This document shows positions 1 to 64,000 of a stretch of DNA of 64,000 nucleotides, one piece after another. The stretch's first letter is position 1. Every line of letters begins with the position of its first letter. The DNA is taken from contig OZ242164.1 in assembly GCA_965205335.1 (NCBI GenBank), positions 896,001-960,000 of the forward strand, given 5' to 3'. This DNA comes from Candidatus Woesearchaeota archaeon. GTDB lineage: Archaea > Nanobdellota > Nanobdellia > Woesearchaeales > UBA583. The translations under genes were made by a program, and so were the position numbers. Below the pieces are notes generated by a model. The model was not told the origin of the DNA. It saw only the letters and a program-made list of their open reading frames with translations, and searched no databases.

Positions 1-33
1 CACAATAATTATTTAAAAACTTATACATAATAA

Positions 34-160
34 GGCTCTGTCCAAAAATTGTTTTCTCCAAAATCCATACTAATTATATTCAATCAAAGAAAAAAACTAT
101 TTGTCAAAAATTACTTTATTGATACAATATTTAAGTTATCTTAAATTTATGGACAGAGCC
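34..160. mobile_element. MITE (127 bp) with IS5/IS903-like terminal inverted repeats
   Basis: Starts GGCTCTGTCCAAAAATT and ends AATTTATGGACAGAGCC, nearly the same as the ends of the IS at 27042 and 31606; no ORF; no clear target duplication. Confidence 0.85.
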
Positions 161-239
161 TATTTTCTGAGTTGTTAAGTTAAAGGAGGATAATTTATTA
201 AAATTATAATTTTATTTCAAATTCACTATTTTCAAGGAG

Positions 240-622
240 AAAAAAACTAAGAATGTCGCTAAGAATGTCGCTAAAAGTAATAAAGAGAAAAGATTGGATT
301 CTATATTAGAGAAAATTAAAAATGAAGAGAAGGTAACGATTAGAGAATTAATTCATACGAGAAGTTTAGATATCGATTTTTAAGTTGATAGAAATTATTT
401 TAAAGTTATTCTCTGGAGAGATATCGTAACTGATAAGAAAGAAAAAAATGGAACTACCCAGAAAACTACCCAGAAAATCACTCACAAAACTACTAAGAAA
501 ATAGTTACTTTGATTATGAAAAATCCTAAAGTTAGCAAGAGAGAATTATCCCAGTTAGACGGGATTAGTGAAGACGGGGTTAAATTCCAACTAGATAAAC
601 TGAAAAGAGAAGATATTAAACC
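240..622 (+). pseudogene. Fragments of winged-HTH C-termini with 4-aa repeat linkers (HATPase_c_4/RecG-like or Fic-type proteins)
   Basis: KNVAKNVAK..RLDSILEKIKNEEKVTIREL, and TTQKTTQKITHKTTKKI followed by the HTH NPKVSKRELSQLDGISEDGVKFQLDKLK; 12-bp tandem repeats at 247-274 and 453-500. Confidence 0.55.
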
Positions 623-930
623 AGGAAAAACAAATAATTGGAACTTTAAAAGAATTGAAATAGTATTATCTGATTTGTTACAGAACCCTTTACACCTAAA
701 CCTTTATAATTGCTTCTCTTAACGCTTCTTCTGGCAATTCAAGTTGTTCCTTTCTTTCTCTTCCTATTATATAAATCCAGTATTGTAAATCTGAACTCCA
801 TTTAAAGTTTCATTTTGGTAATCTTTTAATATATGTTTAATATTGTTTGTAATATGTTCAGGGATTTTAATGACATCTAATAAACCCAATAGATTAGATG
901 ATGACATTAAATTAAGTAAAGTCTCATTAA

Positions 931-1493
931 TCATTTTTTAATTAAGTTAAAGTGCCTAAATATAAATTTAGGTGTTTTCATAACTTTAATAATTTCTTCT
1001 TTGCAAATAATAGGAATTTTTATATATAATTTATAATCTGCTTTTCTATTTTCTTCAGTTATAATGTGTGGATCAAAACCTTCTTTTGTTAGATATTTAG
1101 AGTATAAATTAGATATAAATCGGCAGAACTTTCTTTAAAATCTCTTATTTCTTTTTCAATTAATTGCTCTTTCGTTAAATTCTCATTTTCTTTGTTTTTT
1201 AGAAATTTCTCATTATCTTTTATATAATGTTTTTCTGCAAGTGTATCAAAATCATTTTGTAAAAATTCTGTATCTATTATTTTGTTTTTGTTTTCTTTAT
1301 ATAGACCCAATTCCATTTTTAAACCTTTATTGTATATTTCATCAAAAACTTTATCTAAAATTATAATTTTTTCTTCTTCTATTTGTTTTCTATGAAAATT
1401 AATTAAAAGTTTGAAATTTTCTCCATAATCATTATAGTAGAAATTTAAACTTATAAAAAAATTAGTATCAGGAATAAAGACTTCTTTATTCAT
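931..1493 (-). pseudogene. DUF4411-like PIN-domain protein, frameshifted
   Basis: N-terminal PDTNFFI and ADLYLI; after a 1-nt shift near 1105 the frame continues YSKYLTKEGFDPHIITEE..KIPIIC to TGA at 931. Confidence 0.7.
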
Positions 1494-2742
1494 TCCCTAT
1501 GCCTCCATTCCTTAAATAATAAACATCATCAATTCTATCTTCAATATAATTTATTTCAAGCAATTTCTGATGGAGAAGAGATTTATATTCTGTTCTTTGT
1601 GGTACGAAAAATTTCTTGTTTGGATTTTCCTTCTCATATTTCTCTTTCTTTTTCTGTAATTCTTCTCTTTCTCTTTTCAATCCTGCTTCATAATTCTCTT
1701 TTATTTAATTTAATTTATTTCTATAATGTATTTCATCTATTTTGTTTAAATTCCTTAATCCTGTATAGAGGGAAGAATAACTTAAAAATGTCTTATTGTA
1801 AAAAATTTCAATATTCTCTTTTTGTAGATTATTTTCTTTTTTAGCAAACTCCAAATTCTCAAATGAAGTTTTATATTCATATAATTCAAAATAAAAAGCA
1901 AAGTTATAACACCAATTCTCAATTTTATTATTTGTAATTTTAAATTTCTCTTCAATCCCTTCTACTTCTTCCTCATCAATTAAATAATGTGCAAATTCAT
2001 GGAGTAAAGTAAATGTTTCTTTTCTAACTGATTTTTGCTGTTTCAAAACTATTAAGTATGGACTTATAAAAAAGCCATCAAATTTTAATTTTTCTTTGTT
2101 CCATCTTTCTTGCCAATATTCTTTATGTTCAAAAATAAAGATATTATTATTTTCTATTATTTTAAAGAGTGTTTTTAGATATTTGCTTTTCCCCCCCTCT
2201 GAATTCTTGTTCTCATCTTGAAAGAATTTTGTGTTTAAGTTCTCTTTTTCATAAATCTTAAAGAACTCTCTAATCTCTTTTACAACATCCAAGACATCAT
2301 CAGTTTTATAGTTATATTTTCTAAAAACTCTTTTAACATCATAATTTATATTCTGTGCTAAAATCTCACATTCTAATCTTTTATCCTCAAATTTAGATAC
2401 AACTTTTATATCTTCAAAGTTTAAATCATCCACAACTTTTTTTCTAAAGAAGATACTCTTTGATTTTGTTTTCTCTATATTTTCCATAGATGTGTAAAAG
2501 GAAATTCCTTTGTCAAAGATTTTATCAATTTTCTTTAAAAGAGATAATTTTATTTTATCTTTTTTTAAATCTTGGATTTTCACTTTATTTTTAGTTCCTT
2601 CATTAATTTTATCCAAGACAAAATCAATATCTACATTAAAATAATATAAAAGGTATTGTAATCTGTTAAAATTAAAATTTACTTCAAATTTGTTGCTAAA
2701 ACTTCTATCTTTTAAAGGATTTAGAATATTTTTAGACTTCAT
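1486..2742 (-). pseudogene. ImmA/IrrE family metallopeptidase with degenerate N-terminal HTH, one in-frame stop
   Basis: FTLLHEFAH zinc motif and ENWC; ORFs 1705-2742 and 1486-1680 are in the same frame, separated only by TAA at 1705-1707. Confidence 0.8.
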
Positions 2743-3012
2743 ATCTTATTTAATAATCTTTCTCTTACTTTAAATGTCTTTCTATTAACAGGTTCTGGTC
2801 AATTTGGGTAGGTAGTTAAAATTCTGTTTATTTTTAGGATATTTACTAAATAAAATTAGGTTATGGTTATTTTTGGTCACCTGATAATAATTATTAATTT
2901 TATTTCAACAACATTTCTATCTTATTATATTCATTTTATCTCACCTCAAAACAAATACCCTTTAAATTCTTATTAATCTCTTCCTCCAATTTATCACTTT
3001 TCTTATTGTAAA

Positions 3013-3270
3013 TCATTTTAAAATTTCCCAATGTCCTGCACTTGTTTTTCCAACCCTTCTTATTGCATTCTTAGATTTCAACTTCTCAATGTATTCTTTA
3101 ACAGTATCAGAACTAATACCTAACTTAATTGCCAACTCATTTCTTGAAATTTTAGAATTTGCTTGTACTTCCAACAACATCTTTTTTTCTAATTCAGTAA
3201 GTTCAACTTGGGGGGTATCTTGGGGAGTATCTTAGAGGGTATCTTGGTGGGTAGAAAATCTTCTTAAAAT
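3013..3270 (-). pseudogene. Winged-HTH C-terminal fragment with DTPQ repeat linker
   Basis: THQDTL*DTPQDTPQVELTELEKKML..SRNELAIKLGISSDTVKEYIEKLK..RRVGKTSAGHWEIL; 12-bp repeats at 3207-3253; internal stop. Confidence 0.7.
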
Positions 3271-3393
3271 AATTATGCATAATAACAAAAAAAAACACCT
3301 AAAACGATATGATTCGTTGTAGTTTGTTTACAATTGCATACAATTTGGAAAAGTTTCAAAATTAAACATTATTTTTTCGAGTTGTTAATTCTT

Positions 3394-3509
3394 AAATTGT
3401 TTTCTCCAAAATCTATGCTAAATATATTCAATCAAAGAAAAAAACTATTTTTCAAAAATTGCTTTATTGATACAATATTTTAAGTTCTCTTGAATTTCTG
3501 GACAAAGCC
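3394..3509. mobile_element. Second, left-truncated and diverged copy of the 34-160 MITE
   Basis: Aligns with 46-160 (AAATTGTTTTCTCCAAAATC..TATATTCAATCAAAGAAAAAAACTATTT..GGACAAAGCC). Confidence 0.85.
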
Positions 3510-3555
3510 CATAGCATAAATCCATATAGACATTAATTGCAATCTAACAACAAAA

Positions 3556-4254
3556 TCAAACATATCTCTCAAAATAAATATCTTCTTCTGATGCTCCTTT
3601 CTCTAACAATTTATTCTTAACCTCTTCTACCATCAAAGACAAACCGCAAACATAAAACTCAGAATTCAATACATCTACTCCATCTAAATTATCCTGAGTA
3701 TACCCTATTCTTCCTTCCCATTTCTCAGTTGGCTTTGATATAACTGGAGTAAACTTAAAATTTGGATTATTCTCTTCAATTTCCCTAAACTCCTTCTCAA
3801 ACAAAATTTCATCTTTATATCTAATCCCAAGTATCAAATGCATTTGCTTATCCGTTCCATTTTCAATAAGATTTAATATCATTGACCGAAGAGGACTAAT
3901 TCCTGTTCCAGTTGCAATAAAAACTATCTTCTCCTTTTGGGATTCATCATCCAATGCAAAAAGTCCCAAAGGACCTTTAACCTTAACCTTATCTCCTATT
4001 TTCTTTCTAAAAAGATATGGTGTTGTTCTTCCATTCTCAACAAGATTTACACACAACTCTATTTGTCTTTTCAACTTATTTGATGATGCTATTGAATAAG
4101 GCTTTAAGAATCTCTTCCCCTCCGATTCAAAAATCAAATTTACAAATTGCCCGGGCTTAAAACTAATCTCCTTATCCAAATCTATCGTGAATAACTTTGT
4201 ACTTTTCCCCTCATTCTCTATCTTTGAAAACACACCATTAAAACCAGATACCAT
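3556..4254 (-). CDS. FAD/NAD(P)-binding oxidoreductase (ferredoxin-NADP reductase family)
   Basis: FKPGQF, PYSIAS, GPLG, FIATGTGISP, YVCG and C-terminal FERY motifs. Confidence 0.9.
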   Translation of the reverse strand: MVSGFNGVFSKIENEGKSTKLFTIDLDKEISFKPGQFVNLIFESEGKRFLKPYSIASSNKLKRQIELCVNLVENGRTTPYLFRKKIGDKVKVKGPLGLFALDDESQKEKIVFIATGTGISPLRSMILNLIENGTDKQMHLILGIRYKDEILFEKEFREIEENNPNFKFTPVISKPTEKWEGRIGYTQDNLDGVDVLNSEFYVCGLSLMVEEVKNKLLEKGASEEDIYFERYV

Positions 4255-4303
4255 TATACGAAAAACAACAGGCGCACCATTTAAATCATTTGTGTTTTAG
4301 AAC

Positions 4304-4573
4304 TTAACACAAATCTAAATGATGTTTATACATAACTGCCACATCCTTATCTAGTTTTTTCAGATTAATTATTATCTGCTCTCTAATATCTTTAGAATCT
4401 ATATGCGAATGACTCTTAGTCCACTTTGTAACTCTCTTTGAAACCACATCTGCAAGTTTCTCAGATTTCTCTTCACTATAATGAGAATTCAATGCAGCAG
4501 CATAAACACTTGCATAAACCTTCTTCTCATCATACTCTTCAATATTTGACTTTCTTTTAATAGTTAGTACCAT
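4304..4573 (-). CDS. Stand-alone ATP-cone domain protein
   Basis: IKRKSNIEEYDEKKV..IDSKDIREQI..VAVMY pattern. Confidence 0.75.
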   Translation of the reverse strand: MVLTIKRKSNIEEYDEKKVYASVYAAALNSHYSEEKSEKLADVVSKRVTKWTKSHSHIDSKDIREQIIINLKKLDKDVAVMYKHHLDLC

Positions 4574-4574
4574 T

Positions 4575-5282
4575 TTAATTTAAATTAATTGTCCCGTTTG
4601 CAATAAGCATTAACAACCACCCAAGCCCGATTAACAATAAACCTGCGGCAAGTCTCATATATGACTTATTTGACTGCTTCCAGTTTTGAATAGACGAAAG
4701 TTTCATCCCAATCACTGTAAGTATTAAAATTACAATAAGTGGAAGCACAAATATAATATTATATATTACAAGTAATATAAGAGCCGCTAAATTGAAATTC
4801 TGTGCCAAAATTAATGTAATTGCAAGATAAGGTCCTCCTGTGCAGGGAAGTTCAACAGATGCAACAAATATCCCTAAAAAGATTACTGTTCCGACAGACA
4901 CATTCTGCATTTTTTTCTGGATTTTTTTGGCATATTCTTTTGGGATACTTAATGATATACTTTTACCATACCAGAAATAATCCTTTATCTCAAGCAGTCC
5001 CGCCATTACAACAAGAGTTCCAACCACAATTGATATATATTCTGCAACATATAACGGAATATTTGCCATAAAGGCTATAAGTCCCAAGCCAAACAAAAAA
5101 TAAGTAGTAAAAACTGCAAAGACATACAAAAGTCCTATTTTGATCATCTTGCTTTTCTTCTTTGACACAAGAATGGTTGACAAAAGCAAAATCATAACCC
5201 CAATAGCACAAGGATTAATACTATCAATTAAAGCAGTTAGAACAATAGTTGTAAGTTGTGGTAATTCCAATTCAACTACCAT
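4575..5282 (-). CDS. CcdA/DsbD-like (cytochrome c biogenesis family) membrane protein
   Basis: DSINPCA and ELPCTG cysteine motifs; about 6 TM segments. Confidence 0.85.
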   Translation of the reverse strand: MVVELELPQLTTIVLTALIDSINPCAIGVMILLLSTILVSKKKSKMIKIGLLYVFAVFTTYFLFGLGLIAFMANIPLYVAEYISIVVGTLVVMAGLLEIKDYFWYGKSISLSIPKEYAKKIQKKMQNVSVGTVIFLGIFVASVELPCTGGPYLAITLILAQNFNLAALILLVIYNIIFVLPLIVILILTVIGMKLSSIQNWKQSNKSYMRLAAGLLLIGLGWLLMLIANGTINLN

Positions 5283-6046
5283 TATTCCACCACCTCATAT
5301 CCTTTCTGTTCATCATAAACCCAATCATCACTTCCCCATGGATCATATTCTTTTCTCAATTCCTTATAATTCTCATATGTCCATCCCTGAGCTGCCCATG
5401 AATTACAGATTCTGTCAGTTTTATTTGGCAAATCTACTCCAAACTCTACAATTACACAATCTCCTGATGGAACTAAAGGGTGAGGATAATACATATAATT
5501 TTGAACATCCTTGATTCTCATTCCATTTACATATACTGCTAATTCTCCAGATAAATTACCGCACAAATCCCCATTACTTACCTTAATTGTTCCCTTATCC
5601 TCTGTTGGAAATACTAATTTAGAATTTGTCAATTCTCCTCCTATCACCTTAAAAAATGAATCAAAATCTATCTCTGAAATATCATCAACAGTTCCTTCCA
5701 CATGAACCCTATTATCATTATGTTCATGAAATAAAGGAGTTCCAACTTTATTCTTTAGTCCTTTCGGGTTTATCAAGTCTAACTCTTCACCGCACACCCA
5801 AACCCTAAAATCTGCATGCCAATGGACAGGACCCTTTGTCTCAGAATTAATATTTTTATATACAGTATGTCCTCCCAAATACAGAGTTGATAACAATACT
5901 GGAATTATAAACAATAAGAATAACACTTTTTTACAATTCTTGCTTTTACACTTACTTGGCGGAAAAACAATCACAAAAAATGATAATATAAAGATCCATA
6001 ATGCAGTCAGAATAATATATAATGTAGGGTCTGAATAATTTACCAT
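5282..6046 (-). CDS. Membrane-anchored His-rich hypothetical protein
   Basis: Two N-terminal TM segments; HWHAD and FHEHNDNRVHVEG motifs. Confidence 0.7.
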   Translation of the reverse strand: MVNYSDPTLYIILTALWIFILSFFVIVFPPSKCKSKNCKKVLFLLFIIPVLLSTLYLGGHTVYKNINSETKGPVHWHADFRVWVCGEELDLINPKGLKNKVGTPLFHEHNDNRVHVEGTVDDISEIDFDSFFKVIGGELTNSKLVFPTEDKGTIKVSNGDLCGNLSGELAVYVNGMRIKDVQNYMYYPHPLVPSGDCVIVEFGVDLPNKTDRICNSWAAQGWTYENYKELRKEYDPWGSDDWVYDEQKGYEVVE

Positions 6047-6367
6047 TTATCTATTCCTTTTGATATTACCATTAAAGTCAGTTCATAAATCCCTTTAAGT
6101 ATTGCAATCCAGAAAACAATGATAAGAAATGCTGTAAGATACATCTCTTTTTCTAAGTATTTAAAAGGAAGTATATCTGAAACTGTCTGTGATTTTTCCT
6201 CTGATTCCTCTTCATGGACATCATCCACTCCTTCATAGGCTAAGACTATTGGCATAACAAAAAGAATTACAAGAACCCAAACTACTCTCTTGAATCTAAC
6301 AAAAGGGGCAACCTTCTTCTTCCTCTTCATGCTTCTTTTCTTTCTCTGGTTTTTCTTTATCTACCAT
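6040..6367 (-). CDS. Small membrane protein; probable true start 6367 (CPFC peptide) with a 1-nt frame discontinuity near 6299
   Basis: ORF 6040-6330 has two hydrophobic segments; upstream ATG 6367 follows a TATA box and reads MVDKEKPEKEKKHEEEEEGCPFC-TAG. Confidence 0.55.
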
Positions 6368-6456
6368 ATAAATTATCACTTAACTGTATTATTTATAAAG
6401 ATTTATTGTATTAGTTAAGGGAATACACAACAAATATTAAGTTTCAAAATAAAGAA

Positions 6457-7152
6457 TTATATATTTTTCATAAGATTCTTCAAATCTTTTATAAAATTAT
6501 CAAACATCTTCACATTATGACTCTCTTCAACATTAGTTTCACTCAAAACATATCCACAATCGGTATCCACTTCAACTATTGCCCTTCCCTTTTTAGAAGG
6601 TTTTTTAATCCTTAACGTCTCATCCTCATCAGGAGTTACAAAATAAACCTTAATATGTTTTGTTGCATCATCCAAAGAAAGTTTAAACTTCCAATAACCA
6701 GTCAGGGCTACCCTCTCTCTTAATGTAACTTTACTTGAAAGAACCACAATAACCTTACTTGTTTTTGGCTCATAAATAATTATATCTACATCTGGAAGAT
6801 GTGAACCAAATTCCCCATAATCAATAAGCAAATTTCTTTTTACTTGACTCAATTCCTTTGATAAATTTTCAGATTTTGTTCTTTCAAGAGAATTACCATC
6901 TACAATACTTAATCCCAAAGTCCTTACTTCATCAGAAATAATATGAATAATCAGTTTTTCAAGATTTTTGCCCTTGAAGGCTCTCCAAAATTGCTCATGA
7001 TCTCCACTTGCCGTTGGGTTCATTTCCCAATATTTTTTATGTAAAATCTTTGCCTCTCTAAGGAGTTTAGAAATATGTCTGTATGCATTAACTCCATATC
7101 TTCTCTGATTTTCTTCATAAAGTTCTTTTAAATCCTCAAACTTCATTACCAT
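6457..7152 (-). CDS. Type II restriction endonuclease, BsaWI-like
   Basis: FKGKNLE, PDVDIIIY and SSKVTLRER (PD..SxKxxLRER) motifs; overlaps the MTase stop. Confidence 0.8.
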   Translation of the reverse strand: MVMKFEDLKELYEENQRRYGVNAYRHISKLLREAKILHKKYWEMNPTASGDHEQFWRAFKGKNLEKLIIHIISDEVRTLGLSIVDGNSLERTKSENLSKELSQVKRNLLIDYGEFGSHLPDVDIIIYEPKTSKVIVVLSSKVTLRERVALTGYWKFKLSLDDATKHIKVYFVTPDEDETLRIKKPSKKGRAIVEVDTDCGYVLSETNVEESHNVKMFDNFIKDLKNLMKNI

Positions 7153-8587
7153 CTTTCTTGAATTTCTCCATTACTAAAATATATTCATAAGAATAAGCCA
7201 ATCTGTTAGCATTTTGTTTTGAAGTAAATCTTCCAGTTTTTGAATCTCTTGTCTGAGGTAACACCTTTGATGGAATCTTTCTCTTTATTATATTATGTAC
7301 CTTAAAACCAATATTTAACATAATTTCAACAAAAACTTGAGCATTTAATATTGGAACTCCCCTTAATTCCGTATTTCCAATCACAATACAAGTTCTGCCC
7401 TTGCGCTTTAAAACTCTACACATTTCCTCAAAGCATTCTTGCATCTCAAAAAAATAATTTCTCACTGCCTCTGATTCATTTTTGGATTTTTTACTTAATT
7501 CTATTATCTCCTGTTTTGCTAATTCGCTCTTAATTCCATTGTAATCAGATTCTTTTTTATGAATTGAACCAATAAAGTCCTTTCTAAATTCACTCACACT
7601 ATTGGTGTATCCAAGCCACAAAGCACTAAGTTGATGCAAGTCTGCATACTCATATGAAGTAACATAAGGAGGAGAAGTTACAATTAAACTAACAGAATTA
7701 TTTTCTATGATAAGATTTCTTGCATCTCCCTTCCTTAAATTCAAATAATTACTTAAATTATCCCTAACATCAGAAGGCAGAACTTCCCAATAAGTATCAT
7801 TACCTTTAACCATTTTCATAATTTGTCTTGTGAATAATTTTAGCGGAGAATCTATCCTTTTATTCAAATCCCTTGTTGGTTTTATGCTCTTCATTAGCCA
7901 AATAGAAGCATTCTTTAAAACATTTGAAAAGGCACATAAACAGAAATTACGGATGTCTTTATCATTAATTGTATCTATCCTTCCCAGAATTATACCCAAG
8001 TCATATCTTAATTTTTCGTTGGGAAACCAGTACTCAAGCCTTTCATTTTCCGGTATAACAGGCAGGATTTTTACATCTAATAAACTTTTTTGCCCATTGT
8101 CAGATTCAAAATAAGACCTTAAATCTGATAGGACTCTATTTATTTCATATTTCAATTTCTTGGGATTAATGGGAGTTGCTTTAACTTTGGAAATTAAATA
8201 AGCAACGGGATTTATATCAACTCCCACGACTTTTCTTTTCGCAACTAAAGATTCAATCAGAGTAGTTCCACAGCCCATAAATGGGTCACAAACAATATAA
8301 TCTACATCTGTATTCTCCTCAATACATCTCCTTGCAAGTTGGGGAATAAACTTGGCAGGATATTTATGAAAGCCATGAGTTGCATAAGATGTATCTTTTT
8401 GTGTTAAATCTTCAAAGACCCAACTTGGATCATCTTCCAAATGTTCAAAAATATGTTTTAATTCCACTTGTTTGTTAGGAACTTTCTCTATTAATACTCC
8501 TTTCTCAGTATGCAATAATTGTAAGTAATTCCTCTTTTTCTTCTTCGCTAATTTCTCAAATTGTAATTCCATTTTACAACTCTTCAC
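7136..8587 (-). CDS. Amino-DNA methyltransferase, probably N4-cytosine
   Basis: HKYPAKF, DPFMGCGTT and VTSPPY motifs. Confidence 0.9.
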   Translation of the reverse strand: MKSCKMELQFEKLAKKKKRNYLQLLHTEKGVLIEKVPNKQVELKHIFEHLEDDPSWVFEDLTQKDTSYATHGFHKYPAKFIPQLARRCIEENTDVDYIVCDPFMGCGTTLIESLVAKRKVVGVDINPVAYLISKVKATPINPKKLKYEINRVLSDLRSYFESDNGQKSLLDVKILPVIPENERLEYWFPNEKLRYDLGIILGRIDTINDKDIRNFCLCAFSNVLKNASIWLMKSIKPTRDLNKRIDSPLKLFTRQIMKMVKGNDTYWEVLPSDVRDNLSNYLNLRKGDARNLIIENNSVSLIVTSPPYVTSYEYADLHQLSALWLGYTNSVSEFRKDFIGSIHKKESDYNGIKSELAKQEIIELSKKSKNESEAVRNYFFEMQECFEEMCRVLKRKGRTCIVIGNTELRGVPILNAQVFVEIMLNIGFKVHNIIKRKIPSKVLPQTRDSKTGRFTSKQNANRLAYSYEYILVMEKFKKDGNEV

Positions 8588-8709
8588 AAAAATAATTATT
8601 TTTTACACTCTTAAATCTCATCTTTAAACACTCAGTATAATTATATTTATTAATACAAGAGATTATTATATATACCTTTCTAAGAGTATATAATAGAATA
8701 AAATCTTGA

Positions 8710-8781
8710 TGCACATACCGGGATTCGAACCCAGATCTCCGGCTTGGAAGGCCGGAATTCTAGCCGTTGAACTATATGTGC
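8710..8781 (-). tRNA. tRNA-Gly(TCC)
   Basis: GCACATA/TATGTGC acceptor stem, CCGGC-CTTCCAA-GCCGG anticodon arm, TTCGAAT T loop; CCA not encoded. Confidence 0.95.
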
Positions 8782-8893
8782 CCCTGAAAAAAGAAAATAA
8801 TTCTATTTTATAAGTCTTGTTATCTAAGATAACTTATATATTATCCTTTTAAATTAAGAAAACATTTTTAAACTTTCAAATCCTATATATCAT

Positions 8894-9529
8894 ATGAAAT
8901 CAAAAAAATTAAAGTTAATCCTTTTAATCTTTATTATCTTATTTGCCTTAATAGTTCTATTTATTTACAACACTCATAAATCGGTTGAACAAGAACTAAG
9001 TGAAGAAGATTTAGAATTAAGAGAACTTTTGAAAAATCAAAATATTCAATCTAATGAACCAAAAATAATAGAGATGGATTTAGAATCAAAGTCTAATGAA
9101 GAAACTGAAAACGAAACAATTGAAAACAATGACACTGTAATTTCGCAAACAGAAAGCCAATCTGAATTGGTATTAATAAAAAGCGGTAATTTTGATCCTA
9201 ATGCTACTGGCAGTGATACATTTCACAGAGGATGGGGTTCAGTCAAATTAGTTAAATTTGAAGGAAAACATAAAATTATCTTTGGGGAAGATTTTAGAGT
9301 AATCAATGGGCCTGATTACAAATTATATCTGCTTAAAGAACAAAATATCCAAACAGAAGATGAATTTAATAAAAATAAAGCAGATGCATATAGAATTGCT
9401 GATATAAAACAATTTAAAGGTTTTCAGACATTTGAAGTGCCCCAAGACATTAACCCTGATGAAATTGAAAGCGTTGTTATATGGTGCGAGAGTTTTAGCC
9501 AGTTCATATCATCTGCGAATTTATATTAA
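8894..9529 (+). CDS. DM13 domain protein, membrane anchored
   Basis: HRGWGSV, NGPDYKLYL and VVIWCESF motifs; N-terminal TM segment. Confidence 0.85.
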   Translation: MKSKKLKLILLIFIILFALIVLFIYNTHKSVEQELSEEDLELRELLKNQNIQSNEPKIIEMDLESKSNEETENETIENNDTVISQTESQSELVLIKSGNFDPNATGSDTFHRGWGSVKLVKFEGKHKIIFGEDFRVINGPDYKLYLLKEQNIQTEDEFNKNKADAYRIADIKQFKGFQTFEVPQDINPDEIESVVIWCESFSQFISSANLY

Positions 9530-10048
9530 TCATATTGAAGTTGTCCCTGTTCTTATGTTTTTGAGATAAAATTTAAAAATATCTTCTGGTGCTATAGATA
9601 TTGCATAGAACCCCCAATTGTGTCTATTAAACTCACTCTTTAATCTAAGTATATAATCTTTACTAAAACATTCTTCGCGAGGGACTATTAGAGATAAAGT
9701 TTCTAATCTTGGTTCTAAATTCTGTGTTAACTCCCTTAGATTTTCTGCTAACACATGTGAAAAAGGGTTGCCATAGACTAATACAAAAAGAGATCCTTCC
9801 TTATCTCTTTCTGCTACTTTTATTCTATATTTCAATCCCTCAATAAAAAATTTACCTGAAAATAAAAGTTTTTTATCATCTTTTGTTAATATTACTTCTT
9901 CCTCATCTGGAGATATTTGAGAAAAATGGTATGAGGAAGAATTTCTTATTCTATCAGGAAATGGTATTACTTTCCTGCGAGGAGTAGAATCATTTAAAAG
10001 AGCACTTTCAAGATCGTGTTTAGGAACTGGCTGTTGTATTGCTTGCAT
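9530..10048 (-). CDS. Hypothetical protein
   Basis: 172-aa ORF with TTTATAAA at about 10075-10082 upstream. Confidence 0.6.
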   Translation of the reverse strand: MQAIQQPVPKHDLESALLNDSTPRRKVIPFPDRIRNSSSYHFSQISPDEEEVILTKDDKKLLFSGKFFIEGLKYRIKVAERDKEGSLFVLVYGNPFSHVLAENLRELTQNLEPRLETLSLIVPREECFSKDYILRLKSEFNRHNWGFYAISIAPEDIFKFYLKNIRTGTTSI

Positions 10049-10097
10049 CCTAAAAAAATCTCCAGTAATTAATCTTTATAAACTTTTATATTATATG

Positions 10098-10184
10098 GGC
10101 TTTGTACGAAAAGTCTATATCTTGTATAAAAAAATTTTAAAGTATATTATATATTGATATTTTAGTTACTTTTCGTACAAAGCT
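10098..10184. mobile_element. MITE (87 bp), IS5/IS903-like ends, 9-bp target duplication
   Basis: Perfect 16-bp IR GCTTTGTACGAAAAGT (10099-10114 / 10168-10183); direct repeat TATTATATG at 10089-10097 and 10185-10193. Confidence 0.9.
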
Positions 10185-10307
10185 TATTATATGCTAAAAT
10201 CTCGCACTCTTTAATATTAAATCTCCAATTTATTTTTAAATATCTTAAAATTTTCCCCAAAGCCTTAAAGATGAATTTTATAAATGTTGAGAAGATGATA
10301 TTATTAC

Positions 10308-11465
10308 ATGAGATTTAATGTAATACTTGCTTTGTTTGTCTTAACATTTATTAGTGCATGCACATTAGAAGTTGAGAATCAAAGCAGAGACGTTAATGAG
10401 GTGAATAACACAGTGGAAGTGGATAATAAAGAATATGAAGTAGCAACATTCTCAGGAGGATGTTTTTGGTGCAGTGAGAAAGACTTTGAGAGATACGAAG
10501 GAGTAATTGAAGCAATTTCAGGATATGCTGGTGGAGAAGAGGAAAACCCTACATATGAGCAGGTATCATCAGGAAAAACAGGGCATAGAGAAGCAGTCTC
10601 TGTTCGTTATGACCCAAAAATTATAAGTTACGAAGAATTGCTTGAGATTTATTGGACACACATTGACCCAACAGATGACTCAGGTTCTTTTGTTGATAGA
10701 GGCTTTCAATATACATCAGCCATATACTATCATAACGAGATGCAAAGAGAACTTGCAGAAAAATCCAAAAAAGAACTTGAAGACTCTAAAAAATTTGACA
10801 AACCAATAGTTACCCCAATCATAAAATTTACAACATTTTATCCTGCTGAAGAATACCATCAGGACTATTACAAAAAAAATCCCATAAGATATAAAATTTA
10901 CAGAGGTGGTTCTGGAAGAGATAGATTTATTGAAGAAAACTGGGAAAACCAGACAGGAGAAAACGAGATTGGGGAAAACAAGATTGAAAAAGAGCAAGAA
11001 ACCGAACTGCCAACTAATTGGGAAGAATACGAAAAACCAGATGATGGAGAATTAAAAGACGAGCTATCTCCATTATCTTATGATGTAACACAAAATGATA
11101 CAACAGAGAGATCCTTTGATAATAAATACAATGACAATAAAGCAGAGGGAATTTATGTTGATATTGTATCAGGCGAACCCCTTTACAGTTCAACAGACAA
11201 ATATGACTCAGGAACTGGATGGCCTTCTTTTACAAAACCATTAAACGAATCTCACATTGTTTTGAAAAAGGATCACAAAATATTCATTCCCAGAACAGAA
11301 GTTAGATCAAAGTATGGGGACTCTCACATAGGACATGTATTTAATGATGGACCTGCTGATAAAGGTGGGAAGAGATACTGCATGAATTCTGCGGCAATGA
11401 GGTTTATTCCAAAAGAAGAAATGGAAAAAGAAGGCTATGGAAGTTATCTACATTTGTTTGAATAA
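10308..11465 (+). CDS. msrAB: Bifunctional methionine sulfoxide reductase MsrA/MsrB with lipoprotein-like signal
   Basis: [23 protein letters not shown] and RYCMNS motifs; N-terminal FISAC. Confidence 0.95.
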
Positions 11466-11500
11466 CTAATATCAAATTTTATTATAAACTATTATCCTTT

Positions 11501-11854
11501 TTATAACTTTAACTCAACTGCTTCAATCAAATATTCTTCAATCTTTTTCCTGTCTATCTCTTCAACTGACTTAATCAAAATGTACTTAACTTTCTTAGTC
11601 CCATTAGAAAATAAATTATATCTATCACTCATTGCAAACCCATTTTCAAAACCCATTTTAACACAATCATTTTGTGGAAACAATCCTACATAATAACCTG
11701 CCTTAGGATGAACATACCCAAGTCCATGCCAACCCATATAAACTTTCTCTTTTGTATTTGGAAAAGTCTGAAAAATAATACCTGACAACACATCAATAAT
11801 TTCACGTATGTGAGAGGGATAAAACGAAAGCAATTCCTCTGGATTTTTCTTCAT
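11501..11854 (-). CDS. DUF1801 (YdhG-like) protein
   Basis: Size and pattern (E..W...GY..VKMGF..G..D...L..GTKKVKYI). Confidence 0.7.
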   Translation of the reverse strand: MKKNPEELLSFYPSHIREIIDVLSGIIFQTFPNTKEKVYMGWHGLGYVHPKAGYYVGLFPQNDCVKMGFENGFAMSDRYNLFSNGTKKVKYILIKSVEEIDRKKIEEYLIEAVELKL

Positions 11855-11902
11855 ACATACAACAAACCCTAAACAATTATAAATATATTTAAATGTTGAG
11901 AT

Positions 11903-12691
11903 TTATTTAAAATTTAACTCCAATCCAATTGGACAATGATCACTGCCCATAATCTCATTATAAATCTCTGCTTTTTCAATATTACTTCTCAAACTCTCTG
12001 AAACGCAGAAATAATCAATACGCCATCCCACATTCTTAGCTCTTGCATTAAACATATATGACCACCAAGAATACTTTTTCTCATCTGGATGCAATTCCCT
12101 GAATGTATCAATAAAACCTGCTTCTAAAATCTTTCCAAACTTTTCTCTTTCCTTATCTGTAAACCCTGCATTGCCAGGTTTTGTTTTTGTAGTCTTATTA
12201 GTATTGGGATTTTTCAAATCAATCTCATTATATGCAACATTTAAATCCCCGCATAAAACAACTGGCTTTTTTTTCTCCAAACCCTTAACATATTCTAAAA
12301 AATCAATATCCCATTCATTATACCGATAATCCAATCTCTCAAGCCCTCTTTTAGAATTAGGAGTATAAACACAAACTAAATAATACTTACTAAACTCAAC
12401 ACTAATAACTCTTCCCTCATCATCATGCTTTGAAATTCCCATCCCAAGTTCTACACTCTTAGGTTCAACCTTTGAAAAAACAGCAGTTCCACTATATCCA
12501 CTTTTCTTTGCACTATTCCAATACTCATAACCAAGTTCTTTAAGTTCATCCCCTAATTGTTCAGGGCGAGCCTTTGTCTCTTGAAGACACACAATGTCCG
12601 CATTCAACTTTTTAATAGAATCAATAAAACCCTTCTTAATAACTGAGCGAATCCCATTAACATTCCATGAAACAATCTTAACATTTCCCAT
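11903..12691 (-). CDS. xth: Exodeoxyribonuclease III (AP endonuclease)
   Basis: [25 protein letters not shown] and SDHCP motifs. Confidence 0.97.
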
Positions 12692-12744
12692 AAAAAAGCA
12701 TAAAACAAATCATTTAAATAACTTTTGAAAAAATAAAAATCCTA

Positions 12745-13530
12745 TTACCTAAGCCCAAGAGCCTTTAAAATACTCCTTAAAAAACTATTCTCCACTTCAA
12801 GTTCCTCAATCCTTCTCTGATATTCACCACTATCAACTCTTCTTGCTAAATGATGATACTGGCGCGCCGTATGAGAATTAGGTTTAATATGCACAATAGG
12901 ACTTTTCTTGTAAATTGCTTCACGCATTGCCCTATCATCCATAATGACACTCACAATAGGAGTCTCAAGCAAACTCTCGATGGCTCTAAGACCCAAATCA
13001 AAATTATCCTTGCGAACCTTATTTAAAACAACTCCCTTAACAGGAATTCCAATCTCTCTGGCAAGAGTTACAACCTTAAAAGCATCAGTTACAGCAGGAA
13101 GTTCAGGATTTGTAATCAAAATCACTTCATCCGCATTTCTTAAAACTGAAATACTCTCATTCCCAAGCCCTGCAGCGCTATCCACTACAACATAATCACA
13201 CATCTCTCTCAAATCATCAAAAATACTTTTAATCTTTCTTGAATTAACCTCTGAAAAACTTCTAATTGACAAACTTCCAGGGAGCAATTTAAAACCTAAG
13301 GGATGCATATAAATAGCATCATTTAAATTAGCTTCTCCTTTAAGAACATCATTTAAAGTAACTGGAAACTTTGTAAACCCTAAATGCAAACCAACATTTG
13401 GAGTTGTCAGATTTCCATCAACCAAAATAACATCTTTCCCATGCTTAGAAAGAGAAGTTGCAAGATTAACACTTGTAGTTGTTTTTCCAACTCCTCCTTT
13501 TCCTGACGAAATAACAAGTAACTTTCCCAT
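12745..13530 (-). CDS. minD: MinD/ParA family ATPase
   Basis: SGKGGVGKTT deviant Walker A; DSAAGLG; C-terminal amphipathic FLRSIL. Confidence 0.9.
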   Translation of the reverse strand: MGKLLVISSGKGGVGKTTTSVNLATSLSKHGKDVILVDGNLTTPNVGLHLGFTKFPVTLNDVLKGEANLNDAIYMHPLGFKLLPGSLSIRSFSEVNSRKIKSIFDDLREMCDYVVVDSAAGLGNESISVLRNADEVILITNPELPAVTDAFKVVTLAREIGIPVKGVVLNKVRKDNFDLGLRAIESLLETPIVSVIMDDRAMREAIYKKSPIVHIKPNSHTARQYHHLARRVDSGEYQRRIEELEVENSFLRSILKALGLR

Positions 13531-13583
13531 TTTTTTACTATGAAAAAAGTTAAGAATAAATCTTATATAACCAATTATAACTA

Positions 13584-14033
13584 CTAACTAGCAACAGAAC
13601 TTAGAGATGAACAAGCCACCTTCAAATTATCAAAAAAATCCAAAAGTTTATTCATATTAATAACATACTCCTCTCCATCAATATATGACACCATACACAA
13701 ATTCTTTCTGTACTCTCCAATACTATCAAAATCACTTAACAATAACCTCTTTAACAAAAAATAATCTGACAGATCAATATTAATTCCTCTTGCCGCTAAC
13801 GAATCAGATAAAAGTTGCACCTTATGAGATACAGGTGAATCCCTAAACTCTTGGGCATCAACAAATATATGATATGCTATTACAAAAAAATTTTCGTAAC
13901 CTACAACAATAGTTCCCATTACCTTTCTGAGCATTTCTGTAGTTCTTGTGAATTTACATGATACATAAATCATATGTTCAATACTATTTAGATGTCTTCT
14001 CAGATTAATTAACTGTTCAACTGTCTCTTCCAT
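13584..14033 (-). CDS. Hypothetical protein
   Basis: 149-aa ORF tightly coupled to nac. Confidence 0.75.
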   Translation of the reverse strand: MEETVEQLINLRRHLNSIEHMIYVSCKFTRTTEMLRKVMGTIVVGYENFFVIAYHIFVDAQEFRDSPVSHKVQLLSDSLAARGINIDLSDYFLLKRLLLSDFDSIGEYRKNLCMVSYIDGEEYVINMNKLLDFFDNLKVACSSLSSVAS

Positions 14034-14038
14034 TTTTT

Positions 14039-14374
14039 TTAATTTAAGTTTACGATTGCTTGGGCGATATCGCCATCTGCTTTCTCAAGTGCCTTCCTTG
14101 CTTTCTCATCCGAAACTCCAGCCTGCTCACAAACAACTTTCACATCATCATCTGAAATGAAAACTTCAGTTTTATTTCCTTCTTCTCTAAAATCCCCTGA
14201 CAACTGAAAAGTAGTCTGATTACGCATTGAAATCTTCTGAACTGAAGGATTATCAAAAACCAATGTATTTGAAGGTGTCTTTATAATTACACAAGTAGCA
14301 CCCACATCCTCCTGAGACATTCCAAACTGTTTCATCATTTGTTGAACTTGTCTTGGATTCACGCCAGGTATCAC
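14039..14374 (-). CDS. nac: Nascent polypeptide-associated complex protein
   Basis: NPRQVQQMMKQFG and UBA-like DDVKVV.EQAGVS..ARKALE..GDIAQAI. Confidence 0.95.
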   Translation of the reverse strand: MIPGVNPRQVQQMMKQFGMSQEDVGATCVIIKTPSNTLVFDNPSVQKISMRNQTTFQLSGDFREEGNKTEVFISDDDVKVVCEQAGVSDEKARKALEKADGDIAQAIVNLN

Positions 14375-14442
14375 TCTTAAACCATTTACCTAAATATTAG
14401 GTATTTCTCCCTCCTTATTTTTTATCTCATTAATCATTTTAT

Positions 14443-14607
14443 TCAACTTACATTAAATAATATCCAAATAAAACCAACAGTTGCGAGCGAAAAGATAATC
14501 ACGAGTTTAGGGCTAAACTCAAATTTTGTGTGTAAAGAAGATGAAAATCCTCCCACCAATCCACCCTGACCAGAAGGAAGAGAGATGCCACTTTGTTTTC
14601 TCGCCAT
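14443..14607 (-). CDS. secG: Preprotein translocase subunit Sec61beta (not in ORF track)
   Basis: Manual translation MARKQSGISLPSGQGGLVGGFSSSLHTKFEFSPKLVIIFSLATVGFIWILFNVS (54 aa): GGL..F..SP then a TM segment. Confidence 0.85.
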   Translation of the reverse strand: MARKQSGISLPSGQGGLVGGFSSSLHTKFEFSPKLVIIFSLATVGFIWILFNVS

Positions 14608-14758
14608 TTAGTACTTAATTAAGACAAGTAATTATATAAACTTTTGGTGTTTCTACAAGTAACAACACATAAAACATTGATACATTTTAATAGAAGAAAG
14701 AAACAATCTATGAATAACAAAAACAAACCTATTTAAACACAGAAAAACCATTATAACT

Positions 14759-15583
14759 ATGAAGATAGCCTTAAAACTAAACAAATCCATTAACGATAAC
14801 GCAAACATTTACTTTGAAAAAGCAAAAAAACTCAAATCCAAAATTAAAGGGATAAATAACATCATTTCTAGAACCAAAAGAGAAATCAAAGAATTTGAAA
14901 ACAAAAAACAAGAATACATAAAAAAAAAAGAAATAACCTATAAGATAAACCTTCATAGAAAAAAAGAATGGTATGAAAAATTCAGATGGACTAAAACATC
15001 AAAAGGATTTCTTGTTGCAATCGGCAAAGACTCAGGAACAAATGAAATTCTTATTAAAAAGCATCTTGAAGAAAACGATTTGGTAATACACACGCAGGCT
15101 CAGGGCTCTCCTTTTGGTTTAATTAAAAATGCAAAAGATAAAGTTTCAAAAGAAGAAATTGAAGAAGCCATGCAGTTTGTATGCTGTTTCTCAAAACAGT
15201 GGGCGAGAGGATATGGAAATGCAGATGCCTTCTGGGTTTTACCTAACCAAATATCAAAAAAAGCCCAGAGCGGTGAATACATATCAAAAGGAGCATTTAT
15301 GATAAGAGGGAAAAAAAACATCGTAAAAAACATTCAGACAAGAATCTGTCTTGGAGTAACAAAACACAAAATCAAAACTCCCGAGGGAGAAATTGAAACA
15401 GAAGAACTATTCTCAGGTTCAGAAAAAGCCTGCATAAAACTATGCAAAAACAGATACATTAAACTTGAACCAGGAAACTCAAATTACAAAGTCCTAAACA
15501 AAGAAATAAAGAAGAAATTAAAAACCCATATTGAAGATTTGCCCAAATACATCCCAAACAACTGCAAAATACTAAAAAAATAA
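14759..15583 (+). CDS. NFACT-R (DUF814) domain protein, Rqc2/NEMF-related
   Basis: NANIYFEKAKK, WYEKFRW, GKD..TNE and SGEY..KGAFMIRG motifs. Confidence 0.9.
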   Translation: MKIALKLNKSINDNANIYFEKAKKLKSKIKGINNIISRTKREIKEFENKKQEYIKKKEITYKINLHRKKEWYEKFRWTKTSKGFLVAIGKDSGTNEILIKKHLEENDLVIHTQAQGSPFGLIKNAKDKVSKEEIEEAMQFVCCFSKQWARGYGNADAFWVLPNQISKKAQSGEYISKGAFMIRGKKNIVKNIQTRICLGVTKHKIKTPEGEIETEELFSGSEKACIKLCKNRYIKLEPGNSNYKVLNKEIKKKLKTHIEDLPKYIPNNCKILKK

Positions 15584-15610
15584 AAAACATTATAACCAAA
15601 ATTATCCAAG

Positions 15611-16903
15611 TTACTTCTCATATAAAACGTCTACACTTCTTATATCAAACCCTTCCAGATTTGAACTCCATAACTTCTCAAAATTTTTCCTATCCTTTGA
15701 CAAACAATACGCAAGCCTTGAAAAAAGAGTTTCACTTGTTAAATTCATGCCATGCCCAAAAGCACTTGTTGCTTTAATATGTCTTCCATATGAATAAACA
15801 TTCAAATTAACCCCACCATAAACACACTGCGTGCTCATAACAACTTTTGCTTTCTTTGCCAAACTTTCAAGTTCCTTTAAATTCCTTGAATTCTCTCTTG
15901 TAAACTCATCTATCTCATCAACTGCCATATGTCCAAGCCCTGTTCCCTCTATAACTACCCCATCATAAAACTCAAGATTTCTTATCTCTCTACTCATTAA
16001 ATTAGGATGGGACTTAAAAAATCCTATCTTCAACTTAGTATTATACTTAGAATAACAAAACTTGCTTTTGGGCTCTTTTGTAAACAACTCCTCTCGCTTA
16101 ATAACAACTTTATCATCTACAATCTCTGCAACATGTTCATAATTAATCTGCTTAAAAGCATCTCTTCTTGACGAATGCATCTTCCTAACATTTATTGCAT
16201 CAAAAATAACAAAACTCTTATCAGAAATATTCCCATGCATGCACACACAAACCCTTCTAAAAGCCCTATCAAACTTTGAATTCTCTTTAATAAAAACTAC
16301 TGTGGCCCTTAAATTTGAATATGCATCTGAACTTGCTCTATCTGAACTTCTCTGAGCTCCAACTATAACAATTGGAATATTAAGATTTTCAACAGAATAC
16401 TGCAAAGCGGGAGCACTATATTGAATAGTATCTGTGCCATGCGAAATAATTATTCCTGCAAGATTTTTCTTTCCAATAATCTTATCAATCTCATCTAACA
16501 ACAAATTCCAATGATTAAAATTCATATCCCCAGAAAAAATATTTCCAATCATCTTAGCCTCAATATGAACTATCTCATTAAGTTCTGGATACATACTAAT
16601 AAGTTCATTAGGAGTAAACTTAGAAGATACTGCCCCAGTTTTATAATCAACCTTTGATGCAATAGTTCCACCCGTATGAAGTATAACAACTTTTGGCAAA
16701 TCCATATCCTTGCTCTTATCTCTTACTACCTTTTCACTTTTCCTATCCACTACCGTCTTCTTTGAAACAATTTTGCATTCAGATTTTAAAACATTAGAAT
16801 TATACCCAGACTTCAACTTAATTGTCATATATCTATCATCCTCCTTCAAAAGAATTCCCTTTAAAACTTCATCCTTATACTCTACTACAATCTCTATGTT
16901 CAT
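15611..16903 (-). CDS. gatD: Glu-tRNA(Gln) amidotransferase subunit D
   Basis: KLKSGYN, TGGTIASKVDY, HGTDT, GAQRSSDR and KMHSSRRDAF motifs. Confidence 0.95.
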   Translation of the reverse strand: MNIEIVVEYKDEVLKGILLKEDDRYMTIKLKSGYNSNVLKSECKIVSKKTVVDRKSEKVVRDKSKDMDLPKVVILHTGGTIASKVDYKTGAVSSKFTPNELISMYPELNEIVHIEAKMIGNIFSGDMNFNHWNLLLDEIDKIIGKKNLAGIIISHGTDTIQYSAPALQYSVENLNIPIVIVGAQRSSDRASSDAYSNLRATVVFIKENSKFDRAFRRVCVCMHGNISDKSFVIFDAINVRKMHSSRRDAFKQINYEHVAEIVDDKVVIKREELFTKEPKSKFCYSKYNTKLKIGFFKSHPNLMSREIRNLEFYDGVVIEGTGLGHMAVDEIDEFTRENSRNLKELESLAKKAKVVMSTQCVYGGVNLNVYSYGRHIKATSAFGHGMNLTSETLFSRLAYCLSKDRKNFEKLWSSNLEGFDIRSVDVLYEK

Positions 16904-16997
16904 AACATAAATTCAATCTATAAATTTATAAGTCTTTTGAGTTAAAAAATTTCACACAACTAACAAACACACAAACTCCAGACAACTAAACCTAAAA

Positions 16998-19271
16998 CTA
17001 TCTACTCCAAGTAATAAAAGAACTTAAATCAGGGGCACTATTAATATTAAATCTATCATACTCTGAATTTCCACTTGAATCAACAGGAGATACCTTTCTA
17101 ACCTCAATTGAAGTAATATCAGAAGAATATTGCAGATTTTCAATCTTTCCATTGTCATCGACTTCTGAAGTTATTACATTTGGTGAATCTAATTCACTTC
17201 TGTACACTAAAGTTTGAGTATATAAAGATTTAACGTCTTCCGATTCCTTAGGCCTCCACTGGATGAAAAAATCATTTCCTACTCTATTTAAACTATAAGA
17301 CACAAAAACCACAGAACTAATATCGGGTGGTTTATTATCTATTATCTCTACAACATTCTTATATGGCCTAATTAAAATTCCATCTTCCTTATTTAGAACA
17401 TAATAATTAGTATCACTTGTGGAACTCTGTGAAATATCATACTCCTTAAAAATCTCTCTGAGAGTTCCACGTCCCTGCTCATCCTCTGTAACCAAAACAA
17501 CATTATAATTCTTTGAATTCTCTAAACTAAACTCAGGTCCAACAAAAACAACTTTTTCGTAATTTGGATTATTCACATTAGAAATATCAGAAGTAACCAA
17601 AACATTAGTATCTATTTTTGACAAACTCTTATAACAAAAATTTGTATTGCAAACACCTTTTTCAAGTTCCACATCATCATCACCCACTTTATAAACATAC
17701 AAACCGTATGAATAAATCTCATCATCAGAATTATCGTCAACATTAATATTAATAGCAAATGAATTCTCCATATCTGGCAAATTATTAATTATAGAGACTT
17801 CATCCGTTCTCAAAGATCTTGGCCCAAAAACCTTTTGGGGGATTTTTGAATTATATGAAAGTTTAAGCAGATTCTCATCTGTAAAATAATTATAATTCGG
17901 GTGATCTACTGCAAAAACAGCAAAATAAACCTTTCTCCCTTCCTCAAGCAGAACATAATCCTCAGAATCAAAATCATATATCTGATAAACTATTTTACTC
18001 TTAATACTATTTGGTCCAAAACCACCTTCACCATCAACTAATAAAAGATTCAAATTCAAATTGCTATCCTCATTAGAATGATAATACTTAACTCCATCAA
18101 CTGAAATAGAAGTATCATGCAAAGTACTTGGAATCTCGCTATTAACAAGCAAATCCTTCAACTTATTATATTTCTCAGAACCATAAACTTCAGGATCAAA
18201 AAAATCCTCATATGAATATAGCACAATAAACCTATTAGAAACTTCCTTTGTTGCAAACTTTGAAATTCTTATCTTTATTGCATTATCTAAAACCTCAAAA
18301 TTACTAAGAGAATATTCAACCACATCATAAGGAGCCTCATCTAAAACAATCATAAACTCCAAATCCAAATTACCTTCCTTAGAATCAAAATTAACCATGA
18401 AAATATCATAACCTTCAAGAGGAATTTCAGAAAGTTCTTTTACAGAAACATCAAACTCACTTAAAATTTTAGAATTCTTCTTACGAATCAATTCCTTAAA
18501 AATCAAATTAATACAATACTCTACTTTATTTATTACATTATCTGGAATATCCTCACGCCTTCTGCAAACAGGAATTTCACTTTTCACAGAATCAGATAAC
18601 TCAGGCAGAACATGATTTATCACATTAAAAAGTTCAGAATAAGAACCTAATACAAAATCAAACTCATATACATTATCTCTTGAAACAGAACCCACATCAG
18701 AAGAATACAACTGATTAGATGAAATACTTATCAAAAACTCAGAATGAGAAGCAGAACTAACATCTATGGACTTAAGATCTAAATCATTACTTTTACTAAA
18801 AAACCCCCCTATTTCTTTTTTCAATTCTTTTTCTAAATAAATTGCAAAAGCATTATTAAACTCCTCCACATCACTAATACAAGAAACACCATCACTATCA
18901 TCTGTCTTTGTTTCATCAATTAACTTCTGATTATAAAAAATAGGTGTTTTTGTCTCGTCATAAAGACATCCAACAAAATTCTCTCTATCAAGATCATCTA
19001 AATTCCTTTCAATACCATATAACTGGTTATCTATGAAATCATCAATTGACTTTGAAGCATAATTCAAAACAAACGAATTCAAAAAAATCTCTTCATAAAA
19101 AGATATTGAATTAGACTTATCAACAGATTTCAAAATAAAAAACTCTTTATCAAAATATGAATCCTTATGACTTGACAAAACAAAAATAAAAAAAGCTAGA
19201 ACTAAAATAATCATTGCGACAGACATAATATATGGGAAAATTGTACTTGCTTTTTTATTAAACATAATCAT
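16998..19271 (-). CDS. Large acidic surface protein with class III-like signal
   Basis: NKKA followed by a hydrophobic stretch; beta-rich acidic body. Confidence 0.7.
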   Translation of the reverse strand: MIMFNKKASTIFPYIMSVAMIILVLAFFIFVLSSHKDSYFDKEFFILKSVDKSNSISFYEEIFLNSFVLNYASKSIDDFIDNQLYGIERNLDDLDRENFVGCLYDETKTPIFYNQKLIDETKTDDSDGVSCISDVEEFNNAFAIYLEKELKKEIGGFFSKSNDLDLKSIDVSSASHSEFLISISSNQLYSSDVGSVSRDNVYEFDFVLGSYSELFNVINHVLPELSDSVKSEIPVCRRREDIPDNVINKVEYCINLIFKELIRKKNSKILSEFDVSVKELSEIPLEGYDIFMVNFDSKEGNLDLEFMIVLDEAPYDVVEYSLSNFEVLDNAIKIRISKFATKEVSNRFIVLYSYEDFFDPEVYGSEKYNKLKDLLVNSEIPSTLHDTSISVDGVKYYHSNEDSNLNLNLLLVDGEGGFGPNSIKSKIVYQIYDFDSEDYVLLEEGRKVYFAVFAVDHPNYNYFTDENLLKLSYNSKIPQKVFGPRSLRTDEVSIINNLPDMENSFAININVDDNSDDEIYSYGLYVYKVGDDDVELEKGVCNTNFCYKSLSKIDTNVLVTSDISNVNNPNYEKVVFVGPEFSLENSKNYNVVLVTEDEQGRGTLREIFKEYDISQSSTSDTNYYVLNKEDGILIRPYKNVVEIIDNKPPDISSVVFVSYSLNRVGNDFFIQWRPKESEDVKSLYTQTLVYRSELDSPNVITSEVDDNGKIENLQYSSDITSIEVRKVSPVDSSGNSEYDRFNINSAPDLSSFITWSR

Positions 19272-19277
19272 CTTTCT

Positions 19278-19850
19278 TTAAGGACCTCCAGGAACTCTGA
19301 CAATAGGAGAATTTGGTAAAAACTTATTAAAATAGACTTTAGTATAACCTGAATTAGAAGTTCTAATAGTCACAAAATAATTCAAGTTCAAAAGAGGACC
19401 ATAATAATAAATAGGAGCATCCTTTTCACTTTTTATATCAAGCAGAGTATCTCTATTAACTTTTGTGCCTGAATGTTTCTCATAAAGTTCATAAATATCT
19501 TTTTTTTCTGATGACTTACCAATCTCACTTAGGTATTCTTCTTTATATTCCCCAACCAAAGATAAACTATCTTTAGTATCAAGCCAGATTAAATCATAAA
19601 CCCTATAATCACGCGAACTGTCTCCAAAATGCTCTTTGGCTTCATCATCACTAATCTTTAGCATCAGAAAAGTATTAACAAAAACTCTGGGGAACTCATA
19701 TAACAAATCAGGAACACTTTCTTCTATATCATCATTAAGTGCACTTGAAGAAGAAAATGCAAGGTACATTACAACAGAACAAACTACTAAAGTCACTGCC
19801 CAAAGCACATATGAATACAACAAATACTGGGCTTTTTTTGAATCTTTCAT
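19278..19850 (-). CDS. Pilin-like protein (class III signal peptide)
   Basis: SKKAQ followed by a hydrophobic helix. Confidence 0.7.
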   Translation of the reverse strand: MKDSKKAQYLLYSYVLWAVTLVVCSVVMYLAFSSSSALNDDIEESVPDLLYEFPRVFVNTFLMLKISDDEAKEHFGDSSRDYRVYDLIWLDTKDSLSLVGEYKEEYLSEIGKSSEKKDIYELYEKHSGTKVNRDTLLDIKSEKDAPIYYYGPLLNLNYFVTIRTSNSGYTKVYFNKFLPNSPIVRVPGGP

Positions 19851-19853
19851 TTT

Positions 19854-21566
19854 TTAATAATGAGGAAATTTGTGAACCTTCTTAAAAATATCATAAACCT
19901 TTGTTAAATCATCAAATGTATCAAGTTGAGCAACAATATTAGCTCTATCTCTCTTCTTTGCTTCCTTACTGTATTTTTCAGGAACATCAGGTCCACTTGA
20001 TTTCTTAATATTTTTACTTCTCTTTTCTTCCTTCTTACCACCCCCAATATCAGGTTTAATTACTGAAAACAAATCCGTTTCATCAGGATCTGGAAATTCT
20101 TCATTAAAGAAATTCATATATGCAAGCAAATCATCACGAATTATAGCCAATTCTTCAATAAATGATTCCATAATTCTGAGATTATCCACCTTTAACTTCT
20201 CTCTATATGATGCTAATTCATAAATATTCCATGTTACTCCCTTATAATTTATATCATTTCTCGTATTGGGAATAAACTGCTCTCCTTGTTGCGTTGTAAT
20301 CTTCTCAGAACGTCTTCTCTGTGAAAAATTATACTCAATTATTGGTAACTTTCTCATATCTATCTTGAAAACATAAGCAGGATTTTCTTTCCATTTCCTT
20401 TTTATTTCCTTAAACTCCTTAGGGGTAATATCCTTATTTTTTGATTCAAAAAAAACATACTTAGGATGAGTTCCTCTTTCTTCTCCTGCTAAAAACCCAC
20501 TCTTTTTTCTATATTTTCCAGCTATTATCTCAAAACCATTAATAAAAAGTCCATATCTTGTAAACTCAATATCTGTCATCTCATTCTCCCCTCTGGGCTT
20601 AAAGAAATATCTTGGAGAAACCACTTTGATATTAGAAAAAGAAGCATCCATAAGATTTAACAAATCAGGATGATTCTCCTCAAAACCGTAAAACCAATTT
20701 TCTGAACTTGTTCCTTCCATCTTCCTGTTAATCTCCATCAAAAGAGGTTTCATAAAAGTAATATACATCTGCGTCTGGGCATAAATATTTTTCAAAGCTG
20801 AAATCTTAAGTCTAAACGTCATCTCAGTATCCTTAATTGCAGTTGGAAGCCAAGTATAAAACCTATACATAAACCTTGCAGTATGTTCTGATGCCAAATG
20901 AGACACATCAACAGGATAAATATCTTCATCAAGTTGCTGCTTAAATGTCTTTTTTGTCTGAAAAGGATCATCTAAATTAATTCCAAAAAACAACTGAGGC
21001 AAAAGAGCAAAATCCAACCCCTGTTCTGTCTGAGGCTTGTGCATTTGCCAGATTTTTCCACCATCAACCTCATTCACCCATTTATCCTTTAAATGATTAA
21101 CCGCTTCATTTCTCTCATTTCTCCATTTCTTCAAATCCTCTGAATTAGGGTTCTCCTTTTTCAGTTCGTTCTGAACCAAAGCATCATTATAAGTTATCTT
21201 ATCAAACCACTTTTTATAAAAGTGAACTTCCTTAACCTCTTTTAGAAGAGGAATCAAATGCTGACGAATAAGAGTTATCAACTGCTGAAAATTCTCCTGA
21301 AAAGCCTTTATTGCATTTCCCTTAATTTGTCTCACATTTCCTCCAAACTGAGAGGATTCACTAAAATAGTGATTATCCTCAAACTTTAGAAAATTCCATC
21401 CTTTCCCGTTAGTATGTCCGAAATGAATATGCCAAAAATAAATATCAGACAAATCTACATTAGGTCCATGAATAGATATCCTCAATTCCATAAAAGGTTT
21501 ATCTAAAGAAGCAGTCCGAGTGTACTCTGTCTTAGCTCTATCTAAAAGCAAAAAATCATCAGCCAT
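19854..21566 (-). CDS. Hypothetical protein
   Basis: 570-aa ORF, first gene of an operon with the two pilin-like genes. Confidence 0.8.
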   Translation of the reverse strand: MADDFLLLDRAKTEYTRTASLDKPFMELRISIHGPNVDLSDIYFWHIHFGHTNGKGWNFLKFEDNHYFSESSQFGGNVRQIKGNAIKAFQENFQQLITLIRQHLIPLLKEVKEVHFYKKWFDKITYNDALVQNELKKENPNSEDLKKWRNERNEAVNHLKDKWVNEVDGGKIWQMHKPQTEQGLDFALLPQLFFGINLDDPFQTKKTFKQQLDEDIYPVDVSHLASEHTARFMYRFYTWLPTAIKDTEMTFRLKISALKNIYAQTQMYITFMKPLLMEINRKMEGTSSENWFYGFEENHPDLLNLMDASFSNIKVVSPRYFFKPRGENEMTDIEFTRYGLFINGFEIIAGKYRKKSGFLAGEERGTHPKYVFFESKNKDITPKEFKEIKRKWKENPAYVFKIDMRKLPIIEYNFSQRRRSEKITTQQGEQFIPNTRNDINYKGVTWNIYELASYREKLKVDNLRIMESFIEELAIIRDDLLAYMNFFNEEFPDPDETDLFSVIKPDIGGGKKEEKRSKNIKKSSGPDVPEKYSKEAKKRDRANIVAQLDTFDDLTKVYDIFKKVHKFPHY

Positions 21567-21672
21567 TTATATAAACCAATATATTTTTAATTTATAAATT
21601 TCGTTCTAACTTAATAAGTAGTGTTTAAAAGCGCAAAAGCAGATTTATAACTAAACAAAAATTCCTAAAAAT

Positions 21673-22293
21673 ATGTTAAGCGAATTCATTTCCAAAACTC
21701 ATATTAAAAAATTGGCAATATACAAAAATAAATTTTCCTGTAACAAACCATTTAACAATCTATCAATACCTAAATTTTTAGACGAAAAACTTGCAAGAAA
21801 AATTAAAAACGCCTTAAAAAAAGAGGAATACTACATTGAAGAAAACGATTTATACAAATTCCAGAGAACAGTTGACTTTAAACACCTAAAAAACAAAACC
21901 CTAAAAGAACTTAGAAATAACTTGTTATCAGAAGAATTCATATCCTATATTGAAAATCTCACAAATACCAAACTAAAAAGAAACAAAATTGACTTGCACT
22001 CTCTAAAACTTCTAAACACTCATTATCTTCTGTGCCATGACGATGATATTTTAGGCAGAAAAATAGCATTCATTCTAAACCTCTCTGAAAACAGGAGCAC
22101 AAAAGATGGAGGAAACTTAGAATTATTTGAATGCAAAAACAACAAACCATTTAAAATTTGCAAATCAATTACTCCCCAATTTAACCAATTTAACATTTTT
22201 ATTGTAGAACCAAACAAATCCTTTCATCAAATATCAGAAGTACTGTCAAACAAACAAAGAATATCAATTTCAGGATGGTTTCATTACAAATGA
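21673..22293 (+). CDS. 2OG-Fe(II) oxygenase resembling the OGFOD1/Tpa1 catalytic domain
   Basis: NDLYKFQ, LLCHDD (HxD), GRKIAFIL, SFHQISEV (distal His) and RISISGWFH (2OG-binding Arg). Confidence 0.9.
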   Translation: MLSEFISKTHIKKLAIYKNKFSCNKPFNNLSIPKFLDEKLARKIKNALKKEEYYIEENDLYKFQRTVDFKHLKNKTLKELRNNLLSEEFISYIENLTNTKLKRNKIDLHSLKLLNTHYLLCHDDDILGRKIAFILNLSENRSTKDGGNLELFECKNNKPFKICKSITPQFNQFNIFIVEPNKSFHQISEVLSNKQRISISGWFHYK

Positions 22294-22895
22294 AAATTAA
22301 CAAAACATACGAAAAAAAATCTATAATCTCTCAGATGAGTAAATACTTTAATCAAAATGAATTTATCTTATTAAACAGTTTCTTTGAGAATGACATATCC
22401 AAAATTAAATCCAATATTCTAAAAGAAGATTTTAAAGAAGAATACAACCCAATATCTCACAGAAAAAAAATTCTTAACAAAAAAGACATATATGCTCCTA
22501 AAATACTTGAATTATTTAACTATTTTAAATCAAAAGAATTCACTCATTTAATAAAAGAAATAACCCATTTAAACCTTCGGATTACAAACATTGAACTATA
22601 TAAATATTCACATAAAGATTTCATAATACTAAACGATGAAACAAAACCACAAAACACTGTTGATGTAATATTTGATTTAACCTCAGATTGGAAAAAAGAA
22701 AATGGAGGTATTCTAACTTATACAACAAAAAACAAAGAACTCCTATATATAACTCCTGATTTTAATACATTAACAATAGTAAATAAGCCCAAAGAAATTA
22801 TGAAATACTTAAAATACATAAATAACAAAGCAAAAACTAATCAAATACTTAGATTTGAAATTACCTTTAATATAAGGAAATTACCAAAAAAATAA
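22290..22895 (+). CDS. Inactive 2OG-oxygenase fold resembling the OGFOD1/Ofd1 C-terminal domain
   Basis: INKTY, W..ENGG..TY, ELL.I.P..NTL.IV and MKYLKYIN motifs; HxD..H missing; ATGA overlap with the upstream gene. Confidence 0.8.
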   Translation: MKINKTYEKKSIISQMSKYFNQNEFILLNSFFENDISKIKSNILKEDFKEEYNPISHRKKILNKKDIYAPKILELFNYFKSKEFTHLIKEITHLNLRITNIELYKYSHKDFIILNDETKPQNTVDVIFDLTSDWKKENGGILTYTTKNKELLYITPDFNTLTIVNKPKEIMKYLKYINNKAKTNQILRFEITFNIRKLPKK

Positions 22896-22986
22896 ATAAA
22901 AAAATCAGAAAACCTTTCTAAACTAACTCTTTTAACACACCTCTACTTTTAGAAAAATTTATAATCTAATAGAAATTAAAAATAAT

Positions 22987-23448
22987 ATGTTTATGCCAAA
23001 TATTCCAAGAAGAAAAATCTATGAAGTAATGCTTGAATTTGAAGATGGAATGATTGAAATGCAGATTTTGCTCTATAACAGAGATAATTTTGAGAAATTC
23101 AGAGAATCATTTTACGATGAAGGTTATCCTAAAATAAGAACTTCCTATAAAAAAATTAAAGTTCTAATGATTATGTTCTTGGAAAACAGAAAATATACAT
23201 CCCATGAAGAATTTGAAAAGGACTTAAATCATCTAAAAAGAAATGATGAAAATGTCAAAAAACATTTATGGAAGAGTAAGAATTTACCTTTAAAATTCAA
23301 ATTTCTAATATTAAGAATAGATTATCTTATGAGAAAATATCCAAAAATAAACAACAGATTCATTGCCAGAATTCTGTATCGAAACTTTGACAAGTTCAAT
23401 TCTCAAGTTCCCAAAATTCTTGAACTAAGACGCGATTATATGAAATAA
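22987..23448 (+). CDS. Hypothetical basic protein
   Basis: 153-aa ORF preceded by TTTATAA. Confidence 0.7.
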   Translation: MFMPNIPRRKIYEVMLEFEDGMIEMQILLYNRDNFEKFRESFYDEGYPKIRTSYKKIKVLMIMFLENRKYTSHEEFEKDLNHLKRNDENVKKHLWKSKNLPLKFKFLILRIDYLMRKYPKINNRFIARILYRNFDKFNSQVPKILELRRDYMK

Positions 23449-23449
23449 A

Positions 23450-23650
23450 ATGGAAATATACATTGAAAAAGAAAATACAACAAAACAAATTAAACTTGAA
23501 AAAAATGAGAAGATAAAAGAAGTTTTAAAAGAACTTGGAATCTCAATAAACTCTGTAATTCTCGTTAAAAATGATACAATATGCCTTGAAGATGAAACAG
23601 TTTCAGATGAAGACAAAATAAAAATCCTCTCAGTTGTTTCAGGCGGTTAA
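23450..23650 (+). CDS. MoaD/ThiS/SAMP ubiquitin-like protein
   Basis: 66 aa ending ILSVVSGG. Confidence 0.9.
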   Translation: MEIYIEKENTTKQIKLEKNEKIKEVLKELGISINSVILVKNDTICLEDETVSDEDKIKILSVVSGG

Positions 23651-23740
23651 AGATACGTCCACAAATATAAATCCTATTTGTAAATTCCTTACTGTCTCCT
23701 CACACATAAAGTTTATTAAAGAGATTTTCCAAGAAGAGAT

Positions 23741-24322
23741 ATGGCAAATCAGGAAATAGTAGATTACATAAAAAAATACAAAGACTCATATCCAGAAGAA
23801 TCTATAAGAATACAACTTGTAAATAGTGGATATAGTGAATCAGAGATTAATGAAGCATTTGGAGGAAATTCACAAGTTACTAATTTAGAGAACGCACATT
23901 ATGCTGGGTTCTGGATTAGATTTCTTGCATATATCTTAGATTCTATAATTATTGCAATACCTTTAACTCTTGTTTATATTATTCTCAATTTTATATTGGT
24001 CTTTATTTTTTCAATAAGTGAAATTGCAGCATTTTTGATTACTTATGTTATATTTGCTGTTCTGCCTATTATTGTATTTCTAACTTATGAATTTATTATG
24101 GTTGGAAAAAAGGGAGCAACACTTGGGAAAATGATAGTTGGTGCAAAGATAACTAAAGACAATGGAGAAGAGATGGATATGGGTTCATCAGCACTTAGAC
24201 TTTTAGGAAAGTTTATTAATTCTTTCACATTATGCATTGGATTCTTAATGGTGGGGTTTACTGAAAAGAAACAAGGACTTCATGATATGATTGCAAAAAC
24301 ATATGTAATCTACAAAAGATAA
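23741..24322 (+). CDS. RDD family membrane protein
   Basis: YAGFWIRFLAYILD, GATLGK and KQGLHDMIAKT motifs. Confidence 0.92.
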   Translation: MANQEIVDYIKKYKDSYPEESIRIQLVNSGYSESEINEAFGGNSQVTNLENAHYAGFWIRFLAYILDSIIIAIPLTLVYIILNFILVFIFSISEIAAFLITYVIFAVLPIIVFLTYEFIMVGKKGATLGKMIVGAKITKDNGEEMDMGSSALRLLGKFINSFTLCIGFLMVGFTEKKQGLHDMIAKTYVIYKR

Positions 24323-24323
24323 A

Positions 24324-25307
24324 ATGGAAAGTAATTATGGAAAACTCTTCACATTTTCTTATAATCAGTTAAAAAAGAATAAAGAATTAGTATTACCGTT
24401 TTTCTTCTACTACCTAACATTTTTCATTTGTCTTATTCTATTTATTCTTCTCTCAGGTGCAACAAGTTTAATTAGTGAATATAACAATATGGATGATGAA
24501 TACAATAAATACTACCAAGAAGAATTAGAAAAAGGAAATAATTATCCACAGTCGAAATTAGATTATTACTTTGAAAACTCACAACTATTCAAAGAAAAAT
24601 TCTCAGGTGATAATCTAATGAAATTAGCTCTTGTTGGCATATTCACATTAATATTTGGGTGGCTTTTAGGAGTTTACTTTCAGAGCATAGGCTATTTTCA
24701 GAACTCAAAAGCCGCATCAGAAATAGAATATAAACCAGATTTCTTTTACAGCATGAAAAACTCAAAATACATACCATTAATTAAAGTAAAACTCCTATGG
24801 TTTGCAATAATCTTTACGCCTCTTATAATAATAGGTGTAGCAATATTATTATCTTTTACAGTAAATGAATTACTTGGAGTATTATCCATATTCATCGGAA
24901 TAATTCTATATATTGCCTACATAATATATGTTGGAGTTAGACTATTTTTTTTAATCCCCAAATTATACTTTGAAGAAAAATCTAATAAAGAACATAAAAT
25001 AAAAAAAACTTCAACTATTGATTTATTCAAACACACAATAGAATTATCAAAAAACAAATTTGCAATATTATTTGTACTCGCGTTAATATTTTATGCATTA
25101 GCATCTGTAGTTGATACACTATATGACATCTCCTTTCATTTTTCTATTTTTATGTTTACACTAGGTGCTCCAATGTTCTTATTTATTTTATTCTTCCTAT
25201 TGATTTTAATCTTTGTATCTGTTCTGACTTGTTACTTGAATTTATTTCTTATGAACTCATATCAGGATTTTAAAAATAACATTTCAATCTCAAAAACCGA
25301 TAAATAA
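24324..25307 (+). CDS. Multi-pass membrane protein
   Basis: About 6 hydrophobic segments. Confidence 0.75.
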   Translation: MESNYGKLFTFSYNQLKKNKELVLPFFFYYLTFFICLILFILLSGATSLISEYNNMDDEYNKYYQEELEKGNNYPQSKLDYYFENSQLFKEKFSGDNLMKLALVGIFTLIFGWLLGVYFQSIGYFQNSKAASEIEYKPDFFYSMKNSKYIPLIKVKLLWFAIIFTPLIIIGVAILLSFTVNELLGVLSIFIGIILYIAYIIYVGVRLFFLIPKLYFEEKSNKEHKIKKTSTIDLFKHTIELSKNKFAILFVLALIFYALASVVDTLYDISFHFSIFMFTLGAPMFLFILFFLLILIFVSVLTCYLNLFLMNSYQDFKNNISISKTDK

Positions 25308-25372
25308 GATACAAATTATCTATTTTAAAGTTAAGACGCACTTATATATATTTATTTTTCCCTCCTCTAGGT

Positions 25373-26218
25373 ATGAGTCTTTTTGGAAAGAAAAAAGAAA
25401 AAGAAGATATGAAACAAACTCAGGATATAAAAAATACAAGTTCAATTTCTCCTAATCAATCTAATTTAAATAATGTGCCATCTTTTGGGCAAACTGCCTC
25501 AAACCCAAATCCATTTGTAAACCCTTTTGCAGAGAATAACAATTCTCCTATATCAAGTGCAAATCCAACACCTAATCCCACATTCAATCCAGCACCAAAT
25601 TCAATGCCTAATCCAGAACCCATCCCTAATGTCCAGATGCCTAATTCTAATCCTCCTATGCCTCCTCCTATGTCACACCAACAGCAACCAATACAACCAA
25701 TGCAATCACTTTCAATGCCACTACAGGATTTAAATTCATCAATGCCATCTCCACAACCTTCACAATCTATACAACAGCCAATGCAACAACCAGTAAATAT
25801 ACAAACTCCAAATGAAGCACCTTCTAGTACAGCACCTAAAGAAAACAATCAACTATCAAAAGAAGATATTGAGGAAATGATTGATGAAATCGTTGAAAAA
25901 GTTATAGAAGAAAGATGGAAAACATTAGTTAGCAATGTTGAAAAAGTTGTATCATGGAAAGAAAAACAAGAATCCCATATCAATATGATTAAAGAAGATA
26001 TTGTTTCAATTAAAGAAACATTTGACAAACTTGAAAAAAGACTCATATCAAAAATAGAAGACTATGATAAAAATGTACTTGATGTGAACTCTGAAATTAG
26101 AGCCTTAGAAAAAGTCTTTCAGAAAATAACTCCTACTCTTGTCAATAATGTTAACGAATTATCAAAAATTGCAAAAGATATAAAATCAGGCAGAGATGCA
26201 CAAGAAGAATCAATATAA
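25373..26218 (+). CDS. Pro/Gln-rich protein with C-terminal coiled coil
   Basis: Low-complexity P/N/Q N-half, then IEEMIDEIVEKVIEERW..ALEKVFQKI heptads. Confidence 0.8.
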   Translation: MSLFGKKKEKEDMKQTQDIKNTSSISPNQSNLNNVPSFGQTASNPNPFVNPFAENNNSPISSANPTPNPTFNPAPNSMPNPEPIPNVQMPNSNPPMPPPMSHQQQPIQPMQSLSMPLQDLNSSMPSPQPSQSIQQPMQQPVNIQTPNEAPSSTAPKENNQLSKEDIEEMIDEIVEKVIEERWKTLVSNVEKVVSWKEKQESHINMIKEDIVSIKETFDKLEKRLISKIEDYDKNVLDVNSEIRALEKVFQKITPTLVNNVNELSKIAKDIKSGRDAQEESI

Positions 26219-26221
26219 ATT

Positions 26222-26905
26222 TTAACTCTTAAAGAAACCAAAAGAACGTGTCTTCTTTTCTATCAGCCCTGAATTTGTAATATCAAACTCAACTTTTTTA
26301 GACTCCTTTCTAAACTTATGCTTTATAAGACATGCTATCTTTACATCCATTTCTTTATCTAACTCAATAATTGTCTTAGACCAATACTCAATAACATTTC
26401 CCCCAACCATTTTCTTTTCCTTTGTATCAAAATTAGTGTACATCTGATTTGTTACAAGAATTGGTATGTGAAATGTTCTTGAAATTTCGGTTAGTAATCT
26501 TAATTGCTCTCCTAAATTAGTATTTATTTTCGCAGGAGAATCCCCAAGCTTCAGACGATATAACATTACAAGAGAATCAACAATTACAAGTCCAATCTGA
26601 GAGGAATTTTTTATCTGTTTATTTAAATTAAGAATAATCTTGTGTTGCTCCTCAAAAGATTTTGGATTTAAAACAATTACATCCTTTAGATTAACTGACT
26701 CATATATCTGTTTTAACCTCTCAGCACTAAAACCACCTTCTGTATCAATATATATCACTTTCTTTTTCATTTTCAAAGCAGATACGCAATATTGAAAACA
26801 AACTGTTGATTTACCAACCCCAGGAGGTCCATAAATAGTAGTAATTGTATCTGATTGTAACTCCCCTATTATATCATCAAAAAAATTATCAAGTTTTAGA
26901 GTCAT
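26222..26905 (-). CDS. radB: DNA repair protein RadB
   Basis: GPPGVGKST, YIDTEGG, VIVDS, TNQ and KH basic patch; no RadA N-terminal domain. Confidence 0.92.
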   Translation of the reverse strand: MTLKLDNFFDDIIGELQSDTITTIYGPPGVGKSTVCFQYCVSALKMKKKVIYIDTEGGFSAERLKQIYESVNLKDVIVLNPKSFEEQHKIILNLNKQIKNSSQIGLVIVDSLVMLYRLKLGDSPAKINTNLGEQLRLLTEISRTFHIPILVTNQMYTNFDTKEKKMVGGNVIEYWSKTIIELDKEMDVKIACLIKHKFRKESKKVEFDITNSGLIEKKTRSFGFFKS

Positions 26906-26923
26906 AAAAATATTTAACCTTAC

Positions 26924-27020
26924 TTTTTTATAAACGCTTTGCTAAACTTTTTTAAAATCACTTAATTTCAGGATAAAATCCATTAGTAGTATTTTTATTA
27001 AGCCTAAATATAATTTCTTA
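26924..27020. repeat. Imperfect direct repeat, copy A (radB divergent promoter region)
   Basis: TTTTTTATAA..CTAAACTTTTTTAAAA..ACTTAAT..AGGATAAAA..TATTTTTATTAA matches 28809-28906. Confidence 0.8.
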
Positions 27021-27041
27021 ATTTACAAATCCTAAATAATG

Positions 27042-28071
27042 GGCTCTGTCCGAAAATTAATTTTTTTAAGGAAGAAGAGATGAAAACACTATTTGATACT
27101 AAAACATTATTATTTTTCTTTTGAAAATTATCCAATTTTCATAGAAGAAAATTACATAAGAAAGTTTTTTTCTTATGTTATACCACAGAATATTCCATGC
27201 TATTTCTCTTTTTTTCATAAAATGTGTCCTACTTCTGATATTTAGTCCTTGAACTCTCTTCAGGGATGAAAACACACTCTCCACATTGTTCCTTTTATTG
27301 TATAATTCTTTATTTTTGTGATATTTTTGTTTGATTTTACAATGTTTAACGATATTATGTTTAGTTTTTCCATAATTTTTTGGCGGGAAAATCAAATCTA
27401 TATCTTTTTCTTTGAGATTTTCTAAATGATCAAAGGAAAAGTATCCTTTATCTGCGACAAGGACACTTTTCCTGACTTTTAATCTTTTGAAAAGTTTGTT
27501 TGCAACTTTTGAATCATGCTGATTCTTAACCAAGAAAGAAAAGTCTATTATTTGTTTAGAGCCTTGCACATCACAAATTATGTCTAATTTATGCCAAGGA
27601 GATTTGGGTTCAAATCGTATTCTATGTTTGTAATAAGTAGTTTTATGGTCTGCATCAATTCCCGAACCATCAATTGCTACAAGTTCTGGGTTGGAATTCT
27701 CTAAAGAAAATCTAATCAAATCTCGGATAAAAGAAACTGAGAAGGACTTTAACCAATCATGGAGAGTTGATTTTCCTGGAATATGTTTTAGTTGCAACCA
27801 ATGTTTCCAAGCAGTTAAAACGCCGTCTAAATTGCTTACGAACCTTCTAAGAGATTTTCCTGATTGGATATATAAGACTATTATAGCAACTCTTTGATAA
27901 TTATTAAAGAGTTTGCAACCCCTCACAAAATTGTGAGGCCTTAACCTTAAACTATGACAAAGTTTAAGTATTTCTTTATGTAAACTATTAGTAAAGTTGG
28001 TTGTCTTTAGCATAAAAAACTACCAACTTTACACTTTATTAATTCTTTGATTTGAATTTTCGGACAGAGCC
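27042..28071 (-). mobile_element. IS5-family (IS903-like) insertion sequence, copy 1, 1030 bp
   Basis: IR GGCTCTGTCCGAAAATT / AATTTTCGGACAGAGCC; 8-bp target duplication AAATAATG. Confidence 0.95.
27099..28013 (-). CDS. DDE transposase (IS5 family)
   Basis: AIDGSG, ADKGY and Y..R..VESVFSSLKR motifs. Confidence 0.93.
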   Translation of the reverse strand: MLKTTNFTNSLHKEILKLCHSLRLRPHNFVRGCKLFNNYQRVAIIVLYIQSGKSLRRFVSNLDGVLTAWKHWLQLKHIPGKSTLHDWLKSFSVSFIRDLIRFSLENSNPELVAIDGSGIDADHKTTYYKHRIRFEPKSPWHKLDIICDVQGSKQIIDFSFLVKNQHDSKVANKLFKRLKVRKSVLVADKGYFSFDHLENLKEKDIDLIFPPKNYGKTKHNIVKHCKIKQKYHKNKELYNKRNNVESVFSSLKRVQGLNIRSRTHFMKKREIAWNILWYNIRKKLSYVIFFYENWIIFKRKIIMF

Positions 28072-28076
28072 AAATA

Positions 28077-28787
28077 ATGGAAACATTTATTAATATAATT
28101 CTTATTTTTAATTCTATGCTAATTACATCTGATGGACATTTCCAACAAACTGAAATTGATTTATCACAAATTAGATTATATCAATTAGATAAGATTGGAG
28201 AGGGAAGACATAGAGAAGTATTTAGATTAAATGACAGATATGCGTTCAAAGTTTTGAAGCCAGAAATTAAAAGAAGTTATGGACCAATCCATAATATTAC
28301 TATTCCTGCTAATATATACACAAGACTTAGAGTTGGAACTACAGATTTTAACCAGTTTGAATATGATAAATATAAAGAATTTATTGAAAGAGTTCCTGTT
28401 GAAATGAGGAACAGATTTTCCCATATTCATTCTGTTGGGGAAATAGAGGAGAGAAGTTTTTCAATTTCAGATTTAGTAGTTAATAGCGATGGCAGTTTGA
28501 GTAGAACACTATTGCAATATGACAGGTTAGATGATGATAAATTTTGGAAAAGAATTAAAGAATTAGAAGAGATGTTAATAAGTTTAGATATTCCTTTCCT
28601 TGATGTTAGAGGAGGGAATATTGCAGTTAGAGAAGTGGCTGGGGAAGCATACCCAGTGCTAATAGATTTTAAGAGCCTTACTAGAAGACTTTATCCTCTT
28701 CAATTTTGGTTATTCTTCAAAGAACTATTATCTAGAAAAATGCAAAGAAGATTTGCAAGGATGAGAGAGAGACATAAACTAAGTTAA
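28077..28787 (+). CDS. Protein-kinase-like protein (YrbL-like)
   Basis: IGEGRHREVF, AFKV, DVRGGNI and LIDF motifs. Confidence 0.7.
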   Translation: METFINIILIFNSMLITSDGHFQQTEIDLSQIRLYQLDKIGEGRHREVFRLNDRYAFKVLKPEIKRSYGPIHNITIPANIYTRLRVGTTDFNQFEYDKYKEFIERVPVEMRNRFSHIHSVGEIEERSFSISDLVVNSDGSLSRTLLQYDRLDDDKFWKRIKELEEMLISLDIPFLDVRGGNIAVREVAGEAYPVLIDFKSLTRRLYPLQFWLFFKELLSRKMQRRFARMRERHKLS

Positions 28788-28808
28788 ACATAATTACGCA
28801 CAATCATA

Positions 28809-28906
28809 TTTTTTATAAGTACTTTTCTAAACTTTTTTAAAACTACTTAATATTAGGATAAAAACTTAACTACAATATTTTTATTAAATATAACTACACT
28901 ATCTTA
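28809..28906. repeat. Imperfect direct repeat, copy B
   Basis: Matches 26924-27020. Confidence 0.8.
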
Positions 28907-29016
28907 TGGACATTACAACAATCCTGATTGTTATAATTTTGGGGATCTTTGCAGGAATATTTACTGGTCTTATACCTGAGGTTCACATCAATACGACAAG
29001 GTTTAAAAAAGATTGA
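28906..29016 (+). pseudogene. N-terminal fragment of a TctA-like (tripartite tricarboxylate transporter) permease
   Basis: MDITTILIVIILGIFAGIFTGLIPEVHINT resembles the GxxTGLIPGxHxN motif; stops after 36 aa. Confidence 0.65.
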
Positions 29017-29528
29017 CACATATCTTCTATTATTGATGCATACAATATCTTATTCACATCCTCGGGCTCAAGTGTTAGAATTGACAATGTTACAAGAAAT
29101 AATGTGTTTAGATTAAACAACAACTTACCAGAGATGGAAGATGCGTAAGAATCTTCAGTTTAGATTTATCTGGTTAAGATAAAGAGTTTTATCATTGGGG
29201 TATTATTGGAAGAGAAAATTATCGTCCAAAAGTAATTGATTTCTGGAGAAAAAAAGTAATAACAACTTATATGTTCAAAAAAAAGTCCAGAACAATATCA
29301 GAAGCAGAGATATGCTTAATTTTTTCTTTTTTTGTTAAATAATTTACAGTTTTTTAATACCATTTTCTATATAAGTAAATCAAGAAAAGTAGATGTAGAG
29401 TATTTTTTAACAGTCTTTTATATATTTTGTTGAATATACCAAGAGTTCATTTGATGAATGTATTAATTATTTCTGTAATATTTAATCTGATTTAAGTGAG
29501 TTTTAATAGCAATAGTAAAAATAAAAAA

Positions 29529-30905
29529 TCACTTTCTCATAAACCTTCTAAGCATTGAGAAATCATCCATACTCTCTCTTGCAAGAGTCTGATAGAACTG
29601 ATATATAATCATAATCATAAGCAAAATACCTGTTCCGCTTGTTAGTGCATACAGCAAATCCGCAGTTGATGCCAAAAGCCCAATACCAATACCTCCCATA
29701 ATTGTTAAAGGTATAATGTACCTATCCAAAATCTTTTCAATAATTCTCACATCCTTTCTAAAACCTGGGATTTGAAGTCCTGAATTAATAATCTGCTTTG
29801 CCTGAGACTTTGAATCCATTCCTGCTGTCTGAACCCAGAAATATGAAAAAATAGTAGCACCAATGACAAGAAAAACAGTATAAGAGAGCATATGAGTCCA
29901 AACATCGAATGTAAGAAAACTTTCTAAATTAACCCAGAAACTTTCTTCTGGTAGCTGGAGATAACTAATAATTGTAACGAATAATCCTTGCCCTTCCTCA
30001 AGTCCTCTCCAATTCGTCCAAAGACTTGACCAAAGAACCAGATTAGCACTAAGTGCTGAGATTAAAATAACTGGAATAACACCTGCATAGAAAAAATTTA
30101 AGGGCCATCTTATGCTCTGTCCTCTTATTCTTCCAAAAGATAGTGGAATTTCCACATTTACTGACTGAAAAAATACTATCAAAAAGAACAACCCAATTGT
30201 AACACAAACAGGACCTAAAACACTCGTTAGAAATGAATAAGTATCTCCTGTTGATAAAAAGTGCAGTCCTGCCCATAATGCCCCTACAGCAGTATCTGTA
30301 CCTCCAAATCCCCAACCTAAATCTCCTATCTGTGTAAACGGACTAAAAAAACGTAGAAATAATGCTTGTCCTATTCCTGCGGCTATAAAGAGCGAAACTC
30401 CACTTCCAAACCCCCATTTCTTAACAATCTCATCCATATAAACTACAATAAATCCCCCAAGGGCTAATTGAAGAGATACAATCCAAAATAATGAAGGACT
30501 CTGTGGGGTTACCGCACCAAATGCAACATATACAATTGACTCTACAATAATAAAAGCAAAAGTTAAGAGTTTTTGAGTTCCTGACCATATAAACTTTCCT
30601 TCCTCATTGTTTAAATCAATATTAATAATACCCGAACCTTTAAGCAACTGTAACACAATAGATGTAGTAACAATTGGCCCAATTCCCAGAGTTAGCAATT
30701 TTCCAATCTTTGCCCCAAGCAATAACTCCAGTGCTTGAAAATAATCTGATTGAGCTGCACTAATTCCATACAATGGAATTGATGCAAGAAATAAAAAAAG
30801 AATCAAAATCCCAAAAGTCCATATCAATCTCTTTTTCAGTGTCTGTTTCTTAGCTGGTGAAGAAACCTCTGGAAGACTCATTAATATATTCTTATAAAGT
30901 GACAT
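29529..30905 (-). CDS. secY: Preprotein translocase subunit SecY
   Basis: LGIGPIVT, KWGFGSGVSLFIAAG, GLQIPGFR and SGTGILL motifs. Confidence 0.98.
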   Translation of the reverse strand: MSLYKNILMSLPEVSSPAKKQTLKKRLIWTFGILILFLFLASIPLYGISAAQSDYFQALELLLGAKIGKLLTLGIGPIVTTSIVLQLLKGSGIINIDLNNEEGKFIWSGTQKLLTFAFIIVESIVYVAFGAVTPQSPSLFWIVSLQLALGGFIVVYMDEIVKKWGFGSGVSLFIAAGIGQALFLRFFSPFTQIGDLGWGFGGTDTAVGALWAGLHFLSTGDTYSFLTSVLGPVCVTIGLFFLIVFFQSVNVEIPLSFGRIRGQSIRWPLNFFYAGVIPVILISALSANLVLWSSLWTNWRGLEEGQGLFVTIISYLQLPEESFWVNLESFLTFDVWTHMLSYTVFLVIGATIFSYFWVQTAGMDSKSQAKQIINSGLQIPGFRKDVRIIEKILDRYIIPLTIMGGIGIGLLASTADLLYALTSGTGILLMIMIIYQFYQTLARESMDDFSMLRRFMRK

Positions 30906-31034
30906 AAAATTTATTAAAATTAATATGTTTAAAAATCTTTGTTATCCAATTCATTGAACAGACTTTAAAACTAGAAACATAAAATTATAAAATAATAGAT
31001 TTCTTATTCAATACAGACACGAAAACTAAAAAAT

Positions 31035-31562
31035 TTATTTATCAGAATTAGAACTTTCCTCTGATTCACCTAAAACTTCCACTTTTCCACCTACCGCTTC
31101 AATCTGTGATTTAGCAGGCTCTGAAATATCATTGCATATAACTGTTAACTTTCTTGTAAACTTTCCTCGTCCTAAGATCTTATCAATCTTATATTTAGTT
31201 GAATCAAAAACATCATTTTCAATCATTTTAGAACTAACCATCTTTTCATAATTATCTTCAATATATGATAAAGACATTGTATTACTTGCCTTTTTATGAA
31301 CAGAATTAAATCCCCTTGTACCAAAATATTCATTACCAGCCTTTAATTTTGATAACTTAACTTCTTTCTTTGCTGAGATTGATTTAAGAATTGACTTAGC
31401 ATTTGATAATATACTTGTTTTCTTAGCATCTCCTCTCTTACCAGTACCAGACATTCCAATACCTCCTCTATTCCCAGCACCCCTGTGCTTTTTCTTATGT
31501 CCCCATCCATGTGAAGAACTTCCTCTCATTCTATGGGACTTTGACTTTTTATTCTTTAACAT
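31035..31562 (-). CDS. rpl15: 50S ribosomal protein uL15
   Basis: RGSSSHGWG..KKHRGAGNRGG, KILGRG and IEAVGG motifs. Confidence 0.96.
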   Translation of the reverse strand: MLKNKKSKSHRMRGSSSHGWGHKKKHRGAGNRGGIGMSGTGKRGDAKKTSILSNAKSILKSISAKKEVKLSKLKAGNEYFGTRGFNSVHKKASNTMSLSYIEDNYEKMVSSKMIENDVFDSTKYKIDKILGRGKFTRKLTVICNDISEPAKSQIEAVGGKVEVLGESEESSNSDK

Positions 31563-31605
31563 AAAAAAAGAAACAAAATACAGTTTATAAATATTAAGGT
31601 AGTAT

Positions 31606-32635
31606 GGCTCTGTCCGAAAATTAATTTTTTTAAGGAAGAAGAGATGAAAACACTATTTGATACTAAAACATTATTATTTTTCTTTTGAAAATTATCCAAT
31701 TTTCATAGAAGAAAATTACATAAGAAAGTTTTTTTCTTATGTTATACCACAGAATATTCCATGCTATTTCTCTTTTTTTCATAAAATGTGTCCTACTTCT
31801 GATATTTAGTCCTTGAACTCTCTTCAGGGATGAAAACACACTCTCCACATTGTTCCTTTTATTGTATAATTCTTTATTTTTGTGATATTTTTGTTTGATT
31901 TTACAATGCTTAACGATATTATGTTTAGTTTTTCCATAATTTTTTGGCGGGAAAATCAAATCTATATCTTTTTCTTTGAGATTTTCTAAATGATCAAAGG
32001 AAAAGTATCCTTTATCTGCGACAAGGACACTTTTCCTGACTTTTAATCTTTTGAAAAGTTTGTTTGCAACTTTTGAATCATGCTGATTCTTAACCAAGAA
32101 AGAAAAGTCTATTATTTGTTTAGAGCCTTGCACATCACAAATTATGTCTAATTTATGCCAAGGAGATTTGGGTTCAAATCGTATTCTATGTTTGTAATAA
32201 GTAGTTTTATGGTCTGCATCAATTCCCGAACCATCAATTGCTACAAGTTCTGGGTTGGAATTCTCTAAAGAAAATCTAATCAAATCTCGGATAAAAGAAA
32301 CTGAGAAGGACTTTAACCAATCATGGAGAGTTGATTTTCCTGGAATATGTTTTAGTTGCAACCAATGTTTCCAAGCAGTTAAAACGCCGTCTAAATTGCT
32401 TACGAACCTTCTAAGAGATTTTCCTGATTGGATATATAAGACTATTATAGCAACTCTTTGATAATTATTAAAGAGTTTGCAACCCCTCACAAAATTGTGA
32501 GGCCTTAACCTTAAACTATGACAAAGTTTAAGTATTTCTTTATGTAAACTATTAGTAAAGTTGGTTGTCTTTAGCATAAAAAACTACCAACTTTACACTT
32601 TATTAATTCTTTGATTTGAATTTTCGGACAGAGCC
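31606..32635 (-). mobile_element. IS5-family (IS903-like) insertion sequence, copy 2, 1030 bp
   Basis: Same IRs as copy 1; 8-bp target duplication GGTAGTAT. Confidence 0.95.
31663..32577 (-). CDS. DDE transposase (IS5 family), identical protein to copy 1
   Basis: Identical translation in the ORF track. Confidence 0.93.
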   Translation of the reverse strand: MLKTTNFTNSLHKEILKLCHSLRLRPHNFVRGCKLFNNYQRVAIIVLYIQSGKSLRRFVSNLDGVLTAWKHWLQLKHIPGKSTLHDWLKSFSVSFIRDLIRFSLENSNPELVAIDGSGIDADHKTTYYKHRIRFEPKSPWHKLDIICDVQGSKQIIDFSFLVKNQHDSKVANKLFKRLKVRKSVLVADKGYFSFDHLENLKEKDIDLIFPPKNYGKTKHNIVKHCKIKQKYHKNKELYNKRNNVESVFSSLKRVQGLNIRSRTHFMKKREIAWNILWYNIRKKLSYVIFFYENWIIFKRKIIMF

Positions 32636-32777
32636 GGTAGTATTAGGTGACTTTCTGTACATACTTCAATATCCCAGAATTTAAATATATACAGAGTCAG
32701 GCTAAACTATATTCTGAACATAAAACCACTTAATAATTAATATAGAATTTTTTAATTAAAAAATCTCATCAAAAATT

Positions 32778-34844
32778 ATGCCTAACAAGAACTCACTTGA
32801 CAAAATCTTTTATCCCAAATCCATTGCAGTAATTGGAGCATCCAACGATAAAGAAAAAATAGGAGGATTTATCTTCTTCCAGATAATAAAACAAGGCGAA
32901 ATATCCCCATACCCTATAAATCTCAAATCTGATGAAATACAATATATCAAAGCCTACAAATCAATTTCAGACATAAAAAAGAAAGTAGATTTGACAATAA
33001 TTGCAATCCCAAGTGATTTTGTAAACAATGCAGTTTTAGAATGTGCTAAATTAGCCATTAAAAACATAATAATAATCTCAGCAGGATTCAAAGAAACAGG
33101 AGATATAGGAAAACAGAAAGAAGAAACATTAAAAGAAATCATCTCAAAGTATAATCTAAACATAATTGGGCCAAACTGTCTTGGGATTCTAAACCCTCAG
33201 ATAAACCTTAACTGTTCATTTGCAAAAAACATTCCAAGAATTGGAGATGTGGCATTAATCTCACAAAGCGGGGCAGTAATTGATGCAATTCTTGATTGGA
33301 GTTTCAAGCACAATATAGGATTCTCAAAAATAGTCAGTCTTGGAAATATGGCAGGTGTTGATGAATTACAAATACTTGAATACCTAAAGAACGACAAAAA
33401 AACAAACGCAATCATTTTCTATATGGAAACACTTGAAAAAGGAAAAGAATTTGCACATATCTTAAAAGAAGTCTCAAAAAAAAAGCCAGTTATAATAATC
33501 AAGCCCGGAAAATCTGATAAAGCAAAAAAAGCAATAGGTTCACACACTGGAAGTCTTGCTCAGGATAATATCTTAGTTGAAACTCTAATACATGAAAACA
33601 ATGGAATACTCATTGAAAATCTAAATGAACTATACAACATATTAATTGCCCTTAAAGGAAAAATAAAAAATAACAACAAATTAGCAGTTGTAACAAACGC
33701 AGGAGGAGTTGGAGTTATTGCAACAGACGAACTTTCCTTATCTAACTTTGAATTATACAAACTATCGGACTCACAAAAAAAAGAGATTGCAAAACATCTT
33801 CCCGAAGAGGCAAGCGTTAATAATCCAATTGACATATTAGGAGATGGTAGTTCCCAGAGATATTTTGCAACACTAAAGGAACTTGACAAAATAAATGACT
33901 TGGGAAACATCCTTGTTTTGCTCACTCCCCAGATAATGACAGATTGCACTAATATTGCCAGAAAACTAATTGAATTCTCTCAAAAATCCAATAAAAACAT
34001 ATTTGCAAGCTTTCTTGGAGACAGAGATATTAAAAATGCAGTCACTTGTTTTGATATATATGATTTTCCAAACTTTCAGACCCCTGTAGAAGCAATAAAA
34101 TCAATGGATTACTTACTTAAATACAAGCAGTTCAAATATGAAAAAAATATTAGAAAACATCAAATGAACCTATTGAAAATAAAAAAGATAAACAAAAGAC
34201 TAAAAAACAAAAAAGGGCTTTTAGATTATGAATTATCAAAAGAAATTCTTGGTGTTTTAGGAATTGACATATACTCTAAACAAATAATCAAATCAGAAAA
34301 TGACATAACACAATTAGAATTAAGCCCTCACAGAAAATATGCAATAAAAGTTGATGGAGCTGATTTCATCCACAAAAAAGACATAGGAGGAGTTATAACA
34401 GATATTTCATATCTAGATGTTGAAACCCAGATTAGACATTTATATCATAAATTAAAAAAAACAAACTCCCATTTCTCAATAACTGTTGAAGAAATGGTTT
34501 TCGGAGTTGAAACAATTTGCGGGCTAAAACATGATGAAGAATTGGGAAACTTCATTATGTTTGGAATGGGAGGAACTTATGTTAGTGTCTTTAAGGATAT
34601 AAACTTCTCAACGTGTCCTCTAACAAAAGAATCTGCAAAAAAATTAGTTGAAAAGTCAAAAGTTAATACAATACTAAAAGGATTTAGAGGTTCAAAGTCA
34701 ATTAACTACAATAAACTATATGATGTACTTATTAAACTATCTTACTTGCATGAAACATTTCCACAAATCAAAGAAGTTGATTTCAATCCAGTAATATGCA
34801 ACAACACAGACTGTTATTTAGTTGATGTCAAACTAATTCTATAA
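32778..34844 (+). CDS. acdAB: Acetate-CoA ligase (ADP-forming), fused alpha/beta
   Basis: PKSIAVIGAS, GPNCLG, SQSGA, SHTGSLA, TNAGG and HKKDIGGV motifs. Confidence 0.93.
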   Translation: MPNKNSLDKIFYPKSIAVIGASNDKEKIGGFIFFQIIKQGEISPYPINLKSDEIQYIKAYKSISDIKKKVDLTIIAIPSDFVNNAVLECAKLAIKNIIIISAGFKETGDIGKQKEETLKEIISKYNLNIIGPNCLGILNPQINLNCSFAKNIPRIGDVALISQSGAVIDAILDWSFKHNIGFSKIVSLGNMAGVDELQILEYLKNDKKTNAIIFYMETLEKGKEFAHILKEVSKKKPVIIIKPGKSDKAKKAIGSHTGSLAQDNILVETLIHENNGILIENLNELYNILIALKGKIKNNNKLAVVTNAGGVGVIATDELSLSNFELYKLSDSQKKEIAKHLPEEASVNNPIDILGDGSSQRYFATLKELDKINDLGNILVLLTPQIMTDCTNIARKLIEFSQKSNKNIFASFLGDRDIKNAVTCFDIYDFPNFQTPVEAIKSMDYLLKYKQFKYEKNIRKHQMNLLKIKKINKRLKNKKGLLDYELSKEILGVLGIDIYSKQIIKSENDITQLELSPHRKYAIKVDGADFIHKKDIGGVITDISYLDVETQIRHLYHKLKKTNSHFSITVEEMVFGVETICGLKHDEELGNFIMFGMGGTYVSVFKDINFSTCPLTKESAKKLVEKSKVNTILKGFRGSKSINYNKLYDVLIKLSYLHETFPQIKEVDFNPVICNNTDCYLVDVKLIL

Positions 34845-34868
34845 ATAAAATTCAGACCTTAATTAAAA

Positions 34869-35812
34869 GTGTGTAGTGCAGTGACATATGTCACCACCTC
34901 AACTTTCTCTGAAAGTTGTCAAACTCATAAGAAGGAGTTTGACCAAATAAGCTCTCATGAGGCCTAAAAGCATTGTATCTATATCTAAATAACTCTAAAT
35001 CATTGTTGCAATACTTAATTTCTCTGTCAATTGTTCCAAACAAACGTTCCACTTTTCCATTTGTTTGAGGACGGTTAACTCTAGTTCTAATGTGCTTAAT
35101 CCCTCTTCTTTGACGCCATTTATCAAACTTAGACTTCTTACTTGTGAGTCCATATGGTGCTCCATTGTCACTGATTATTTGATTAGAATTTCCAAATTTC
35201 TTGATTAAATTATCAAGAAACTGTGTTACAATTGGCGTTGTAACAGTTGGAACGTGTAAAATACCTAAACAATAACGAGTGGCATCATCAATGACTGCAA
35301 TTATTTTACCTTTTTCACCAAATTCACTGTCATCAATATGCCAAAGTGAATTTGAGTGTTTACGTTCGAAACGAACGTATTTAACCTGAGACCCTCTATT
35401 TCCTTCTTTACGAGTTAAATTATTCTCTCTAAGAACTTTATTAATGGTTCTCTCTGAAATATCCAGATTAGGTGGGATTTTATGAAGCTTTTTAGATCCC
35501 CAACCAGTTTTATATCGAAGATTTAAAATTGCTTTCTCATCTTCTAAAGTAACTTTGTAATAGATCTTGTTTGGTCTTGTAGACTTATCTTGATAATCCC
35601 ATATTTCTTTATCAAAACGTTGTTGCCAACGTTTTAAAGTACGAATACTTACAAAGTATTTGCACTTCTCAGCAAGTATTTTCTTGCATTTAGAATAAGA
35701 GTTTTGTTTAACTCTTAGTTTTATGAAAACTTTCCTAATTTCGTATTTTTTCATAAAATTAACAAGAATTGTTAATTTTTAGACTGGTGACATATGTCAC
35801 TGCACTACACAC
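34869..35812 (-). mobile_element. IS481-family insertion sequence
   Basis: Perfect 28-bp IR GTGTGTAGTGCAGTGACATATGTCACCA; flanking direct repeat CTTAATTAAAA. Confidence 0.9.
34891..35754 (-). CDS. IS481-family transposase (rve integrase core)
   Basis: LWHID, VIDDATRY, SDNGA, PQTNGKVER and YN..RPH..L...TP motifs. Confidence 0.93.
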   Translation of the reverse strand: MKKYEIRKVFIKLRVKQNSYSKCKKILAEKCKYFVSIRTLKRWQQRFDKEIWDYQDKSTRPNKIYYKVTLEDEKAILNLRYKTGWGSKKLHKIPPNLDISERTINKVLRENNLTRKEGNRGSQVKYVRFERKHSNSLWHIDDSEFGEKGKIIAVIDDATRYCLGILHVPTVTTPIVTQFLDNLIKKFGNSNQIISDNGAPYGLTSKKSKFDKWRQRRGIKHIRTRVNRPQTNGKVERLFGTIDREIKYCNNDLELFRYRYNAFRPHESLFGQTPSYEFDNFQRKLRW

Positions 35813-35861
35813 CTTAATTAAAATAGTAAAATTTAAAAAATATGAAAATCCTAATATAATA

Positions 35862-36677
35862 ATGGGTTACAAAGATTTAAAGAATTTTCAAGGAATATTT
35901 GAAAGAGAAGATTTCGACTATATTTCTAATAGTGATAAGATAGATGAGATTAGAGATACTATCCGTAAAATTTCATATCCATTAAATAATGGTCAAAAAG
36001 AACAATATGTAGAAAAAATAAAAAAATTCTTGGAAAACTTAACTTCTTTCTATGAATTTCTAACAGATTACAGAAGAAAGAAGAAAGTAGACAATTCTGA
36101 GATAGATATGAGTTATACTATTATTTATGGGACATTAGCATCTTGCGTTAGGATTTTTTCTGAGCCTGATGAGAGAAGAAAGAGCATATCAAAAAATTAT
36201 CAGAAAAAATTCAATAAAGAGTTTATATATGGCTTAACACAATTACTTAAAGGAATAAGAGATGCATTTGAACCAGAGAACATTTCTTCTACTGGCATTA
36301 ACAGAGATCAACTTGCCAGATATATTTTAGAAAAAAAAGAAGGTTTAGGTAAAAAATATCTGTTTAATAAGCAAGGAACATATGGATTTGCACAGAAGAT
36401 TAATACATTAAGTAAGCGAGATCTTATATCAACTGAGAAACTTTTAGTTAGACCATCTGAGCGACAAGTTAGAACAATTAATGGTTGGAGGGATTTAGGT
36501 TCAAACCAAGATAGAGTAAGAATCCTATGTGTTGTACATAGAAGTTCAATAATAGATAAATTAAGAAAGTTCCCAATAGTTAAGGTTTATTACTTATTTC
36601 TTGTAACCGAACATCCAGAATATAAACAAAAATTAACTGGAGAATCTCCAAATGAGGCATTTTTTAAAGCAGCATAA
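35862..36677 (+). CDS. Hypothetical protein (start moved to ATG 35862)
   Basis: ORF-track start lies inside the IS; TTTAAAAA at 35832 precedes ATG 35862. Confidence 0.7.
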   Translation: MGYKDLKNFQGIFEREDFDYISNSDKIDEIRDTIRKISYPLNNGQKEQYVEKIKKFLENLTSFYEFLTDYRRKKKVDNSEIDMSYTIIYGTLASCVRIFSEPDERRKSISKNYQKKFNKEFIYGLTQLLKGIRDAFEPENISSTGINRDQLARYILEKKEGLGKKYLFNKQGTYGFAQKINTLSKRDLISTEKLLVRPSERQVRTINGWRDLGSNQDRVRILCVVHRSSIIDKLRKFPIVKVYYLFLVTEHPEYKQKLTGESPNEAFFKAA

Positions 36678-36691
36678 CTATCTTATTTGGA

Positions 36692-37962
36692 TTACCACTT
36701 AAAAAGCATTATGCCAAGCAAAGAACTTAATCCAAGAAGAATAAAATACTGCGACTTTAATTTGGTTTTCTCGTTTTGAGACTCAAACACTATTTCATCA
36801 TCTTCCACCTCTTTTTCTTCTCCTTTCTCTGAACTTAACGTAGAACTCCCATTTTCATCAGTAGAATCCAATAAAATAGAATCATTTTCAAATTCCATAA
36901 TTCCCGACTTAGAATCTTCATTAACTGAAAAAATAAAACTCTCTGATACATACTTAAAAGTCTTTAAATCTGATTTCTTATACTTACAAATTAAACTTAA
37001 ATTATATGAAACTCTTTTCTCCTTTTCCTCTAACTTTGAAATATTTATTAGTAATGAAATTTCTGAAACATTCTGTGTTATATTATAAACATTTGAAACT
37101 TTTGTTCTTACATATCTGGTATAGCAATCTCCCTCATAACTATCTAAATTTGTATATATTTCAAAAATTAGGACTGAATTATTTACCCTTAGACTCGTCA
37201 AATTAAAATACTGTTTTTCCCTTGTGTCTTTAGCATCATCTCTTTCGAAAGTGCTATTTGTTTTGTTTATCTCATCTTCTCTGCTTGGTATAGTTATTAC
37301 CTCTTTCTCATCAAGTCCTGAAATTGTAATTACATTCTTTGAATTATTTATGGGCAACTTAATTTTTCCCTTAATTTTTGAATATTTCCCTATCTCAGTC
37401 TGAAATATCTTATTAGAGTTTAAATAAAAATAAACTGTTCTCTTTGAAGTATCTCCTCTATAAATCTCATACACAAGTTCATTTGTTCTATGATTTAAAA
37501 TATCATTTTCATTTTCATAATTAAAATTTAATGTTTCTCCATCTTTGAAAGTGTAGGTTTTATCCTTTATCCACGATACATTTGTTTCATTACTAATTTG
37601 AATCGTAAGATCTTCACCTGAGACCTTCAAACCTCCATTTGAAACCTGAGTTCCACCTGTTATGTATATGGTGCAATTTAAAAACTTATATTATTTGATT
37701 CATTATTTTTAAAATCCTTTCCAATAATTAGAGTATAGTTAGATTGAAAGGATTTCAGAAGAGATAATGTGTTGAACTTAGATATTCCATTATCATCATA
37801 TACTTTCATTTCTGTTAAATTTAACGTTTCATTTGAGTATATTTCAACGAACTCATCACCCTTAAATTTTATCTCGTTTATGTATACAAAAGAATGGACT
37901 GAACTCATTAAAAAGAACGAAATCAAGACTGAAAAAATAAAAAGACCATTTATCATAGACAA
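36692..37962 (-). pseudogene. Secreted lamin-tail-domain-like protein with C-terminal anchor, split by a 1-nt frameshift
   Basis: Signal peptide, YINEI..DEFVEIY; adding one base to the A5 run at 37680-37684 joins the two ORFs. Confidence 0.7.
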
Positions 37963-38088
37963 ATATAATTTATCTCAAATTTAAAATTCTTTAAATCTAT
38001 TTTTTGAAAAAATTCGTAAAATAAACTTATCTTTTAAAAATAATTAATATAAGTTAAATTATTAAATAAAGGAACACTTATATTAATA

Positions 38089-38616
38089 ATGGCTGCAAAT
38101 CTTTTACAATCATACTCAATAGGGAGACTGAATGGGGAGAGAAGATATTTAAGAGATAATAAATATACTTCAATTGGATACTTTTGCGAATCGCCCACCG
38201 ATACATGTGGACATGAGTTTCCGATGTCTCTTTTTAATTTAGAGGTCATTAAGAAGGGAATAATTACTATTAAAATGTCACCAGGATTTTTAATGGCAGC
38301 AGGAACCATGCCTAATTTATTTTTAAGCTATATTTCATCTTCTTATGAAATGGACCCTTATAGAAGAGGTTCTCTTAAGGTGTGTGATGTGAATGCAGAA
38401 ATAGATTCAATAGAAAGGGAAGGAGGAGGTTTTAATGAGAAGAATTTATTACAAGGATTTGGCGATTTACCTTTGAAATTTGGAGTATATGAAATTTTTG
38501 TACTGGGAAAATATGAAGAATCATTAGTTAATAAGATTGAAAAAGAATTTCCAAAATTTAACGTTGAAAGAAATACATCTAAAGCTCTTCTAGAAGGTGT
38601 AATCCTTCAAACATAA
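38089..38616 (+). CDS. Hypothetical protein
   Basis: 175-aa ORF, 3' end overlaps gatA convergently. Confidence 0.6.
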   Translation: MAANLLQSYSIGRLNGERRYLRDNKYTSIGYFCESPTDTCGHEFPMSLFNLEVIKKGIITIKMSPGFLMAAGTMPNLFLSYISSSYEMDPYRRGSLKVCDVNAEIDSIEREGGGFNEKNLLQGFGDLPLKFGVYEIFVLGKYEESLVNKIEKEFPKFNVERNTSKALLEGVILQT

Positions 38617-39961
38617 CTTCTTCTCTGAATTTATTTGCAAGTATCTGAGTTCCTATTGAAATTTTCTCTCCATTCTCATCTATTGTATCCTTGCAGATAA
38701 CTCCTGCGCATATCCCTGCTAGATTTACTGGTATTGTAAAAGCATCGTATGCATACATTTGTTCAACTGTAATATCTGAGCCTAATTTATGTGGAATACT
38801 TGGGGTTACAGGACATAAAATAAAATCAACTTTCTTAAATGCTTTCTCAAATTCTGATGCGATTACTTCCTTTACTCTTAGAGCTTTCTTGTAATAAGCA
38901 CCATCAAATTCAGACTTAGATATTTCCATACCTCCAAAAATTCTTCTCTTTACTTCATCTCCACCTGAATCTTCGATTTTCTCCCCATATTTAATACCAT
39001 CAAACTTTCTTGTTCCCGAGAAAAACTCCGTATAAACTATCGGATAATATGCCTGAATTGCCAAATCAATATTTTTAATCTCTAATTCAATTATCTCATG
39101 TCCTTTTGATTTCAGAGCATTGATTTTATCTAAATAAATCTGCTTTATCCTCTCATCTCTTATAAAACTTTCGAAGACTTTAATAACTCCTATCTTGTAT
39201 TTCTTCTTTAACTTGCACTCAGTATATTTGGGAGTTTTAATATCTTCTGTAATCGGGTCATTTAAAGACTTTTTTGCGATTACTTCCAACATTAACTCAC
39301 AACCATATAAATTCTGTGAAAGGGGTCCTATTTGGTCTAAACTCATAGATAAATCCACCAAGCCATATCTTGAAACTCTTCCATAGCTGGGCTTAATTCC
39401 TATTACTGCGCAATGTGACGCGGGGTTTCTAATACTGCCTCCTGTGTCTGAACCCAACGCAATATCGCACAGACCTGATGAAACTGCTGCTGCAGAACCA
39501 GACGATGAACCACCAGGCACTCTTCCCTTTGAGTATGGATTATCTGTATTTCCAAAGGCGCTATTTTCACCTGAAGAACCTGATGCAAATTCATCATTAT
39601 TTGTAACACCTATAATTATTCCATCCTCCTCTTCAATTGCTCTTACAACATCCGCGTCAAAAGAACCCCTGTAATTTTCAAGTGTTTTTGAAGCGCATGA
39701 TATAAACATATCTTTTTTTGAAATATTAGACTTAATAGCAATACAAAGGCCAAAAAGAGAGCCTAATTTTTCTTCCTTTTCTCTTTTCTCATCTAATTTC
39801 TTTGCAATCTCTTCTGCTTTCTCATTAATCTGCAGAAAAATATTATACTTTGAGTTCTTTTTTTTTATATTTGCTAAAAAATCATGAGTATTCTTTAAGC
39901 AAGTTAATTTTCCTGTCTTTAAATCTTCTAATTTCTTTTTTATATCAGTATTGCAAACCAT
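38579..39961 (-). CDS. gatA: Asp/Glu-tRNA amidotransferase subunit A
   Basis: PGGSSSGSAAAV, GSDTGGSIRNPA, KPSYGRVSRYG and EVKRRI motifs. Confidence 0.95.
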   Translation of the reverse strand: MVCNTDIKKKLEDLKTGKLTCLKNTHDFLANIKKKNSKYNIFLQINEKAEEIAKKLDEKREKEEKLGSLFGLCIAIKSNISKKDMFISCASKTLENYRGSFDADVVRAIEEEDGIIIGVTNNDEFASGSSGENSAFGNTDNPYSKGRVPGGSSSGSAAAVSSGLCDIALGSDTGGSIRNPASHCAVIGIKPSYGRVSRYGLVDLSMSLDQIGPLSQNLYGCELMLEVIAKKSLNDPITEDIKTPKYTECKLKKKYKIGVIKVFESFIRDERIKQIYLDKINALKSKGHEIIELEIKNIDLAIQAYYPIVYTEFFSGTRKFDGIKYGEKIEDSGGDEVKRRIFGGMEISKSEFDGAYYKKALRVKEVIASEFEKAFKKVDFILCPVTPSIPHKLGSDITVEQMYAYDAFTIPVNLAGICAGVICKDTIDENGEKISIGTQILANKFREEVMFEGLHLLEEL

Positions 39962-40419
39962 ATCTAAGTTATTTTAATACATTATATAAAACTTATCATA
40001 AAAATATTTTAATGGGATTTCAGGTTAAAATAAAATATTTAATGGGTGCATAAACACAATATTAAATAATTAATAATGAATTTTAAATAATAGAAATAGT
40101 TATTAATGAATGGAAATATTTTTTTAATCTTTATATTTACTTATTTTTTTATTTCTATTCGTTAATATTCTTTAATTTAGTAGATATTCTCCAATATTTA
40201 AAAAAACAAGAAAAATATTACAAAAATCAAAAAAAGATATTTTTCTATACAAATTTAATGTATTTTTTCTTAATATAAATAAAAGAGAATGGAAACGTTT
40301 TTTTAGCGCTTATATTCCCTTTATTTCTTATTTATATTTATTAAAACTCTTAAATTCAGTAATAAACATAATAAAAGCAATTGAACAAGATATATAAATA
40401 AGAAGTTAATTAATATGTT

Positions 40420-42723
40420 ATGACTTCATTTGTATATCAGATAAACAAAGAAGAAAAAGAAGATTCCATTGAATTAAAAATTTTTGAAGTGGACTCAAAG
40501 CAAAAAACAAAACTATCAAAAATAAAAATTCCCTACACCATATATACAAAAAAAAGCGATTTTGAAAGTCTTAAAATAGAAAGCGAAAAAATTGAAATAT
40601 CAAAGGAAGAAATCAAAGACATTAACAAACAACAAGTCATACGACTAAATATTTTCAGTTCACAATTATATGAATACATTCTAAACCTTTTAAAAGAGAA
40701 TGAAATGCTAATATGTGAGGCGGACTTACCATATGAGCACAGATATCTGATAGACACAAATAAACAACTCTTAACAGGTAAAAAAGATGTAGTAGAGCTT
40801 AAATACTTATCTTTAGATATTGAAACCATAGGTTCTATAAAAGAACAGGAAATAATCCTAATAAGCACATTTTCACCGCAGGATAAATCAATGAGCAAAG
40901 TTTATGTAGATACATCCAAAATCAAAAAAGACAAACTAAATGATGTCTTAAACCATAAATACAAAGACTTTGAATTAGTTTCTTTTCGCACAGAAAAAGA
41001 ATTACTTGAGAGATTTCGTGAAGATATAATATCTTTTGAACCGCAACTGATTATTGGCTGGAATGTCATTAACTTTGACTTTAAAATAATCAAGCAAAGA
41101 TTTGAAAAATACTCAATCCCATTTGAACTATCCAAGTACAAAGGAGAAAACAAACTTAGAATACTAAGTGATTTTTTTAAAAACAGCACATTGCATTGCC
41201 CCGGAGTTCTAATCTGGGATATAATTGATGTTCTCAAAATGAACTTCATAACATTTGATGATTACAAACTTAATACTGTTGCAAAATCTGTTTTAGACGA
41301 TGAAAAAATAAACTTAGAAGATGAAGGAGAAGCAGACCATGGAATAACTCTGAAAATAAAAGCCATTAAAAACATGTTTGACAAAGACCCAGTCAAACTA
41401 ATCAAATACAATTTTAAAGACTCTCTTTTAACTCATAAAATAACTCACAAACTTAACCTAATTGAAATGATGTGCAAGCGCTCCATACTTACAGGAACGC
41501 CCTTAACAAAAGTCAAATCCCCTATTGCAACCCTTGATATTATGTACTTAAAAGAACTGCACAAAAGAGGGTTTGTTGCACCATCTAATTTCAATTTCAG
41601 TGATACTCAGAGCATTGAAGGAGCTTATGTAATTAATCCAGAGAAGGGGTTTTATGAGGATGTTTTTGTTTTAGACTTCAAATCGCTTTACCCATCAGTT
41701 ATAATGACATTTAACATTGACCCATTCACATACTTCAAAGAAGGGCAAATTGAAGCCCCAAATGGCGCAAGATTTGATAATAAAGCTGGCATTCTGCCTG
41801 AGTTAATTCATCAATTATACAAAGAAAGAGAGACTGCTATAAAAGAAAAAAATTTCATTAAAAGTTTTGTTTTGAAAATCAATATGAACTCATTCTATGG
41901 AGCAATTGCCAGTCCCAAATGCAGATTCCACAACCTTGAAATAGGCGAAGCCATAACAGGATTTGCTAGAAAAATAATTATTAAATGCGAGGAATTAATG
42001 AGAGAAAAGGGGCACAAAGTAATATATGGTGATACAGATTCAATCTTTATCAAATTCTCCAAGAAATTCAAAAACAAAGAGGAAAAATTTCAATACGGAA
42101 AACAAATTGAAAAAGAAATTAATGAATACTTTGGGATTTGGATTAAAAAGAATTTTGGTCAAAAGAGTTTTCTGAAAATTGAGTTTGAAAAATTATTCTC
42201 TAAGTTTTTCATTGCAACAAAAAAGAGGTATGTTGGCTTTGATGAAATTACACGAAAAACTCAATTTATCGGGATGGAAGCCATAAGAGGAGACTGGACT
42301 GAACTTGCCAAAACATTTCAGATTCATTTAGTTGATTTAATATTTAGCGGAAAATCCAATTCTGAAATTGAAAAATTTATTTCAGATTATGTTTCAGATT
42401 TAAAATCAGGCAAATACAATGATTTGCTTGTTTATTCCAAAAAAATAGCAAAACCTCTAAATCAATACACTAAGACAACTCCACCCCATGTAAAAGCTGC
42501 AAGAGAACTCAAAGAATTTGATGGGAGATTAGTTAAATACATTATGACTATTGACGGGCCTAAACACATAAATCTAATAGACTCAAGTACACAATATGAC
42601 TATAACCATTACATTGAAAAACAATTAGACGGCGTTTCAGATGACTTATTAAATGCAATAGGAATAGACTTTAAAAAAATAATTTACTCCAAAAAACAAA
42701 CCGCCCTTGACAGTTTCTTTTAG
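40420..42723 (+). CDS. polB: Family B DNA polymerase (bacterial Pol II-like) with C-terminal PIP box
   Basis: DIET, IGWNVINFD, DFKSLYPS, K..MNSFYG, YGDTDS, KKRY; ends QTALDSFF. Confidence 0.95.
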   Translation: MTSFVYQINKEEKEDSIELKIFEVDSKQKTKLSKIKIPYTIYTKKSDFESLKIESEKIEISKEEIKDINKQQVIRLNIFSSQLYEYILNLLKENEMLICEADLPYEHRYLIDTNKQLLTGKKDVVELKYLSLDIETIGSIKEQEIILISTFSPQDKSMSKVYVDTSKIKKDKLNDVLNHKYKDFELVSFRTEKELLERFREDIISFEPQLIIGWNVINFDFKIIKQRFEKYSIPFELSKYKGENKLRILSDFFKNSTLHCPGVLIWDIIDVLKMNFITFDDYKLNTVAKSVLDDEKINLEDEGEADHGITLKIKAIKNMFDKDPVKLIKYNFKDSLLTHKITHKLNLIEMMCKRSILTGTPLTKVKSPIATLDIMYLKELHKRGFVAPSNFNFSDTQSIEGAYVINPEKGFYEDVFVLDFKSLYPSVIMTFNIDPFTYFKEGQIEAPNGARFDNKAGILPELIHQLYKERETAIKEKNFIKSFVLKINMNSFYGAIASPKCRFHNLEIGEAITGFARKIIIKCEELMREKGHKVIYGDTDSIFIKFSKKFKNKEEKFQYGKQIEKEINEYFGIWIKKNFGQKSFLKIEFEKLFSKFFIATKKRYVGFDEITRKTQFIGMEAIRGDWTELAKTFQIHLVDLIFSGKSNSEIEKFISDYVSDLKSGKYNDLLVYSKKIAKPLNQYTKTTPPHVKAARELKEFDGRLVKYIMTIDGPKHINLIDSSTQYDYNHYIEKQLDGVSDDLLNAIGIDFKKIIYSKKQTALDSFF

Positions 42724-42874
42724 ATTACATAATGTGGGACAAAACATCTCAGTTAGTTATAAGTGAGTGGATTTAATTATTTTTGGGCAAAATGATGAAC
42801 TGTTAAGTTAAAGTCAACTAATAAAGTATTTAAATAATAAAAATCCAGATTTTAAATATATTTAATACATAAAA

Positions 42875-43279
42875 ATGGGTAAAATTTATTTTAAAAAACT
42901 AGTCACTTACATAGGTTCTGGAAAAGCTAAAAATAAATTTGGGAATTTTATTGAAGGAAGATTTAGGATTGAGATTAATTCTAATGGAAATAAAGTAAAA
43001 AAATCTTTCGAAGATATCTTAATTGAAATATTTAAGAAAGAAAAATATAAGTATTCAAAGAAAGAACTTAAAAATTTAATTGAAATTAGAAATTTAGTTA
43101 TTCATGAAGCATCGGGATCTTCAAAGAAGAGAAATGTTTCTATAAAAAAAACTTTCCGAACTTACTATTCATCTCTAAGGTTATTTGAAAAATTTATTTT
43201 AAACATAATTAAATATAAAGGACAATACATTATGAAAACAAGCAATAAGGGGTTTAATTGGGTAGATTTTAAATCTTAA
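42875..43279 (+). CDS. HEPN-like protein or fragment
   Basis: RNLVIH (Rx4H) in helical context; ILNIIKYKGQY tail. Confidence 0.55.
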   Translation: MGKIYFKKLVTYIGSGKAKNKFGNFIEGRFRIEINSNGNKVKKSFEDILIEIFKKEKYKYSKKELKNLIEIRNLVIHEASGSSKKRNVSIKKTFRTYYSSLRLFEKFILNIIKYKGQYIMKTSNKGFNWVDFKS

Positions 43280-43350
43280 TTTCTAAAATATAATCCTTGA
43301 AAAATGAAACAAACTCTGTTTCATTAAATACTAATAATGCATCTTAAAAA

Positions 43351-43431
43351 TGTGGGCGAAGGGATTCGAACCCTCGAACCGAATGGACTCGATCTTGAGT
43401 CGAGCGCCTTTGACCGCTTGGCTACACCCAC
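43351..43431 (-). tRNA. tRNA-Leu(CAA)
   Basis: GTGGGTG/CGCCCAC acceptor stem, CTCGA-CTCAAGA-TCGAG anticodon arm, variable arm, TTCGAAT T loop. Confidence 0.95.
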
Positions 43432-43545
43432 ACAAATTATAACAGAACAGATAAAAACTATATACCTTATTTTAAAAATATTTGGATATAACATATATAA
43501 AAGAAAAAACAATAAATTATTAAAGAAGTAAAATTTCAACATTCT

Positions 43546-45363
43546 ATGAAAGAGAGAAAAACAGTTATTTACATAGGAAACAAAGACAAACCTGAAAAGA
43601 CAAAAAAATACAATCCGATTAAAATTCTCATAAAAATAATCCTAGTAATGATTCTCATAGGAGGACTTCATTACGCTAACCAATCCTATTCAAACGCCAT
43701 AAGCCTTCTTGCTGTAACCGAAAATGGTGAAGGAGAAATCACAAACGGTTCTATAATTAATCTATCACTTACAACAAAATCCGGTTCGGGAAAAATCTAT
43801 ATGAATCTAAACACACTAAAAGAAACAGATATACAGGTATCTATCATAAACTCTCACAAAATAGCATGTGACTTATTCCAGTTAGAATGCCACAAATATG
43901 ACTTCTTCTACGAATTCTCTGACAACACCGCTCTAATCCTAAAAGGACCATCTGGGAGTTCAGCCATTGCAATACTTACTGCTAAAACAATTAACAAAGA
44001 AAAAATCCCCCAAGACATTTCAATAACAGGTTCTCTAAACTCAGGAGGCTTAATAGGAATTGTAGGAGGAATTGACGAAAAAATAAAAACCGCTCAAGAC
44101 AATAACATAACAAAAGTTCTGCTTCCAGTATTTGCCCAATTCAACGAAACAGAAAATACAACAATACAAATAACAAGAACACTTGATGTAATAAATGCAT
44201 ACAACGAATTCGGAGGCAGAAAATACGAACTAACACCTCAAAAAACCAACAACGAACAGTATAAAGCCTTAATGCAAGACTTAGCAGAAGAATTGTGCCA
44301 AAGAACAATAACTCTGAGAAATTCAATAAACCAAACAAACATTGAACAAAACTCCTCTGCAGAAAAATACTTAGAACAAGCAGAAAAGAGTTTCAACTCA
44401 TCACAAATCACCAGAGAAAATTCCAACTTCTACTCACAGGGAAGTTTCTGCTTTAATGCAAACATAAATTACAGAACTCTAATAGAAAACACAGACAACT
44501 TATCAATTGAAGAAGTAGACAAACAAATTGAAAACTTTGAATCTAAAATCAATAAGAAAAAAGAAGAAATAAACTCACAGGAATACAAAGACAAAATCTC
44601 TACAATAAATGACTTCTACGTATATCTAATACTAACAGACAGACTTGAAGAAAGTTCTGACTTAATAGAGAAAACCAAAAATACAAAAACAATCTCAATA
44701 AACAAAAGCAAAGCACTAAATGACACAAAAATAAAAATACAAAATAACATAACCAAAGATAAAAAAGAAGCCCTTTACTCATATGCAGTTGAAAGATTTG
44801 AAACAGTTTCATTATGGGAAAGACTCATAGTACATCAAGACACAGAAATCAAATTTGACGATACAACAATTTCAGATGCATGCACTAAAATAAATAGACT
44901 AATAAGCCTAAAATCAGAACTCCTAAGAAACTATAAAATTTCTTATCTGGCAGATAGAATAAACAAGCAACTTAAACTAAATGACCCTGATTCAAACAAA
45001 TACTTATGCATTTACCGAGGATTTGAACTCAATGGAAGAATTGACACACTATTAAATTCTGTTGGAATAAATGAGTCCCAACTAGAAGATTATTCATCTC
45101 ACATAATAAACTTCACAAACACAAGAATAAATCTAAACACAAACGGAAACTTCCCTCTCATTCCAACAATTTACTCAGAATATTCATCAGACTTATTCAA
45201 TGAAGAAGATTATGCGGCTTCAATGCTTTACTCAAACTTTGCTCTATCTTACTCCGACTTAAACTTGTACTTAGAAAAAGAAGAGGAAACTAAAAGAATA
45301 TTAGACATACTCATTAACCCATTATTCTTAGTTGCAAGTCTCATACTAATAATCATTATATAA
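43546..45363 (+). CDS. Membrane-anchored S16 (Lon-like) serine protease without ATPase domain
   Basis: GPSG catalytic Ser, ITGSL..G.I..VGGIDEK catalytic Lys; TM segments at both ends. Confidence 0.85.
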   Translation: MKERKTVIYIGNKDKPEKTKKYNPIKILIKIILVMILIGGLHYANQSYSNAISLLAVTENGEGEITNGSIINLSLTTKSGSGKIYMNLNTLKETDIQVSIINSHKIACDLFQLECHKYDFFYEFSDNTALILKGPSGSSAIAILTAKTINKEKIPQDISITGSLNSGGLIGIVGGIDEKIKTAQDNNITKVLLPVFAQFNETENTTIQITRTLDVINAYNEFGGRKYELTPQKTNNEQYKALMQDLAEELCQRTITLRNSINQTNIEQNSSAEKYLEQAEKSFNSSQITRENSNFYSQGSFCFNANINYRTLIENTDNLSIEEVDKQIENFESKINKKKEEINSQEYKDKISTINDFYVYLILTDRLEESSDLIEKTKNTKTISINKSKALNDTKIKIQNNITKDKKEALYSYAVERFETVSLWERLIVHQDTEIKFDDTTISDACTKINRLISLKSELLRNYKISYLADRINKQLKLNDPDSNKYLCIYRGFELNGRIDTLLNSVGINESQLEDYSSHIINFTNTRINLNTNGNFPLIPTIYSEYSSDLFNEEDYAASMLYSNFALSYSDLNLYLEKEEETKRILDILINPLFLVASLILIIII

Positions 45364-45389
45364 ATTAATATTTTAATAATTTCACGAAA

Positions 45390-46127
45390 CTACTCCAACA
45401 TCTTAATCACACTATCTAAATCCAAACCTAAACCTAAATTATATCTCTTATTAAAATAACTAACAATGTTTCTAATATCACGTTCATACAAATCATAGAA
45501 CTCTCTAAAATCCTCATCACTTCTAACTGAGATCCCCGAACCCCAGTCAATTATTACAGGAATACCATCTGATACCAATACATTAAATTCTGACAAATCC
45601 CCATGAATTAACTTTGCATCATTTTTCATAATTCTAATCTGCTCAACTAACAAACTAAAAAACTCCTGAGGATTCTTAAGTTCAGTATCCTTTAACATAC
45701 CCCCATTAATATATTCCATTATAATTACATTATTATACTGCTTATACACAGAAGGAACAGACATATTATACTTATGGCACAGAACCAAATTTCTAAACTC
45801 CTTCTCGCACCACTTCAAAATAACTTTTCTTAAATTCCCCTTAATATCTTTAAACCTGTGATCTCTTGAAATATAACTTGAAATCTTTTTAAAATTAGCA
45901 CTTGTTAGTCTATAAATCTTAACAGCCAAAACAGTTCCGTCATCCTTATATGCAAAATAAACATCCCCTTCCTTTCCTGTCTTAATAGGCTTTCCCAATT
46001 CATCAAAAAACTTCTTTCTTTTAAGAGTCTCAAGAGTCCTGAGAGTAAACTCATCAAAAACCCCCTCAAACACTTTAAATTTCTCCTTAGTCATAAATAC
46101 ATATAATATAAAATCTTTTATAAACAT
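45390..46127 (-). CDS. rio1: RIO1-type Ser/Thr kinase
   Basis: TGKEGDVY, AVKIY, W.EKEFRNL, IHGDLSEFNV and IID motifs. Confidence 0.93.
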   Translation of the reverse strand: MFIKDFILYVFMTKEKFKVFEGVFDEFTLRTLETLKRKKFFDELGKPIKTGKEGDVYFAYKDDGTVLAVKIYRLTSANFKKISSYISRDHRFKDIKGNLRKVILKWCEKEFRNLVLCHKYNMSVPSVYKQYNNVIIMEYINGGMLKDTELKNPQEFFSLLVEQIRIMKNDAKLIHGDLSEFNVLVSDGIPVIIDWGSGISVRSDEDFREFYDLYERDIRNIVSYFNKRYNLGLGLDLDSVIKMLE

Positions 46128-46205
46128 ATAACTCTGTTATATATGAGTTTGTGGGAATTAAGTTATCTAAGTGAGGTTTTATATGTATATTCAAGATGGA
46201 AGTGG

Positions 46206-46781
46206 TTATCTTGGTACGTACACTCGCTTATGCAAATTAATATCAATTGCTTCTTTCACAATTTCAAAATTCTCTGCCGATACATATATTTTTTTCGCAG
46301 AAGAAATTCTAGGTAGGTTTAATTTCCTTGCTCTTAGTATATACAAATCACCACCAACCCTTTTAAGAGTTGGTAGAGATAAAGATACACTTTTTTTTGC
46401 AACCATATCACGACCAACTTCTATAAGTTTTTTGTATGAAACACCTTCACATGAAGAACTTCTATCAATAAGACTACCTCTAACTTTATTAATTCTGTTC
46501 TTTTCATGACCATGCAAATTAGTAAGATCAAGAATAATTCCTCTTGATGTATGTGAAAGTAATTGTTCCAAAATCTTATAACTACCTTGCCGATAATTAT
46601 CTTGGAGTAGAAGAAGAATGTTACTATAATTATATTTACACAATGAATGATGATCAATTTCACATTCTTTGGAAGCATCATGGTTGTGTGTCACAGTCAC
46701 AATAGCTGTTTGATGTTGATTGAAAATGTTCGATATCTCTTCAAGTTTAGGGTTTCTAAAGATTATAGTTGTGTGTTTCAT
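46206..46781 (-). CDS. Hypothetical protein with short LRR-like repeats
   Basis: LIEVGRDM / LPTLKRVGGDLYI / LPRI repeats; upstream TTTATAA. Confidence 0.55.
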   Translation of the reverse strand: MKHTTIIFRNPKLEEISNIFNQHQTAIVTVTHNHDASKECEIDHHSLCKYNYSNILLLLQDNYRQGSYKILEQLLSHTSRGIILDLTNLHGHEKNRINKVRGSLIDRSSSCEGVSYKKLIEVGRDMVAKKSVSLSLPTLKRVGGDLYILRARKLNLPRISSAKKIYVSAENFEIVKEAIDINLHKRVYVPR

Positions 46782-46954
46782 GATTATGTTAGGATATAGA
46801 TTTATTTATAAATTTATCCCGTGTTAGTGACAAAAATTTAATAATATCATATATTAAATATACAGTCACTAAGAGTTTAGAAATGTTTCATAACACATTT
46901 CCAAATACTTCCCTAAAATTTATATACTGAGTATGTTTATTAAAAAATATAATA

Positions 46955-47932
46955 ATGGTTAAAAAATCCCAATCAGAAGAAAACCCCTCACTTTTGAGAA
47001 ACAAGATAATTGTCTGTATTGGAGGTGGGACTGGTTTATTCTCGCTCTTATCAGGATTAAAAGAATATGCCCTTGGAAAACACAATATCAAAGCAATAGT
47101 CACAACTCTTGATAGTGGGGGTTCATCTGGAGTATTAAGAACTCAATTTGGTGTTCTACCTCCAGGAGATATAAGAAACTGCCTTGTAGCCCTATCAAGC
47201 GAAACAGAAATACTAAACAAACTATTTCAGTACAGATTCAACAAAAAAATAAACAACCATAACTTTGGAAACCTTCTAATAACTGCTTTGTGTGATGTAA
47301 CAGGTTCATTTGATGAAGCAGTCAAACAGGCATCAAGAATACTTAGAATCAAAGGAGAAGTAGTCCCAGTATCCTTAGACAGCAATCATATAATAGCCCA
47401 GCTTGAAGATGGGAAAACTCTAATCGGAGAAAAGAAAATAGATACAACACCCAACAAAAAAATAGAAAAAATATACCTAAAAAACAAACCAAAAACAAAC
47501 AAAAGAGCAGCAGAAGTTCTAAAACGTGCAGACATCATAATCTTTGGCCCGGGAGACTTATACACAAGCATAATTCCAAATCTATTATTTCCAAACCTGA
47601 GAAATGCAATCAAGAAAAACCAAAAAGCAAAAAGAATCCTCATATCGCCTGTTATGACAAAACCTGGAGAAACCGATAACTTTCCAGTATCCAAGTTCAG
47701 AGAAGAAATTGAAAAATACTTAAAATCAGAGTTGACTCATATAATCTCAAACAATCACATGCCCAAAACCTCTGCCCTAAAAGCATATAAAAAAGAAAAC
47801 AAACACCCTGTAATTATTGATGCAAATAATATAAAAGGAGTTAAACTAATCAGAGCAAACCTGATTGACGAAAACCAATTAGTACGACACAATCCTTCAA
47901 AAATTGCAAAAGCCATTGCAAAACTAATCTAA
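46955..47932 (+). CDS. YvcK/GlmR (UPF0052) family protein
   Basis: GGGTGL, DSGGSSG, PPGDIRNCL, HNFGNL, GPGDLYTSI and RHNP motifs. Confidence 0.93.
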   Translation: MVKKSQSEENPSLLRNKIIVCIGGGTGLFSLLSGLKEYALGKHNIKAIVTTLDSGGSSGVLRTQFGVLPPGDIRNCLVALSSETEILNKLFQYRFNKKINNHNFGNLLITALCDVTGSFDEAVKQASRILRIKGEVVPVSLDSNHIIAQLEDGKTLIGEKKIDTTPNKKIEKIYLKNKPKTNKRAAEVLKRADIIIFGPGDLYTSIIPNLLFPNLRNAIKKNQKAKRILISPVMTKPGETDNFPVSKFREEIEKYLKSELTHIISNNHMPKTSALKAYKKENKHPVIIDANNIKGVKLIRANLIDENQLVRHNPSKIAKAIAKLI

Positions 47933-47954
47933 AAAATATACACAAATAAAAATA

Positions 47955-50873
47955 ATGAATAACACTCAACAAAAACAAGCAATAGAATGTTTAAATGTCC
48001 CATGCATTGTCATTGCAGGACCTGGTACAGGCAAAACAACACTTATCACAGATAAGATATTAGATTTATTCAAAAAAAACTACAACGAAAATGAAATACT
48101 TGCTTTAACCTTTACAGACAAAGCCGCAAACGAAATGTCAATCAGGGTTGAACAAAAATCAAACAAAATATTTCGCGCAAAAACATTTCACTCATTTGCA
48201 TTAGAAATCCTTGAAGAATTTTCGGAAGAAGTTCCAAACCTTCCGGAAGATTACATCCTAATAAATGAACCAAACCAGAACCTGTTCTTCTTAGAAAACA
48301 TCAGAAACTTCAAACTCTCATCCGTTGAAACTCTTGGGAAAGAAAACAAAATTGCATATGAACTAACAAATGCCATATCAAAACTAAAAGACTTTGGAAT
48401 AACATTAGAAAATCTGCCAAAACTGAACTTTGAAAACCTGAACACAAAAGCAGACTTAATCTCAACTTACACAAAATACGAATTATACAAAAAAAAAAAC
48501 GGACTAATAGACTTTGCAGACATATTACTTCTATTCTTAAACCTAATCAAAACAAACAAAAAAATCTGTGATGAAATAAAAACAAGATACAAATACATCT
48601 TAGTTGATGAATTTCAGGACACAAATCACGTCCAATTAGACGTCCTGAAAATCCTTGCAGAAAACAACATAACAATAGTTGGAGACAACAAACAGTCAAT
48701 CTACACATTCAGAGGAGCCAACTATAGAAACCTAAAAGAATTCAAATCACATTTCAAAAACCACAAAGAAATATTTCTAAACGAAAACTATCGTTCATCA
48801 AAAAAAATAATAAACCACATAAACAAACTATCAAATCAAATAGCATCACAAAAAGAACAGCTCAAACCAAACTTGGACACAGAAGGAGAAATAACCCTGA
48901 CAAGATGTTCAAACGAAAAATCCCAACTAACATATCTCGTTGAAAAAATAAACAACATTGAAGACATTCACCAGAACACAAAAACAATCGGCATTCTTAC
49001 AAGAAGAAAATATGAAGCAAATCTCATATCAAACTACATGGAGTCCTATGGACTAAACATATCAAAAACAGAAATACCAAACTTTTTGGACTTAGAAAAC
49101 ATAAAATCGCTAATCTCTTACTTAGAGATAATTCTAAACCCAAACGAAGCAAACACTCAAATATTTAACCTGATCTCAAACTTAGGACTAAGATCCCAGA
49201 CAATAAGAAGCATATCAAGAAAAGCCTCCCTGAACGAAAAATCAATTTACAAAGTTCTAAACAACAATTTAACCATAGAATATTCAGATGAACAAAAAAT
49301 AATTGAAGAAATAAACACAAAACTAAATGACTTAATAACCCTAAAACTGTCTCACCCTGATTTAACAGACTTAATTCAGCAAACAATAATACAATTCAAT
49401 ATGTACAAAAAGGCTGAACTATCAGACAAAATCGAATCAATAATTGCCTTAAACGAATTCATTAATTTTGCAAACACATTCAAAAAAATCTACAAATCAA
49501 ACGACTTAAAGAGATTTCTTGACATCTGTGAAAAAGCAAAATCCCTATCAATAAAATGTGACCTTCCCCAAATTAAAAAAGGAAACATTGAAGTAATGAC
49601 AGTCCATCAATCCAAAGGAAAAGAATATGACTATGTTTTCATTCCATTCTGTAACGACAGGAAATTCCCGATACCATACAGAAGAAATTTATTTGAAACA
49701 CCCTGCGATGCATCAAAGGAAGAAACCTTAGACGAAGAAAAAAGATTATTCTTTGTAGCTCTATCAAGAACAAAAATAGTATGTGATATCTCATACATAA
49801 AAAAAATGTCAGAAAACAAATTAGATTCAAAACACTCTCCATTCATTAAATCATTAGATTTAAACCCCCAAGAATATACAAGAGAAATAAGCGAATTAAA
49901 CATTAGTACAAAAGAACAAATAAAAACAGACATAATAAGAAAAATCCAGACTTATCTCTTAGACAACAACTTTGAAAAAGCAAAAACAGAAATAAACCTG
50001 CTTAAAGACTTATACGGCAAAAAAGACTTAACAAATTACTTCTCAAACTCGCACAATTCAGATTTAAAAAAATACCAAGAAAAACTAAAAAATAAAAAAT
50101 CAGAATTAGAAATCATTGACTTCAACACTGATGATATATTTTACTCTGTATCTCAACTCCAATTATATGAAACATGCCCAAAAAAGTATCTATACCAATA
50201 CATATACAAAGTTCCCACAGAATCAAGACACTATTTTGACTTTGGAACATCCATTCACATAGCACTTGAACTTCTGACAAAAGATTTCAAGAAAGAACTA
50301 TCAGATGATGAGCTATATACAAAAGGAATCTCTTATCTGACAGAAAACTGGATTTCAAAAGGATATGAAAATGCTCAGCAGGAAAAAGAATACATAAACA
50401 AAGGCCTTAAAATTATTGCAGACTTTATAAAAAAAGAAAGAGAGTTGCAAAAAGATAAAAGAAAAACTGTCTCGCAGGAGATGGAATTCAGACTTAATAT
50501 TGAGGGAAGAAAATTAAAAGGATTCATAGACAGAATTGATAAAGTTGGAAATGATTATGAAATACTTGATTACAAAACATCAAATTCAATGGATATGCTT
50601 GCAAACATCCCAGACAATATGCAACTCTTAGTATATTCAATAGTCTTAAAACAAAAATTTGGCAAGTATCCGAAAAAAGCAGGACTCTGGTATCTAATTC
50701 ATGATAAAATCCTATCTGCTCAACCAAAAAAAGAAAACATTGAAGATGTAAAGAAAAGAATTGTTGAATTAATGAAATCCATTGAAAAAAAAGATTTTAC
50801 AGCAAAGCCCAGCCATTTTACGTGCAAGTTCTGTGACTTCAATAAGATATGCCCAAACTCTAATTTTAAGTAG
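47955..50873 (+). CDS. UvrD/PcrA-type helicase fused to PD-(D/E)XK nuclease (AdnB-like)
   Basis: AGPGTGKT, VDEFQD, QSIY.FRGA, NYRS, TVHQSKGKE; GFIDRID..DYK; Cys set CP..CKFC..CP. Confidence 0.92.
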   Translation: MNNTQQKQAIECLNVPCIVIAGPGTGKTTLITDKILDLFKKNYNENEILALTFTDKAANEMSIRVEQKSNKIFRAKTFHSFALEILEEFSEEVPNLPEDYILINEPNQNLFFLENIRNFKLSSVETLGKENKIAYELTNAISKLKDFGITLENLPKLNFENLNTKADLISTYTKYELYKKKNGLIDFADILLLFLNLIKTNKKICDEIKTRYKYILVDEFQDTNHVQLDVLKILAENNITIVGDNKQSIYTFRGANYRNLKEFKSHFKNHKEIFLNENYRSSKKIINHINKLSNQIASQKEQLKPNLDTEGEITLTRCSNEKSQLTYLVEKINNIEDIHQNTKTIGILTRRKYEANLISNYMESYGLNISKTEIPNFLDLENIKSLISYLEIILNPNEANTQIFNLISNLGLRSQTIRSISRKASLNEKSIYKVLNNNLTIEYSDEQKIIEEINTKLNDLITLKLSHPDLTDLIQQTIIQFNMYKKAELSDKIESIIALNEFINFANTFKKIYKSNDLKRFLDICEKAKSLSIKCDLPQIKKGNIEVMTVHQSKGKEYDYVFIPFCNDRKFPIPYRRNLFETPCDASKEETLDEEKRLFFVALSRTKIVCDISYIKKMSENKLDSKHSPFIKSLDLNPQEYTREISELNISTKEQIKTDIIRKIQTYLLDNNFEKAKTEINLLKDLYGKKDLTNYFSNSHNSDLKKYQEKLKNKKSELEIIDFNTDDIFYSVSQLQLYETCPKKYLYQYIYKVPTESRHYFDFGTSIHIALELLTKDFKKELSDDELYTKGISYLTENWISKGYENAQQEKEYINKGLKIIADFIKKERELQKDKRKTVSQEMEFRLNIEGRKLKGFIDRIDKVGNDYEILDYKTSNSMDMLANIPDNMQLLVYSIVLKQKFGKYPKKAGLWYLIHDKILSAQPKKENIEDVKKRIVELMKSIEKKDFTAKPSHFTCKFCDFNKICPNSNFK

Positions 50874-50912
50874 TAACAAAGGTATAAATACTAATTTTCC
50901 AAGATTATTTAC

Positions 50913-51833
50913 ATGCTAAGAAAATTATTGATTATCATTACTTTACTGCTAACTCAAATTTTAGTTTCATATTCAGTGTTGGATACCTTAGATTGTGATT
51001 ACACCCAAAACACAAGCATTCCACCAGAAAATATCTTATTCTATGGACATAATAATCTAAGTTCAAACGTTGCATTGGGGCAAGGTCTATTAAACCTTCC
51101 ATACTCTCGTTCTTCATATGACTATACTCTCTCATGTCATTCAAATCTTTCAGCACTAAAATTCTATAGTAAAATAATTTATAATCATACTAATGTTTCA
51201 GACTATTTCTCCCTATGTGGAGATGATAAGCCGGTTATGTTTATAACAGATTCTATAAATGCAAGAGTTTCAATAAATACTACTAATAAAAATATTACAA
51301 CAGAGCAAGTATTATGTGCTTCAGTTGATAGGCAGTTCTCAAATTTAGATGTTAGGTGGCACATTGAGGGTGTAGATAGAAATATTGACTATACTAAAAT
51401 TGGATACACATGTATGTTTAGAACAAATGATAAAATAAATGGACATGTAAGTACCTGCGATAGTAATTATAATTTATCAGTCTGGGCAAGATTATTTGAA
51501 GATACTGATTTCTTAGTTTGTGATTTCGATTGCACCAGTAAACTTGATAGGAGAGTTTATAGCGCTTGTGCTTCTAAAATCCCAGAATGCAGAGATGTGC
51601 CAACAAATTGCGATGGTGCTTTATATGGAAGTTGGGTCCCATACAACGAAACTCATGAAATTAAATGTTCTGATCCATGGACAACATTTCGTCCAAATGT
51701 ATTTACTAATTCAGATGTAATAATTGAGTCCAGAGATTCTAATTGTAAGAATATTATAAAAAAAGAATTTGCTGTTTTAGTTGACAACGAACAGGTAACG
51801 ATGGCTATGTATGTATGTCAGGGTGTAGTTTAG
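50913..51833 (+). CDS. Secreted Cys-rich protein
   Basis: Signal peptide, many cysteines, N-x-S/T sequons. Confidence 0.75.
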   Translation: MLRKLLIIITLLLTQILVSYSVLDTLDCDYTQNTSIPPENILFYGHNNLSSNVALGQGLLNLPYSRSSYDYTLSCHSNLSALKFYSKIIYNHTNVSDYFSLCGDDKPVMFITDSINARVSINTTNKNITTEQVLCASVDRQFSNLDVRWHIEGVDRNIDYTKIGYTCMFRTNDKINGHVSTCDSNYNLSVWARLFEDTDFLVCDFDCTSKLDRRVYSACASKIPECRDVPTNCDGALYGSWVPYNETHEIKCSDPWTTFRPNVFTNSDVIIESRDSNCKNIIKKEFAVLVDNEQVTMAMYVCQGVV

Positions 51834-51843
51834 GAGGATAAAA

Positions 51844-52263
51844 ATGACAAAAAAATTTCAAAAATCAAATTCCAAAAAAGCCCAGACCTTTTCAGTTGAT
51901 ATAGTAATTGTAATTGTTATAGTTTTGTTCGGAGCACTACTTCTTGTCTTAGGTCAGATAAGTGAAGTTGAAAAAGAACCAACCCTTGAAGAAAGATATG
52001 ATACTGCATCATTAGATGCCCAGATAATCTTCGAAAATCTAAAAGAAAGAGGCATAGTGCAACGTTCTGATAACTCTGTTGACACTCAAGAACTTCTAAC
52101 AATTAATGATGAAAGTATGAGAGAGGAGTTAGGAATTTCAGGAAAATTTTGTATAGTACTTGAAAGAAATGGAAAACTGGTTAGGATTGATCCACAGTCA
52201 TCAGTAAATGGTGTTGGCTCAGAAGATATTATTATAAACGGAGAGCCTTGCTTAAGTCAATGA
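51844..52263 (+). CDS. Pilin-like protein (class III signal peptide)
   Basis: KKAQTFSVD followed by a hydrophobic helix; AGGAGG upstream. Confidence 0.8.
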   Translation: MTKKFQKSNSKKAQTFSVDIVIVIVIVLFGALLLVLGQISEVEKEPTLEERYDTASLDAQIIFENLKERGIVQRSDNSVDTQELLTINDESMREELGISGKFCIVLERNGKLVRIDPQSSVNGVGSEDIIINGEPCLSQ

Positions 52264-52266
52264 ACT

Positions 52267-52770
52267 ATGAAGAAAGCTCAAATTTTTATGCTGGATTTTA
52301 TATTTTCAATAGTTGTTTTAGTAATTGCCATTGTTATTGTCTTTAGTTATTTTGGTTCTACAACATCAAATAAAAATATTTATGAATTAAATAATGAAAT
52401 TATGGATTCTTTCACGACTACTAAAATTAATTCACTAAACGATGAAAATATAAGACTATATTTCAATGCCCAAAAAATTAAAAATGTTGAAAATACTATC
52501 GCTCAACAAGTTGGGGAGTTCTATTTTTTAAACCAAACATCTGATGCGCATGGTTTAACAAGAGATTTTGTATCTATATATATTTCAGACCAAGTAAATA
52601 TAAATGTTTTAATAGTAAATGACTCAGATGAAGTATCAATATTTAGTAAAACCAATAAAGGTAGTTCATTTCAAGGGTCAGGAATTTCCAGCACTACAAA
52701 CAGACTTGTTTTAGGTTCTTATAATGGAAGTTTATACTCATATGAATTTAGTATTAGACTATGGCATTAA
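52267..52770 (+). CDS. Pilin-like protein (class III signal peptide)
   Basis: MKKAQIFMLD followed by a hydrophobic helix. Confidence 0.8.
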   Translation: MKKAQIFMLDFIFSIVVLVIAIVIVFSYFGSTTSNKNIYELNNEIMDSFTTTKINSLNDENIRLYFNAQKIKNVENTIAQQVGEFYFLNQTSDAHGLTRDFVSIYISDQVNINVLIVNDSDEVSIFSKTNKGSSFQGSGISSTTNRLVLGSYNGSLYSYEFSIRLWH

Positions 52771-55145
52771 AAAACAAAACAAACATAAAAGAGAATAAAA
52801 AAGCATTTGCTTTTACTATGCTTGCATTTTTTTTAATCTTTCTAATCTTTACAATAGGTTCACTGATTTTATTCTCGGGTTCATACGCAAATGAAAATTT
52901 ATTCAAAGAGTCAAGAATTTTAAGCATTAATAGTGAAATACAATATTTCAAAGATGTTTATATAAAAAATGCCATATCATATAGTTCATATGGTGTTTTA
53001 GAATCTCTTTTGAATTATTCAAGAACAAATTATACTTTTTCACAGGATTATAAAGAGTTCAATAGATTATTTTCGGAAGGATTGCTTAATGGAAGTTTTG
53101 ACTCAATAGATCGACCAGAATTATCTGATAAAAATTTAGGTTACCTTTTTAGAGAATATCAGGAGACTTTTTCACGAAACTACAGAGGAGATCTTGATTT
53201 CAAAGTTAACTTAGTTGGAATTTATGATTTAAGTCCATACTACATTTCCGTTCAGATTAATGCAGATTATAACATTACAACTTATGATAAAATTTCTTTT
53301 TGGGATTTTAATGATGATTTTGTTGTATCTGTGCCAGTTTCAGGCTTGTATGACCCTGAGTTTTTACTCTCTGATTCCAAAGAAGTACCCATAACTCCTG
53401 CAGAGAATACTTTTGGGCATGCTTCAGCATGGTCACATGTAACTCTTAATGAAACGATTTTAAATATGTATGCCTCAATCCATGAAGAACCCTTTTACAA
53501 ATACACGATAGGGAAAAGTTTTCTCAATAGATTTCTAAATTTTTCTGTTGGCGCAATGAAAGATGTAATAGGATTTTGGAATTTTGATTATGATTTAGTT
53601 GAGAGAGGAGTTTATGACAGAAGCAGAGTTAATTTACTAGGAGAGCATTTTGGAAACTCAATACTTGTTTTAAATTTTAATGATATGTCAGATTTAACAA
53701 ATGATTTATCTGCATACAATACCTTGGCGCAAACTCATGGAAATCCTTCTTGGGTTAATGACTCATGTATATCTATGGGATGTTTGAAACTTGATGGAAT
53801 TGATGATTATATTAATATTTCAGATAACCTAAATTTATCTAAGGATATATCTATATCTATATGGGCAAAATCAAATGCAACATCATGTGATAATATAAAT
53901 ACACAGGTTTTAATGGCAGATGATGCTTCGGGAAGAAATGGTCTTAGAATTTCCCAGAGTTCATGTGAATTACTATCTCTTAAAGGCAATAGTTCATATG
54001 ATGCAATAAAAGTAAATCTAACAGACTATAATATATCTCACTCAGATTGGAATCATTATGTTGTTGTAAGTTCAGATAATGGTTTATTTTTATATCTTAA
54101 TGGAATTTTTGTTAGTAGGAATACAAACAATTTTACAAAATTAGCATATACTAATGCAGGTGGTTCTTGGCTTGAAGTTGGACATGCGAGAGGAAATAGC
54201 GGTTGGTACTTTGATGGTTTAATAGATGAATTTTCATTATATTCAAAGGCATTATCGAACAGTGAAATTGCAGATTTATATGAGGAGAAAAGAGCCTTGT
54301 TAATTGATTATAAGGATTCTCTATATGGCAGTGGAATTGAATTTGATGGGATTAATGATTATATCAATATAAGTCTGGATGATTTTACAGGAGATGATTT
54401 CAGTTTTTCAATATGGATTAAGCCATATAATAATATAGGAAACATTATGACTTTTGATAGTGAGTTTGCTTTATCAATTAATTCCAGTGAGATATTAGTA
54501 AGTGATAATAAGGGAAATGAAACTCATGCCCCATACAATTTCGAATTAGGTGAATATCTCAATATTATAGGAATATATAGTTCATTATCTAATAAAATCT
54601 CATTATATATAAATTCAGAGTTTATTAAATCATCAGATGGCTCTTGGAATCCTGACGGGGATGGAGGAATTTTTACTGTTGGCTCGGGTAAGTATCCAAA
54701 CAATGGAATTACAGGGGCTTATTTTAATGGCATAATTGATGAAATCAAAATATACAATAGATCTCTTACCAAAGCAGAAATTGACATATTATACTCTAAT
54801 TTCGACTCAGCAGGAAAGGCTTGCTGTAATTATATAATCCCTATTAATCCCCATTTATTAGGCTATAATACCACTTTGTATAACGGAACTATACCATATT
54901 CATCAAAATTATTTTATGATATCCACAGGAGAGGAATTCCTATTAATGTTTCTCTTTTTAATTCCATTGGATTTACTTCGCAAAGAGAGGACGAAAATTT
55001 CTATAATTTCAGAATAGATGATTGCATGGCAGAAGGATATAATGCATTTTCTGATGATTATGATCCTTATTACTTATTTTACCTTAATTATACAGGTAAA
55101 GATTCTGGTAATTGCACATATTTAATTGAACAAGGAATCTATTAA
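52761..55145 (+). CDS. LamG/concanavalin-like domain adhesin with class III-like signal
   Basis: KKAFAF; two LamG repeats (DG.DDYINI, SISIW.K, LYLNG, F.G.IDE...Y..AL...EI). Confidence 0.85.
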   Translation: MALKNKTNIKENKKAFAFTMLAFFLIFLIFTIGSLILFSGSYANENLFKESRILSINSEIQYFKDVYIKNAISYSSYGVLESLLNYSRTNYTFSQDYKEFNRLFSEGLLNGSFDSIDRPELSDKNLGYLFREYQETFSRNYRGDLDFKVNLVGIYDLSPYYISVQINADYNITTYDKISFWDFNDDFVVSVPVSGLYDPEFLLSDSKEVPITPAENTFGHASAWSHVTLNETILNMYASIHEEPFYKYTIGKSFLNRFLNFSVGAMKDVIGFWNFDYDLVERGVYDRSRVNLLGEHFGNSILVLNFNDMSDLTNDLSAYNTLAQTHGNPSWVNDSCISMGCLKLDGIDDYINISDNLNLSKDISISIWAKSNATSCDNINTQVLMADDASGRNGLRISQSSCELLSLKGNSSYDAIKVNLTDYNISHSDWNHYVVVSSDNGLFLYLNGIFVSRNTNNFTKLAYTNAGGSWLEVGHARGNSGWYFDGLIDEFSLYSKALSNSEIADLYEEKRALLIDYKDSLYGSGIEFDGINDYINISLDDFTGDDFSFSIWIKPYNNIGNIMTFDSEFALSINSSEILVSDNKGNETHAPYNFELGEYLNIIGIYSSLSNKISLYINSEFIKSSDGSWNPDGDGGIFTVGSGKYPNNGITGAYFNGIIDEIKIYNRSLTKAEIDILYSNFDSAGKACCNYIIPINPHLLGYNTTLYNGTIPYSSKLFYDIHRRGIPINVSLFNSIGFTSQREDENFYNFRIDDCMAEGYNAFSDDYDPYYLFYLNYTGKDSGNCTYLIEQGIY

Positions 55146-55216
55146 TACTAATTTGATTTGATTACTTTGAAGTGGTTAGTAATGTTTTTATTATTTTCGT
55201 TAGAACATAAATTAAA

Positions 55217-55693
55217 ATGGATGAATATTTAGTTGAAAAAGAGAGTTCTGGAGAGAAATTTCTAGATGTACTAGTATTTGTTGCAGTATTTCTTGTAACA
55301 ATTTTTCTGATTCTAGAACTTTTAGGCAGGGGGCTTAACATTAGTGGTAATACTGAGCTTTACCTCTGGGTTAGTGTATTTGTATTTGTAGTATTTATTA
55401 TTGATTTAATCAGATTAGGAAGTCACTCAAAGGGATTTGGGGATTTTATGAGCAATAATTGGCTTGATGTTCTTGCAACTATTCCTTTTGAGTTAATTGC
55501 ACTTGGATTAGGTCAAGTAGATCCGCAGACCCTTCAGGCATTCGGCCTATTGAAATGGAGTAAATTCCACAGATTATCTAAACTAGGGAGATTACAACAA
55601 ATTTCAAGAATTTCAAAGATTTCCAAAGAATTTAAGGCAGCAGCTCATCTTAAAAGAGAAGGTAAGAGATACAGAAGAGATAACAAATTATAA
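55217..55693 (+). CDS. Stand-alone voltage-sensor-like domain (ion transport S1-S4)
   Basis: FIIDL (S2), NWLDVLATIPF (S3), basic residue every third position in S4; no pore domain. Confidence 0.75.
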   Translation: MDEYLVEKESSGEKFLDVLVFVAVFLVTIFLILELLGRGLNISGNTELYLWVSVFVFVVFIIDLIRLGSHSKGFGDFMSNNWLDVLATIPFELIALGLGQVDPQTLQAFGLLKWSKFHRLSKLGRLQQISRISKISKEFKAAAHLKREGKRYRRDNKL

Positions 55694-55782
55694 TTTTATT
55701 TCTTTTTGTTGTCTGTAACTTGTAACTATTCTTTTTAATTAATTAATTTTATATATCTGATAATTATATTTCTATTAATATT

Positions 55783-58386
55783 ATGGCAGCAGATTTTGAC
55801 CAACATGACCCTAAGGTATTTAAGGAAACTCTTGGTTCATTTGGTACTACAACAAACCCTAACGCAAGAAATCAACTTGAGGAACTTCAGGCAAAAGTAA
55901 GACAGGGAGTTAAGCATGTTGAAATTCATCTTATGAACTCAGGGAAGGGGCAGTTTAATATTCAGGATGTTCCAGATAAATATGGTTTTGAGCAGAGAAG
56001 AACCATAATGCAACTTGCAAAAATTAACAAGCAGACTCTTTCTGTTCATGGTGATTTTTCCATTAATTCATTTTCAGGCTTGTCACAAAGAGGTTTTGAT
56101 GAAGTATATAGAGCAAAGAATATAAAAGAGATTGATGAAACAATAAAGTTTGCAGCAGAGACTGCAAAAGGAGGAGCAGTTGTATTTCATTTGCATGAAA
56201 CAGGTCTACCACCAACACCTCCTCAAGAATTAAATCTTCCTAAGTGGTATCTTGATAAATTAAAGAAAAGCGATGATGAAAAACTAAGAAAAGAATATGA
56301 AGATATTATGGAAAATACTTTAAAGAAAGATGAACTTAGCAGAAGATTCGTTGAAAATCCTGACCAAGAATCTGAGATAAAGATAAAATATGAAAATATG
56401 AGCAATAGAAAGAAAGAAGAATTAAGAAAAGATTTTGAAATTAATAACTGGAAGGATTATTATCAGTATAATAAGGATGAACAGATTAAGTTGGAACAGG
56501 AAGGAAACCCATTAGTTGTTATTGGGAATAGTATTACAAGAGTATCAAGGGAACAGGATGTAATTGATGTTGATAGAGTGCTCAATGCAGAGAAAGAAGA
56601 CACTAAATATAGGGATTTCAAATTAACAGATGAAGAGAGAAAATATTTAAAAGAGAAACTAAATATTGATATGGACCCTAAGATATTTCATCTTGATGAT
56701 TTCCAGAGAATTCAGGCAAGATTTATTAATAAAAATGATTATAATCGTGATGATGGTTTAGATAAGGAGAAATTTCGAAAGCTAAGATCCAAATTCATTG
56801 AAGAATATGTTGATGTATTAAATACTAATCATAGAATGAAATCTGCAGCGGATGAAGAATATTTCCGAAAAACAATGAAAATGCAAATCAAAATGGCTGA
56901 ACTTCAAAGAGAGGATATGGAGTTAACCAAAACAAGATATAAAAATTATTATGATGAAATTCAGAAAATTAAAAAAGAAGAAAGAATATTGACAGCCCAA
57001 CTTAGAGATGCAATTAAATCAAATGATAAGAAAAAAATTGAAGAACTATCAGGAAGACTTGATGGTTATAAGAATATTAATGATTTACCTGAGGAAGATA
57101 GAAGAGAATTAGAAGAATTATCCCAAAAAGCAAGAGGAGGGAATTTGCAAAATCTAACAACAGAGGAAAGATGGAAATTACAACAACTTCAAGGTGGTTT
57201 AAGGGAAAAGAAGAAATATATTGAGTTTCAGGATGTGGGTCAGGCTGAGTATCATAAATTAGAACGTTATGATGAGATGGTTGGTCAGTTGAATGAGCAG
57301 ATTAAAAAACTAAAGGAAAAGCAACTTAATGCAAAAGGTTTATCTGATGAAATTTTTGAGAAAAATGCAAGTGCTATGGGACAACTCGGACTTAAAGCTC
57401 TAAGATACCAGATTGATATGAAGCAGAAAGCTAAAGAAGGAAAGCAAAAAGTTGCACAGTATGATAAACAAATCAAAGATTTGCAGACCCAATTAAACTC
57501 TTCCTCAAACCAGAAAGAAAGGGATAAACTAAATGCCCAGATTCAGAAGATAAAATATGATAAGAGATTATGGGTTGGAACTACTGATTATTCAGATATT
57601 GATTTAGAGAACAGACCTCTTTATTTAGCCCCGGAAAACATTATGGCTGGGTATGGTTATATGGATACTCTTGAAGAATACAAAGGAGTTATACGAACAT
57701 CATGGGAACAATTTGCTCATAAATTATTAAGTAATGAAGAGGTTTATGTTAAACTAAGAGAAGATTACGAGAGAGAAACAGGAAAGAAAATTGTAACAAA
57801 AGAAGATGCTATAGAAGTTGCGAAACATCATATTGGAGGAACTTTTGATAATGCTCACGCGGGGGTTTGGCTTAAATATTTTAAGAAAAAAGATGGAGAA
57901 TCAGAGGAAGATAGAATTAAGAGATTTAATAAATGGCTAAATCAGGAGGCAGAAAATATGGCAAGAGAAGGGGTAATAAAACATGTTCATTTTAATGATA
58001 CTCAGGCAAAAGATGATGACCATAATTTATTAGGTTCAGGAATATTAGATATTCATGATTTAAGAGAAAGATTAAGAAAAGCAGGAATTAAAGAATCCCT
58101 CATTATTGAAGCAGGAGGCAGAGGTGCTGATAGAATTATGCATATTACAAATGCATTTGATATATTTAATCCTGCTCTGCACTCTCAGGAAGCTATGGCT
58201 GAGAGGGAAGCAAGAGGATACATTCCTGGCTCAACAAGTGTATCTGATTGGATTAGTGTTAAACGTGATTATGAACAAAGACCTGAGTTCTCGCGATATG
58301 GAATGGGTTATAATACTTTTTCAACTCAGGTTCAGCCACCTCAGGGAATGCCAAAGGGAAGTTGGTCGGGGACTGGATTTTTCTGA
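55783..58386 (+). CDS. AP endonuclease 2 / xylose isomerase-like TIM barrel with very large helical insertion
   Basis: SVHG, VVFH, APEN, TFDNAH, HVHFND..DDH and IIE motifs. Confidence 0.75.
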   Translation: MAADFDQHDPKVFKETLGSFGTTTNPNARNQLEELQAKVRQGVKHVEIHLMNSGKGQFNIQDVPDKYGFEQRRTIMQLAKINKQTLSVHGDFSINSFSGLSQRGFDEVYRAKNIKEIDETIKFAAETAKGGAVVFHLHETGLPPTPPQELNLPKWYLDKLKKSDDEKLRKEYEDIMENTLKKDELSRRFVENPDQESEIKIKYENMSNRKKEELRKDFEINNWKDYYQYNKDEQIKLEQEGNPLVVIGNSITRVSREQDVIDVDRVLNAEKEDTKYRDFKLTDEERKYLKEKLNIDMDPKIFHLDDFQRIQARFINKNDYNRDDGLDKEKFRKLRSKFIEEYVDVLNTNHRMKSAADEEYFRKTMKMQIKMAELQREDMELTKTRYKNYYDEIQKIKKEERILTAQLRDAIKSNDKKKIEELSGRLDGYKNINDLPEEDRRELEELSQKARGGNLQNLTTEERWKLQQLQGGLREKKKYIEFQDVGQAEYHKLERYDEMVGQLNEQIKKLKEKQLNAKGLSDEIFEKNASAMGQLGLKALRYQIDMKQKAKEGKQKVAQYDKQIKDLQTQLNSSSNQKERDKLNAQIQKIKYDKRLWVGTTDYSDIDLENRPLYLAPENIMAGYGYMDTLEEYKGVIRTSWEQFAHKLLSNEEVYVKLREDYERETGKKIVTKEDAIEVAKHHIGGTFDNAHAGVWLKYFKKKDGESEEDRIKRFNKWLNQEAENMAREGVIKHVHFNDTQAKDDDHNLLGSGILDIHDLRERLRKAGIKESLIIEAGGRGADRIMHITNAFDIFNPALHSQEAMAEREARGYIPGSTSVSDWISVKRDYEQRPEFSRYGMGYNTFSTQVQPPQGMPKGSWSGTGFF

Positions 58387-58435
58387 TGCAGTAACAAGTT
58401 AATTTTATATAAGATTACAATACTGAAAATTTATT

Positions 58436-59218
58436 ATGGAAATTGGTTTATGGCTAATTATATTAGGATTTCTAATATTAGCTTATGTTATATTTAAACT
58501 TATTAAGAAAGTAGTATTTGCAATTATTGCTGTTGTTTTATTAGTAGTTCTTGTATTTGGGGGAGTTGCGGGTTTAGTCTATATTGATATGAAAAACCTT
58601 GCAGATAAAACAGACTATGATGTTAATTTTCTCTTAGAGGAAGAAGATGATTACTCATTAGGATTTGGGTTTCCCGTGCGAGAAGGAGAATTTGAGTTGT
58701 TAAATGTATACGGATTATCTCAAGATGATATCTCAAAAATAGATGTTGATGAAATTTCAAAATCTGATAATCTATTTATTGTAAGTATTAATAGAGACTT
58801 TCTTGAAAGTTTAACACCTGATAAATACCCTGTTGACTCATTTATTTCACCAGAAGAAAATAAGGACTATAATCTAACTTTCACAAATGGAGAAGTTCTC
58901 TCTCTTATGAATTCAAAATCTCAGATTAGTGATGTGATTGATATTGTATTAGAGAAAGATGATGTTGAATCAGAGTCTCTGAGTACTAAAATTGAAGAAC
59001 ACCTTCTTGAAAAAGACATTGATGTAGGAACAGCAATATTTTCTGTGGTTTTATCAGATATTTTTAGTGATGAATCAAACTCACTTGATCTAATCACTGG
59101 ATATAAAGAAGGAGAAATAAACATATATCCAGACAGAATTAGTTTCAAATTAATAAAATGGCTTCCTACAAAAACTATTCAGAGTTTCTTAGAAGATAAT
59201 CCTTCTAATGAAGAATAA
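58436..59218 (+). CDS. Membrane-anchored acidic hypothetical protein
   Basis: Two N-terminal TM segments. Confidence 0.75.
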   Translation: MEIGLWLIILGFLILAYVIFKLIKKVVFAIIAVVLLVVLVFGGVAGLVYIDMKNLADKTDYDVNFLLEEEDDYSLGFGFPVREGEFELLNVYGLSQDDISKIDVDEISKSDNLFIVSINRDFLESLTPDKYPVDSFISPEENKDYNLTFTNGEVLSLMNSKSQISDVIDIVLEKDDVESESLSTKIEEHLLEKDIDVGTAIFSVVLSDIFSDESNSLDLITGYKEGEINIYPDRISFKLIKWLPTKTIQSFLEDNPSNEE

Positions 59219-59227
59219 TTTAACTAT

Positions 59228-60556
59228 CTAAAAACCAAACTCATCTTTTATCTGGGAAATTGCATTAGGATCTTCTCCACCGTGCCATGTAAACCTCGGT
59301 TTTACCTGCATAGTATGTAACCTCTCATTTTTATCATCCATAATAATAGCGCAACCCTTAGTTCTTGGCATTGAATTAAACAATTCCTTTGAGCCTTTAT
59401 TATTATAACTTAAAAAAATCTTATCCAATGCTTCCAAATCAAAACTTGCAGTCAGCCTGTGAGCTAAAACAATATCACATTGAGTAATTGCATCAGTGTG
59501 AATCTTAGCAGGTTGCTGAGTTGCAAGAATAAGACTAACTCCAGGTTGTCTTCCCTCTCTTAAAATTGTTATAAGAGATTTTGAAGATGGAACTATCTCA
59601 TCTCTTGGGAGAAACTCATGAGCCTCATCAACTATTATCCATGGCATTGGAATATCTCCTTCAATCTCATCTTTTTTCACAACCTGAGTTTTATTTACAA
59701 TATCTCTAAGTTCTTCATTTTTACGAACAAGCATTCTCTCAACAAATATTTTTTTAGATAATATTCCTAAAACCAGAGCTTTAACCTCCCACCCTCCAGG
59801 CATTGCAACATAAGGTGATAAATCCATAACAGTTACCTTTCCTCCCTTTAATATATCCTTAATAGGAGTTCCCCTCTTTGAAAAAATCCCCCAGGACTTA
59901 ACATTCTCAAACCTTGTTTCAATTGCAAGCTTTGTCTTATCATCTAACCGTTCAAAATTTTTTGTCTCCCTAATCAAATCATCAACAGAAAAATCTCCAT
60001 CTCTATCAAGTAACTTACCAACAATTCTTGAAATTCCAACCCCTATAATATCATCATTTTGAAGATTAAATGCATTCATCCAATCTTCAATTGTTAACTC
60101 ATTTGGCTTTATATAAAAAGGAAAATCCACAGGAATGCCATCTTCCTTATATTTCTCATAGAATCCTCCGGGGATATATATTAAAACATCAAGACCCTTC
60201 CCTTCAAGTCCCCACTGTTTTAGCAAACCATCTTCTTTCGAATTAGGATATTTCATAGACCAATAAACACCCATAGTATCCATTAAAATAAACGAGAGAT
60301 TTTTTGAAATACTTGGATCCATATCAGACAATCCTTCTGCAATAGAACCCATAGTATATGACTTTCCCCCTCCTCTCTTTCCAACTATAAGCATCGCATG
60401 AGTTCTTGAAACATCTAAATAAATAGGATTAGAAAGTGATGAAGTCTGTCCCATCTGAACATATTGCTTTCCAATAAAAACAGTTCCATCCTTTCCGAAT
60501 TTCTTTTGATCAGATAAAGTCCTACCTAAAATAATATCATACATAAATAACTCCAA
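59228..60556 (-). CDS. HerA/DUF87-like P-loop ATPase
   Basis: H..IVGKRGGGKS, IIVDEAHEF, REGR and ATQQP motifs. Confidence 0.88.
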   Translation of the reverse strand: MELFMYDIILGRTLSDQKKFGKDGTVFIGKQYVQMGQTSSLSNPIYLDVSRTHAMLIVGKRGGGKSYTMGSIAEGLSDMDPSISKNLSFILMDTMGVYWSMKYPNSKEDGLLKQWGLEGKGLDVLIYIPGGFYEKYKEDGIPVDFPFYIKPNELTIEDWMNAFNLQNDDIIGVGISRIVGKLLDRDGDFSVDDLIRETKNFERLDDKTKLAIETRFENVKSWGIFSKRGTPIKDILKGGKVTVMDLSPYVAMPGGWEVKALVLGILSKKIFVERMLVRKNEELRDIVNKTQVVKKDEIEGDIPMPWIIVDEAHEFLPRDEIVPSSKSLITILREGRQPGVSLILATQQPAKIHTDAITQCDIVLAHRLTASFDLEALDKIFLSYNNKGSKELFNSMPRTKGCAIIMDDKNERLHTMQVKPRFTWHGGEDPNAISQIKDEFGF

Positions 60557-60729
60557 AAAAGATACTTTATAAAGATTTATAACAGATTTAAGGGGTAAAA
60601 TAAGATATTAACATAAAATCTAATAAAGACAGATAACAAACTATTCCTTATTTCTAAGTTCTCAAACCCGAAATATTTCACTTACTAACAAAAAACAAAT
60701 TTTATAAATGCGTAAACTTAAAAATATCT

Positions 60730-61332
60730 ATGTTTGAGATTGACGTAATTAGATTTCTAAATGATTTTAAGAATACATATGATGAATATGAAAAACAAAA
60801 AATCAAAAAATCAATCTCCGAGCTAATCTCCCAAAATGAGAAAGAATATGAAGAATTTAAAACAAAGGATTTAGATCCCCAAACCTTATCTCTCTTGCAA
60901 GAATGTGAAAATATAGTTAAAGAAAAGAAATTAGAACAGGAGAAAGAAGAAGCAACAGATTCGCAAATAGTCAAAGATGCATTTATGAAATGGTCACAGG
61001 AATACAACCTCAACTCAAAACAGCCCAATGAAAACTGCATAGCAATAATAAATAAACTAATTGAATTTTACATTGAGAATAGATATGAAGTCATACAAAC
61101 TATACTTGATATAAATAACGAAGATTCAGATTATAAGGCATTTAAAGCAATGCTAAAAAACAGTATTCGCGGTTACTATGCAAGAAAAATAAGTTCATAC
61201 ATTGAATCTGATAAATTTGAATCGTTAAGTTTATTTCAGAAGTTCAAAAAAGATAGAGACTTACACAGATTGCTAAAGAAAATTGGAAGATATGAATTTG
61301 ACAGAAAAGAAATTAATGAGGTTTTAACTTAA
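60730..61332 (+). CDS. Hypothetical protein
   Basis: 200-aa ORF; TTTATAAA at 60701; coupled to the next gene. Confidence 0.7.
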   Translation: MFEIDVIRFLNDFKNTYDEYEKQKIKKSISELISQNEKEYEEFKTKDLDPQTLSLLQECENIVKEKKLEQEKEEATDSQIVKDAFMKWSQEYNLNSKQPNENCIAIINKLIEFYIENRYEVIQTILDINNEDSDYKAFKAMLKNSIRGYYARKISSYIESDKFESLSLFQKFKKDRDLHRLLKKIGRYEFDRKEINEVLT

Positions 61333-61333
61333 A

Positions 61334-63769
61334 ATGATTTCTCGTATAATTCCTTTTTTATTAAAAAGAAAATTACCACAAAAAAAGGAGGGTAAGGAGT
61401 CAGCAAAAGTAGCAAAAGGTGTTGCAGGAGGAGCAAATGAAGAATATAAGAAAGCGCAAGAAGAACATGATAAAGAATACAAGAAAGGATATGATAAGGC
61501 ACAAGAAGAATACAGAAAAGCACAAGAAGAACATGATAAAGAATACAAGAAAGGATATGATAATGCACAAGCCTCAGACAGAAAAGCACAAGAAGAAGGA
61601 AGACCAACAGAAACAACAAAAGTAGAAGGAACAAAAAAGAAAGAAAAGCAAAAAAAGAATGGAACTCTTAAAAGTATTATTGGTTTATATTCTGGAAGAA
61701 GAGCTAATAAAATATCTAAACAAATAAGCAGCAAATCAAACAACACACAGGAAAAATCTTTTAAAGTTATTGATTTAGGAAAATCAATTCTCTCTGGAAT
61801 ATTAATAAGTGCATTAATATTTTTGGCTATGGCTATAGTTGATATACAAAATACAATGAGTTTTGTATTCAAAGATTTAACTGGTTGGATAAGCGATCTC
61901 TTTGTATATATTATATCTATTTTTACAGACTCAGGAGTAATTGTATCAGATACAGTAGAATTACTTATTGGATGGATAATTTTATCATGGATATTTGCTA
62001 TGTTTTTAGTACTTTTTATATCAAGTGACAAAAAAGAAGGATTCTTAAAAGTCACAAGATATATGATTATTGGCATATTACTTGTTGGAGTTTGGGTTGG
62101 ATTTTCAAATTTATATTTAGATTCATCTCTTTCAACAGGAGAAAATGCCCGAGAAATAGGTGAGCAAGGAGCAGAAAATACACTCACTTTTTGGGATAAT
62201 TTAAAATGCCTCCTTTTGGATGCTGGGAGTTCTGTTTGTATTGAAAGATTAACTGAGACTGAGGTTAAACAATCCACAAGAATTGATTATTATATGAGAT
62301 TGGATATGCCAGACTCTACATACTCAAGACGTGATTTAAACAAATCAGTCCGCCTCCAATACACTTCAGTAACAGGCTCAAGCATCGAATTAACTAAGCT
62401 TGAATGCTATTATAACTCAAAAAAAGAATCAAACAAATTTTATAATAAAACTCTTGAGATTGAATTTGATACAGAAAATGCCATAACTCAGGATCCAAGG
62501 GATTTAACATGTGAACATGATTTGTTAAAACTAAAAGAACACATCTCAAGTTCAAAATTTCAGGAAATTAGAATAATTCCTGTGGTTTATTTCACTGTTG
62601 AGAAATCTATTGCGCAAGACATTCTAATTTATGATTATAAAGAATATGCAAGAAGAAATTTGCCCTCTGGACATTCATACTCTGATTATTCCTTAAAAAG
62701 TGAAATTAGAAAAGAAGAATCTTTTAATCTTGAACCCACAAGCAATATACCAATACCAAAAGTAACTTTCTCATCAAGTTTTGAAAATTCTCTTCCTGTA
62801 ATTGTTCAAGGCGATGAACTTGACTACATAAGATTTACTATGAAAATTGACTTTGATGAAAAAGATAGAGATTTAGGAAAAGTTACCAATATCACTATAA
62901 CTGAAATCAATCCTCCAAGTTCACTTGAATTAAACCCTGAACTTGAACTAATTAATGAGGAATTCTCTGCTAACCGTGATGGGGTTGTAGAGAAAACAAT
63001 AGAATTAACTGAAAGAGAAGGAGTTACTATTGGAGAAGATGAGGTTTATGCAATACAAAAACTAACAATAAATGCTTTAATAAATGTAGAGAATAGACAA
63101 GGTTTTATATACAGATTAGAATTAAGTGACGGAGAAATAAGGGAACTCAAAAATTTTGGAGAACCAGAACAAGAATATGGAACTGGTGGAATAAATGTTA
63201 GGTGGTCAGGCAGATTAGATGATAACCAAAAAAGATTTACAAGAGAAAATGCGAACAGTGTAGTTGGTAACTTAAAAAGAATTGAATTTGATGGTACTAA
63301 TGCATATGAATTTGCAAAGTCCCAAAGTTCTGCCAAAGGAATTCCTTTTGATATGACTCTTTCAATAATTGCGATTGAATCGGATGGGGGAAGCCTCAAT
63401 GCTAACAGTGGTAAATCAGCAGGATTAATGCAATTATCAGTTCCAACTGGAGAGATATATGGAGTTTCCCCTTCAGAAAGAAAAGACCCAAAAAAAAATA
63501 TTGAGGCAGGGACTTCCTATCTAAGAGATCTTCGTGGTAGGATTGGTAATGTGAATGATGTTGTTGCGGCATATAATGGGGGAGAATATGGAGAAGATGG
63601 AGCTTTAGGAGAGAGTAAAGATTGTCCGGGATTAAAAAGATATGAATGTGAATGGGATGATTCTGAGCACACAGATCCCAATGATGGTTATGATGAAACA
63701 AGAGATTACGTTCTAAAGTATAGGATAGCATCTTCTATTATTAAAGAAAAACCTAGAAACGAGGGATAA
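61334..63769 (+). CDS. Membrane protein with C-terminal lytic transglycosylase (SLT) domain
   Basis: IIAIES, AGLMQL, DP..NIEAGTSYL, AAYNGG and ETRDYV motifs; several TM segments in the N-terminal third. Confidence 0.88.
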   Translation: MISRIIPFLLKRKLPQKKEGKESAKVAKGVAGGANEEYKKAQEEHDKEYKKGYDKAQEEYRKAQEEHDKEYKKGYDNAQASDRKAQEEGRPTETTKVEGTKKKEKQKKNGTLKSIIGLYSGRRANKISKQISSKSNNTQEKSFKVIDLGKSILSGILISALIFLAMAIVDIQNTMSFVFKDLTGWISDLFVYIISIFTDSGVIVSDTVELLIGWIILSWIFAMFLVLFISSDKKEGFLKVTRYMIIGILLVGVWVGFSNLYLDSSLSTGENAREIGEQGAENTLTFWDNLKCLLLDAGSSVCIERLTETEVKQSTRIDYYMRLDMPDSTYSRRDLNKSVRLQYTSVTGSSIELTKLECYYNSKKESNKFYNKTLEIEFDTENAITQDPRDLTCEHDLLKLKEHISSSKFQEIRIIPVVYFTVEKSIAQDILIYDYKEYARRNLPSGHSYSDYSLKSEIRKEESFNLEPTSNIPIPKVTFSSSFENSLPVIVQGDELDYIRFTMKIDFDEKDRDLGKVTNITITEINPPSSLELNPELELINEEFSANRDGVVEKTIELTEREGVTIGEDEVYAIQKLTINALINVENRQGFIYRLELSDGEIRELKNFGEPEQEYGTGGINVRWSGRLDDNQKRFTRENANSVVGNLKRIEFDGTNAYEFAKSQSSAKGIPFDMTLSIIAIESDGGSLNANSGKSAGLMQLSVPTGEIYGVSPSERKDPKKNIEAGTSYLRDLRGRIGNVNDVVAAYNGGEYGEDGALGESKDCPGLKRYECEWDDSEHTDPNDGYDETRDYVLKYRIASSIIKEKPRNEG
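61439..61570 (+). repeat. 66-bp tandem duplication encoding EEYKKAQEEHDKEYKKGYDKAQ twice
   Basis: CAAGAAGAACATGATAAAGAATACAAGAAAGGATATGATAA occurs twice, 66 bp apart. Confidence 0.9.
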
Positions 63770-63801
63770 TCTTAAAATTGAATTAGAATTCTCACATTCA
63801 C

Positions 63802-64000
63802 TTACTTGAACTTGTTTTTCACTCTTCTAACAAACTCATCATGATCTCTCTTGTCTACAATACACCCACTTGATGCGACATGCCCTCCTCCCTGAGATTT
63901 AAGACCTTTTCCGCACTCTCTAACTAATTTATTAACATCAACATCTCCCTTAGACCTAAAACTAAAAGAAACAAATTCCTTTGAATCCTTAAAATAAGCG
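63802..64000 (-). CDS. DHH/DHHA1 phosphoesterase C-terminus (partial)
   Basis: Manual translation ..SFSFRSKGDVDVNKLV..GGGHVASSG. Confidence 0.8.
   Translation of the reverse strand, partial: AYFKDSKEFVSFSFRSKGDVDVNKLVRECGKGLKSQGGGHVASSGCIVDKRDHDEFVRRVKNKFK

What the first reader, a model, noticed from the sequence alone, without database searches (positions are those of the whole stretch)
21673..22895. Split archaeal OGFOD1/Tpa1: a eukaryote-type ribosomal prolyl hydroxylase encoded as a two-gene operon
Seen: gene 1 has NDLYKFQ, LLCHDD, GRKIAFIL and SFHQISEVLS..RISISGWFH, with an intact HxD..H/R site. Gene 2 starts on an ATGA overlap, has the same fold, lacks the iron ligands and carries INKTY, W..ENGG..Y, ELL..P..N.L..V and KYIN. 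Knowledge, recalled from memory: human OGFOD1 has NDLYKFQ, LLCHDDELEGRRIAFIL and SFHQVSEVLS..RLSISGWFH in its N-domain, and WINPTY, WEPEYGG, ELLTVNPESNSLALV and KFVKHIN in its inactive C-domain. OGFOD1/Tpa1/Ofd1 hydroxylate a conserved proline of uS12/RPS23 and are generally treated as eukaryotic. Inference: this archaeon encodes both halves in eukaryotic order as separate proteins, suggesting an O2-dependent heterodimeric uS12 hydroxylase. It would be either a pre-fusion state of the eukaryotic gene or a transfer from eukaryotes followed by fission.
Basis: partly seen in the sequence, partly recalled or inferred. Interest (0 to 1): 0.92.

Follow-up and report, generated by a model that had tools for sequence, protein, structure and literature searches.

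The report
Split archaeal OGFOD1-type prolyl hydroxylase operon
A small DPANN archaeon, and many of its relatives, encode the two halves of the "eukaryote-only" ribosomal prolyl hydroxylase OGFOD1/Tpa1 as two overlapping genes, so this oxygen-dependent ribosome modification may exist in archaea.

Summary
Gene 1 (21673-22293) matches Pfam 2OG-FeII_Oxy_4 (4e-29). Its best solved relative is the human OGFOD1 catalytic domain (1.8e-29), and it keeps the HxD...H triad and RxS motif. Gene 2 (22290-22895, ATGA overlap) matches Ofd1_CTDD (7e-18, above cut-off), lacks the iron ligands, and its model superposes on the OGFOD1/Ofd1/Tpa1 C-domains (TM 0.88).

The split is not an error. In 28 of 28 related loci the two genes are adjacent in separate frames, with 23 overlapping by 1-11 nt. 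The break removes exactly the 31-residue OGFOD1 linker. Ofd1_CTDD was found in 56 of 401 genomes of the phylum (Nanobdellota/Nanoarchaeota). All longer relatives I could name are fused eukaryotic OGFOD1.

A complex model supports a heterodimer (0.89 versus best control 0.01), though this may reflect memory of solved OGFOD1/Tpa1 structures. The genome's uS12 carries the target KQPNSA loop. Hydroxylation of it is inferred, not shown.

Trees separate archaeal and eukaryotic forms cleanly, but the root is unresolved, so both pre-fusion ancestry and eukaryote-to-archaeon transfer with fission remain open.

Papers I read state the subfamily is eukaryote-only. I rate this a new variant of a known kind, of fairly high interest.

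The parts
21644..21650 (+). TTTATAA, a possible archaeal TATA box about 26 nt upstream of the gene 1 ATG (would give a leaderless or near-leaderless transcript)
   Evidence: Read from the sequence. This is inference only: the region is about 26% G+C, so such words are common. The sigma-70 scan does not apply to archaea.
21673..22293 (+). Gene 1: catalytic subunit, 206 aa, an OGFOD1/Tpa1-type 2OG/Fe(II) oxygenase N-domain
   Evidence: PF13661 at 4.1e-29 and PF13640 at 2.6e-13. The best PDB match is human OGFOD1 4NHX chain residues 80-258 at 1.8e-29, followed by Tpa1 at 2.8e-17. All 4 of 4 PDB hits are OGFOD1 or Tpa1. 24 of 24 longer relatives are fused proteins carrying PF13661+PF10637; all 23 that bear a source name are eukaryotic.
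22036..22044 (+). HxD metal ligands H122-D123-D124 (LLCHDD)
   Evidence: They align to OGFOD1 His155/Asp157 (with Horita 2015 passages). H122 and D124 are invariant in 28 of 28 archaeal homologues.
22225..22227 (+). Distal metal ligand H185 (SFHQ)
   Evidence: It aligns to OGFOD1 His218 and is invariant in 28 of 28.
22258..22266 (+). RxS motif R196-I-S198, the 2OG C-5 carboxylate binder
   Evidence: It aligns to OGFOD1 Arg230/Ser232. R196 is invariant in 28 of 28.
22290..22293 (+). ATGA overlap: the start of gene 2 and the stop of gene 1 (translational coupling inferred)
   Evidence: 23 of 28 related loci overlap by 1, 4, 8 or 11 nt. The other 5 have gaps of 1, 1, 2, 31 and 85 nt. Starts were chosen by my script.
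22290..22895 (+). Gene 2: non-catalytic subunit, 201 aa, an Ofd1_CTDD-type DSBH pseudo-enzyme
   Evidence: PF10637 at 7.2e-18, covering profile positions 10-239 of 255. The family profile hits the OGFOD1 C-domain at 4.2e-25. The AF2 model has pLDDT 95.1. The Foldseek top 9 of 9 are OGFOD1, Ofd1-CTD or Tpa1, with query-normalised TM 0.88-0.75.
22632..22640 (+). Degenerate triad position N115-D116-E117 in gene 2 (no HxD)
   Evidence: Register taken. Across 28 homologues only G140, N159 and N178 are invariant, and there is no distal His.
22812..22826 (+). K-Y-I-N-N motif of gene 2, the best-conserved stretch, predicted to sit at the interface with gene 1
   Evidence: Y176, N178 and N179 are invariant in alignment A1. 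Residues 173, 175-176 and 178-180 contact gene 1 residues 116-120 and 189 with the least expected error.

Best explanation
The two genes form a translationally coupled operon. It encodes a two-subunit version of the OGFOD1/Tpa1/Ofd1 prolyl hydroxylase.

Subunit 1 is the Fe(II)/2-oxoglutarate/O2-dependent catalytic double-stranded beta-helix. Subunit 2 is the catalytically dead second beta-helix (Ofd1_CTDD).

The two subunits pack minor sheet against minor sheet, as the two domains of OGFOD1 do, but without the covalent linker. This heterodimer is modelled, not shown.

The heterodimer most likely hydroxylates the decoding-centre proline of free uS12 (Pro60 in KQPNSA of this genome's uS12, counted from the listed TTG start) before the protein is built into the 30S subunit. 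That would make translation fidelity or termination depend on O2, iron and 2OG. This step is inferred.

My odds: about 0.9 that it is a functional split OGFOD1-type pair, about 0.8 that the two subunits bind, and about 0.5-0.6 that uS12 is the substrate.
For: Family assignment of both halves rests.

The catalytic residues H122, D124, H185 and R196 are invariant in 28 of 28 homologues. They map onto OGFOD1 His155, Asp157, His218 and Arg230.

The split is conserved. In 28 of 28 loci, drawn from one genus, other families of the order and other orders of the class, the genes lie in the same order in separate frames. 23 of 28 have overlapping stop and start codons, at 31-61% (gene 1) and 19-46% (gene 2) identity to the window.

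Gene 1 ends at the residue aligned to OGFOD1 238, the last residue of the N-domain. Gene 2's I3 aligns to residue 270, the first residue of the C-domain. Fused relatives have a linker of 24-36 residues in 62 of 73 cases.

The complex model scores 0.89, against 0.01 for the best of 3 controls. That mark was reached by 58 of 80 solved complexes and 2 of 110 mismatched pairs; these counts hold only roughly because my own alignments were used. The runs agree in at least 95% of contacts and the partner's pLDDT is at least 88.

The interface uses the strands that carry H122 and H185 in gene 1 and the equivalent strands in gene 2. This is the minor-sheet packing described for OGFOD1.

The genome's own uS12 is archaeal/eukaryote-type and carries the loop EAKQPNSALRKC.

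The genome has an Fe/Mn superoxide dismutase, so it is expected to meet O2.
Against: There is no biochemical or proteomic evidence, and the substrate is inferred from homology alone.

The target proline is universal, so its presence does not discriminate between substrates.

The complex score may come from the model's memory of the solved OGFOD1/Tpa1 structures. It shows likeness, not binding.

No terminal oxidase was found. Most relatives of this group are described as anaerobes (passages). An O2-requiring enzyme would therefore work only in oxic or micro-oxic niches.

The pair occurs in only 56 of 401 genomes of the phylum, so it is dispensable.

OGFOD1 Tyr169, a 2OG contact, is Asn136 in the window protein; the position varies between Y and N among homologues.

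No conserved neighbour genes point to translation.
Confidence: 0.6

Rival explanations
1. Origin A (pre-fusion state). The archaeal two-gene operon keeps the ancestral arrangement after a tandem duplication. The eukaryotic OGFOD1 gene is a later fusion of such a pair, inherited or acquired from an archaeon of this kind.
For: N- and C-domains are paralogues, and every archaeal pair is unfused at the same boundary.

In the careful paralogue-rooted tree of 96 rows, eukaryotes form one clade in both halves (N 99/90, C 98/88). That clade branches inside the archaeal diversity, next to the window's genus (N 96/91, C 73/41).

Archaeal sequences are at least as divergent from one another as eukaryotic ones are.
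Against: The tree carries 'long branches meet' warnings, and the basal archaeal rows are the longest ones.

Archaeal N-domains held as one clade are only 6.2 lnL worse, with p-AU 0.35.

After dropping the 8 longest archaeal pairs, the C half gives archaea against eukaryotes (83/55; 82% of bootstraps). The N half still has archaea paraphyletic, forming one clan in 18% of bootstraps.

In the archaea I could search, the pair is confined to one class of one DPANN phylum and is patchy. Asgard and other phyla could not be searched here.
Confidence: 0.35
2. Origin B (transfer and fission). An ancestor of these Nanoarchaeia took the fused gene from a eukaryote. The linker was lost, leaving two coupled genes, which then spread within the class vertically and by transfer.
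For: The family is universal and fused in all named longer relatives, which are all eukaryotic, but patchy in archaea (56 of 401).

Gene 1 is 42% identical to a fungal OGFOD1, as close as or closer than it is to homologues in other families of its own order (31-41%).

The gene tree mixes orders of the class, which suggests mobility.

Rooting cannot exclude a sister or nested position.
Against: Eukaryotes are a single clade in 97-99% (N half) and 60-98% (C half) of bootstrap trees when rooted by the paralogue. No specific eukaryotic donor group is indicated.

No fused archaeal intermediate was seen: 0 of 28 loci, and open frames were under 353 aa in all matches.

A fission that cleanly deletes the linker is a rarer kind of event than a fusion (general knowledge, not tested here).
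Confidence: 0.4
3. The pair is a real heterodimeric 2OG oxygenase, but its substrate is not uS12. It might be another translation factor or ribosomal protein, a host protein, or a small molecule.
For: Substrate specificity was not tested. Related prolyl hydroxylases act on EF-Tu, HIF or collagen-like proteins (reference titles seen, PDB titles). There are no translation genes beside the pair. These archaea probably live on other cells (abstract).
Against: Gene 1 is closest to OGFOD1 and Tpa1 among all solved structures, and no other hydroxylase family appears at E <= 0.01. The dedicated C-domain partner, known only from uS12 hydroxylases, is retained. The uS12 target loop is eukaryote-like.
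Confidence: 0.25
4. The split is an artefact or a decaying gene: a frameshift from sequencing or assembly, or a recent pseudogene of a fused gene.
For: The two frames differ by one base at an A-rich junction, which is where such errors occur.
Against: The split is present in 28 of 28 loci at down to 19-31% identity, with four different overlap lengths and intact catalytic residues. Independently built contigs from two runs cross the junction without an indel. There is no linker sequence between the domains.
Confidence: 0.02

Closest known systems
Human OGFOD1 (PDB 4NHX/4NHY), uS12 (RPS23) prolyl 3-hydroxylase
   Same: It has the catalytic N-domain with His155/Asp157/His218 and the Arg230 RxS motif, and the inactive C-domain, in the same N-then-C order. 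Gene 1 matches at 1.8e-29 and the gene 2 family profile at 4.2e-25. The gene 2 model superposes at TM 0.88, rmsd 2.0. The predicted interface is of the minor-sheet type.
   Different: OGFOD1 is one 542-residue chain with a proline-rich 31-residue linker and a 60-residue acidic loop in the C-domain. The archaeal form is two chains of 206 and 201 residues with no linker and no acidic loop. It occurs in an archaeon, and its substrate is untested.
S. cerevisiae Tpa1 and S. pombe Ofd1 (PDB 3KT1/3KT4/3MGU/4NHK; Ofd1 C-domain 6E0T)
   Same: The two-domain architecture and family are the same. Gene 1 matches Tpa1 at 2.8e-17. The gene 2 model superposes on the Ofd1 C-domain at TMq 0.85 / TMt 0.70.
   Different: Tpa1 has a 95-residue helical linker and dimerises through C-domain inserts that are absent here. 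Ofd1 and Tpa1 C-domains bind Nro1 and Ett1; no such partner was looked for here.
Single-domain bacterial and phage 2OG-FeII_Oxy_4 / prolyl hydroxylases (e.g. Pseudomonas PPHD, 4J25)
   Same: They share the double-stranded beta-helix fold and Pfam clan. The atlas lists about 235-aa bacterial and phage clusters as feature neighbours, and Foldseek gives TM 0.6-0.67.
   Different: They have no Ofd1_CTDD partner. They are much more distant: none appears at E <= 0.01 for gene 1 in the PDB. I did not fetch any, so they were not used as outgroups.

Membership tests
OGFOD1/Tpa1/Ofd1 subfamily of 2OG prolyl hydroxylases | Catalytic DSBH domain with an HxD...H facial triad and an RxS 2OG-binding motif | tested here: met
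   H122, D124, H185 and R196-x-S198 align to OGFOD1 155, 157, 218 and 230-232. H122, D124, H185 and R196 are invariant in 28 of 28.
OGFOD1/Tpa1/Ofd1 subfamily of 2OG prolyl hydroxylases | The catalytic domain is closer to OGFOD1/Tpa1 than to other hydroxylases | tested here: met
   4 of 4 PDB hits at E <= 0.01 are OGFOD1 or Tpa1. 24 of 24 longer relatives are fused OGFOD1-type proteins.
OGFOD1/Tpa1/Ofd1 subfamily of 2OG prolyl hydroxylases | A second, non-catalytic DSBH domain of the Ofd1_CTDD type following the catalytic one | tested here: met
   PF10637 scores 65 bits against a cut-off of 27. The family profile hits the OGFOD1 C-domain at 4.2e-25. The Foldseek top 9 of 9 are OGFOD1, Ofd1 or Tpa1. 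The iron ligands are absent.
OGFOD1/Tpa1/Ofd1 subfamily of 2OG prolyl hydroxylases | Both domains on one polypeptide, joined by a linker | tested here: not met
   There are two ORFs in different frames in 28 of 28 loci. Gene 1 ends and gene 2 begins at the domain borders 238 and 270 of OGFOD1.
OGFOD1/Tpa1/Ofd1 subfamily of 2OG prolyl hydroxylases | The N- and C-domains pack through their minor beta-sheets | tested here: inconclusive
   The complex model scores 0.89 against 0.01 for the best control. The interface lies on the strands bearing H122/H185 and their gene 2 equivalents. Solved OGFOD1/Tpa1 structures exist, so the pass may be from memory.
OGFOD1/Tpa1/Ofd1 subfamily of 2OG prolyl hydroxylases | Hydroxylates the decoding-centre proline of uS12/RPS23 | not testable with these tools
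   Only the substrate's presence could be checked: the genome's uS12 has KQPNSA.
OGFOD1/Tpa1/Ofd1 subfamily of 2OG prolyl hydroxylases | Restricted to eukaryotes (as stated by Horita et al. 2015) | tested here: not met
   It is present in a 1.2-Mb archaeal genome and in 56 of 401 genomes of its phylum.
Pfam PF10637 Ofd1_CTDD | Whole-protein score above the gathering threshold | tested here: met
   65.4 bits against 27. 32 of 32 near-length relatives carry PF10637.
Pfam PF13661 2OG-FeII_Oxy_4 | Whole-protein score above the gathering threshold | tested here: met
   101.4 bits against 27 for gene 1. Gene 2 scores 22.7 bits, below the cut-off.

The most novel reading that the evidence does not exclude
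The eukaryotic ribosomal prolyl hydroxylase OGFOD1/Tpa1 descends from an archaeal two-gene operon of the kind kept in these Nanoarchaeia, with fusion occurring on the eukaryotic stem. On this reading the archaeal pair hydroxylates uS12 today. O2-, iron- and 2OG-dependent tuning of the decoding centre would then predate eukaryotes and operate in non-respiring DPANN archaea.
Probability: 0.25. Interest if true: 0.9.

Novelty: new variant of a known kind. Interest (0 to 1): 0.72.

Why it matters
Two statements in the papers I read would need revising. Horita et al. 2015 (passages) say OGFOD1-subfamily hydroxylases "are found only in eukaryotes". A 2015 JBC review (passage) says protein-modifying 2OG oxygenases are common in eukaryotes and many prokaryotes "but not archaea".

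The split form is also a natural experiment on the unexplained role of the OGFOD1 C-domain. Here that domain is a separate, strongly conserved subunit whose best-conserved motif sits at the predicted interface.

The pair gives a small, intron-free, linker-free system of two roughly 200-residue proteins. It could be used to test whether the C-domain is needed for activity or for uS12 binding.

It is also a eukaryote-type translation-modification gene found in DPANN. I could not search Asgard archaea, so whether they have it is unknown. This makes its origin (fusion or fission, and the direction of transfer) a concrete, testable question.

Finally, it hints that some non-respiring, SOD-bearing DPANN archaea use O2 as a co-substrate or signal.

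Tried and rejected
- **Frameshift or pseudogene reading.** Rejected.
- **Search for fused relatives with gene 2** (search for homologous proteins, 'longer'). 0 of 1677 candidates scored. The tool itself calls this weak evidence, and the profile search did find fused forms.
- **Sigma-70 promoter and terminator scan**. It found 7 promoter-like sites against 9.8 expected and 0 terminators. It is not informative for an archaeon.
- **Conserved neighbours**. Only genus-level synteny appeared (a ParA/NUBPL-type ATPase, a TrmB-type regulator and an unknown), and none of it is in the window's own locus. This gives no functional hint.
- **Rooting.**
  - The quick paralogue-rooted trees put eukaryotes inside archaea. 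The quick search was poor: a constrained tree was 48 lnL better.
  - The careful tree repeated the topology, but the AU test did not reject archaeal monophyly (p 0.35).
  - Removing the long branches changed the C half.
  - I therefore do not claim a root.
  - The AU test on the 140-row set was abandoned unfinished.
  - I did not test a specific eukaryotic donor.
- **Expression.** No RNA holder was listed.
- **Run X4** (small share) laid nothing.
- **Search 'order of G424'**. It turned out to be the window's own order, with the same places as, so it added no new group: 7 of 61.
- **Apparent occurrence outside the group.** Records titled 'Bdellovibrionales bacterium' and 'Methanosarcinales archaeon' seemed to show this. 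It was rejected for the Bdellovibrionales record and one of the two Methanosarcinales records (L033, L029), whose genomes carry an archaeal uS12 82-86% identical to the window genome's. The other Methanosarcinales record (L034) has 61% and lies in the window's order.
  - Naming the 150 library hits, because the listing of cluster members was off.
  - Reading supplements of papers, which were closed and may hold distribution tables that I could not see.
Full report
**What is there**

The window lies in a single-contig 1.2-Mb genome, 95% complete, with about 26-33% G+C. On the + strand, gene 1 (21673-22293, 206 aa) is followed by gene 2. I read gene 2 from the ATG at 22290 (201 aa, stop at 22893-22895). 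The two genes share the four bases ATGA.

Pfam scores are as follows:
- Gene 1: 2OG-FeII_Oxy_4 at 4.1e-29 (101 bits, cut-off 27) and 2OG-FeII_Oxy_3 at 2.6e-13.
- Gene 2: Ofd1_CTDD at 7.2e-18 (65 bits, cut-off 27, profile positions 10-239 of 255), with only sub-threshold scores for the catalytic families.

**Comparison with solved structures**

Against all PDB sequences, gene 1 finds only four distinct sequences at E <= 0.01. They are human OGFOD1 (1.8e-29) and three Tpa1 constructs (about 3e-17).

The printed alignment, read together with passages of Horita et al. 2015 (PMC4396695), maps the catalytic residues:
- H122 and D124 map to His155 and Asp157.
- H185 maps to His218.
- R196-x-S198 maps to the Arg230-x-Ser232 motif.
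- OGFOD1 Tyr169 is Asn136 here, at a position that varies between Y and N among homologues.

A profile of 32 gene 2 relatives hits the OGFOD1 C-domain (4.2e-25 overall, two stretches either side of the human acidic loop) and Tpa1 (6e-5).

An AlphaFold2 model of gene 2, built from a 28-row alignment, has pLDDT 95.1 and pTM 0.90. Its nine best Foldseek matches in the PDB are all OGFOD1, the Ofd1 C-domain or Tpa1 (TMq 0.88-0.75). Other prolyl hydroxylases follow at TMq 0.67 or less.

Gene 2 has no metal site. The triad positions read N-D-E in the window, and H-D-x without the acid in many relatives. The distal His is replaced. Across 28 homologues only G140, N159 and N178 are invariant.

**The split is real and old**

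Ofd1_CTDD was found in:
- 13 of 19 other genomes of the genus, and 1 of 21 genomes from other families of the order;
- 56 of 401 genomes sampled from the phylum, in 45 of 281 genera. Of these, 4 are in the window's genus (its own genome included), 39 in other genera of its order, and 13 in other orders of the class.

I examined 28 loci, and in all 28 a gene 1 homologue lies directly upstream of a gene 2 homologue in a separate frame.

With starts chosen by my script, 23 of 28 pairs overlap: 1 nt in 1 pair, 4 nt in 7, 8 nt in 9 and 11 nt in 6. The other five are 1, 1, 2, 31 and 85 nt apart.

Identity to the window proteins falls to 31% for gene 1 and 19% for gene 2. Even so, H122, D124, H185 and R196 are invariant.

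Logan contigs from two runs cross the junction with no indel. A sequencing frameshift or a recent pseudogene is therefore excluded.

Gene 1 ends two residues after the position aligned to OGFOD1 residue 238. Gene 2's third residue aligns to residue 270. Horita et al. define the N-domain as 24-238, the linker as 239-269 and the C-domain as 270-542. The archaeal break therefore removes exactly the linker. In 62 of 73 fused relatives the gap between the two profile matches is 24-36 residues.

**Who has it**

- Near-length relatives of gene 2 number 32. All are 173-222 aa and all carry PF10637. One is named 'Nanoarchaeota archaeon'.
- The atlas's nearest clusters are roughly 192-aa Ofd1_CTDD proteins, 89-90% Archaea, most commonly Nanobdellota.
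- Record titles of six further loci read Nanoarchaeia, Nanoarchaeales, 'archaeon UBA583', 'Methanosarcinales' (twice) and 'Bdellovibrionales'.
- I checked five of those six genomes; all five are 1.0-1.7 Mb. Four (the 'Bdellovibrionales', one 'Methanosarcinales', 'UBA583' and the Nanoarchaeales record) carry an archaeal uS12 82-87% identical to the window genome's. The other 'Methanosarcinales' record has 61% and lies in the window's order. I take the three odd titles as mislabels.
- The genome's own uS12 is closest to archaeal uS12 structures (4.6e-40), ahead of eukaryotic RPS23 (about 1e-31).
- Longer relatives of gene 1 number 24, all 490-555 aa with both domains. 23 bear names, and all of those are eukaryotic: 22 Mortierella-type fungi and one insect. 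Identity ranges from 35% to 42%.
- A profile search of 1.84 billion representatives gave 1103 hits at E <= 1e-3. Of the best 150, 100 are 83-250 aa and 50 are 363-1004 aa with an N-domain followed by a C-domain. These carry no names, because the look-up tool was off. The best fused hit has only eukaryotic neighbours in the atlas.
- In a FastTree of 228 C-domains (fragments under 150 aa dropped), the clade holding all 73 fused rows contains only 2 short rows. Both are probably truncated gene models.

**How it probably works**

- Shown by sequence: an intact 2OG/Fe(II) site in gene 1 and a dead site in gene 2.
- Modelled: a heterodimer. The score is 0.89 against 0.01 for the best of 3 controls. 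That mark was reached by 58 of 80 solved complexes and 2 of 110 mismatched pairs. The runs agree in at least 95% of contacts, and the partner's pLDDT is at least 88. My own alignments were used, so the calibration counts hold only roughly. Because OGFOD1 and Tpa1 are solved, the pass may be from memory. It shows likeness, not binding.
- The interface joins the gene 1 strands that carry H122 and H185, plus the invariant D59 and E189, to gene 2 residues 109-114 and 173-180. The latter include the conserved KYINN motif. This is the minor-sheet packing reported for OGFOD1.
- Inferred: overlapping stop and start codons give coupled, equimolar synthesis.
- Inferred from homology: the substrate is uS12. 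The genome's copy has EAKQPNSALRKC, with Pro60.
- In fission yeast, Ofd1 acts on unassembled Rps23 (abstract of PMC5690285, seen in the listing). The proline is buried in the decoding centre, so I assume the free protein is the substrate here too.

**Physiological context**

The genome has one PF13661 gene only and an Fe/Mn superoxide dismutase. It has no match to cytochrome bd or heme-copper oxidase (genome 95% complete).

O2 would therefore be a co-substrate or signal, not a respiratory acceptor. Passages of PMC9723730 report mostly anaerobic but some oxic-layer Woesearchaeota.

No conserved neighbours exist beyond the genus. The window's neighbours are proteins without Pfam matches, a ThiS/SAMP2-like 66-aa protein and an RDD membrane protein.

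**Origin**

I built a concatenated N+C tree from 28 archaeal pairs and 42 of the 73 fused proteins. The fused rows kept were those with complete domains, and only 3 of the 22 fungal rows were retained. The tree was made with a quick search. It separates archaeal from fused forms on one branch (SH-aLRT 99). It shows three clans: the window's genus (12 rows), the other archaea (16 rows, mixing orders) and the eukaryotes (42 rows).

Rooting each half with its paralogue gave different answers depending on the search and the rows included:
- The quick trees put eukaryotes inside archaea, but that search was poor. A constrained tree scored 48 lnL better.
- The careful 96-row tree again made eukaryotes a clade (N 99/90, C 98/88) sister to the window's genus (N 96/91, C 73/41). 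The root fell among the longest archaeal branches, and the tree carried a long-branch warning.
- The AU test does not reject archaeal N-domain monophyly (6.2 lnL difference, p 0.35).
- After removing the 8 longest archaeal pairs, the C half gives archaea against eukaryotes (83/55). The N half stays paraphyletic, with archaea forming one clan in 18% of bootstraps.

The root is therefore unresolved.

What can be said:
- The duplication into N- and C-domains predates the archaeal/eukaryotic divergence of this family.
- There was a single fusion or a single fission.
- No particular eukaryotic donor is indicated.

I give roughly equal odds to pre-fusion ancestry and to ancient transfer from a eukaryote followed by fission. 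Some room remains for a third-party source.

**Novelty**

Horita et al. 2015 state that the OGFOD1 subfamily is 'found only in eukaryotes' and that prokaryotic prolyl hydroxylases are single-domain (passage). Markolovic et al. 2015 state that such protein modifications are common in eukaryotes and many prokaryotes 'but not archaea' (passage).

The literature searches gave:
- 'OGFOD1' with 'archaea': 12 papers, none on an archaeal homologue judging by title or abstract start. I read passages of two.
- 'prolyl hydroxylase' with 'DPANN': 0 papers.
- 'Tpa1', 'OGFOD1', 'prokaryot' and 'phylogen': 2 papers. I read passages of one.
- Any two of OGFOD1/Tpa1/Ofd1/Nanoarchaeota/Woesearchaeota/Asgard: 475 papers. 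None of the 25 listed holds both an enzyme term and an archaeal term.
- 'Ofd1_CTDD': 2 papers, from 2009 and 2012.
- '2-oxoglutarate', 'oxygenase', 'eukaryotic signature protein' and 'archaea': 1 preprint, which I did not read.

I therefore found no description in print. Subscription journals and supplements were not searchable. Automatic annotation already tags these archaeal proteins with PF10637.

I file it as a new variant of a known kind: it works like OGFOD1, it belongs to the family by sequence and fold, but it fails the single-chain criterion and the eukaryote-only criterion.

**Verdict**

The function on uS12 and the evolutionary direction remain open. Interest 0.72.

Noticed in passing
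window 23450-23650 (+): A 66-aa ORF ends in Gly-Gly and matches ThiS (1.3e-8) and SAMP2 (5.3e-7). It is a ubiquitin-like small archaeal modifier candidate, lying two genes downstream of the pair and overlapping or abutting the 153-aa unknown ORF at 22987-23448.
   Followed up: partly
window 16998-21566 (-): Three consecutive minus-strand ORFs of 757, 190 and 570 aa have no Pfam match at E <= 0.01. The 757-aa and 190-aa ORFs start with hydrophobic, signal- or anchor-like N-termini.
   Followed up: partly
window 22335 (+), protein P0001: The public gene call for gene 2 starts at a later ATG (186 aa). This cuts off the conserved M-x-I-N-x-x-Y N-terminus that aligns to the first residues of the OGFOD1 C-domain.
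   Followed up: yes
L029, L033, L034 (genome contigs records): Records titled 'Methanosarcinales archaeon' (two) and 'Bdellovibrionales bacterium' carry the split pair. For L029 and L033 the genome's archaeal uS12 is 82-86% identical to the window genome's; for L034 it is 61%. The titles look like mislabelled DPANN bins.
   Followed up: yes
G000:C1:246375-246620 (L038) and the whole genome: The genome encodes an Fe/Mn superoxide dismutase. It gave no match to cytochrome bd or heme-copper oxidase subunit I, which suggests an oxygen-tolerant but apparently non-respiring lifestyle.
   Followed up: partly
window 25373-26218 (+): A 281-aa ORF has a long Pro/Asn/Gln/Ser-rich low-complexity N-terminal half and a charged, coiled-coil-like C-terminal half. 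I did not search with it.
   Followed up: no
L011 (G016) and L020 (G285): These two relatives depart from the overlapping junction. L011 has an 8-residue C-terminal extension on gene 1, a 31-nt spacer and a GTG start for gene 2. In L020 my script found the first ATG 85 nt downstream, although the frame is open across the junction.
   Followed up: partly
P0085 (library protein, 1004 aa): One unnamed library protein holds two N-domain and two C-domain matches in tandem. It is either a duplicated OGFOD1-type protein or a merged gene model. I left it out of the trees.
   Followed up: no
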